Of a DNA stretch of 64,000 nucleotides, positions 1 through 64,000 are shown one piece after another. The position numbers and the translations under genes were made by a program. The stretch's first letter is position 1, and every line of letters starts with the position of its first letter. Under the pieces are notes generated by a model. The model saw only the letters and a list, made by a program, of their open reading frames with translations. It did not search any database and was not told where the DNA came from. Source of the DNA: Haliotis rufescens (lineage: Eukaryota); assembly GCF_023055435.1 (NCBI RefSeq), contig NW_025964112.1, positions 434,001 to 498,000 of the forward strand. Direction: 5' to 3'.

Positions 1-120
1 CACCACGTGGCAGCTGTTGTAGAAGTGGTAGGACAATCGGACGCGGAATGTCATCCCTGTAACGCTGAGCTGTCAAATGTCCGTCAACGATGAAAGTGTT
101 GTTCCCTCCTGCCCACAAAT
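1..120 (-). mobile_element. Tc1/mariner transposase fragment
   Basis: IVDGHLTAQRYRDDIPRPIVLPLLQQ resembles Tc1 GNLTAQRYRDEILRPxVxP; runs off the window edge. Confidence 0.65.
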
Positions 121-3100
121 CAGTTACTCAAAGGTCCAATTATATATGAAAGTTGAGCAGTTTTACGGCTATATCAAGGCAGCCTGTACATAATAGTGTC
201 TTGACCAGGCATAAAAAGAAGATGACTATATGAGCTCATGTTGAAGAAAGGCCCGACGTTTAACACTCCATGGATGATTTTAACTAAACCCATGAGCACT
301 GGTAAGCTTATAAAGGACTAGAAAGCTAGGACGAATTTGAGATTCAAACCCGCGATCATAGGTTTCTGGCAGGCTTAAGGGACGCAACACTTCATGGCGA
401 ATTGTGGCTCCCCTGTCCCAAAGACCACAATGCCGCAGTGAAAGCAACGACTTTAAGTCTCGCCTGCATTGAGAATATTTAACTTTTTCAAATCAAGATG
501 TGATCTAATTCTCAAAATGTGCATTCTATCGCCCTTGGCGCCCTTATTAACGAGTGCCAAATTATAAATGTACTATTGAGGCATATAGAGGAATGTCGCA
601 GCGTTAACAGGATCTCGCAACAGTACAGTAAATAGTAACTTAACAATTATAATTAATAACAATGATGAATGAACGTTAATCTAGTATAAAACAGCATAGT
701 TTCTGTATGTCTGTATGCTAATGTTTAAAGAAATGGATACAAACGAGCACATTTGTGCATTTTCCTCCATGTCCAACAGCGATATTTCATTGGTGATGTC
801 ATACAATGTTAGTGCAACACAGACGTCATAAAGAATTATGAGGCGCTACTACATTCATTTTTGCCAGTAGCAACAAGCGACCTATCGTAAAGTGAGAATT
901 GTTTTCATTGGTATTATTCAGTCGTATCTTTCAGTTTCAGTTTCAGTCTTAGGCTTATGTTGGAGATAGATTGACTGAAGTATGTCGTAAAAGACTCTCC
1001 ATTCACGATAGTTCCAGTTGCGCAGCGAACATAGAACCCTACCTTCAAATATCTTAGATTAATTGAAGACGATCAAACTTTAATCCAATGGGGCGTTTTC
1101 TTTAGACCCGTATGCAAACAATGTATTCTGTTTATACTCCGTACATTCTGTATGATCATTAAATTGGTTAGTTAAATGAACTGACATCAGATGAACTAAC
1201 TCTTCTCGAACCAAATAATGATGACTCCGTGTACGTTATACTGCCTTTACAATAAAATGAGATAACATTAAGAAACAAATTTCGCATGTATCAGATATTA
1301 AGAAATACTAACCAGTGGCATTTCTCACACCCTCCCCCTCAGCCTCCCCCTTAGCCAAACACCCTGATAGGGGGATACACCTTTGAACGACCTTTGACCT
1401 TGCTAGAACACGCATGTTAGCCGCGGAGGGGCGTCCGAAAAAGGGAGTGAGAGAAGTCAGGTGTATTCTTAGAACTCAGGGATATTCGTGGTACTACATG
1501 TCCAAAAAGGAGATATCCTGATGGTCACTGCATTGATAACATGGGGGATTGCAGACGAGGTACTACTGGTCTGGAGGTATAACCTTATTGGGACCCTGGT
1601 CTTGAATGTAAGATATGTTGATGAGATATATATATATGACTGTGAACCAGCAGAGCGGGTAGTCGGAAGCTGAGAGTCAGAGCTACACTTTGTACATGTG
1701 TCTAAAACATCGTTGTAGAGCCACAGACGGACTTGTGTCGTATATAGAAGTCAAGAAGAAGTATCCCCTAGAACACAATCTTCTACTGTGGATACATGAA
1801 CTAACTGAGACATATTTCCGAGTCCATACTTGCAGTGGCACAGCCTATCGAGGCTAAATGAAGAATAAACTGAAATAGAAAGTTGACATGGAGAGACTCT
1901 TACAGACACTTAAATTCCTTGTATAAACTCTCGACTTCAGTGTATGAGCAAAAACCCGTAATAGCTCCATCTCAGGAAAAAACAAGAGCCTTGTTTAAGA
2001 TTGCCACGAAGGTGACACTGATCCTTTTGACGAAGAAAAATGTTGCAAAAAATGGGCTTCCTCGGGTTTTAGCTCAGGACGAGAGGGCTTTGCCGTTACT
2101 CTATAAGGCTCCCATCTCAATCATTCAAGTTTATGTCAACTCAAGTCTCGAGAGACACCGTTAAATCTCGGTAATCACCAAGGAACGTCTCTTTAGGCAA
2201 CGCTTTACTCTCGGGTAATGCTTCGGTAGCCGCTCAAAATTATCGGTATTACGTACAGTACGATGTCGAACACGGCTACGGACCCATTATACTTTGCTGT
2301 GCAGAGTTGCGTCCCTTGGCGTGATAGGAACATGTGTTCGTGGGATCGAATCCCGGTTCGCGCTGATGATGTATCTAGAGTTGTCAGCACCATACCTGTG
2401 GTCGTGGGTTTCACCAAAGTGGTAAACATCTAAGAACTGCACCAAATACTTGGACGTTGATGAAGTACATAAAGATTAATGGATGTGGTGTATCTAACAA
2501 GGCTAACATAGTAGGATAGGTTGTGTTCCATACACGTTATCTCCATCAAATTGATATGGTTCTTTAGGAAGGGACATATCCATGTAAATGCAATAATTAT
2601 ATTGGGCCACATTTTATGATATAATTCTTTTGTCAAAATACTGTTATCCAAGAAGATATGTTACATCAAATAACACGCTCAAAGTACGTTTCAGTAACAT
2701 AAAATATGCGATTTTACGGTTTGGCAAAAAGAAACTTCCTTTGTCTCGTTACAAGAGAGGTTGTTTTGCAATAGCATCTCAATTTCTCCTTGTTTTCCAG
2801 AGACTGTGACAGTTACACATTTGAAATGTCATTTCATTTCAAGTTTAAAAGTATTCTTACGAAGGCACAGATTCTTCACACGAGTCCTTGTCGCACATAA
2901 CAATAGCGGAAAACCTCACGTTTTTGTATTTTATAAATCGATATCACTGCGATAAGGGCCAGGATAAATTTACTGCAACAATTCACCGGAATTTTTTCTT
3001 GGTTATTGAAATTCAAAGTGTGATATCGAGTTGCACTGAGGAATCACTATTATATGAGAAGAAACTTCAAACACTACACGTTTAGCATAAACCAAGATAA

Positions 3101-3427
3101 TAGTTTGATCTCTCTTATCATTTTAACGAGAGGATAATGCATACAAAAGTATGCATGGTTTATGTAACGGGGCAATCAAACAGCATCAACGAGCCTCACA
3201 TGATTCGGGTGATTTCTCTGACTTAAACCATGTTATGGTTGATGCATGATTTCTCTATAATTGTAGATAATGGCTTATAATTACGTCACTTGTTTTTGTT
3301 TAGAATGCACGTTCAGAATGACCAATCATTTCTTGGTTCAGAATCAACTGCAAGAACAATAGATAGTGTGACGTCATCATAATACAACTGTACAACTATA
3401 AACAGTAAGCAGGAACCTACTTGTCTG

Positions 3428-3672
3428 TATGATCATGATTCCAGGAAACACGTTGCATTATTAAACAAGGTCTTGTTATGATCATGACTCCAGGAAACAC
3501 GTGGCATTACTAAACAAGGTCTTGTTATGATCATGACTCCAGGAAACACGAGGCATTATTAAACAAGGTCTTGTTATGATCATGACTCCAGGAAACTCGA
3601 GACATGACTAAACAAGGTCTTGTTATGATCATGACTCCAGGAAACACGAGACATTACTAAACAAGGTCTTAT
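3428..3672. repeat. 49-bp tandem repeat, 5 copies
   Basis: Unit TATGATCATGACTCCAGGAAACACGAGGCATTATTAAACAAGGTCTTGT. Confidence 0.93.
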
Positions 3673-4408
3673 GAACGTACTTCTGTTAAAGTACATCCAT
3701 TAGTACAGTGATCGAACTTTCTGCATCAAATACCGAAAGCTGAGATACATTATACTAAAGATACCCTTACTTGAAGAGTTATCAGAAGTACTAGTGTTTC
3801 GTTGCCCCAACTATAGATTTATCCACACTGTTTATTAACACTGTAGGACGTCCTGGTCAGAACAGGTTCCCTGCAGCTGATGTAATCCGCAGGAGGCGAT
3901 CAAATTGATCGATGATCGATGATCATGCTCAGCTCAGTAGCCTTCCCGATCAATCTGAACATTAAAATATGTAACTGATTATATAATTGCGAAAACTGTA
4001 CAGTTCTTTTTGGACAAAACTAGTGAAATAATGTAAACTATTGAGTCTACCGGGTGTGATAATATGGGGTAGATTTTCAAGGATGAAGTGTGTGGTTTGT
4101 TCTCGAGTCCACCTGTCGGAAAGCCTCCGCAGCCTCGGTCACAACAAAGGGCGAAGGCGGAGTGATACCATTGATTCGGAAGATTTGTTACACAATAATA
4201 CCATGTAAACGGTGTTCCTTATATAAGCAGAATCTCTTAACTTTTTCACAGATGACGTATTTTTTCGAAACTAACATATTGTTTTAGTTTCAAGAAAATC
4301 AGTATAACGAGCTATCTTGTGAATGAATGGATGTTCATCAATTGTCTGGTTTGTTCACATGTTTTCCTGAAGACCTGTTCTACCCCGGATCTTCACGGGT
4401 CTCGGTGG

Positions 4409-4757
4409 TGAGGTGAGGTGAAATTGGGTTTAACGTCGCGTCCAAGATTATTGCACTTATATAGCGACGTGCATGCACGTGTGTGTCTGTGGCTGCTTGT
4501 ACAAGTCCAGACTGATGCCGATTTATAGTGCTAGCTCACTGAGATACCATGCCACAGTTAAACATGAATACCCCACTCAGACACAGTATACTGACTCCGA
4601 GCCGACCAGTCCTTGTTTTAGCCCCTTCATGTCGAGGGCCAGACAGGGTAACAACAAGTACCATCTTTTAACGTCTTTTGGTATGACGCGGCCGGGGATC
4701 GAACCCTGGACCTTCCGCTCTCCGGGCGGACGCTCTACCACAAGACCACGGAGGCGG
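4409..4757 (-). mobile_element. tRNA-derived SINE family A (Meta/MESC-like core), full length
   Basis: Pol III A/B-box head (GTGGTCTTGTGG...GGTTCGATCCC), core GTCATACCAAAAGACGTTAAAAGATGGTAC, (CCTCA)n tail, 13-bp TSD CGGGTCTCGGTGG at 4396-4408 and 4758-4770. Confidence 0.9.
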
Positions 4758-4813
4758 CGGGTCTCGGTGGATAATCGAAACCGGTTATTCTCCGGCGTTG
4801 ATGTTATATATTC

Positions 4814-4898
4814 AATGTCCATAACGTGGTAATGTCCATAACGTGATAATGTCCATAACGTGATAATGTCCATAACGTGATAATGTCCATAACGTGAT
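4814..4898. repeat. 17-bp tandem repeat, 5 copies
   Basis: Unit TAATGTCCATAACGTGA. Confidence 0.9.
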
Positions 4899-6479
4899 AT
4901 ATGCTGTATGTTTCCAGACACCACTAAATGAACTATCCTGGCAGCGGTGGCACCCTGTAGGCGTTGCGACCAGTGTTAATTTGAAACAACTGTTGAAAAA
5001 TGTGTTGCGAGCATAAAAACTGACAGGGAAACGTATCGTGTTACCTAGCTATTCTTTCCATGTTTAACTGAAACGGATAACAAGCCTAGCGATAGGATTG
5101 GGCGTCTGGTATTTGTACAGCACAGCGAAATCCTCGACATCGTGTCCTGAGATGTTATCAGGCTAGGATGAAGAGTAATACCACAAGACATCCGGTGGTA
5201 CAGTGGTGGAGGGTCATAAATCACAGTCATTATTCATGGATTAAGCAAACACTGCACAATACTAAGTGAAAGTGATCGTTTCAGTAGCGTTGTCTTTGTT
5301 TAGTTAGTAACTTGTCACAGATTAGTCTTGATTACTTTCCTTGGTTTGTTGGCACGATGCATGTTCGCGTGGGCTTTCACTCCGGGCTCTCCTCCCGGGC
5401 CCTGCTGACAGGCCGTGATTTAAGTGAACTATTGACAGTCGAAGGCGGCATTGCTCTCTCACATCTAATCAGGGCTGAGATTGAGTTGGGATCTACTGGG
5501 ACAAGATAATGTGATGATTTGAATAAACTACTTAGGAAACATAATCTGTTGAGTGCTATGCCATTTCCGTCAGTCTTCGTATAATATTATTTTTTTTAAA
5601 TAATTGAGAACATTAATTTGTTTTCTGTCCATTGTGACCCTGATTCAGGTTCGTTGGTTTCTCTAATGGTCTAATACGGTCTGTGGTCTAATCACCATGG
5701 GTGTCTGACATAGTAACAAAGCGCCGTTAAACCAGCTTCACTCACTCCCCTCCCCTGGGAAGATGCTGTATGTTGTATTCTGCATTCAACAAATGGTTCT
5801 CAACATCTAATGCAAAAACAACCGACGTTCACAGGTGAAGCTCCGATTTAGGGTACCAGTTGCGAGCCACGACAACTATCGATTTTCCATGTTCCACCAC
5901 TCTAATTATATCGCTGACATTTGCAGTCTTCCGGATGGCGGATGTCAGCACGTGCGGGTTAGGGTTCGGGTGAGCTTTCCAAACACCAGGCACTCATGTG
6001 AGTAGGCCACGTGAGCCTCGCCCCAGAAGCTTTCGTTCAGATCAGATCCCTAATCCGCCCTGGTGAGATTACACGACACACACAGGTTGATCCTGTTTCC
6101 ACTTTCGGTCGGTTATTTGTCCATCAGAGGATAAAGCAAACATTGCATATTTGATCTGAAGTCGAAAGGATATACATGTGTTGGTCATTGGGGCGACAGT
6201 TTAGATGTTCTAGATTTTCAATCGATGCCAGATTTCCCACAAGGGTTTTGTGTACAAATGAGTTAATGGTTTCAGGATTGTTTCAGCCGAGTATGCAAGG
6301 TTTCTCGATTACCATGTCTACATTGAGGAGTGGGTGGTAGTATGAGCACGTGGGCTGCGGATATTGTTACCTGACACGTGTCGATTGTCATGACATTTCA
6401 GTATATGGATACGAGCCTTTCAGCGATAATCAAACGAGAGTGGTCACTTGAAGGAATATGATGTCATACAGGTTGTAAA

Positions 6480-6825
6480 ACTAGGGATTAGACATCTAGG
6501 CTGTCCCTTGAGCACCGATTTGGCTCCCTTCTTTATGCATGGAAGTGAGAATACTGATTTACCAACCAGAACCAGAAATAAAGGAGACCGTTTCATCTGT
6601 TTCATACCTAGATCTCTGCATGCAGGTTCAGAGGGACAAAACACTCTCCACAAGACTGTATGACAAGACTGTATGACAAGACTGTATGACAAAACTGTAT
6701 GACAAAACTGTATCAACAATCAACTTTCCCTAAATGTCGAGCAATATTCCAGCAGCCCCAGCCATTGGTGTCTACATTTCACACCTTTTGAGGTACAAAC
6801 AAGCATGCTTTTCTCATCAAGATGA
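6480..6825 (+). mobile_element. Penelope-like RT relic with an internal 13-bp tandem repeat
   Basis: SYLDLCMQVQRDKTLSTRLYDK...INFP*MSSNIPAAPAIGVYISHLLRY; ACAAGACTGTATG about 5 times at ~6650-6713. Confidence 0.75.
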
Positions 6826-7200
6826 CACCTGGTATCATTACTATTTGAAAGTGATTCGTGAATACATGCTCACAATATAGCCGGAAAGGTCAAAGCGACT
6901 CTGTGTTTGGGAGATATTTCTTTTGAATATGGAAAAGGTTATGTCACGATCACGTCAGGATAGAAATTATTGAAATGTGGTACATGTTTCTTTTTTTACT
7001 TCTATTAAAGAAAATAACTGAGTCTTGGCCAGACACAACAGGACCGCGATACGTGAGTTTAACGCCACTTTGAACAATATATCAGTTTTACCACGACGTG
7101 TCAGCTTGATGTGGAAACAAAGTCCGAAGGCATGCAGGCTGAGGGACGTCTCAGTGGGCCAGCACTCAAATCAGCATTAGCACGAACTAGTAGAAGCATC

Positions 7201-7203
<3 letters not shown>

Positions 7204-7275
<72 letters not shown>
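7204..7275. repeat. (CA)n microsatellite
   Basis: Seen directly. Confidence 0.97.
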
Positions 7276-7277
<2 letters not shown>

Positions 7278-7765
7278 GTGCAATGGTTTAATACTGCTGG
7301 GTCCACTTTTGCATTGATAGTAATCAAATGGTTTTGACATCCAATTGAAATAATCCCCTTTTCTACTTATCTAAACATATTTTATTACTTGAAAATGAAT
7401 CGGTCGAAGCACATTTCCAAAACAAAACATTTAAGCGTGCAATTCCACGTTACTTCGAACTGCTTGAAAATACATACATTATGACTGCTGTGTTGGCGAC
7501 GGGCAGCCAGTGATATGTCTGATTGGGAACGACTGTTTTGATCGGTCGTATATGAAGATAGGACTCTCTGTTCTTGCCACCTGTAAGGGGGCGAATAAAC
7601 GCGCGATCTGAATCGACCTAATAGAAACTCAGACATCAGACGTGTTTTGGCTGTAGTAATTATGGGGAGGCTCCAACCTTCTCGCTTGTTTTCAGGTTGA
7701 TATGCTGCCTTGATTTATGGAAGGTTTTACTGGGCAGTCGAGTAGTTCATTTCCTCTTTGAAAAT

Positions 7766-10700
7766 GTACGGGCTAATGAAAGACTCGAGTCCGACGCATT
7801 ACGTCTATGTGCTCTATATGGGTTATCTACGGGCTAATGGAAGACCCGAGTCCGACGCATTACGTCTATATGCTCTATATGGGTTATCTACGGGCTAATG
7901 GAAGACCTGAGTCAGAAGCATTACGTCTATGTGCTCTATATGGGTTATCTACGGGCTAATGGAAGACCCGAGTCCGACGCATTACGTCTATGTGCTGTAT
8001 ATGGGTTATCTACGGGCTAATGAAAGACCCGAGTCCGAAGCATTACGTCTATATGCTCTATATGGGTTATCTACGGGCTAATGGAAGACCCGAGTCCGAA
8101 GCATTACGTCTATGTGCTCTATATGGGTTATCTACGGGCTAATGACAGACCCGAGTCCGAAGCATTACGTCTATATGCTGTATATGGGTTATCTACGGGC
8201 TAATGAAAGACCTGAGTCAGAAGCATTACGTCTATGTGCTCTATATGGGTTATCTACGAGCTAAAGAAAGACCTGAGTCAGAAGCATTACGTCTATGTGC
8301 TCTATATGGGTTATCTACGGGCTAATGGAAGACCCGAGTCCGACGCATTACGTCTATATGCTCTATATGGGTTATCTACGGGCTAATGGAAGACCTGAGT
8401 CAGAAGCATTACGTCTATGTGCTCTATATGGGTTATCTACGGGCTAATGGAAGACCCGAGTCCGAAGCATTACGTCTATGTGCTCTATATGGGTTATCTA
8501 CGGGCTAATGACAGACCCGAGTCCGAAGCATTACGTCTATATGCTGTATATGGGTTATCTACGGGCTAATGGAAGACCCGAGTCCGAAGCATTACGTCTA
8601 TGTGCTCTATATGGGTTATCTACGGGCTAATGAAAGACCCGAGTCCGAAGCATTACGTCTATATGCTGTATATGGGTTATCTACGGGCTAATGGAAGACC
8701 CGAGTCCGAAGCATTACGTCTATGTGCTCTATATGGGTTATCTACGGGCTAATGACAGACCCGAGTCCGAAGCATTACGTCTATATGCTGTATATGGGTT
8801 ATCTACGGGCTAATGAAAGACCGGAGTCAGAAGCATTACGTCTATGTGCTCTATATGGGTTATCTACGAGCTAAAGAAAGACCTGAGTCAGAAGCATTAC
8901 GTCTATGTGCTCTATATGGGTTATCTACGGGCTAATGAAAGACCTGAGTCAGAAGCATTACGTCTATGTGCTCTATATGGGTTATCTACGAGCTAAAGAA
9001 AGACCTGAGTCAGAAGCATTACGTCTATATGCTGTATATGGGTTATCTACGGGCTAATGAAAGACCTGAGTCAGAAGCATTACGTCTATGTGCTCTATAT
9101 GGGTTATCTACGAGCTAAAGAAAGACCTGAGTCAGAAGCATTACGTCTATATGCTGTAATTGGGTTATCTACGGGCTAATGAAAGACCTGAGTCAGAAGC
9201 ATTACGTCTATGTGCTCTATATGGGTTATCTACGAGCTAAAGAAAGACCTGAGTCAGAAGCATTACGTCCATATGCTGTATATGGGTTATCTACGGGCTA
9301 ATGGAAGACCCGAGTCCGACGCATTACGTCTATATGCTCTATATGGGTTATCTACGGGCTAATGGAAGACCTGAGTCAGAAGCATTACGTCTATGTGCTC
9401 TATATGGGTTATCTACGGGCTAATGGAAGACCCGAGTCCGAAGCATTACGTCTATGTGCTCTATATGGGTTATCTACGGGCTAATGACAGACCCGAGTCC
9501 GAAGCATTACGTCTATATGCTCTATATGGGTTATCTACGGGCTAATGACAGACCCGAGTCCGAAGCATTACGTCTATATGCTGTATATGGGTTATCTACG
9601 GGCTAATGAAAGACCTGAGTCAGAAGCATTACGTCTATGTGCTCTATATGGGTTATCTACGAGCTAAAGAAAGACCTGAGTCAGAAGCATTACGTCTATG
9701 TGCTCTATATGGGTTATCTACGAGCTAAAGAAAGACCTGAGTCAGAAGCATTACGTCTATGTGCTCTATATGGGTTATCTACGGGCTAATGACAGACCCG
9801 AGTCCGACGCATTACGTCTATGTGCTCTATATGGGTTATCTACGGGCTAATGGAAGACCTGAGTCCGAAGCATTACGTCTATGTGCTCTATATGGGTTAT
9901 CTACGGGCTAATGAAAGACCCGAGTCCGACGCATTACGTCTATATGCTGTATATGGGTTATCTACGGGCTAATGGAAGACCTGAGTCAGAAGCATTACGT
10001 CTATGTGCTCTATATGGGTTATCTACGGGCTAATGAAAGACCCGAGTCCGACGCATTACGTCTATATGCTGTATATGGGTTATCTACGGGCTAATGGAAG
10101 ACCTGAGTCAGAAGCATTACGTCTATGTGCTCTATATGGGTTATGTACGGGCTAATGACAGACCCGAGTCCGAAGCATTACGTCTATATGCTGTATATGG
10201 GTTATCTACGGGCTAATGAAAGACCTGAGTCAGAAGCATTACGTCTATGTGCTCTATATGGGTTATCTACGAGCTAAAGAAAGACCTGAGTCAGAAGCAT
10301 TACGTCTATGTGCTCTATATGGGTTATCTACGAGCTAAAGAAAGACCTGAGTCAGAAGCATTACGTCTATGTGCTCTATATGGGTTATCTACGAGCTAAA
10401 GAAAGACCTGAGTCAGAAGCATTACGTCTATGTGCTCTATATGGGTTATCTACGGGCTAATGGAAGACCTGAGTCAGAAGCATTACGTCTATGTGCTCTA
10501 TATGGGTTATCTACGAGCTAAAGAAAGACCTGAGTCAGAAGCATTACGTCTATGTGCTCTATATGGATTATCTACGAGCTAAAGAAAGACCCGAGTCAGA
10601 AGCATTACGTCTATATGCTGTATATGGGTTATCTACGGGCTAATGAAAGACCTGAGTCAGAAGCATTACGTCTATGTGCTCTATATGGGTTATCTACGAG

Positions 10701-11060
10701 CTAAAGAAAGACCTGAGTCAGAAGCATTACGTCTATGTGCTCTATATGGATTATCTACGAGCTAAAGAAAGACCCGAGTCCGAAGCATTACGTCTATATG
10801 CTGTATATGGGTTATCTACGGGCTAATGAAAGACCTGAGTCAGAAGCATTACGTCTATGTGCTCTATATGGGTTATCTACGGGGTAATGAAAGACCCGAG
10901 TCCGAAGCATTACGTCTATATGCTCTATATGGGTTATCTACGGGCTAATGGAAGACCCGAGTCCGAAGCATTACGTCTATATGCTCTATATGGGTTATCT
11001 ACGGGGTAATGAAAGACCCGAGTCCGAAGCATTACGTCTATATGCTCTATATGGGTTATC
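7766..11060. repeat. 61-bp tandem satellite, about 54 copies
   Basis: Unit CTACGGGCTAATGAAAGACCTGAGTCAGAAGCATTACGTCTATGTGCTCTATATGGGTTAT, variable at only a few fixed sites. Confidence 0.97.
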
Positions 11061-11405
11061 AAACTGGTATTAGTGCTAAGAATATGCTGTGTGCAAATAA
11101 ATCGTCTAGATATCACAATGTGAGTTGATGTGTTGTTCAGATGCACCAATCTGAAAGATGAAGTTTGTGTGGGCAATATGTCAGTCTCAAATCGTCCCTA
11201 CATAGTCTCCAGATCTGAACAATTAGACGCTAGTGTTCAGTGACATTTGGGGCATCTATGCAGCAACCATTTGACAATGTTCGGATTCAAACACTGTAAA
11301 GGCGACGTTTCGCTATTGATCCTTATACTTTTGTCAAGAAAGGTTGAATGATGAACATGGTACGGAATATATAAAATAGGTGGGAGATCAACAGTTATAA
11401 CAATT

Positions 11406-11594
11406 GCAATGGCCTTTAATGTTTCTGCTCGTATGGTGAAGGCAGTGGCCTTCAATGCCTCTGTACGTGTGATCGAGGCAATGGCCTTCACTGCCTCTGT
11501 ACGTGTGATCGAGGCAATGGCCTTCAATGCCTCTGTACGTGTGATCGAGGCAATGGCCTTCAATGCCTCTGTACGTGTGATCGAGGCAATGGCC
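11406..11594. repeat. 36-bp tandem repeat, about 5 copies
   Basis: Unit GCAATGGCCTTCAATGCCTCTGTACGTGTGATCGAG. Confidence 0.92.
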
Positions 11595-11628
11595 GTTTGC
11601 AGCTCCATACATGTACACACAGTAGATG

Positions 11629-11765
11629 GCCGCCTCCATGATCTCGTGGATAGAGCGTCTGCCCGGAGAGCGGAAGGTCCGCGTCAGTGTATTATGTCTG
11701 AGCCGGGTATCAGTGGTAAACTGCGTCATGGTATATCAGTTGACTAGCATGCACGCACGCACGCA
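11629..11765 (+). mobile_element. SINE family A, deleted fragment
   Basis: GCCGCCTCCATG...GATAGAGCGTCTGCCCGGAGAGCGGAAGGTCC head joined to pieces of the body. Confidence 0.65.
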
Positions 11766-14657
11766 CTGTGTATGATGTAAATAATAACAGAATTAAAGGA
11801 AAAAACCCGTTCAATATTCATATTATTGTCTGCTAAAAGCAATACGATTCATTAACATGTGTTTATGAATCAACATGAAACAGTAATGATACAAGTTGTT
11901 CGCGAAAAGGTGAGCGCCTCCTGCCGGATGGGAGGCAACACCAATAGACAGTCTAATAAAAGTGGACACATAAAGTAGGATCATTGTAATGACCTGTTAT
12001 CAGCCTTAGATAATACTTTTAATGAGTCTGTTTGTTTGGGATACGATGACATGCATCAACCAAGTCTGCGAGCCTGACCACCCGATCCCGTTTGTCGCCT
12101 CTTACGAGAAGCATTGGTTGCTGAAGACGATATATCAGCGATAAATCTCATAACTCACTCAGATATATTTATTTAACTTATTCACTTAGCACTTTCAATT
12201 TACACTGTTGTCTATCGGGTAAGATATTACAATAAATCTATTCAAATCACAATCAACATTAGGACTAAAGATACTAAAACAAAGTCATGCATACATGTTA
12301 TGAGCTCAGAAGAAGAAGCCTGATTGTTAGTCATCGTAACCTACCTTCTTATTTCATTACCACCAAACTACATGACACCCCTGGCCTTGTTATTGTCAGT
12401 GAACATTGATGCTTGGAGAAATAAAATTTCACGATACAGCTCGGTCTGGCAACCGGCGCCAGATAAGAAAAGTCCGACAACCAAGAAGCATAATTTAATT
12501 GACAGTTCTAGTGGTAATTGTTTAGCTCGCAGCAACATTGAGTCAATCGGCCGGAATTCTCTTACTATGGTCGATATTTACAAAGTCTGGTTTGGTTCCT
12601 CTTTCTTCGCCGTGTTAATGGGGTGAAGCAAAGTTGGACAAACAGCCATCTGGGACTCATTAGTAAAGTTGAAGAATCTTGACCGTGGTTCGAATTGCAA
12701 ATAAACTGTGGCAAATAAACTAACGCCAATCCACTTAAGGATCACCATCTCTGCCCCGAGTTGTGAATAGCACTGCTTAATGTAATTTGTTTGTTAAATT
12801 GTTGTCATGTGAAAACGACTGCGGAGGTATTCATATAATGATTTGAAAACGACAAGACGATTATAATGGACAAATCAACGATTGAAGAAGTAATGAGAAT
12901 ATTTCTAAAAGTGGAGTTTTATATTATGCTTCTTAGTGTTAGTGTCTTGTTAGATTGTAGTCAGGTGTTCAGGTCAACACTTGACTTGCCTTTGCATGTG
13001 TTGTGGATGGTGCCACCGTTAGGGCAGGATACGCCCACATTTTCGCGAAAACCTGCAATCATTACTAACTGAGAGTTCTTCAGAAACACATGCCAATGAT
13101 ATAGCGTATAATCGTACAAACAACTCCGATTTTAGAATAGATTTTCTTATAATTAGGGAAATGATTTGGTGGCAATTATTAATTAATGAATGGCAATATA
13201 TCTAGTACTAACTGAAAGTATTCTAATTTTATCTGTTAAATCACTGACCAGCTGCCACGTATCGAATACGATACCTCTCTGGTCAGCTTGCAGTATCCCG
13301 CACCTCATCCACAATGTCAAGCTTCAGTGGCCAACCGGCCATTCTCTGGCCCAAATTAGGAGCCACTGACTTGCACATGACTCTGTGCTGTTGGCCATAG
13401 TAATAATAGCCCAGCTGGTGTTATAATTTGATTTGGGCAACGATGTGAATATTTATCTATATATATATTTAACTTATTTAACTCAGGGAATATATAAGAC
13501 ATATATATATTCCCTGATAAAACCTATACTCTGCCAAACTGCCTACGATACTAGTGTCGTGATGTCAGGGCATCAGGCTCCTGGATCTGTTGACCATTTA
13601 TACCGTCTAGGTATGGACGTTATCAGTGCTTAGTTGTGTTTTCACTGTAAAACAAGAGTAATCAGCAAGTGCCTGACTTACATACATTATATCATTGACT
13701 TAAAAGACAAAAAAACTGGCGTTTGAACGATTTGATTATAACTATCTGAGACTGTTGCACTGTTGTCTCCTTTAAGCAGGATTGAACTTTCAGCAAACTT
13801 ATGCATTGTACCTAAACAAGGTGCTGTCCGATCTTGATTTGTCGGTCTATTCATGTATATAACATTGGCATTTATACTTACTTTGTTGAAGACAATGTGG
13901 CAATAGAAACACACGCAGTGCAAGTTTGTCATGATTTTTCCAATTTCAATGTAGCGTGGATATATCTACAGGCAACCTGGCAACATTGAAAGCACAGTAC
14001 GTTTATTTCCCCATTCCTCCAGTCTAAAGTCACTGTCACCTGCAAATCATCAGTGTGTCAGGTATTAGAAGGAGTCGTCATGTCAACCGTCGGCTCCGAA
14101 ACGCAGCAGTTTCATATCGTCATCGCTTTTATCGAAGCCGAGCTCGTTCTGGTATACACGTCTTCGACCAGCAGTTCTCAAACTTTCAATAATGAACCGC
14201 CTTGCCATATGTCTTCCCAGGAAATAATACCCCGTTACCCGATAAGTTCCTGCGTGAAAAGAAACTATTGCACCGATCGATAATTGATGTAGATGTGGCA
14301 TTTTGATAGACAGAGACAATATAGACCAATGTTAACAAACTACATTAGAACACGGGGAAAGGTAATTTGAACGGCGTCATGACGTCAGCCTACTATGACG
14401 TAATGCAAATAGTGTACTTTATTACAGGATAAATTACTACCGGAGCCTTTGATCTTTAAGTGAAGCATCTTAGAATAATTTGTTTCTCAACATTCAGAAA
14501 GCGGTCCGTCATCACGTTAGCATTTGACATTAGGCATTGTATCATGACGACTTATCATACTAGAGTGACGTTATGTCCCTAGGCAACTTTGTGGAAATAA
14601 GGTCAGAATTGAGCTCCATTATGTCATGAAATTAAACTCGGGGCGATCAGGCTTTGT

Positions 14658-28011: not shown

Positions 28012-28949
28012 TACCAACGTTGAGAAACCATTTGTAAACAAACTGTACACCGAGGAAGATGCTTGTGTTCAAATAAAAGCAATCGTGGTTGTGAATTCTA
28101 AATCAAAGATTGTGATTTGCAAGAGAGGATTATTTTAAGATGGATTGAAGGACGTTCGTGGGCGATAACCAAATCTCAAAATACGTCCGTGTATGACTTT
28201 TTCATGCTCAAAATGTTTACATGTATATTTTCTGTGTGATCAATGTTTTACCTTTCTGCCGGTCATCAAAAGTAAACACGTGACTAAGAAGCGGGTAAAC
28301 GGGGAATATTTTCTTTCAGTGTGGGTACTCAAGTATTTTTAACGAAGATGCTGAATGTATGCAGCTAAGCTGTCATTGTATGCATTTCAAACGACGTCGT
28401 TGTTCCCCATCATTCATTCCATATTGGCGTTTTCGCTCCTTGTCAAGTTTAATCCTACTGCCAGTGTTTCCCGTCCCCCCTCTGTGATGTGATGTGGTGC
28501 ACTGCTTACAGAAAGCCATTGTTTATAATCCTTTTTGAGTTGTGTTGTGTAATCCTGCAGTTAACCAACCTATTTGTTGTTGGGCTTCCATCAGTGTGCG
28601 AGTCTGAAATGCTGTTTGTAATCCCGCCTTCTCATTCCCATGCACAGCTGGTTATTGACGCACATCACTCAGGTTGCTGTTAAAGTGTGTTACAGAGAAA
28701 TTGCCCACTCAAAATTATAACCGCAGGTGGCCAAATCGCCTGATGCATCGCATTGAACTTTGTTGAACATGAAAGCAAATGTTATCTGAAGTGTACTGAG
28801 AAAACAATATGTGAAATGCTGGACTTAACCGTAGATAACATCTACGTGACCTTTTGGGGATACGACATTTAGACAACAAGCAGGCAACGCTGAGGGCACC
28901 AATAGTGCACCAATAGTGCACCCCTCCTCTTCTGGTTCTTTATGCACAC

Positions 28950-29410
28950 GAATCGGAATTTCAGTATCAAAAAGAAGGGAATTTGACCAAGATGCTTAAC
29001 TTAAGCTAAACACATATCGATAATCTGATACCGTTTCAATAATGGCCAAATAGCCAATTCCTTTTCATTGATCTGCCCACCTGAACTAGATATATAAGAG
29101 ACCAGTGGTACAGCTTCATCCATTTGATATTTATACCAATGTATGACGATCCTTAGTGACAACAAATATTCACAAGACTGTATAACAAGAGGGATTACTT
29201 CAACTTTCCAATATTCAACTTTCATACCGAGCGATAGTCTAGCAGGTCTTTCCTCATGTGTCTACACAACTGTGTTCACAACTTTTGAGGTACATTTGAG
29301 CAAGCTCAAGATTTTAAAGAGCGTTTTTCTCAAAAGTTGCTTGATCAGGGTAACAACATCCAAGGCCTTACTTTTTTTGGTAGACATGTGAAGGACATTT
29401 CAAAATTGTC
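28950..29410 (+). mobile_element. Penelope-like RT relic
   Basis: HIDNLI...CPPELDI*ETS...TRLYNKRDYFNFPIFNF...QKLLDQG; homologous to 57430-58110. Confidence 0.7.
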
Positions 29411-32306
29411 CCCCTAAAATAGATCGAACTTGTGATACGCCACTCATTATTTTGGGTTGTGATTGTGTGTCTCAAAACCACTGCCTCGTGACAACACGTG
29501 CTGTGAGTCATGCCCCCATTATGGCTTCTCATAGTCTTAATTGTGTTTTCTGTCTCACCTAGGCCTCAAAATAGCAATGAATGTGTTGAAGCCTGAATGC
29601 AATTATTAATGTTGTGCTCGAAACACAAGATATCCGTAGCCTGAGCTTGAACATAGCTTGATTTGATTACCATATTCAAGCTAAAATCGGTTGGTTTTAA
29701 CAATATATTGTGAAATGAATGGGAATGTGGGCTACAATCTTAGTGTTGTAAAAACGTTGTTAAAAGGGACGGGATCTCTGTGCCTGAGTACTTTTATTGA
29801 TAAGTATTCTAGTACTTGTCTTTCTCAAGTAACCACGTGCCATTCGGCTTGACCCAATAATAGCTAAATATTAAATTTAATCAATACTTACCAAGTATTA
29901 GTATTTTCTGCATATTAATGACCAGGCAGTTTCAGCTATGACATTATCCATTGCATGACGTCAAGGCATTCATAGCACTTCAGATTGACGACACGTACAT
30001 GTCACAACAAAGGGAGCGCCATGGAAACTACTGATTTCTTTGGTATTTTAAAATGTTGATGTACTCAAGAGCGTACGCAAATCTGAAAACATATCTCCCG
30101 AGAGCCGTATTTAATAAACCCTCTTCAGCTGTTCCACATTATCATCTATTACAAATAAGATGCAACAAATCGAATATGTATATACTCTTTTATGTCTTGC
30201 ATACGCCTTTGTAATTTCAACTTAAGCTGTGATAAATATCAAAGTCATTTTTTCGTTTCTATTTGGGTCGAGATGTCTGTATATGTTTATACTCCAAGAT
30301 ACAAATTTTTGCTAAAAAGCTGGAGTGATATGACCCGTTCCACATGCATATGGAACAATGTTTCGTGGATTTAGAATTCACAAATCGGAAGAAAGACAGC
30401 ACGTTTGTAGCAATGCTATGTTTTTAGGTATAAAAGCCTAATGTTGCCACTTTGAGTATATTTATCGGGTTTTTTTCAATTATTTAATATGCTCTTTGGA
30501 AATTCGATTTTTTAAAAAATAAACATGAAATAACGAGAAACTTTTTGAAATAACAAGCAAATAATCAAAGTGACGATAAAAAATTCGAAATTTCGAGATT
30601 TTGAAAATTATTTATTGGGTCAATTTACTTACCTTTACTATGGTGACATGTAGTGTTAAACCCGTTGCAATGATTAGACAGTGAATCATAAACACATGGT
30701 TATGATAAAATAGGAATCCAAAATGGTGATGATGTAAAGGTTTTGGTGACTTACATTTGTCACTACATCAAGGATAGTTTAACATATCGGAGTTTATTTC
30801 TTAGAATCGTCCTGATTTGTGTTGAAAATTGTCAATGTTGTGGACATATGCTGTATTTAGCTCACAGCTTTAGAGCAAGACGTCACTTCCTGGCTTCTAG
30901 ATTTGTGTACACAGTTATAGTTGTATTTGCTGCAACAACTTATAAGTGCTATTTTAGAAGCCGAAGTAACAATGAAGGCACAGCCGTAGTAACAATGCTG
31001 ACACAGCATTTCACCTTCTTTATTCTGTCAATACGACGTTTCTTCACAGATGCTCGTACCTTTATCAAGGAAGTAATTACTCGCTTCATACATGCACTAG
31101 CATATGTACTTTCTAAGTTGACACCTATTGTATTGTATTAAGTACAATGGTCGCACCATTCTCTGGATATTTAGCAGATACAAATGTAGACATTTTTCAA
31201 TAGTTTTTATTAATCATCTAAATGACAATTTATATCTTTAAATCATTGTCAAACGCTGTGTTTAATCTAGGAATTCCCTACTGAGTGTAAGCTGTTCATA
31301 TAATTATACATTTTTGACAAATACATCAATCACCATGTAAGTTCGTTATTTGAAGTGCACATGGGTATAAGAGTTATTTAAACTACTGGTCATGTCCTCT
31401 GTTACCCTGCGTTCATGTTCAACGTCATACAAGTATTTGTCCACGTATGGTGCTTTTCACATGACAGATCGTGTCCCGACATACATATTTTAGATTCAAG
31501 ATAAATAATATATTGTCAACAGGTACTCATATATACTTCAGAATATTTATCCAATGTTATTTTATAATTTTATAAATAAATTGTATGGATATATTTATAT
31601 ATATAAATATATATATATATATCTCGCAGAAAACACATCATATGAACCTCTACAAAAGGCTTCTAAGTATATCGTCATCAAAATATATATGTACCTTTAG
31701 TTCTTCAAGTGGCATGAGGGGCGGTGGCACAGCGTATTGGTTAAAGCATTAGCCTGTAACGCCTAGGGCACGGGTTCGATTCCACACATAAGTATTCTTC
31801 TTCTGGAAATTCTTCTTTCCATGATATTTATTCAATGGTTCGAGGATAAGGAAGAAGTTGTGAAACAGTAACTGGAATTATATATATTCATTGACAAAAT
31901 AACGTTGTAAAGTCACACAAAAAATGTGAAAAACAATTAATCTACCGAACCAGTAATGTGAGGTTTGGCTTTGACCAATGGGATCTGTTTAGGCACTTAT
32001 TCGAGACTGATTATTCTCTAGCCTTGACGTGTTATATGAATGGAAAGCCCTTTGAATGGGAAAAAGTGGAATAAATTAATCAACATATGGTTAGTGCAGT
32101 TTGATTCTGTACTTCAGACTGTGTGACTTTCTGCCTTCACAATCTTCCAGTTCATCTTTCTATTGGTATGAAAAAATCCCTTATATTTTATAACATGAAT
32201 CACCGGGCTATTTTGTATTGTATTATCATTTGTATTATGAATAAACCATATAAAGCACACACACAGGGTCATTGTCTTATGTTAAAGGTTTTATTGGGAT
32301 TACTTC

Positions 32307-32572
32307 GGGCACGGGTGGCACAGCCGTCTAAGGCGCCGCAATTCGCAATTCAGAGTTGCTTCCCTTGGGTACGCAAGAAACCAATGATTGTGGGGTCGAA
32401 CCCCAGTTCCCCCGATTATGTTTCTAGGTTTGTCAGCACCATATGCGTGCCTATTGGTTTCACTACAGTGGTAAACGTCTGCGACCTGCATCGGCTTCCT
32501 ACCTTATTAAGCTGACATGCCGTGATGTAACTCGAATACTCTTAAATCGGCCTTAAACTCAACTCACTCACC
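32307..32572 (+). mobile_element. tRNA-derived SINE (Leu/Ser-like head), a fourth family
   Basis: GGTGGCACAGCCGTCTAAGGCGC A-box-like and GGGTCGAACCCC B-box-like sequences; tail GCCGTGATGTAACTCGAATACTC...TTAAACTCAACTCACTCA. Confidence 0.6.
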
Positions 32573-32831
32573 CGCATACACATGCATGCGTGCATGCACA
32601 GATACATACATACATCTGAAAGTATTGAATCGATATAGAACTGAGCCGATGTGTATCAACTTGAGCCAATTGTTGCGCATCTTGATGTTGCCGACTCAAG
32701 TGTAAAACAACGTTTATTGTCAATCCCAAATTGTTCACATCCATCTTAAGTATTTCTAATTGTACAACCATAAAACTGTTGAGTTCATAGGACACGAAAC
32801 ATATGCTTCATCCGCTGTTTACAATCACGGG

Positions 32832-32980
32832 AGGGCGGTGGGGTAGCATAGTGGTTAAAGCGTTCGCTCGTCACGCTGAAAACCCGGGTTCGATTCCCCA
32901 CATGAGCACAATGTGTGAAGCCCATTTCTGGTGTCGATGGCATATTACTAACATCGACGTAAAACCAGACCCATTCACTT
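32832..32980 (+). mobile_element. Short tRNA-derived SINE family C
   Basis: GGGCGGTGGGGTAGCATAGTGGTTAAAGCG...GGGTTCGATTCCCC head, TGTGTGAAGCCCATTTCTGGTGTC body, LINE-type tail. Related pieces at 31719-31790 (+), 47755-47906 (-) and 54500-54590 (+). Confidence 0.8.
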
Positions 32981-33965
32981 CAATCACAGGAATTTTTTTT
33001 GTCACGTTGTGAGTACAACCTTTAAATGATCATGTTTTTTCGGCCGTGAAAACATTTATGTGCTTCATAACGAATACATGACACTAAGCCCCTGATGCTG
33101 AGCTGGAGTAGGACTGAAGTTAACATGCTAATGTAAGTTGCTTGGAAAAAAATATATGTTCATAAACGCGCTTTTACAAAATGATAAGTAAGTCAGCTGT
33201 GCCTTTTCTATACTAAGCATGGGTATTCTAACAATATGTTCTTGCAACTCTACAGCAGTATGGTATATATAATTTTTACCAATGTTTTATACGCCATATG
33301 CAGAAATATTCCAGCAATTTCACTGCAGCTTGTAGATAATGGAGTTTGGGCCATACAAACCATTAGTTGACATAGCAGCCCAAGTCAATCAAGTCAATCA
33401 AGTCATCAACGCCGCCTACCCGATTCAATTTAGTTGCATCTTCCGACAAGCAGAGGAGGACCATCTTAATCCGGGTGCCAGTGCCACATTGGTTCAGGGA
33501 GTCGACAGAACCCATTATGTCCCGTTCTCTTTCAGTGAGACACATGTGATGTTTCTTATTAGCTATACATTGCTTTTGCATGAATACCCTTACCAGAAGG
33601 TCATACATGGCGTCGTCGCAGTTAGAAGGAAAGCTTTCAAAGACAGCTGAAGACCCGGGAAACCGTAAATGACTATTCACGGGAACGATCTAGCCATTTG
33701 CTAAGCAGGAGTCGATTTCCGTGCCTAATAAGAGAAATGTATGGGCATTTAGCGCTGTTATATAACATACAATAACTGATGGATATGTGTCCAGACAGCC
33801 ACACGAACTCATTTACCTCATGCTAACATACTGATACGCACAGCAGACAGATACATTCGTGCTGTATAGCCACCACGCTTTATAATAACCCTTTTCTTTT
33901 ACCTTCCAGGACGAATTCTGAATCATCAGCACTTTGTGACTTTGGAATGTGCTATTCTGTTGAAG

Positions 33966-34306
33966 GTGAGGTGAGGTGAAATTGGGTTTAAAGATGATTG
34001 CACTTATATCGCGACGTGCATGCACGTGTGTGTGTGTGGCTGCTTGTACTAGTCCGGACTGATGCCGATTTATAGTGCTAGCTCACTGAGATACCATGCC
34101 GCAGTTTAACATGAATACCCCACACAGACACAGTATACTGACTCCGAGCCGACCAGTCTTTGTTTTATCCCCTTAATGTCGAGCGCCAGACAGGGTAACA
34201 ACAAGTACCATCTTTTAACGTCTTTTGGTATGACGCGGCCGGGGATCGAACCCCGGACCTTCCGCTCTCCGGGCGGACGCTCTACCACAAGACCACGGAG
34301 GCGGCT
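33966..34306 (-). mobile_element. SINE family A, full length
   Basis: Near-identical to 4409-4757; TSD TATTCTGTTGAAG at 33953-33965 and 34307-34319. Confidence 0.9.
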
Positions 34307-36652
34307 TATTCTGTTGAAGAGACATCAAGTCAGGTGTTGTCACATTAATAGATTAGGAGAAAGAATGATTAAAAGTTTCGAAATGTGTAAAGTAAACTGT
34401 TCCCTTATAATCCGAGTAAGGACGGTTAAATCGAAAATAACTTTTCTAAAAAGTTAATTAATAATTAATATAAAAGGAACTAAAGTAGCCGATAACTAAC
34501 AAAATATACAGTAGCTTGCTGGTGGCAAAGGCGGTCCCCAGACAACCTATATTTGCCCTACAACCTCCGCAAGAGCCAATTCAATTACACCAATGCTACA
34601 GACCCCCTGTCACGTACGCGTCGTGTTGCCCCAGCTGCATCTCCCGCGACGGCGACGGCGACGGCGACACCAGAACCACGAGTTGTCCTGCAGAACGGAT
34701 TATGGCGTGTCTCCTCGTTAATATATTGTCAGCAGTGCCCTACCACACAGAGACAGAGATACATCTGAGGCTGCCTAGACGTGTCTAGACAGGGTTTACA
34801 CAACTCAGTGATCTTCTTGTCAGAAGGATTGATTTAGTTAGTCGGTAATATCACTTATATAACCCATCACATCGTCTACCACTTTGATCATTGTCGCTCA
34901 GGTTGCGAGAAGAACAATATACAACCTCATTTGCGTTATGTATCAAACAGCGTGATGTAGAATATCATATCTAAAAACACAATTAGGTGTTGTCTACTTC
35001 CTGTGTTCTTGCCCGGGTTCCGGTGTACAAAACTGGCTTACCGCTACGACTGTCGTAAGTCTGTGGTGAGGTATGGAAGTTACGCTCACCTTAGCGCTAA
35101 GATCGCTTTGTACAGCGGTACCCTGGCTGAAGCATTATGGTTTCCGTATCCTGGATCGGGGTTGTAGACGTAAATACATTGCCAGTACACAAGAAACTTG
35201 TATTTGATCAAAACATGTGTGTGTGTGTGAAGATTTTGTCCCCTAAAATGATTGCAAAATTAATTAATTATTCTTCAGACTTGTACATAAAGAAATTGCC
35301 TGCTACAAAAATGTCACAGGTTCAACAAATGGGTTTGTAGCCAAATGTCAAATGGTGTGTCTTTTATTTGGAACAGTTAGCTAATTGATGTTAGTTTCCT
35401 ATTTGTTTTATTCCCTAATGTCAGATAACTTGCGGATTCCCAGGTGTCCAATTGAAATGTCAAATGTATTTATTTGTTTCCAATTTACTGACGTATATCG
35501 TAACGATGTCCCAAAACATAAAAAAATGTTAAAAAGTTTGATATTTACTTAAAACTTGTACATCTAGTCTAAACAACAGACAAAAGACATCTCTCACTGA
35601 ACCTATTGGTATAATTTATTGACATGTTTGCTTCATGGTGAGGGAGTAGACATGTTTCTTATGCGGGTAAAATGGTCTTTAAAACTGATACAAAGCAAGC
35701 CTTTTTGCTTTAAGTTCAAATTGATGAAATATAACAGCACTTAAGTCCAAAAATATAATTTGAAGTGCATTCTAACTCACCACTTTCATGTCAATATTGA
35801 ATACTGACTTGGACGACTTGCTTGTATTTCACAGCTGCTTTTAATTATCAGAAATGAGGTCAAAACAGGAAAATCACATCGAGTGGCAGGGCAACAATCA
35901 ACGCCTCGGTCTGCGGACCTCCCTGTCCACGTGCTAGTCTGTAAATACACGAGACAGGACAGAAAGACAGCCCAGTATTGATTTTTATGGAATGGTTCGT
36001 GCCATTACTTACAAAGCACCAGGCATGACAACAATCTGCCATTAAAAAATTCACATTCCTGAGAGGGTAAAATCCGACATGTAAGAGCTTCAAGGAGATG
36101 AAGTACAAAAACACAAAACAAAATAGACGCCTTTGTAAAAAACGTTTTTACTGAAAATATATTTCACATCGTTTACCTTAATGACATAAATTATTGCCGA
36201 GGTGTAAAAAACAAACATTGTGTTGGAAGGGAAGTCTAAAGCAGCTGAAATACAAGATCAAAGATTGAATCTTCTCCGTGACAGTTAAGTATGGACGCGT
36301 ATAGAAAGAAATTGATTAATGAACCGGGTTGGCATAGTCAGTCACATCCTACGGTCTTTGATAACATTTTCGCGATTCCTTTCTTATCTGTAGTTTTTCA
36401 AATAATCCATTAAAGAAGAAGGATTATTTTACATTTCGACCCAACAGCGCATATTTGAACAGTGAATTCTTTTAGATCAGAGCCACTTGACATGAAAGAT
36501 CAGGTGCAACTTTACAGGCCGCCGTGGTATGTCGGGAGTACTGCTGCCCGGCGCCTGTATCAAACACTTACGTTTTACTTGCAACGATGTGTGCAGGTAA
36601 AACGTTGTTCCTGACAGGTGACCTCATTTGCATTTATCGATCGTGATACCAA

Positions 36653-37014
36653 GTGTTTGTTTGTTTGTTGTTTAACGCTACAATAACCAATATTCCAGCT
36701 ATATGACGGCGGTCTGTAAATAATGGAGTCTGGACCAAACAATCCACTGATTGACATCATGAGCATCGATCCACGCAATTGAGATGCGATGACATGCATC
36801 AACCAAGTCAGTGAGCTTGACCACCCGATCCCGTTAGTCGCCTTTTACGATAGCAAAGTCGCCTTTTACGGCAAGCATGGGTTCCTGAAGACCTATTCAA
36901 CCCAGGATTTTCACGGCAAGCATGGGTTGCTGAAGACCTACTCTACCCCGGGTCTTCACAGGCCGGCAAGCATATGTTGCTGAAGACCTATTCTACCCCG
37001 GATCTTCACGGGTC
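36653..37014 (-). mobile_element. tRNA-less SINE family B with a triplicated head module
   Basis: Starts GACCCGTGAAGATCCGGGGTAGAATAGGTCTTCAGC; body GGCGACTAACGGGATCGGGTGGTCA; tail CCGCCGTCATATAGCTGGAATATT...(AAAC)n; TSD TGATACCAA at 36644-36652 and 37015-37023. Confidence 0.88.
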
Positions 37015-38516
37015 TGATACCAAACGTACCATCGATAACACTTTCCCTCATACTTAAAATGTTGTTGGCACAAGCTATCCAAGAAACAACAGAATCGCCT
37101 TGCTCAAATATTACATATTTAAATTACTTATATAATATTCAAACATACAACATGGTGTAAAATAATAGCACAGTTTGCTTTGAAACCTATATACTTCCAA
37201 TATATATTTCACGCCCAAAATACTTCGTAATCTTCCTTTGGAGCATTTGAAGCACATTTCGGGACACTTAATATTTCTCAGAGATTTCTAAAATCAGTTT
37301 CAAACACGTCGAGGTCCAGCATCACCACGACAGCAAATGTTCCCCTAAGGTCTTGGATCAAGGCAACTTTCGTGCTGCTGGCCATCTAGTTTTTAGAAAA
37401 GATGCGGATTGGGGAACAAATCCAGCTACAAGGCAAAGGTAATTGGTTTGAGGTTGAATTCGTGTGACAATCATCTCTTGACGTGGCGGATTACCTCTTC
37501 CCTTCCAGACTTAACTGAAAATAACGTATTAGGAAAGCTCCACACGGGCAGAGTGGGTTAATCCCATTCCTGTCAGTATAAATCGACTTCCGAAGACCTG
37601 TACGGTAATGTCTATCGTAATATGAAAAGGACAAATCTATTTTGCTGACGTTTCATGCTTATTTTAATAAGCTTATAAGTCTTAGCATCTAAGGTTCCGA
37701 GCATTTGGTTTTTGTTTCAGAAAATAATTTGTTACATAAAAAGCTGGGGAAATGCCTAAGGTTTTACAAATCGATTCGCGGGGCTTCCAGAATGTCATGT
37801 AAATAGAACATCGTGCTATGAAAATAAAAACAATTGTTACCTTGAACCAGAGACCATCAACGTATTCTGTCTCTCGCAAAAACATCCCTTAGATAACCTC
37901 TCGCGTTATGCTGTATGTCAAGACCACAAATCTGAAGGTGTTTACATAAAAATGACGTATTCCTGAAATGCGTTTGATTACCACAATAAACCTCCACAGA
38001 TAATGCTATGATGTCATGACATATGCGTTTTTGTCACAGGATAATACCTTTGAACAAACGTTTATTAACCAACATTACATTCTGTGATGACCTGAAGGGG
38101 AACCCATGATGTTCACATCGTCAACGGAGCTTTCAAAAATGACACAATGAATATTGACAAGCATTTGTGTAAGTTAGCAACTTCACAAATAACACGATGC
38201 CAAGGTACCGTCCTTTTGGAAGGAGTAAACCCGAGTTATGTCGCTTTCGCAGCAAACTAAGATTCAAAGCCCTCAATTATGTTTTTAAGATAATTCTTTT
38301 TGTAGATTAAGGTAGATTTACCTCAATGACGCAAAACAATGTCTAAGTTTGACACAAGGCACTATGCAATTACCCCGTCTAGACCTAGACTGGAAATGTA
38401 CACCCTCATCGTCTCGCTGAAACTTGTTAACCTCGTCATTACGACTTTGACTTTGTCCAACACAACACAAGAACCACCCCTCACATGTGTCCCGTCAGAA
38501 TACTCCTAGTTTAATG

Positions 38517-38772
38517 AACCCGTGAAGATCCGGGGAAGACTAGGTCGCCAGCAACCCATGCTTACTGTTAAGGCGATAATGCTTGTCGTAGGAGGTGACT
38601 AACGGGATCGGGTGGTCAGGCTCGTTGACTTGGTTCATTCGTATTCCAATAACGTGGATCGATGTTCATGATGTCAGTCACTAGATTGTCTAGTCCAGAA
38701 TCGATTAATTACACACCGCCGTCATATAGCTGAAATAATGCTGAGTGCAGCGTTAATCAACAAACAAAAACA
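38517..38772 (+). mobile_element. SINE family B
   Basis: Head, body and tail match 36653-37014. Confidence 0.85.
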
Positions 38773-38909
38773 AAAAATCATTGATAATGCAGTGATTGAT
38801 TTCCATAACATTAGGTTAAAGAAAGCCAGAATTGTTTCACTAAACTATACCACTGATCTCGGCAGATAGCGGCTCTTTGAGATTGGAATCGAACTTGTAC
38901 ACGTATAAG

Positions 38910-38966
38910 GTGATATGAGGTGAAATAGGTTTAACGTTGCGTTCAAAATTATCTCACTTACATGGC

Positions 38967-39019
<53 letters not shown>

Positions 39020-39237
39020 TTGCTTGTACTAGTCCGGACAAATGCCAGTTATTCCAGAGATACCATGCTCCAGTTTCACATGGATACCCCGCCGTTGACG
39101 GTATAAGTCCTTGTTTTATCCCCGTAATGCCGAGCACCAGGCAGGATAACAACAAGTACCATCTTTTAACGTCTTTTGGTATGACGCAGGCGGGATCGAA
39201 CCAGACACTTTATCCACTCGACCACGGAGGCGGTTTT
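38910..39237 (-). mobile_element. SINE family A, internally deleted, with expanded (CA)n
   Basis: Core and tail match family A; imperfect TSD TACACGTATAAG/TACATGTATAAG. Confidence 0.8.
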
Positions 39238-40440
39238 TACATGTATAAGATTATCACATCGCACATATGATCCCTTTAAGCTCCAGACACTTCTGATACT
39301 AGATTCCTAACGAACGGTATATGCACTGGCGGTGTACCTGTTGCCCACAGATGTTAAACAATGTTGACAACAGCTTGAAATTATGTTTACATCATTGCTC
39401 ATGTCTTTTTCACTCGCATTTTTTGTATTATGCCCCAACCTGTAGAAATGTTGAAAATGTGATTATTGTCCAAATGTGTGTAAGCATCTATACCTAGAGT
39501 TAAGTTCGTTTAGATATTTCATATTGTCCATAAAGACGATGGGGCACACGTACCTGAGTCATTCAATGGCAAGGTATTCACTTTCATTTCTCAGTTGTCT
39601 TAACAACCTCAAGATACGGGTTCTGCAGGTGGTAGCTGAACATGTCGCCAAGATGCCATGCAGTAACCGACTTAATTATAAGTTCGAGAAACCAGTAATC
39701 AGAAACAGTTGAACAAATACCTGGTGACATGCCTACTCACATGGACAATGGTCCTTCTATCGATTTTTGACGTATCCTAACATATCACGTCGGCTCCAAA
39801 TCTATGTTAGGTTACGAAAGACTGCTTTGATCACACCACCTCAGTGATTCCTTAACACTGCCCCATGCCCGTACTTCCGGTGATTGCCTAGACGTAGCTG
39901 AAAAAAGGTTTATGATCGTTTCAAACGTCCTTAATCCTGGCAGTGAGGTGCATTGTGAAATAACCACATCAAAACAGAACAAAATAGACAAACACCTATT
40001 GTGAAGCTAAAATGATTGTTTCAGTTGATTGTATGAAGATTGCCCCCAGTGTTTTAATTGATTGGGTAAGACACGTCGGCCAAGGTGATTCGAGTCAACA
40101 TTTACATGAGTTCGAGTTTACATTTACCTCAGTTCGAATTTGAGGTCGAGTTACCCCTTAAGTGAATTCGAGTTCATGTTCACGTGTATTCAGAGCAAAA
40201 TGACAGGTATAAAAATGACATCTATGGAAAGTTAAGAATATCTATCTCTGCAGAACAACATCGTGGCTTTGGACAAAAGTCACTGTTGACAAAAATATTT
40301 ATTCCCAAATAAAATTGTCTGGATATTAGGTTTCCTCTATTCTGAGTAACTCGACTCCTTCATCAGACTGTTGGAAGACCTGAACATGAGCATAACAAGA
40401 TGTTCCAAAATATAAAAAAGCTAACTTGCTTGAAAGATGT

Positions 40441-41165
40441 CCTTACACTCCCAATGTCGTAAACACCTTACACTCCCAATGTCGTAAACACCTTACACTC
40501 CCAATGTCGTGAACACCTTACGCTCCCAATGTCGTAAACACCTTACTCTCCCAATGTCGTAAACACCTTACGCTCCCAATGTCGTAAACACCTTACACTC
40601 CCAATGTCGTAAACACCTTACACTCCCAATGTCGTGAACACCTTACACTCCCAATGTCGTAAACACCTTACACTCCCAATGTCGTGAACACCTTACACTC
40701 CCAATGTCGTAAACACCTTACTCTCCCCATGTCGTAAACACCTTACACTCCCAATGTCGTAAACACCTTACACTCCCCATGTCGTAAACACCTTACACTC
40801 CCAATGTGGTAAACACCTTACACTCCCCATGTCGTAAACACCTTACACTCCCAATGTGGTAAACACCTTACACTCCCAATGTCGTAAACACCTTACACTC
40901 CCAATGTCGTGAACACCTTACACTCCCAATGTCGTAAACACCTTACACTCCCAATGTCGTAAACACCATACGCTCCCCATGTCGTAAACACCTTACACTC
41001 CCAATGGCGTAAACACCTTACACTCCCAATGTCGTAAACACCTTACGCTCCCAATGTCGTAAACACCTTACACTCCCAATGTCGTAAACACTATACACTC
41101 CCAATGTCGTAAACACCTTACGCTCCCAATGTCGTAAACACCTTACACTCCCAATGTCGTAAACA
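40441..41165. repeat. 25-bp tandem repeat, about 29 copies
   Basis: Unit CCTTACACTCCCAATGTCGTAAACA. Confidence 0.96.
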
Positions 41166-41639
41166 CAGAATCACCCGAGGCGTTTTGTGTCTCAGCCAAA
41201 GTATCCAAAAGCACGGTCCACAAGAAGTGCCGTTTAATTCATCCTTAATTGAATAACAAACACTTCAAAGCCAGCTGAGGTTTTTGTATCACATCATTCA
41301 GTAGGTAGCCTAGAGCTGAAGTGTACACGAAAATAAAGCTTAATTACTGATTTAGTCGCTGAACGGAGTCGCCCAGACATGTAATGCTGCTTAAAGCTCT
41401 CTCAAGAGGAGTCTATTTACGGTACAGAGATTAACGGAGGATGATAAAAGTAATCTCACGTGCTTATTTGATCATAGCAACAGCAGGCGCTTGGCTACGT
41501 GGTGCTTGTACGTCGGTGTCGGATAGATGGATAAACAGATAGACAGACACATAGACATATAGACACAGATACATCGTCACAGGGAGGCAAACAACGGATG
41601 ACAGGTGGAGTCGGAAGTCCAAACACGAAACTCAAAACT

Positions 41640-42920
41640 AAACAGATCGATGGGTAGACAGATGGATGGACAGGCGAAAGGCAGACAGGGGGGTGGATAG
41701 CGAGGTGTAGACAGGTGGATGTATAGCGATAGGTAGACAGGTGGGTGTATAGCGATAAGAAGACAGGTGGATTGATAGTGATAGGTAGACAGGTGGATGG
41801 ATAGCGATAGGTAGACAGGTGGGTGTATAGCGATAAGTAGACAGGTGGATGGATAGCGATAGGTAGACAGGTGGATGGATAGCGATAGGTAGACAGGTGG
41901 ATGGATAGTGATATGTAGACAGGTGGATGGATAGTGATATGTAGACAGGTGGATGGATAGCGATAGGTAGACAGGTGGGTGTATAGCGATAGGTAGACAG
42001 GTGGATGGATAGTGATAGGTAGACAGGTGGATGGATAGTGATATGTAGACAGATGGATAGCGATATGTAGACAGGTGGGTGTATAGCGATAGGTAGACAG
42101 GTGGATGGATAGTGATAGGTAGAGAGGTGGATGGATAGTGATATGTAGACAGATGGATAGCGATATGTAGACAGGTGGATGGATAGCGATAGGTAGACAA
42201 GTGGGTGGATAGTGATATGTAGAGAGGTGGATGTATAGCGATAGGCAGACAGGTGGATGGATAGCGATAGGTAGACAGGTGGATAGATAGTGATAGGTAG
42301 ACAGGTGGATGGATAGCGTCAAAGGTAGACAGGTGGATGGATAGTGATAGGTAGACAAGTGGGTGGATAGTGATAGGCAGACAGGTGTATGGATAGCAAT
42401 ATGTAGACAGGTAGATGGACAGGCGATGAATAGATAGGTGATGGATAGACAGGTGGATGGATAGCGATAGGTAAACAGGTGAATGGACGGATAGGTAGAC
42501 AGGTGATGGATAGACAGATGGATGGATAGCGATAGGTAGACAGGCGATGGATTGACAGGTTGGTGGATAGTGATAGGTAGATGAACGGGCGGTGGATTGA
42601 CAGGTGGATGAATAGCGATATGTAGACAGGTAGATGGATAGGCGATGGATTGACAGGTGGATGAATAGCAGTGGATGGATAGCGATATGTAGACAGGTGG
42701 ATGGATGGATAGGTAGACAGGTGGATACATAGGTCGCAGGTAGACAGGTGCATTGTTAGAGCTATGTAGACAGGTAGATGGACAGGTGATGGATAGACAG
42801 GTGGATGGATAGCGATAGGTAAACAGGTGGATGGATAGCAATAGGTAGACAGGTAGATGGACAGACGATGGATTGACAGGTTGATGGATAGCATTGTAGA
42901 TGGAAGACATACGGACGGAC
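41640..42920. repeat. Purine-rich ~26-bp minisatellite built from GATA/GACA/GGAT tetramers
   Basis: Unit GATAGGTAGACAGGTGGATGGATAGC, degenerating toward both edges. Confidence 0.92.
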
Positions 42921-43342
42921 ACATTTCTTTAAGATAAATTCTATATGTGTAAACTGTCTTCACAATTTAACAGAATATCAAAACGGAAAAACGACGGTGG
43001 TTGATGGGTGCTCGGGTGGAGGGGATGCATACATGGATGGCTAAATGACAAAACCATTTCCCTATTCATAAGTGGAAATGGATAAACACTTACTCAACAA
43101 ATAAACTACGTATAAAACTGAGATATGAATAAATGTACTTTGAGTGATGTGGCCTTACATGTCCTCTCAGGAGGACAATAATTGTACACTACTTCATCCC
43201 CCTTTGAGGATACAGCCACTAACCATCCAAGTCACAAATCATACATTACCAATATAAAATATAGCTATCTACATAATTCAAATTTTATCGATAAGTTACA
43301 TTTCTTTAAAAAACAACAACAATTAAATGAGAATTGACAGTA

Positions 43343-43733
43343 TACACATGCCAAAAAGTTAAGCGCCACCATAATCATAGTCTCTTGATTTCACGTGTGG
43401 GAATCAGAAATACGAAATATGATGATGTATGACTGAATTAGGCTTCCATAGTTTCATGAACCCAAATTTGTCCAGATACCACAAGGAAAGCGTGCTTTAC
43501 GTGTTGCTGCAGTTCCCCTACCTTATACATAGTGAAATTCAAGTTTCAGACAGTTTCCTTTCTGCTCATATTCTTGATATAGATAAACTTGCTTTGGGAC
43601 AACTTTTGCATCACATGAGGTTTACATATACGGCTTATAACAATCGTACATCTCGTTATAATAGTCATCATTAAGTGCCAAAAGTAACAGCTCACAAATA
43701 TGGTGGTTGGCGCTTAACTTTTGTGCATGTGTA
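43343..43733. mobile_element. Tc1/mariner-type MITE
   Basis: TIRs TA-CACATGCCAAAAAGTTAAGCGCCA / TGGCGCTTAACTTTTGTGCATGTG-TA with TA flanks. Confidence 0.75.
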
Positions 43734-43891
43734 TATTAAAAAGATCCTCATTTGATGATGATTTGAAATATTTATCCCTTGTGATGGAAAAATCGACACA
43801 GCCAAACAGGACATGCCTGACCGTGAGTCATTCATCACAAAGGATACAAAACTTAGGATCCTCACCTTTCAATAAATATTCATGTGTATAC

Positions 43892-44362
43892 CTGCTATGG
43901 CCAATACGACATCATCGTATTATAACCTTTTTAAATCTGGACTGACAACCCAAGTAGGTGTAACAGATATTTGGTTTAATTTCATGCTGTTGATTGGTTG
44001 GCTGTTTTGTTGTTTAACGCCTCACTCAGCAATATTCCAGCTGTATGACGGCGGTCTCAAAATAATCGAGTCTGGACCAGACAAGCAAGTGATTGATATT
44101 ATAAGAATCAATCCACGGAATTGGGATCGATAACACGCATCAACCAATTTCCTATAATTTATTTACACCTACTTGGGTGTCCCACTTCTTTTGCATTTGA
44201 TCACGGATGTTAGATCTCATCTCGGGTTATTAACCAGTTTATCAGTTATTAATCAGTGGTGTCACAGATTTATTGAGTTCTGCTTTTACAGCAGCATCGG
44301 CCATTGAATTCCCAGTGATTCCAACATGGCTGGGTAAACGATGTCGTATTGGCCAGTAGCAA
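43892..44362. mobile_element. Foldback MITE with a SINE B fragment inside
   Basis: Outer IR TGGCCAATACGACATC / GATGTCGTATTGGCCA; inner IR ACCCAAGTAGGTGTAA / TTACACCTACTTGGGT; SINE B piece at ~43995-44147. Confidence 0.65.
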
Positions 44363-44455
44363 GATCATTAAACAATACAACAATTTTCTATTAACACATA
44401 CACAGACAAGTCCGTTATTAACCTGAAAAACATGGGCCAATGTCTACCATAATTG

Positions 44456-44835
44456 NNNNNNNNNNNNNNNNNNNNNNNNNNNNNNNNNNNNNNNNNNNNN
44501 NNNNNNNNNNNNNNNNNNNNNNNNNNNNNNNNNNNNNNNNNNNNNNNNNNNNNNNNNNNNNNNNNNNNNNNNNNNNNNNNNNNNNNNNNNNNNNNNNNNN
44601 NNNNNNNNNNNNNNNNNNNNNNNNNNNNNNNNNNNNNNNNNNNNNNNNNNNNNNNNNNNNNNNNNNNNNNNNNNNNNNNNNNNNNNNNNNNNNNNNNNNN
44701 NNNNNNNNNNNNNNNNNNNNNNNNNNNNNNNNNNNNNNNNNNNNNNNNNNNNNNNNNNNNNNNNNNNNNNNNNNNNNNNNNNNNNNNNNNNNNNNNNNNN
44801 NNNNNNNNNNNNNNNNNNNNNNNNNNNNNNNNNNN
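44456..44835. other. Assembly gap
   Basis: Run of N, followed by (GT)n. Confidence 1.
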
Positions 44836-46589
44836 GTGTGTGTATGTGTGTGACGGTTGTCTCAGGGGGAGCAGGGTACGCTCACGTCTTCGCTAACACC
44901 TGGTATGGTGACTATTTGATAGTGATCTACACATGCTCATGGTATGTTTAGAATCGTGCAGTGAAGTCTGCCTTTAGAAAAGATTATGGACATGGTTTTT
45001 GCCGCTCTTATTCACTGAGAAAGCGCGAACATCATTAAAATGACCACAGTGTGGTTTGAACACAATGTCGAGATGTTCACACCAAACATTCTATTATAAA
45101 ACAAGGGGACTACTTGTTGACCTTTCAGATCTCTGTCCGCGTTAAGCATCACGTCCGTATTGTTAATGACGTTAAAACATGTACGTGATGCGATTATTAT
45201 GTTGACATTTGTAACAAACGGTGAACGTAACACAATTGACATTATCGCTGATCAAATTAGATGAGTTATCCGAACAGAACACTTCACTCATTGTTCTGTT
45301 TCGCCATGCTGGCTACGAATTGTATCATTGCGTTGTCCATTGCGGAAATCAATGACGTCACGTGGTTTGGCTGGTAATTGTCTATTTCATGCTATGCCGT
45401 GTCACCATGGTCACGTTGCCAAGCAACGTAATGTCACCTTGTCACTTGTATTGTAGTCTTGTGACACGAGACATTTTGTCAGCGAGGATTTCGCCAGAGT
45501 TTTACAGAGACGTTGTCCCGCAGGAACCTGTATCTTGTGATTACGTCCACACAGCGGTATTGTGTGAGCCTCGCGGTGACGGAAGCGTTTATTGGTATCT
45601 CAACGTGGATTTGTAGTTTTACTTTCATCTGAATTACTATTTATCTCAGAATGTGTGGCTTTTCTAAATGGCGTGATGAGAATGATCAGGATGTTAGAGT
45701 TCTTCCCGTAGGGTTTGTGCCAATGTCAGTATGCATGTAAGCAAATATTTTTAATTAAACGTTTTGATTTATCCAAAGGACAAGCAATGCAAATCTCAAA
45801 GAAGAACAAAATACTAGCAATACAAATCTAAAAGAATAACGCAATATTGCTTAAAATAACATTCAAATGAGGGGGAAATTAGGGTTGTGGCGATGATAAG
45901 ATGTTTTGACTGAGGCTTGAAAGAAATAGGATGTGGTGAAACTATGATAGATTTAGCTGTCATGGTTGTTGTCTCAGAAGAAATATTGTATAATATCACA
46001 CACGTAAATACAATCAGACGGTGTTAAATATATGTACATATGTACATTATAACCTTATGTGTAAGTGGTACATGCGAGTAGTCATGACTCAATACGTCTA
46101 AAACCGTCAAGTGGACCGAATCTCATTGTCATTGAACGAATAAACACAAGGAACGCAAGTGGTGCTACTTATTGAAACAACATATGGAGTAACTAACAAG
46201 TATGATGAAGTATTACTACTCGTCTGATATGGGCCAAACACCGTTCGTTAGAGTCACCAAATTGGTAAAAGTCAACTAAACGACCTCACGCTAAGCTGAT
46301 ACACCCGCCTCCCTGTCTCGTACGTTTTTAAAGAAACGAGTGGAATACTATGGTGTCTGATGAATACCAGTGGACCTTCTATAGTGTGTGATATAAACTC
46401 TTAAAAAATAGGGATACTCGGAAATAACATAAACGTGAAAGAGATATTAGTGTCTGGTAATAGTTGTAGGATAATAATGAACGCATTGGGAACACATCAC
46501 AACCGATAGTGAAATAGATGTTTTGATCGCCAACGGTCTTGAAGGGCGATCGGGGAAAGATGGGAAATTTCAAACTTGACTTTTTTAGA

Positions 46590-47070
46590 TAACAGTGCGC
46601 AATACCGCCACGATGTGTCACACATTCACGCACTCGACGAGGCATGCAATGGCCATTTGAAGGAGTCTGTTCAGCCAACGTAGTCGACGGCCTATGACGT
46701 TGACGCACACGTCTCACTTTGTGTCTCAGACGTGTTCAGTGGGGGAAAGGTCTGGGCTCATTGCTGCATTCTATAGATGTGCTGCTGGAGGTGAACATTG
46801 ACGATTCGTGCACAGTCAACACGGGCGTTGTAGTCCTGAAAGACAAAATGTCGACCTACACGACTTGCAAAACGGGACAACAAAGGTTTCAGTACGTTGC
46901 CACGAAAGTACTGTCCAGTGACGCGTCCGGGCACAATGTGGAGTGGATTCGCTCAGTCATGGTGATGTCATCCACACAATACCCGATCCACCGCCAATTC
47001 CGTCATGACGTCTCAGGCTTTCATTGGCTTCGCCGTCGCCGTCGCCGTCGCCAGACGCGACAACGCCTAT
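46590..47070 (-). mobile_element. Tc1 transposase relic (DDE region)
   Basis: RVWRRR, GGGSGIVW, FVFQDYNARV (QDDNAR), SPDLSPTEHV* (SPDLNPIEHxW), MPRRVRECVTHRGG; disrupted. Confidence 0.8.
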
Positions 47071-47509
47071 GAAGGAAGTGCAAAGTGAATCGGGATTCAA
47101 CTGAAAACATGACAGCCACATCAGAATCTCCCCTTTGTGTGAATGCTTAGAGATATCAGATATCAGATGCCTTTCTATTGGGAGACAGTGGATATCCTTG
47201 CAGGCCTTTTCTCCAAATCCCATGGCAATGCTCAGCAGAGATACAATGACAGCTTGTGTTCTACAAGAGTTACAATATTTTACATTTAATCTTGATTTTT
47301 TCATCACTTTAGTAGTGTGTTCAAGTGCTCAACAATAAGAAATGTAAATTTAGTTTTACATCGATCACAGTGCAGAAACAAATAAGAAACGTATCCAGTT
47401 ACTAGTAATATTGATGATTCAAAGAAGCAAACAGGTTGCTTCTAAAATGTAGATTTTAATATGACATGATGTATTTATGTATTTGAGACAAACAGTTCTT
47501 GTTTTTTCA

Positions 47510-47711
47510 ACAAATAAGGATGAATCCACGCCGCGGGTGTCAGGTTGCCCTTGCCTATGCTGTTCTCCACAATGTATCCATATTACTGAATGAGCCGCTA
47601 CAAGATGACAACGACAACCCAGGCGAAAAGCCAACAGTGGACTCATATGGTGGGAGGCATGATGGACGACGCATTAGAGATTACATTGCCAATACTTTCT
47701 TCTCAAGCTAA
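47510..47711 (+). mobile_element. PIF/Harbinger transposase C-terminal fragment
   Basis: IRMNPRRGCQVALAYAVLHNVSI...GRRIRDYIANTFF matches the HARBI1-like ACxVLHN...GxxxRxxIxxxxF end. Confidence 0.7.
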
Positions 47712-47754
47712 AATATACAAACAGAGAACACAAGAATTTAAGATGGTGACAATG

Positions 47755-47906
47755 AGTGGGTGTGTGAGTATGGTTTTACGCCGCTTATAGCAATTTTCCA
47801 GCAATATCACGGCGGGGGACACCGGAAATGGGCTTCACACATTGTACGCCCACGTCTTCGGCGTGACGGGCGAACGCTTTAACCACTAGGCTACCTGACC
47901 GCCCCA
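47755..47906 (-). mobile_element. SINE family C
   Basis: Reverse complement of the family C head, body and tail. Confidence 0.8.
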
Positions 47907-48763
47907 ATGAAAATGAACTGCAATCCATTAATGTTTTTAGAAACATTTTTTAAACGTCAGGTATTTATTCCTGAACAAACAGGCTTTGGGCTCGATGTTG
48001 ACGCTACGGTAGATACATTACGCCAGATCCGGCCTTATAGACCTAACGGCGGTTCACGAAATTGTGTTTAACATTCTACATGCGTGATTTTTTAACGGCT
48101 TACAATTTCGTGATATTGGTTGATAATATTCATATCTCGCAAATAGTATATAATATTATACAATATTGGCAGTTTTGTTTAGATATTGTAGACATGGTAG
48201 ACAAATATTCTTTCGAAAAAGTTCAAAGTCATGTTAAAATATGGAAAAGGTTTATCCCGTGTCTATATAAACAGACGACTTTTCGAACGTATGAAAGAGT
48301 GAAGTAGACGAAGTTAAATTCCATAAATACAAACTTAGATCAGCACAGATTTTAGCTTTTATGAAATATTTTACTCTGAAAGCACTTACTTGGAAGAACT
48401 TCCGTTCCACAGCCGCTGAAACTAGCATAAACTAAATTCGAGAAGAACCCTGATAATGGGGGCCCCCCTCCGGTCTTTCTCTGTTGCAGCCTGTAGTCCG
48501 CGAAGGTTTTCTAGGCCTTTCATGTTAACAGTATTAACAGTTATTTAACGGCTGGCTACCTAACACGTGTTTAAATATTTATCATGACGTTAAAAAGCCG
48601 GGTTCAGAGCAACAGGGCCGAGATAGTTCAACATAGTACATTTTACTCCGTGTCACTCTCGTCTACCTGGAACTGGACTTGGATTTATAAAAAAAGATCA
48701 ATCGTTAGATTTTAGACAGTTACATAACCAGCAACACATAGTAGTGACGCCACCAAACAAATG

Positions 48764-48845
48764 GAATGAATGAATGAATATTGTTTTATGCCGCATCAGC
48801 AATTTTCCGGCTATTCACGGCGAGAACCAGTCAATAAAAATTCAA

Positions 48846-48895
<50 letters not shown>

Positions 48896-51800
48896 CAATC
48901 ATAAAGGTATGGTATCAAAGATCACATGACATATCAGTCATATGTGACAGTAAAAGAAGAAAAACTTATTATTGTGGCTTAAACCTATATTTTGTCAAAA
49001 AGATGGGTTTCTTTCTAAAATTCTATATTCGTATGTGCCTATATTTGAGTAAAATAAAAAATAAAATATGTTTGCCGTAGTAAAACAGCATTCACACAGT
49101 CTGACAGAATGTGTTTCATGGTAACTTGACATTGCCAAGGAATACACATGGGTGCATCTTCTCACTGTTAAAGGAAAGCGTGAATGTCTGAAACGACATC
49201 GGCTTAAATAACGTCATCTCTACGACAGGTGACACTGATATTGTTATGACTAATGCCTGGTTGAATACTTACAGCTTGTTAGTAGTTTGTTTGTCCCAAT
49301 GTGACTGCCAACACTGATTTAGATATTGCCTGATTACTGGCTTACAATCATAAGGGAGCTTAGTGTGTGTTACTGCTTGCTCAATAGTAGCTTTTGTCAA
49401 CATGGCTTGCAAGCCAACGAAAGAAAATATCATTATCGGCGGCTGATAAATTCGGGAGTCGTTCTACAATCTTCAAAAAGGGATGATCAGATTTCTGACC
49501 ATTTATCGTCTTCCAAGCGGGACAAAGAATCACACAAAAAAAATTAAATTGTCTGTTCTGAGAGTGCGTAATATGTTGCAAAGCTAACGAAATAGTCTTT
49601 GCTTCTGCAGTGAAAGTAGAGCTTCCATCATGAAAGACGAACTATCATTTGTAACTGCAGCAGCTGATACCTTCTCCTCTTCTTTAAAACCTTCGGTATA
49701 AATACATGTAAAAGAGGGGTAGTCATCTTTAACTTCGCGACAAACTTGGTGATATTGTTAAGAATTGGTATTGGCTTTTTCCAGCCTTGTTGAGTCACAA
49801 ATTACCATGGGCTGTATACATTGTCATGGCGGTATATTCGACAGTTGCAATTTGGCAACAGAAAGAAGATTTGAATAAACATCTTTGATGTGAGGTTTCA
49901 TGCGAATTCCAAGTGGCAGTATTGCATTTCACTTTGTTAGATAGAGACCCACATACGGAGGTATTGTCACATTGTCAAAGGCTTGATTAGTAGGATTTAT
50001 TTGAGTTTAGTCATATATTGAAAAGCAAACCTACCCCGAACCTGTTACATTTTGACTAGTTTCATTTGCCTCAACATTCAGACTTTCACACAACCCAAAC
50101 ACAACCTCAGACCCTAATGGTGAATATTATCATGTTCATGCAAATCTTATTTACGAATCATTAATAAACAACTATAGTCCAGCATCGATCTGACTCATGC
50201 TCTGTAGAGATATGCATGTAGAAGTGTTTCAATATCCCCGACCCAATGAATATTTGACTAAACTTTAAGAATATCAAGTGCCTTGATATAAGATGTAATA
50301 CCAAAAATACCAAAGAACAATTAAGGATCATTATGCATTTCCGCTTATTACAAAAATGGAAACATGTTTCGGTTTGTGAAAACTTAAAATCACTTATGAC
50401 CTTATAGAGATCTGCCTATGCTATGTTATGTAGTTAGTATGCATGTTACTGCCTCAACAAGACACATTAAATTCAACACACAAAGAACCATGAGTGGTTT
50501 GATTCAGCACTTTTGCGAGACTGTTGATGTTAATGCTAAACAAGGTAACTGAAAGAATACACCCATTTCTTGATCAAACATATCTGATACAGTCGATCAA
50601 ACACGAACTTGGAACTGTCTATTCCGCCCATGGAAGGTAATTCAATATACCATATGTCCATGTGGTATCAAAGGCCTTCTCTAAATCAAAGAATATAGTA
50701 ACTGCATCTTGTTTATTTATGAAGGCGTTACGAACAAATGACCCAAGTCGTACAAGATGATCAACTGTACTTCTACAACGTCTACATCAATATTGTATAT
50801 CTGTTATTAAGTTATTAGATTCAAGATGCCAAACAAGTCTATTATTAATCATTCTTTCCATCGTTTTACAAACACAGCTAGTCGGAGAAATTGGACGATA
50901 ATTTGTTGGATTGGTATGATCCTGGTTTAGGATTGGAATGGTGATTGTTTTGTGCCAGGAATCTGGAACGTACCACGTTCCCATATGTGGTTAAGTATAC
51001 AAAGAAGTACTAACACAGATTTATCAGGTAGATGCGTCAGTAAGACCTGGTAATGGATCTATTCATGTCCAGTTGCAGTGTCATGGAATTTATCAACTGC
51101 TGCAGGCAGTTCATCGAGGGAAAAAGGATTCATTATAACTTTCTGAAATTTCAGATGAAAAATGTATATGCTTTTAAAATTCGGGAGTGTCATTAGAAGA
51201 AGCACCCTTGCTGCTGTTTCCCCTAATTTATTTGCAATATTGATTCCAGAAACAAATGCACGCCATGAAGAACGCTTAATTCATTTCGTTGTTCTGCGAG
51301 CGTTTGCTCTTAATAGTTTTTATTTGTTAAGATGAATCGATGATGGATAAACATTAAAAAATGTCTTGGTTTTTTCCTTTGTTTTCTAGCTTGTCTGCAA
51401 TCATTGTTGAACCATGGCTTTCTAATACGGGGAACTGTGGATGATTTAGGAATAGTGTTCATTTCAATATTGATAAGATCCTGTGAAAATGATTCAATAG
51501 GGTGATTTACATTCTGATACTATTCAGATAAAAGATTGTCAGCACATACCTTCTGGAATTGAGTCAAGTTAGCTTTATTGAACCTTCATCTGGAATCTCT
51601 TCAATAGGCATAATGGTTTTGAGGAGCGTTGGAAAGTGGTCAGTTCCACAATGTTCATCATTTACCGTCCATTCGAAATCATTCAAAATCAAAGGATCTG
51701 CAATTGTTAGATAGAGGGGCGAATGTGTCTGAGTGGCCGGATGCAGATAGGTATTCGAATCATCATTAAAGATACGCAGTTTGTTGTTGTTCAAATCGCC

Positions 51801-53990
51801 AGTTATAATGAAGGGCCTGAGGAGTTGATCAGTTAAATTCTGAAATGTCACTGGTTGCGGAGAAGATGAAGGTGGAATATATAATGAGCAAAGTGTAATT
51901 GCAATATGTAATGTTACCAACACCGCAACAGCGTGAAGAGTTAGTTAGTTTTGAGTGGCACTGGACTATGAAGTATGTTTTGTCTAATCAATACGGACAC
52001 ACTATCTGACGTTTTGTCAGTGTTGATGAATAACTATGATAAGTATCACACCTATCAATATCTGTTTTATCAGTTCCTTCAGGAATGTGTACTGAATACA
52101 GAAAGCTTTTGGATTAAACTCTTGTTGAAGAAGACCGAATTCAATAAAATAAGCCCAAAACCTCTACAATTCCACTGTATCATGTTTTGTAAATGATTTA
52201 TGATTTGGGTGCATTAATTGGTGAGTGACCATGCATTGACCTTTTGTAGCAGACTCCCCAATTCAGTTGAAGCCATTGTCACAGATGGTCTTCTGGTAAC
52301 AGAGTTATATGACTCATGTCATAGAAAGGATGGAGCAAGGTTCTTAGCTTCAGTGTAGCTAATGTTATGACATTATATATATATATTTTTCCATTTGCCT
52401 TTTCCATATTGGACACTCTTTAGACGAGCATGGATGCTGACATCTCAATGGATTTGGGAAATATACTTCAACTTGAGGATTGCCATAAGCTGCTTTGATG
52501 GATTTGGGTGCAGTTTGGGGGATAAACGAAAACTGATACGCACTGGTTTGAATCGCTAGTTCTGATGTCTAGAAAATCTCTCCTTTATCTCTCAACTCAG
52601 ATACAATGTAAATCTCTGTCGTATCCTCCAAAAGATTATCCTGATCCCTAATAGTTCCTTTACTTGAATTGAGGCACCTATTGACAGAAACTGAAATATT
52701 CCAGCCAATATATCAGTTCGAAGCAACTTAGTTGATTGCTGTCTTTTAGCACATTCTGTACAAAGTGATCAAGATCTTATGCGTTATATATTTTTGACAT
52801 CACCTGCTGTACCATACACTCCTTTGGAAATAGCAAATGGGTTGAGATTAATTGGTTGCTTCTCTGGAGACTCAATAACCAAAAATCTTGGCCAGTATTT
52901 ATCTTGTTACGGAGGTCGATGAATATCATCAGTACTTGGTTCATTGTCAAGCTAACGTTTTTCCCCGAGGTGGTTTGCAAGATCCATGTTGTAGGGTATA
53001 ATTAAGGATTGACTGTGTATTTTTTTCGGTTCATTGAGGTATGAATGAAAAAACCGATGTGCAAACTGTATGAATCCGCGTAGTTGGAAAAATGCTAGTT
53101 AGAAATGAAACCTGAAGACATGAAAGTTGAACCGAGGCGAGCGGGAAAAAAACAGGCGAGCGAGCCTGCACGTTTGCTGTTTCATTCATTCTCAGCCTTC
53201 TGTTTCAGAGGGTAGTTTGGACAATGAATATGCCTGAAAGTCGCTAAATGACCTGTGCATGACGATACACGTGAGCAAAAAGGGAATTCCATCGACTGTT
53301 ATATTGGGATTCCCCGACATTCCGCAGTAATAAAAGTAGTGTGCCTCGGTGGGCGTTGCTTCATTTTTTACATTCATTGGGAAATGAATGCAATAACACG
53401 TGACCAATTCAGCTAATCAGAATGCAGGAATTACAGTGAACACAACGAAAATGTAATTATTGTTTCGTCATCCCAGATCCCCACCCACCATGGAGTATCA
53501 TAAAGACTATAAACAAGTGGTTCTCTGACTTATAGCACCAAGGCTACGGGTATGATATACTCTTCTGTTAAAAAATCAACAATTTATCATTCCACCAGAT
53601 TGGCCCATGAGCCAACGGCTTCTGGGCATACGACTCTAGTCAAAGTACATACTCGTAAACGATATATTTCAAATTAAATGAAGATAACAGATTCATAGAA
53701 ACGGTTAACATAACATTTTAATTGTGACAAATTTGTGCAATACAATTTTAATGCACAGGGCTTAGCGTGACCAGCCGATTGAAAGAACCGGACCTTTTCT
53801 TCTGAAGTAAGGGTCGAAGTGGTGTATTGGGCAAAGGATGCTATTCCTGGAATCAGTGCCCTTAACCACCAGACTACCCTCCTCCACCAACACGGGGGCG
53901 CAACTTCCGGCAAACGGGTTGCCCAACTTAATCGTCAATTACGACAAGCAATGGGTGCTGAGGCCTCATTCTACCCCGGTTCCACACGGA
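48764..53990 (-). mobile_element. Decayed, apparently full-length I-group (Nimb-like) LINE: 5'UTR, ORF1, APE-RT-RNase H ORF2, 3' tail
   Basis: Minus-strand remnants: ORF1 (~52990-52300, LNSSKG-type block); APE start IQWNCRG (~52180), TLCSLYIPP, GDLN and DHFP; RT YRPISPTSCVCKTMERMINNRL and FFDLEKAFDT; RNase H-like GSSTFTAEA and CDSLS (~49700-49300); 3' tail CGCCGTGAATAGCC...GCGGCATAAAAC plus (ATTC)n at ~48825-48764. Many stops and frameshifts; probable unrelated insert at ~53010-53455. Confidence 0.85.
48848..48892. repeat. (TA)n microsatellite in the LINE 3'UTR
   Basis: Seen directly. Confidence 0.95.
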
Positions 53991-56127
53991 TTTGAATGGC
54001 TGACTGTTGTTTCCTGGCGATTGGAACATTTCGCATGCATGCATGCCGCTATTATTGGCCACGGGAGTTTCATGAACAAATGAAACGGGGGTGTTACTTT
54101 TTCCAATGTTTTTAATGGAATGCTTCCTGAAATATTTTGACATTTGTTTGAGCTGATCAGGATTTATATGTGGACTTGATGGAACATTGTCATTCGACTT
54201 GTGGACAAGGTGTGTATGCACAAAGTGAGTTTTAAGTCGTTTTGACGCCTGGAGCCTTCGGCTATACACATTTTGTGAGAGTGAATGGTTTGACTATCTC
54301 AATACGATTCCTGATACACCATTGGGCGCAAGATTTGCGCACGCCGAAAGTGTGTGTTGATGTGAAACAGTTCATCATTCGCCAAGACATTACTCACGGA
54401 CACGTTAACCACGACTGTATCAGCTTCGATACAAACTGTTACCATCCGGGAACCTTCAATACCGCTTTGGCAACACTTTATAACCATTTGTCTATTTACA
54501 TGTGTGTGAAGCTCAGTTCTGGTGTCCCCCGTGATATTGCTGGAATATTGCTTAAAGCGGCGTAAAACCATACTCACTCACTCACTCACTATTAACATGT
54601 TGTTTCCACCATGATCAAAGGAATCCATGTTGTTTCGTTGTGAGAAAAATGCCGTTTCCGGTTATCTACTTATGTCATTGGGATGACAAGCACGACACAG
54701 GCCTATGTCATGAGTAAATGCTTAAGTTAAATGAAACGTAATGAACTAACATTATCTATGACACTGGCAACAAATACATGTACACAAAAAATTCGTCAAA
54801 ATCGTTTCATTAAGTCTCCTGACTTTGGATGAATGAAAATACACTATAGTGTGACCTTCCATATGTGATCATAGCGAGGCTACTGTCATACATTCAAGAC
54901 GAACGAGGTCAACCTTGTACGTCACATGTGCAACGTACGGACTAGGTATCTCGTGTCCATGTCTTCAGCATGAAACCATGGCATGCCATCAGGAATGTCA
55001 TTGATATTGTTCAGTTTACATCACTGGCATATAGTTGTTTTGAGACGGGATACGATGACACGCAATCACTCAAGGCAGACATCCTGACCACCCAACACAG
55101 ACCGCCATCATATGGCTATACTATTACTAAGTGCGGCGTTAAACACCAAACAAACAAACACTTCCCATTTTATGCGCCTCTTAGGCCAGTATGATATTCT
55201 GTTAATATATCTGGCTAGCAATACCCAAAGCTTCACATAATAAATCAAAATCGACCATTATCTAAAACCATTTGTGATCGTTTGTGAGGTGATGACTGAT
55301 TATATCGCATAGTAATTGTCCTCTCAATACTCGAATTACCGAGTATTAGTAAAAATCACGCAATATTGATTCCGGTTTTTAAAGACACGAAATCTGCAAG
55401 ATTTATTTATTTGGTACAGAAATACTTCCCCGCAACCGGTTATTCCTTTACCACGCATTCAGTGCGCAAAACCGGATGTAATCGTACGCAGTGAATTAGC
55501 AGCCACGAACACTTCCGGATATGCCCCCAGACTAACGGTAAATGATGGATGTCAGTGAAATCAAACCTCACCAGTTTCACACCTCTCTGATCAGTAGTTG
55601 ACAAGCATAGTTGTTACATGCGTGGCGTGATTCATCCTAAGGCTCAGTCATTGCGTCAAAATCAATACGTTCCACACAAGGTGGGATATCGAGAAGGAAA
55701 AACATGAGATCGTGTACTGTATCAACAGATACAGAGTGTGCAACTGCTGAGTTGGTATTGTTGAACCTCACTGGACTCACCGTCTACTCATGTGCATCTT
55801 TGACTCGGGGTCAAGTGCTGCTCGAGGATTAAGACTTCTATGTGTACATGTCGGGGTATGTAGTGAGTGATTTGGGTTAAAAGACGCTTTGAACAGTATT
55901 CCAGTTACGTCATGGTGGGTCGGCTTAATGAGATTAAAGCCCAATGGGTACATGTATCAGATGTTGCCAGTTATGAGACGTCCATTACCATGGGTGTGAC
56001 ATGGGTGTGACCAGAATATGACATTCGAACAAGCGATCGTCACGAAAAAGGGACGCAACTCTGCACGGGGAACTGCGGCGCCTTGGACGACTTAATCCGC
56101 CATGCCCATGGACCAGTTACAAGTGGA

Positions 56128-56239
56128 GTGAGTGAGTGAGTTAATATTTAACGTCACATCGGCAATATTTCAGCCATATCGTGACGAGAATTAATACATT
56201 AATAACAACTAAGTATATATAATTTATAAAAAAACCTGT
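56128..56239 (-). mobile_element. 5'-truncated LINE tail insertion
   Basis: LINE-type 3' stem-loop plus (CACT)n, bounded by a 14-bp TSD CAGTTACAAGTGGA at 56114-56127 and 56240-56253. Confidence 0.8.
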
Positions 56240-56760
56240 CAGTTACAAGTGGAAGTTGAAACTGCAAATAATGAATATAAAGTACCCAACCCGTCAGTAT
56301 AGCAGCAAATAATGAAAGGGCTTTCTAAATTAAGTTTAGGACACTTATATTGTTGTGTAAAAACAGATCCACATAGATACTCAGTATTTCGTACAACGAT
56401 GATTAAAATCCACTTAGATTTGTGAATATTACAAGCATAAGCATCCTATGCAACGTTAGCTGTAATATTGATTCCCACATGCATGAAATAACATGGAGAT
56501 TACACAGGAAAGTAATCGCTACTCGTCGATAATTCCCCATGTTTGTTACATTATCCCATCAACTCTGTGCGAGTGCAATATCACCAATACCGGGAAGCGT
56601 TCATAAAATACTCCAATGACTGACAGGATCACCTTGAAGCTGTCAATAACGAAGTACATGGGTTATGCATATATTCGGCATGATCAGCTAAAATAACAGC
56701 TTGTATTCCACGCACCACCTTGCAGTTGACATGTAGCACATCCGTAGCCAGCATATGACG

Positions 56761-57248
56761 TTGTCTGTTTATTGTTTAACGCCGCACTCAGCAATATTCC
56801 AACTATATGACGGCGGTCTGTAAATAATCTGGACCTGGAAATCCAGTGATTGGCATCATGAGCATCGATCCATACAGTTGGGACACAGCGAGCCTTGACC
56901 ACCCGATTCCGTTGGTCGCTTTTAACGAAACAATTCATCAGTTGCTGAAGACCTATTCTACCCCGGATCTTCACGGCAGGCATGGATTTCTGAAGACCTA
57001 TTCTACCCAGGATCTTCAGGTCAAGCATGGGTTGTTGAAGACCTATTTCACCCCGGATCTTCACGGGAAGCATGGATTTCTGAAGACCTTGTCTATCCCG
57101 GATCTTCACGTCAAGCATGGGTTTTGAAGACCTATTCTACCCCGGATCCTCACGGCAAGCATGGGTTGCTGAAGACCTAGTCTACCCCGGATCTTCACGG
57201 CAAGCATGGGTTGCTGTAGACCTAGTCTACCCCGGATCTTCACGGGTC
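56761..57248 (-). mobile_element. SINE family B with about 7 tandem copies of the ~45-bp head module
   Basis: Tail at ~56765-56820; repeats of GCATGGGTTGCTGAAGACCTATTCTACCCCGGATCTTCACG(G) at ~56940-57248. Confidence 0.85.
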
Positions 57249-57429
57249 GCATGTGAAGATGAGAAGATCCGATACAACGTAATCGTTTGGGAATCTCACC
57301 AACGCTAACTGAGACTCGGACTTCCCTTATAGATGGAAGCAGCTGGGACTTGAACCTTTAAAGGAATAACGACAAATACAGAAGCAACCTCTTATTCCAC
57401 TGATGTGATGTCTGAAAGTGTTTGAGCAT

Positions 57430-58110
57430 TTAGTATTTGTGGTAGCAATTCAGGCAAGGAGTAGGCATCCCAATGGGTACCAGTTGTGTTCGTGCTGATC
57501 TGTTTCCTTGTGCATATGAATAGGAATTTCTGCTCGGATTAGCAAAATCAAAAACACGGCAATTTGTTTAAGAAATATAAGTTAGGCTTCTGGTATATCG
57601 ATGATCTGATATCGTTCAGTAACGCTTAAATAGACAGTTCCCTTTAACTGAGTTACCCACCTGAACTAGAAATACAGGAGACCAGTGTTAGTTAGATCTA
57701 TACATAAAAATTCAGAGTGACAAAAACTGTAAACAAGATTGTATGACAAGAGGTATGACAACTTTCCAATAGTCAATTGTCACTTTATGTCGAGCAATGT
57801 TCCAAACGTTTTTTGTAGACATGTAGGGAACATTGACGCTTCAACATCCACCTTTGGCGTCTACATTTCACAAGTTGTGAGGTACAATCGAGCATGAATT
57901 TTCTACGAAGATTTCAGAAAGCGTCATACGGCTCTTGCTCAAAAGTTGGTTTATCAAGGTTAAAACATTGAAGGCCCTAGCAACGCTTTCAGAAGGCTGT
58001 TTGGTAAGCGAAGTATTGTATTGTTGTTGGTTCAGGTGAACAATTGACTTGCCTTCGCATGTGTTGGTGACGGATGACGCAGGTGGGGCAGGATACGCTT
58101 AACTTGCCAC
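57430..58110 (+). mobile_element. Penelope-like (Naiad/Neptune-type) RT relic
   Basis: QGVGIPMGT..ADLF, YIDDLISF, YPPELEIQET, RLYDKR, MSSN, FGVYISQVVRY, with stops and frameshifts. Confidence 0.75.
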
Positions 58111-58756
58111 CACCTGGCTTCATAACGCATGCGCATGTTATTGTCGGGATCGTTCAATCGACTCTGCTTTTAGGAATATTGAAGGGTTTGGTCACTTTCA
58201 TGTACAGCGAAAGGACTGGGGGTACAATTAATCTCATTTTACGAGTGCTTCGATCTATTTCAACGCTAATGCTCACGAAAGGCGCAATGCAGAATACAGA
58301 ACATCTGTACCAAGTTCAGGGATCAATTTGATCAAGATAGTATACTAGTCGCACCCAATTAAACAGTGATTGAAAGCAGGAGCATGTCAGCAATCAACCA
58401 CCCGACCCCCATTTAAGTGAGTGGTGTGGGTGATCCTGGCACAGTAAGGCTGGTTAGGCTCATCATCAGCTCAGGGCCCTTGCCCCCTCTACACGCAGCC
58501 CAGACAGCGAAAGGGACTTTCCCTTGGAAGCTCTGCAAAAGTCGAACCCACAGATAACTGTTTTGAGAATATTAAGACTCTACAACACTGCAGCCTTCTG
58601 CATTACCCAGATTGCCAGAAGGGCGGGTATTCCCCCAATGTCAGTCAAAATATTGGGAGGTATAAGACCTAAGGCACCAGGAACAATGGGGGAGTCGGAC
58701 AACTTGGTACTTGTGATGCTTTCGTCACATATTTACCGTGTCTTTTCTGAATATTG

Positions 58757-59027
58757 TCCCCCCTGAAGATCCGGGGTAGAACAGGTCTTCAGCAACCCAT
58801 GTTTGCTGTAAAAGGCGACTATGCTTGTCGGAAGAGGCGACTAACGGGATCGGGTGGTCAGGCTCGCAGACTTGTTTGATACATGTCATCGTATCCCAAT
58901 TGCATGGATCGATGCTCATGATGTTAATCACAGGATTGTCTGGTCCAGACTTGATTATTTACAGACCGCCGTCATATAGGTGGAATATTGCTGAGTGCGG
59001 CGTTAAACAACTTACAAACAAACAAAG
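58757..59027 (+). mobile_element. SINE family B, full length
   Basis: Complete head, body and tail; TSD TGAATATTG at 58748-58756 and 59028-59036. Confidence 0.9.
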
Positions 59028-59739
59028 TGAATATTGGCAATCACATTAGTGTCAAAAGGTACAAACAATTCAATGATACGAACGATTTCACTGAATTTAT
59101 TAAAAGGGACAAAATCAGGTTTGATCTGAGGATGGGTACGGTCCTATTCCAAGGAATTTTGAACATACCTTCTACATATTCGTATCATGAATGGATCTCA
59201 TTGCATGGCAAAGACGGTAATAAATTGTTCGAAACACTCCATCATGTCGCATAAGATACTGAGTTTGAGTCACTGCCTCACCGTTTTACACAGTGTCACA
59301 CTCGGCGTGCGAGCGGAAGCCATGATGTTGAAGCAGCAACCGTCGTCCTCACGGTTAGTATACATCCTACTCGAGTCATCACTTGACCCGCTCTTTATAA
59401 CTCGGTTCACTTGTAGCCTCGGGAAAGATACATATGTAAATGTCAAAAGCGGTCTTTTTAATACACGTAATTAAGTTTGAGGATGATTAGTTTCCAGATT
59501 GTCTAAAAAGACATTTGCCTCGTGTGCGTGCTTATGTGAGTGTGTGGAACAGTGACGTTATTAACAGGAGCATTGTACTCTGGATACGTGATTTTTCCAT
59601 CTAAATGTGTAATGAATAAACCTTCAAATTATGAATGACATATTTTAGTATTACATCTAAATGTTTGATGTATTCATCATAAATAATAAATATTAAATCA
59701 AATGCATTTACTTTCAACCAAATAAGACATTGATCTTAA

Positions 59740-60480
59740 TAGTAATGATTCCATGTGTTCGCGAAAAGTTAAGCGTATCCTGCACCACTAGTGGCACCCA
59801 TCACAAACACATGCAAAGGCAATTGTTCACCTGAATAAACACGGGGACATATGGTACAAGCCAAAATAGGGAATTGCATCGCACATACTTTTTGTCATTG
59901 AAATGTCCTCCACATGTCTACCATAAACTTTTTGAAGGCTTTACTGAGGCCTTGAATGTTGTAACCGTGATCAACAACTTGTGAGGCATATCACGCTCTT
60001 TGGAATCTTGGTAGAAAAAGCATGCTCAATTGTATCTTGAAAGTTGTGAAATTTAAACACCAAAGGTTGGAGCTGCTGGAATACTGCTCGACATTAAGGG
60101 AAAGTTGATTATTGGAAAGTTTACGTCATCCCTCTTGTCACGCAGTGTTGTGGTAAGTGTTTTGAGACTCCGAATCTTTGTGCATAGATCTAAATATGAA
60201 ACAAATAAGGCGGTCTCACACGTTTCCTGTATTTCTAGTTCAGGTGGGTTAATCAATGGAAAGGAATTAGGTAGATGATGGTTATTGAACGATATCAGAT
60301 CATCGATATATCTGAAGCTAAAATTAAACTTCTTGGCCAAATAACCTTGTTTTGACTTGTTTTGACTTGTTTTGAGCAGAATTCCGGTTTTAGAATTCCG
60401 AAATCCGAAAGAAGGGAAGCAGAATTGGTGTCTATCGGGATGCCTACTTCTTGCCTAAATGTCTTATCCCAAATTTTACA
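59740..60480 (-). mobile_element. Penelope-like RT relic
   Basis: ORF 60053-60340: FSFRYIDDLISFNN...PPELEIQET...SYLDL...LRDKRDDVNFPIINFPLMSSSIPAAPTFGV. Confidence 0.8.
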
Positions 60481-61395
60481 TAGATGTTATCAATGAGAAA
60501 GTTCAGCATTTCACAGTTGTTTTCTCAGTAAACTTCAGAAGTCCAACCACGCCTGATCCTCTTAATGTTTGTATGTCATAATAACTATTGCCTTGGGGTA
60601 TAACTGATCCTTGGTTTATCGGCCCTAATGCAGTCTGCACACAGTGGAACATTTCTATGATATGCGTAAGTAAGTGATACACTGTATTGATACTGAAATA
60701 CTGTTCAAAGAGGTCTAAGAAACCAATTCGCTCGTCTCAATTGAAATTCTATGGTTTCACTCATATGACAAGCATGAGATACACCAGGGTGTTCATTGAG
60801 TGTATATATGAAAAAAAACCAATCGAGTTACAAAAACAATTATGTCTTAATATAATAAATATTCAAGCAAATGTTTAAACGACACAACAGCGTACAATGG
60901 AAAAAGTGTCATATAACATTAGGTTGTTTTGAAAACCCAATGCAGTTTCTAGCCAGCCGTAAACTTTGTTACCAAAAGGCGTCCATACCCAGACTAAGAG
61001 AAGAAGTACAGTTCAAGAAATACCGACCATTATGTCGGATATTTAGAACCTTCAATTGACAAAGGAGTATCTACCTAAGTCTGTAATGGAGACAACATGA
61101 CAATATGTTCTACTTCTACTCAGATTCCAGTTCTTATTCAACAGATTCGTGATTTCTCTGGCGAAAATCATGTTATGGTTGAAACATAATGTTTCTTTAA
61201 CTTTCCACATAGTTGCCTCAGATTTACTTGTTTAAAAAGCACGTTCAGAATGGCCAGTGCATTCCTTGCTTAGCAAGAATAATACCGTGACGTCATCATA
61301 CTGGTTAAGACATCAATAAACAGACAGGCTAAGGCAAGTGATTTTATGTTCATGCTCAAGCATGATTTTATGCTGTGTTGTATACATACATCACC

Positions 61396-62054
61396 TCAAA
61401 TTTTCAAGATATCATCACAAAACTCATGGTCAGCAATACGACAGTAGAGAGACACAAAGGCTCTCAGTGACCAGTGAAGCCCTGTGGCCGGCACATACAG
61501 TGATTTGCCAAATATGGCGTTGTACATGTGGTAGCCGATACGCCAGGGAAGAAAGAAGCCATGGACCATACTCTGATCCTCCACAAACACATAGGATGAT
61601 GCAAGGTGGCCGTCAACGACAACGGTTCCTGCCAAGGTCGTCGGTGCGTATGCCCCTGTGATTACTTGTTTTCTTATGGCTGTCACTTTCACAGGAACAA
61701 AAGATCCATTCGTCATTTCCGGGCGGAACAGATAATCGCCGACCTCGACCTTTGACGCCATCCGAGTTTCTGGTGAAAGGCTCCAAACTGAAGTCACAAA
61801 AACCACGTGTTCCTTGCTCAATGTCAAGGTAGGGCCATCCTCAGTGTAAAGTATGACGTACTCTACGGGTGTGTGGTCCAGTTTGTGCATCATCAGGTGG
61901 ACGTCACTGAAGGAAATCCGGCCCTCCTCGTCCATGACCATCACTGTGTCACCGATCATCAACTCGCGCATGGTTTTCGTTCTGCCATTCTTCATCTGAA
62001 CCAATGATGATGGTGGAAAGCAACCAGCAGGCAAACTATGGTATTCTTCAAAAA
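61396..62054 (-). CDS. Hog domain exon (Hedgehog-type Hint autoprocessing domain plus sterol-recognition region); terminal exon
   Basis: Acceptor tgtttcAG (62056-62055), phase 1. Encodes G|CFPPSSLV...MRELMIGDTV...FSDV...LTLSKEHVVFV...GAYAPTTLAGTVVVDGHLASSY...HGFFLPWR...GLHW, all recognisable Hedgehog C-domain blocks. Stop TGA at 61398-61396. Confidence 0.93.
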
Positions 62055-62192
62055 CTGAAACATAATGAGCACCGGATCTAATATAGCAGCAACGTAGAGC
62101 CATAAGGAAGAGTATAACATTCAACTCCCTTTGTTCATACAGCAAAACTACCCTGTGGTCTCTTAACCAACTTTACAATATGTCCAATCATT

Positions 62193-62880
62193 ATTCTACC
62201 ATGAATTTTGAATTTACTCGATTCTGATTGGTCACTCAGAGGCTATTAAATCACAATAAACCCCCTCTGATTGAAACAGCTGGGGCCGTATCACCGAGGA
62301 AGCTAATATTCATAGAATAGTACTATTTTCAGTCATTGTCGGTAGGCATATTTAAATAATTATATCTACAATAACAGATTATCCAAATGCACAGATGCGG
62401 TTACTACAATATTCAAAGGATGTGTGGCAATACATTTCGTGCAGAAAAACACGACAGAAATCAACAAAGGGAATGTATTTACGTTTTGGAGACAACAAAG
62501 AGCTTGGAATTTTGGCGCTTTTCTATATATGACTGTGACGTCATATCTTTTGCGTCACAATGAGCGATATGACGTCATAACGTTGACGTGCGATGTAGAG
62601 CGAAAGCCTTGCAAAGCTTGCTTTGTTTTCTTTAGTGATGCCCACCTCATGCTTGCTTACCAAGTTGCCGTGCTTATATGCTTTCAATGCCTGTCATATG
62701 TTCGAGTGAAGTATTACGGTGTAAACAAACTGCTTGAGTATATACAGCACCATATTTTGTTCGGTGATTCCGTAATTCAGATCGATAACCGACTCAAAAC
62801 ACTGAACTCAACCCATGCCGCTTCACTCAGTATATTTGCTAACACCAAAGAGTTCGCGTTTTATTTAGTCAAGGTAGAAT
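62193..62880. mobile_element. Putative non-autonomous DNA element in the same intron
   Basis: Short terminal IR ATTCTACCATGA / TCAAGGTAGAAT; no coding content. Confidence 0.45.
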
Positions 62881-63051
62881 GGAGATAAACATACTGTGTT
62901 TTCAATGTAGAGCTAGGTTACCTGTAGATTTAACCGCGCTAAATTTAATATTTGAAACCTCATGCTGCGCGTTCGGTACCAAATTCAATTTAGCGGGGTT
63001 AAATCCATAGGTAACCTAGCTCTACATTGAAAACACAGTATGTTTATCTCC
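62881..63051. mobile_element. Palindromic MITE in the astacin-Hog intron
   Basis: About 65-bp arms GGAGATAAACATACTGTGTTTTCAATGTAGAGCTAGGTTACC... in inverted orientation; the outer ~43 bp are perfect. Confidence 0.85.
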
Positions 63052-63293
63052 TAATTATTATCTCCACACCATTGCAATAATACAATACGTCTTTGTTTGC
63101 CCTTGAATGACGAATTAGATATTTTAGCACCTTGTCATGTTCTTTGCTACGAACACAAACAATACAACAATTAATTCCTGATACTTTCCTCTTCTTTAGG
63201 TATTTCTTGGAGGTCACAGACAATACAGTATATCATGTAACATATGTCATACGGAGCGAGTAGGCAACTATTACATCATATAGTCACACTTAC

Positions 63294-63611
63294 AATGTAG
63301 AGCATAACTGCACCCAAGTACGGTGATGTCGTGTTGAAAGTTTTCCTTGCCGCATGGATCTCTCCATATCAAAGGGGAAAAGACAGGTTCGCCATTTTTG
63401 GAGTAGGCAAACGGTCCAATGTGGAGTAGAGAACAAATGTCGTAGTTCAAACCAGAACAGTTGAAATTAGTGAAGAAATATTTTTCTATATCAGAGGCGT
63501 TTGGTGAATTTGAAAGAAGCGGCAGATGGTGCCCTGTATAATTGTCAATGGTTAGGTTAAAAATATCCTTTGTTTCATAGAGATGATACCGATGGAAATT
63601 CACCATTGCAC
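63294..63611 (-). CDS. Astacin-like domain, C-terminal exon (Met-turn region)
   Basis: Pyrimidine-rich acceptor ttttgttggttacAG (63613-63612), phase 1, in frame with the previous exon. Encodes NF...YDICSLLHIGPFAYSKNGEP (astacin YDYxSIMHYGxxAFSxNGxP) and QHDITVLGCSY (SxxDIxxxNxxY). Donor GTAAGT at 63293 (phase 1). Confidence 0.9.
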
Positions 63612-63821
63612 CTGTAACCAACAAAATAAATAGCAAATTCTTAAATGTGTTCCACTTATTATGAGAATTATGTTTCGATTTCTGAATGTGATTTTGTGTG
63701 GTGCAGATGCACTTTAGAATGTTTCGTCATATGTTGATTAAAGACACAGAAAGAGATGCAGAAAGTCATCAGCTTTATAATTTGGTAGATTCAGTATTAA
63801 TGACTCGTGAATGTGACGTAC

Positions 63822-63997
63822 CGTCTTCCATGTTGAGAGGGTGTAGAGTTATATACTCATCCCGATCTGCCCTGTTTTGTTCATGCCACATCCCGAGTGT
63901 GTGAAGGAACAGATGCATTATCATGTCCTCACTGATGCAACCGTCGTCGACAGCAACCTCCTGCATCCCCCCTTGTCGACCGACATATGACCAGCAT
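63822..63997 (-). CDS. Astacin-like (M12A) domain exon carrying the zinc-binding motif; internal exon of an astacin-Hog gene whose 5' part lies beyond the window
   Basis: Translates CWSYVGRQGGMQEVAVDDGCISEDMIMHLFLHTLGMWHEQNRADRDEYITLHPLNMEDG, matching astacin CxSxVGR...HExxHxxGxxHEQxRxDRD with E->L. Probable acceptor CAG at 64000-63998; donor GTACGT at 63821 (phase 1). Confidence 0.93.
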
Positions 63998-64000
63998 CTG

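What the first reader, a model, noticed from the sequence alone, without database searches (positions are those of the whole stretch)
61396..63997. Astacin-Hog fusion: a metalloprotease fold in place of the Hedgehog signalling domain, in front of a complete autoprocessing/sterol-transfer module
Seen: three minus-strand ORFs that look unrelated join through canonical, phase-matched introns (GAC G|GTACGT...ACAG|GT GCA, and CAT T|GTAAGT...TTTCAG|TT TTT). The result is one frame: ...astacin...GCSYALH-FFEEYHSLPAG|CFPPSSLV..., with the G|CF site (Cys at 62022-62020) only ~11 residues after the astacin domain. The 1.2-kb second intron is mostly filled by MITE-like DNA, leaving little room for another gene start. 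Established: Hog domains cleave at G|C by N-S acyl shift and, in Hedgehog, attach cholesterol to the released N-fragment; HhN is itself a zinc-peptidase-like fold that acts as a ligand. Inference: this is a Hedgehog-related precursor that releases a possibly sterol-tethered astacin-fold protein, paralleling Hh architecture with a different Zn fold. I do not recognise this architecture among hedgehog, warthog, groundhog, quahog, hoglet or Lophohog genes, but I cannot run a search to confirm novelty.
Basis: partly seen in the sequence, partly recalled or inferred. Interest (0 to 1): 0.93.

Follow-up and report, generated by a model that had tools for sequence, protein, structure and literature searches.

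The report
Abalone astacin-like protein fused to Hog
The red abalone expresses one gene that joins an astacin-type metalloprotease domain lacking its catalytic residue to a Hedgehog-type self-cleaving (Hog) domain; the gene is real, sits unnamed in RefSeq, occurs in a second snail genus, and appears in none of the papers I could search.

Summary
The three minus-strand ORFs are exons 6 to 8 of an 8-exon gene in Haliotis rufescens (RefSeq LOC124150364, XP_048238365.1, 574 aa). That protein maps residue for residue onto the exons. Intron-skipping contigs from two runs in two studies show the predicted 63294^62054 junction, with GT..AG ends.

The protein has a signal peptide, an EGF-like module, an astacin propeptide (FEGD), an astacin-like domain and a Hog domain. 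The astacin domain keeps all three zinc histidines. It lacks the catalytic Glu (HLFLH) and the Met-turn Met and Tyr (SLLHI). The Hog domain is a Hint fold plus a sterol-recognition-like tail, and cleavage is predicted at G366|C367.

The Hint active site is not Hedgehog-like at three positions: D46H, T69S and C143S. All three are common in non-Hedgehog Hog domains. Mutating C143 blocks processing in human SHH, so self-cleavage and sterol transfer remain inferred.

The fusion also occurs in H. cracherodii and in five Gigantopelta aegis genes. Two of those keep an intact astacin active site. Trypsin-, MACPF- and AIG1-Hog proteins also exist.

No paper in the searchable library describes an astacin-Hog protein.

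Verdict: a real, new variant of the known cargo-Hog protein kind.

The parts
61396..62054 (-). Exon 8, the last coding exon. It encodes residues 356(part)-574: a 10-residue linker, the G366|C367-F368 cleavage motif (Cys at 62022-62020), the Hint module, the SRR-like tail, and the stop TGA at 61398-61396.
   Evidence: Pfam Hint 1.4e-42. Exact map of P0151 residues 357-574 to 62052-61399. RNA contigs end this exon at 62054. AF2 pLDDT is about 90-98 over 370-510. Foldseek best hits are 6TYY and 1AT0, TM 0.93, rmsd 1.4 A.
61335..61395 (-). Start of the 3' UTR (minimum extent).
   Evidence: The transcript-like contigs run past the stop, to L009 374 in X1 and to L009 335 in X9. The true 3' end is not determined, because contigs cannot show RNA ends.
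62055..63293 (-). Intron 7 (1239 nt, GT..AG, phase 1).
   Evidence: Joint 62054^63294 in X1 and X2 contigs, ends CT..AC on the + strand. Sequence read.
62193..63053 (.). Repeat insertion inside intron 7. It includes a 171-bp palindromic MITE-like element with arms at 62881-62949 and 62983-63051.
   Evidence: Absent from the X15 DNA contig, which joins L009 1192 to 2054, and covered at extreme word depth there. Inverted repeat with 69-nt arms, 94% complementary. More than 40 genomic copies at 93-98% identity.
63294..63609 (-). Exon 7. It encodes residues 250(part)-356(part), the divergent lower half of the astacin-like domain. It holds a roughly 38-residue N-glycosylation-sequon-rich insert and the degenerate Met-turn S310-L-L-H-I314.
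   Evidence: Exact map of P0151 residues 251-355. RNA joints at both ends. No Pfam hit on its own. An astacin HMM built here without the Haliotis rows aligns its 'YDylSiMhYg..fskn' segment to residues 300-327 (weak, 3.6 bits).
63610..63819 (-). Intron 6 (210 nt, GT..AG, phase 1).
   Evidence: Joint 63609^63820 in X1 and X2 contigs.
63820..63997 (-). Exon 6. It encodes residues 191(part)-250(part), the astacin upper-domain core. This includes the CWSYVGRQGG...C disulfide loop and the zinc motif H219-L-F-L-H223-T-L-G-M-W-H229-E-Q-N-R-A-D-R-D, where the catalytic Glu is replaced by Leu220.
   Evidence: Pfam Astacin 1.2e-19. PDB sequence hits to astacin, meprin and BMP-1 at 6e-19 to 3e-12. Exact map of P0151 residues 192-250. 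RNA joint 63997^C334:499109.

Best explanation
The stretch is the 3' part of a single expressed gene of Haliotis rufescens (LOC124150364). The gene has 8 coding exons over about 19.5 kb, at C334:514890-495396 on the minus strand, and encodes a 574-aa secretory precursor.

Domain order: signal peptide (1 to about 15); a six-cysteine EGF-like module (28-63); an astacin propeptide with the FEGD aspartate-switch motif (about 84-135); an astacin-fold domain (about 136-355); a 10-residue linker; and a Hog domain (Hint 367-512 plus an SRR-like helical tail 513-574).

Shown: the gene model, its expression as a spliced RNA, both domain identities, and the residue states.

Inferred mechanism: in the ER the Hint module performs an N-to-S acyl shift at Gly366|Cys367, using C367, S435 and H438. 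The thioester is then resolved by a nucleophile held by the SRR-like tail, most likely a sterol, with His412 standing in for the Hedgehog general base Asp46. This would release an N-terminal fragment that may carry a lipid on Gly366.

The released astacin-fold domain keeps its three zinc histidines and the family Glu and RxDRD. It lacks the catalytic Glu (Leu220), the Met-turn Met (Leu312) and the zinc-ligand Tyr (Ile314). It most likely binds zinc and acts as a ligand, binding protein or decoy, not as a protease. That would parallel HhN, a zinc-site peptidase-like fold used as a ligand.
For: One gene, expressed:
- Intron-skipping contigs in two runs of two studies, plus a third species label, join all exons with GT..AG ends. 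Intron depth is near zero.
- P0151 (XP_048238365.1) maps exactly on the 8 exons.
- No retrocopy was found elsewhere in the genome.

Domains:
- Pfam Hint 8.7e-42 and Astacin 1.1e-25 on P0151.
- PDB sequence hits to astacins, meprins and BMP-1, and to Drosophila Hh and human SHH C-domains.
- The Hint and tail region is modelled at pLDDT 71-98 for all but the last residues. The best fold matches are 6TYY (the Hh D46H mutant) and 1AT0, TM 0.93.

Residue states:
- C1, F2 and H72 are kept. Position 46 is His, position 69 is Ser, position 143 is Ser.
- Across 180 Hog rows, His is the commonest residue at position 46 (75 His against 67 Asp). Ser occurs at T69 in 51 rows and at C143 in 22 rows.
- SHH D46H still autoprocesses in cells (PMC12054796).
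- The tail keeps the Hedgehog-like H..H.FFLPWR and GLHWS motifs.

Constraint:
- The H. cracherodii counterpart (P0001, 572 aa) is intact. It keeps HLLFH, SLLHI, C1 and H72. Its Hint is 93% identical against 69-76% for the N-terminal domains.
- Among 17 listed X15 differences in exon 8, 10 are nonsynonymous and 7 synonymous. That gives a rough dN/dS near 0.5.

Pseudo-enzyme: HLFLH and SLLHI were read directly and aligned to astacin profiles.
Against: - Cys143 is replaced by Ser509. A 2025 study assigns it a branched-thioester role, and C143A and C143D abolish SHH processing. C143S was not reported there.
- Cleavage, the adduct and zinc binding are untested.
- The H. cracherodii protein has Ser, not Gly, at position -1.
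- The N-terminal domains differ by 24-31% between two congeneric abalones, and two tandem copies nearby are decayed. This fits fast evolution or weak constraint.
- AF2 could not model the lower astacin subdomain (pLDDT below 50 for 230-359). Its fold rests on a weak profile match only.
- The runs are labelled 'RNA?' by guess. Their RNA nature is inferred from intron skipping.
Confidence: 0.55

Rival explanations
1. Same gene and same self-cleavage at G366|C367, but without sterol transfer. The thioester is resolved by water or another small nucleophile. The Hog domain then serves only as a maturation and release device for a soluble secreted astacin-like protein.
For: The general base is His, not Asp, and C143 is Ser. 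The HWY motif of the tail reads HWS. Many Hog domains in the hit list carry cargo with no known need for a lipid anchor: trypsin, MACPF, deaminase-like and AIG1 domains.
Against: The tail after the Hint fold is present and resembles the Hedgehog SRR. It is modelled as helices at pLDDT about 71-89, and Pfam PF01079 matches to profile position 202 of 213. SHH D46H keeps autoprocessing.
Confidence: 0.2
2. The Hog domain cannot process itself, because of C143S and the non-canonical base. The protein then works as an uncleaved astacin-like/Hint fusion.
For: C143A and C143D abolish SHH processing and DTT-driven N-terminal cleavage (PMC12054796).
Against: C1, F2, the S/TxxH motif and H72 are conserved in both Haliotis species. 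The Hint part is the most conserved part of the protein at 93%. Ser or Thr occurs at position 143 in 27 of 180 natural Hog rows that all keep C1. Ser is a competent nucleophile at the equivalent +1 position of many inteins (established knowledge, not tested here).
Confidence: 0.15
3. The gene is transcribed but functionally decaying, a young lineage-specific fusion on its way to a pseudogene. Its domain architecture would then have no biological role.
For: Two neighbouring tandem copies are already broken by frameshifts and stops. The catalytic residues of the astacin domain are lost. N-domain divergence between congeners is high.
Against: The 574- and 572-codon frames over 8 exons are intact in two species. 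The splice junction is conserved in a further species label. Contig depth is high (413 and 313 in X1). The rough dN/dS in exon 8 is below 1, and the zinc histidines and Hint catalytic core are conserved.
Confidence: 0.07
4. Two separate neighbouring genes (an astacin gene ending at the 63271 stop and a Hog gene), with the join an assembly or annotation artefact.
For: None was found beyond the in-frame stop in the intron if it is read through.
Against: Independent contigs from two studies cross the junction at canonical splice sites with matching phase, and intron depth is near zero.
Confidence: 0.02

Closest known systems
Hedgehog proteins (HhN + HhC/Hog; Pfam PF01085 + PF01079)
   Same: A secretory precursor with an N-terminal cargo domain that has a zinc site on a peptidase-type fold and no proteolytic role. 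A G|CF junction. A Hint fold (TM 0.93 to Drosophila Hh-C). A C-terminal SRR-like tail with Hedgehog-like motifs.
   Different: The cargo is an astacin (M12A metzincin) fold with its own propeptide and an EGF-like module, not the Hedge domain. No PF01085 hit was found. The Hint active site has His46, Ser69 and Ser143 in place of Asp, Thr and Cys. There is no evidence of any link to Patched signalling.
Other Hog-cargo families: nematode warthog, groundhog and quahog; Lophohog of Lottia and Capitella; hoglet (Burglin 2008, PMC2362128; PMC5103448; PMC9695228)
   Same: The general design is a lineage-specific secreted N-terminal domain followed by a Hog autoprocessing domain. These families show lineage-restricted expansions in 'basal' gastropods.
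   Different: Those N-terminal domains are family-specific and are not enzyme folds. None of these papers mentions an astacin or any protease cargo.
Gigantopelta aegis astacin+Hint proteins (XP_041378606-8 of LOC121390766, and RefSeq models named 'nas-31-like', 'nas-37-like', 'dpy-31-like' and 'indian hedgehog protein-like': P0146, P0156, P0165, P0157, P0159)
   Same: The same two-domain order, astacin then Hog, in another gastropod subclass. Loss of the catalytic Glu and the Met-turn Tyr also recurs there (P0165 HVLGH/SIMHH, P0157 HALGH/SIMHN, P0146 with no motif).
   Different: Two members (P0156, P0159) keep HELGH and S(I/V)MHY and look catalytically competent. Their astacin domains sit among ShK-type gastropod astacins, and a Cys-rich spacer precedes the Hog. 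Position 46 is Lys, C143 is kept, and the tail differs (FRWFPWLL...). Their Hog domains form their own clade away from the Haliotis pair. Whether the two genera share one fusion event is unresolved (AU p = 0.57).
Astacin family metalloproteases (M12A: astacin, meprins, BMP-1/tolloid, LAST-MAM 8A28)
   Same: Pfam PF01400 above the cut-off. The CWSYVGRQGG...C loop. HxxxHxxGxxHE..R.DRD with all three zinc histidines. A propeptide with FEGD.
   Different: The catalytic Glu is Leu and the Met-turn SxMHY reads SLLHI. There is a roughly 38-residue insert in the lower subdomain, and a Hog domain at the C-terminus in place of the CUB, MAM, ShK or EGF tails.

Membership tests
Hog (Hint + adduct/sterol-recognition region) autoprocessing domain | Pfam PF01079 match above the curated cut-off, and a Hint fold | tested here: met
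   143.5 bits against a cut-off of 29.7, profile 11-202 of 213. AF2 pLDDT >=89 over 370-510. Foldseek 6TYY and 1AT0, TM 0.93, rmsd 1.4 A.
Hog (Hint + adduct/sterol-recognition region) autoprocessing domain | Nucleophilic Cys1 after a small residue (G/A/S-C-F), and the block-B TxxH motif with His72 | tested here: met
   G366-C367-F368. S435-K-E-H438, that is SxxH. Ser occurs at this position in 51 of 180 Hog rows.
Hog (Hint + adduct/sterol-recognition region) autoprocessing domain | Hedgehog-type general base Asp46 and second Cys143 | tested here: not met
   His412 and Ser509. Both are natural variants among non-Hh Hog domains: 75 rows have His at 46 and 22 have Ser at 143. SHH D46H still processes; SHH C143A and C143D do not.
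Hog (Hint + adduct/sterol-recognition region) autoprocessing domain | C-terminal sterol/adduct-recognition region | tested here: inconclusive
   A 62-residue tail with Hedgehog-like motifs (VHGFFLPWR, GLHWS), modelled as helices. Its ligand is unknown.
Hog (Hint + adduct/sterol-recognition region) autoprocessing domain | Actual self-cleavage with adduct transfer | not testable with these tools
   Needs protein expression and mass spectrometry.
Hedgehog proper | N-terminal Hedge signalling domain (PF01085) | tested here: not met
   No PF01085 hit on P0151, whereas 14 of 47 comparison proteins have it.
Astacin (peptidase family M12A) | Pfam PF01400 above the cut-off, and homology to solved astacins | tested here: met
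   90.9 bits against a cut-off of 22.5. 8A28, 3LQ0, 1AST, meprins and BMP-1 at 6e-19 to 3e-12. Only the upper subdomain is matched strongly.
Astacin (peptidase family M12A) | Zinc-binding HExxHxxGxxH with the catalytic Glu | tested here: not met
   H219-L-F-L-H223-..-G-..-H229. The three His are present and Glu is replaced by Leu. The same holds in H. cracherodii (HLLFH).
Astacin (peptidase family M12A) | Met-turn SxMHY with the zinc-ligand Tyr | tested here: not met
   S310-L-L-H-I314, aligned to the profile's SiMhY.
Astacin (peptidase family M12A) | Complete two-subdomain metzincin fold | tested here: inconclusive
   AF2 gives pLDDT 64-88 for 143-229 but below 50 for 230-359, even with 70 astacins in the alignment. 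That MAFFT alignment placed the astacins poorly against the query.
Lophohog / warthog / groundhog / quahog | The family-specific N-terminal domain | not tested
   No reference sequences of these N-domains were compared. The N-terminal region here is accounted for by astacin homology, and the papers read describe unrelated 'unique' N-domains.

The most novel reading that the evidence does not exclude
Gastropods have used the Hog module to make lipid-tethered astacin-fold proteins. In Gigantopelta these would include catalytically intact, possibly membrane-anchored metalloproteases. In Haliotis the result would be a fast-evolving, zinc-binding pseudo-protease released with a sterol on Gly366. 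That would be an independent re-run of the route by which a zinc peptidase fold on a Hog domain became the Hedgehog ligand. The paralogues form a graded natural series from active enzyme to pseudo-enzyme (HELGH, then HVLGH/HALGH/HLFLH, then no motif).
Probability: 0.3. Interest if true: 0.8.

Novelty: new variant of a known kind. Interest (0 to 1): 0.6.

Why it matters
Hog domains are the only known machinery that esterifies a protein with a sterol. Why Hedgehog's cargo is a peptidase-like zinc fold is still unexplained.

A second, unrelated zinc-peptidase fold sitting on a Hog domain gives a natural comparison set. It has active-looking and inactivated versions in related snails. These could be used to ask what Hog domains do for enzyme cargo, whether His46/Ser143 Hog variants still transfer sterols, and how a protease becomes a ligand.

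It also shows that mollusc Hog cargo is much more diverse than the literature's Hedgehog plus Lophohog picture. The same genome carries astacin and AIG1 GTPase cargo. Trypsin and MACPF cargo occur in other public data.

Tried and rejected
The spliced product was taken from the database protein P0151, and the exons were searched apart.
I therefore had no H. cracherodii or Gigantopelta DNA, no proper dN/dS, and no comparison of intron positions. The only substitute is a rough count of 10 nonsynonymous and 7 synonymous X15 differences from the partial variant list.
- Two AF2 runs modelled the Hog part well. They failed on the lower astacin subdomain, and the second alignment (A4) turned out to misplace the astacins. 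Foldseek therefore returned only Hint and intein hits.
- The Hog tree (FastTree) and the astacin trees do not place Haliotis and Gigantopelta together. The AU test does not reject one clade (p = 0.57), and the Haliotis branch is very long, so single versus repeated fusion is left open. The AU test on 105 rows did not finish.
- A three-sequence astacin HMM found no further astacin-Hog among the 150 best Hog hits. Pfam scans then found P0146.
- Ten literature searches (astacin with Hint, Hog, hedgehog or autoprocessing; Lophohog; Gigantopelta; Haliotis) gave no description of the architecture.
- Rejected: two separate genes, and a retrocopy.
- Complex prediction and the protein-atlas search were not used, because neither bears on the claim.
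Full report
**1. Observation**

- An exon ends ...GAA GAC G|GTACGT.
- The next exon starts TTACAG|GT GCA ATG and ends ...CTA CAT T|GTAAGT.
- The last exon starts TTTCAG|TT TTT GAA GAA TAC ... GCT GGT TGC TTT CCA and runs to a TGA at 61398-61396.

Searched apart, exon 6 (63822-63999) hits Pfam Astacin at 1.2e-19. Exon 8 (61399-62052) hits Pfam Hint (PF01079) at 1.4e-42. Exon 7 has no Pfam hit of its own.

**2. Where the window lies, and the whole gene**

The window is G000:C334:434001-498000 of a 1.33-Gb genome. A phmmer scan of 1.84 billion representative proteins with the Hog exon returned P0001, 572 aa and 89% identical, with the Hog at residues 361-571. A follow-up search returned P0151.

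P0151 is 'uncharacterized protein LOC124150364 [Haliotis rufescens]', XP_048238365.1, 574 aa. It lies on a contig of 65,595,138 bp, exactly the length of C334, and has PF01400 and PF01079 on record.

P0151 maps without a mismatch on eight minus-strand exons:
- C334:514890-514816
- 514499-514383
- 512785-512732
- 510107-509892
- 499215-499108
- 497996-497820, which is window 63996-63820
- 497609-497295, which is window 63609-63295
- 496052-495399, which is window 62052-61399

It contains the junction ...GCSYALHFFEEYHSLPAGCFPPSS.... The spliced sequence used throughout is this database protein.

**3. Expression and the critical junction**

Public runs hold 33-45% of the sampled words of the 3.9-kb stretch. 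That is about what exons alone would give.

Laid on L009:201-6200 (L009 position = window position minus 61000), the contigs read as follows.
- X2 record 13 (1736 nt, no mismatch) covers 427-1054 | 2294-2609 | 2820-2997 | 4109-4216, then 506 further letters.
- X1 records 1 and 3 show the same three joints.
- Each skipped part ends CT..AC on the + strand, which is GT..AG for the gene.
- Intron depth is zero to a few, against 46 to 413 on exons.

The loose end of the contigs matches a single place in the genome, C334:509893-509922. This is exon 4, 10.7 kb upstream, and it encodes the FEGD propeptide.

X9, from another species label, crosses the same large intron with seven other letters that keep the frame. 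X15 behaves as DNA and lacks L009 1193-2053. That marks the repeat block in intron 7 as an insertion.

That test therefore fails, and the join is real. One caveat: the runs are recorded as 'RNA?' by guess. Their RNA nature is inferred from precise intron skipping, and from the absence of any retrocopy in the genome.

**4. Anatomy of the protein**

From the sequence of P0151:
- A hydrophobic N-terminus, MRLLIITVVLVLVVGC. I take this as a signal peptide by inspection only, since no predictor was available.
- A six-Cys EGF-like pattern at residues 28-63.
- ILHELFEGDMKLNLGQKR..., which resembles the astacin propeptide aspartate-switch motif.
- The astacin-like domain.
- A 10-residue linker.
- G366|C367-F368 and the Hog domain.

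Astacin domain:
- Pfam PF01400 scores 90.9 bits over profile positions 38-129.
- PDB sequence matches reach 8A28, pro-astacin 3LQ0, astacin 1AST, meprins and BMP-1, at 6e-19 to 3e-12.
- The zinc motif reads H219-L-F-L-H223-T-L-G-M-W-H229-E-Q-N-R-A-D-R-D. All three histidines, the family Glu and RxDRD are present. The catalytic Glu is Leu.
- The Met-turn is therefore S-L-L-H-I, lacking both the Met and the zinc-ligand Tyr. It lies after a roughly 38-residue insert.

**5. The Hog domain**

The alignment to full-length Drosophila Hh (6TD6) gives these equivalences: C258 = C367, D303 = H412, T326 = S435, H329 = H438, C400 = S509. This confirms note s1-818335.

Across 180 Hog rows collected here:

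| Position | Residue counts |
|---|---|
| 46 | His 75, Asp 67, Lys 13 |
| 69 | Thr 116, Ser 51 |
| 143 | Cys 135, Ser 22, Thr 5 |
| -1 | Gly 87, Ser 20, Ala 8 |

The abalone set is therefore ordinary for non-Hedgehog Hog domains.

AF2 models the Hint part at pLDDT ≥89 and the tail (helices 516-522, 524-537, 550-563) at about 71-89. Foldseek ranks the Drosophila Hh D46H mutant 6TYY and 1AT0 first, at TM 0.93 and 1.4 A.

According to PMC12054796, SHH D46H still autoprocesses in cells. C143A and C143D abolish processing, and C143 is proposed to form a branched thioester. Ser509 is the main reason to doubt Hedgehog-like chemistry here.

**6. Relatives**

*Within the genome.* Upstream lie a decayed tandem copy at C334:519846-527502 (58% identical Hog, frameshifts in two exons and an in-frame stop) and fragments at 536-537.6 kb.

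*H. cracherodii.* P0001 is intact and 78% identical overall. The Hint part is 93% identical and the tail 77%. The N-terminal parts are only 69-76% identical, and the linker 40%. Position -1 is Ser.

*Other genera.* Pfam scans of the Hog hits with long N-termini found a third astacin+Hint protein, P0146 of Gigantopelta aegis. Searches seeded with it, and with an alignment of all astacin-Hog proteins, found five G. aegis genes with PF01400 and PF01079 and none in any other genus. These searches are word-limited.

Their motifs form a series:
- P0156 and P0159: HELGH with S(I/V)MHY, intact.
- P0165: HVLGH and SIMHH.
- P0157: HALGH and SIMHN.
- P0146: no zinc motif.

Haliotis belongs to Vetigastropoda and Gigantopelta to Neomphalina.

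*One fusion or two?*
- In the Hog tree the Haliotis pair groups with two metagenome fragments, P0003 and P0004, which also have Ser143 and HWS. The G. aegis Hogs form their own 14-row clade.
- In the astacin tree the Haliotis pair sits on a very long branch next to MAM-type astacins, and the G. aegis proteins sit among ShK-type gastropod astacins.
- An AU test does not reject a single clade (p = 0.57).
- One fusion or two remains open.

**7. Context**

The same hit list holds Trypsin-Hog, MACPF-Hog, LDLa-Hog, AIG1-Hog and deaminase-like-Hog proteins. The abalone genome itself carries at least five single-exon AIG1-Hog open frames.

Enzyme or effector cargo on Hog domains is thus widespread in sequence databases, although little of it is named. 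The papers I could read describe only Hedgehog, the nematode families and Lophohog for Hog cargo. They mention no protease cargo. No paper in the held library combines astacin with a Hint or Hog domain.

**8. Interpretation**

*Shown:* one expressed gene; astacin-fold and Hog domains; the residue states; conservation in a congener; a second genus with the same architecture.

*Inferred:* entry into the secretory pathway; N-to-S acyl shift at G366|C367; resolution by a sterol or other nucleophile; release of a zinc-binding but proteolytically inactive astacin-fold protein. The parallel with HhN, a zinc-site peptidase-like fold used as a ligand, is apt but is an analogy.

The rivals are cleavage without lipid, a processing-dead Hog, and functional decay. 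They are weighed in the report sections.

**9. Verdict**

It is a new variant of the known cargo-Hog kind: unnamed in RefSeq, apparently undescribed in the literature I could search, and restricted so far to two gastropod genera.

It is less singular than proposed, because the architecture is already predicted in public databases and other enzyme-Hog fusions exist. The 'complete sterol-transfer module' is not established.

Noticed in passing
G000:C445:2544510-2545799(-), 2556033-2557403(-), 2769513-2771036(+), 2788140-2789612(+), 27817511-27818872(-) (loci L028-L032): At least five single-exon open frames (430-508 codons between stops) encode an AIG1/GIMAP-type GTPase domain (PF04548, 6e-29 to 2e-53) followed directly by a Hog domain with an x|CFP site. 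A cytoplasmic-type GTPase on a Hog domain is an odd pairing. I saw it in no paper I read, and I ran no literature search on this pairing.
   Followed up: partly
G000:C556:2192919-2195087 (L024:1-2169:+): A 723-codon open frame has a Hint module at residues 509-680 and no Pfam hit in the roughly 500 residues before it. This is another unnamed Hog cargo.
   Followed up: no
G000:C334:519846-527502 and 536016-537580 (upstream of the window, loci L012, L025, L026): Tandem decayed copies of the astacin-Hog gene. The nearer one keeps HLVLH and SLMHI and a G|CV site, but has frameshifts in the exon-7 and Hog-exon homologues and an in-frame stop. The farther one survives only as fragments.
   Followed up: partly
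window 62193-63053: An 861-bp repeat block in intron 7 is absent from the DNA contig of another abalone label (run X15). It includes a 171-bp palindromic MITE (arms 62881-62949 and 62983-63051) with more than 40 copies at 93-98% identity across the genome.
   Followed up: yes
proteins P0079, P0087, P0141, P0121, P0140, P0044, P0014, P0112, P0090 (public collections, organisms mostly unnamed): Trypsin-Hog, MACPF-Hog, LDLa-Hog, SNAD/APOBEC-like-Hog and AIG1-Hog architectures occur among the 150 best Hog matches. Hog domains appear to carry many enzyme and effector cargos.
   Followed up: partly
P0151 residues 1-20 (exon 1, C334:514890-514816, outside the window): The hydrophobic leader ends ...VVG|CRPQ in H. 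rufescens and ...IAG|CRPQ in H. cracherodii. If the signal peptidase cuts after Gly15, the mature N-terminus is a Cys, as in Hedgehog, where that Cys is palmitoylated. This is pure inference and was not tested.
   Followed up: no
proteins P0003 and P0004 (JGI metagenome contigs of about 1.1 kb): These are the closest Hog relatives of the Haliotis pair (33-37% identity; SH-like support 97 for the four-row group). They share Ser143 and the HWS tail motif but keep Asp46. Their N-terminal cargo is unknown because the contigs are short.
   Followed up: no
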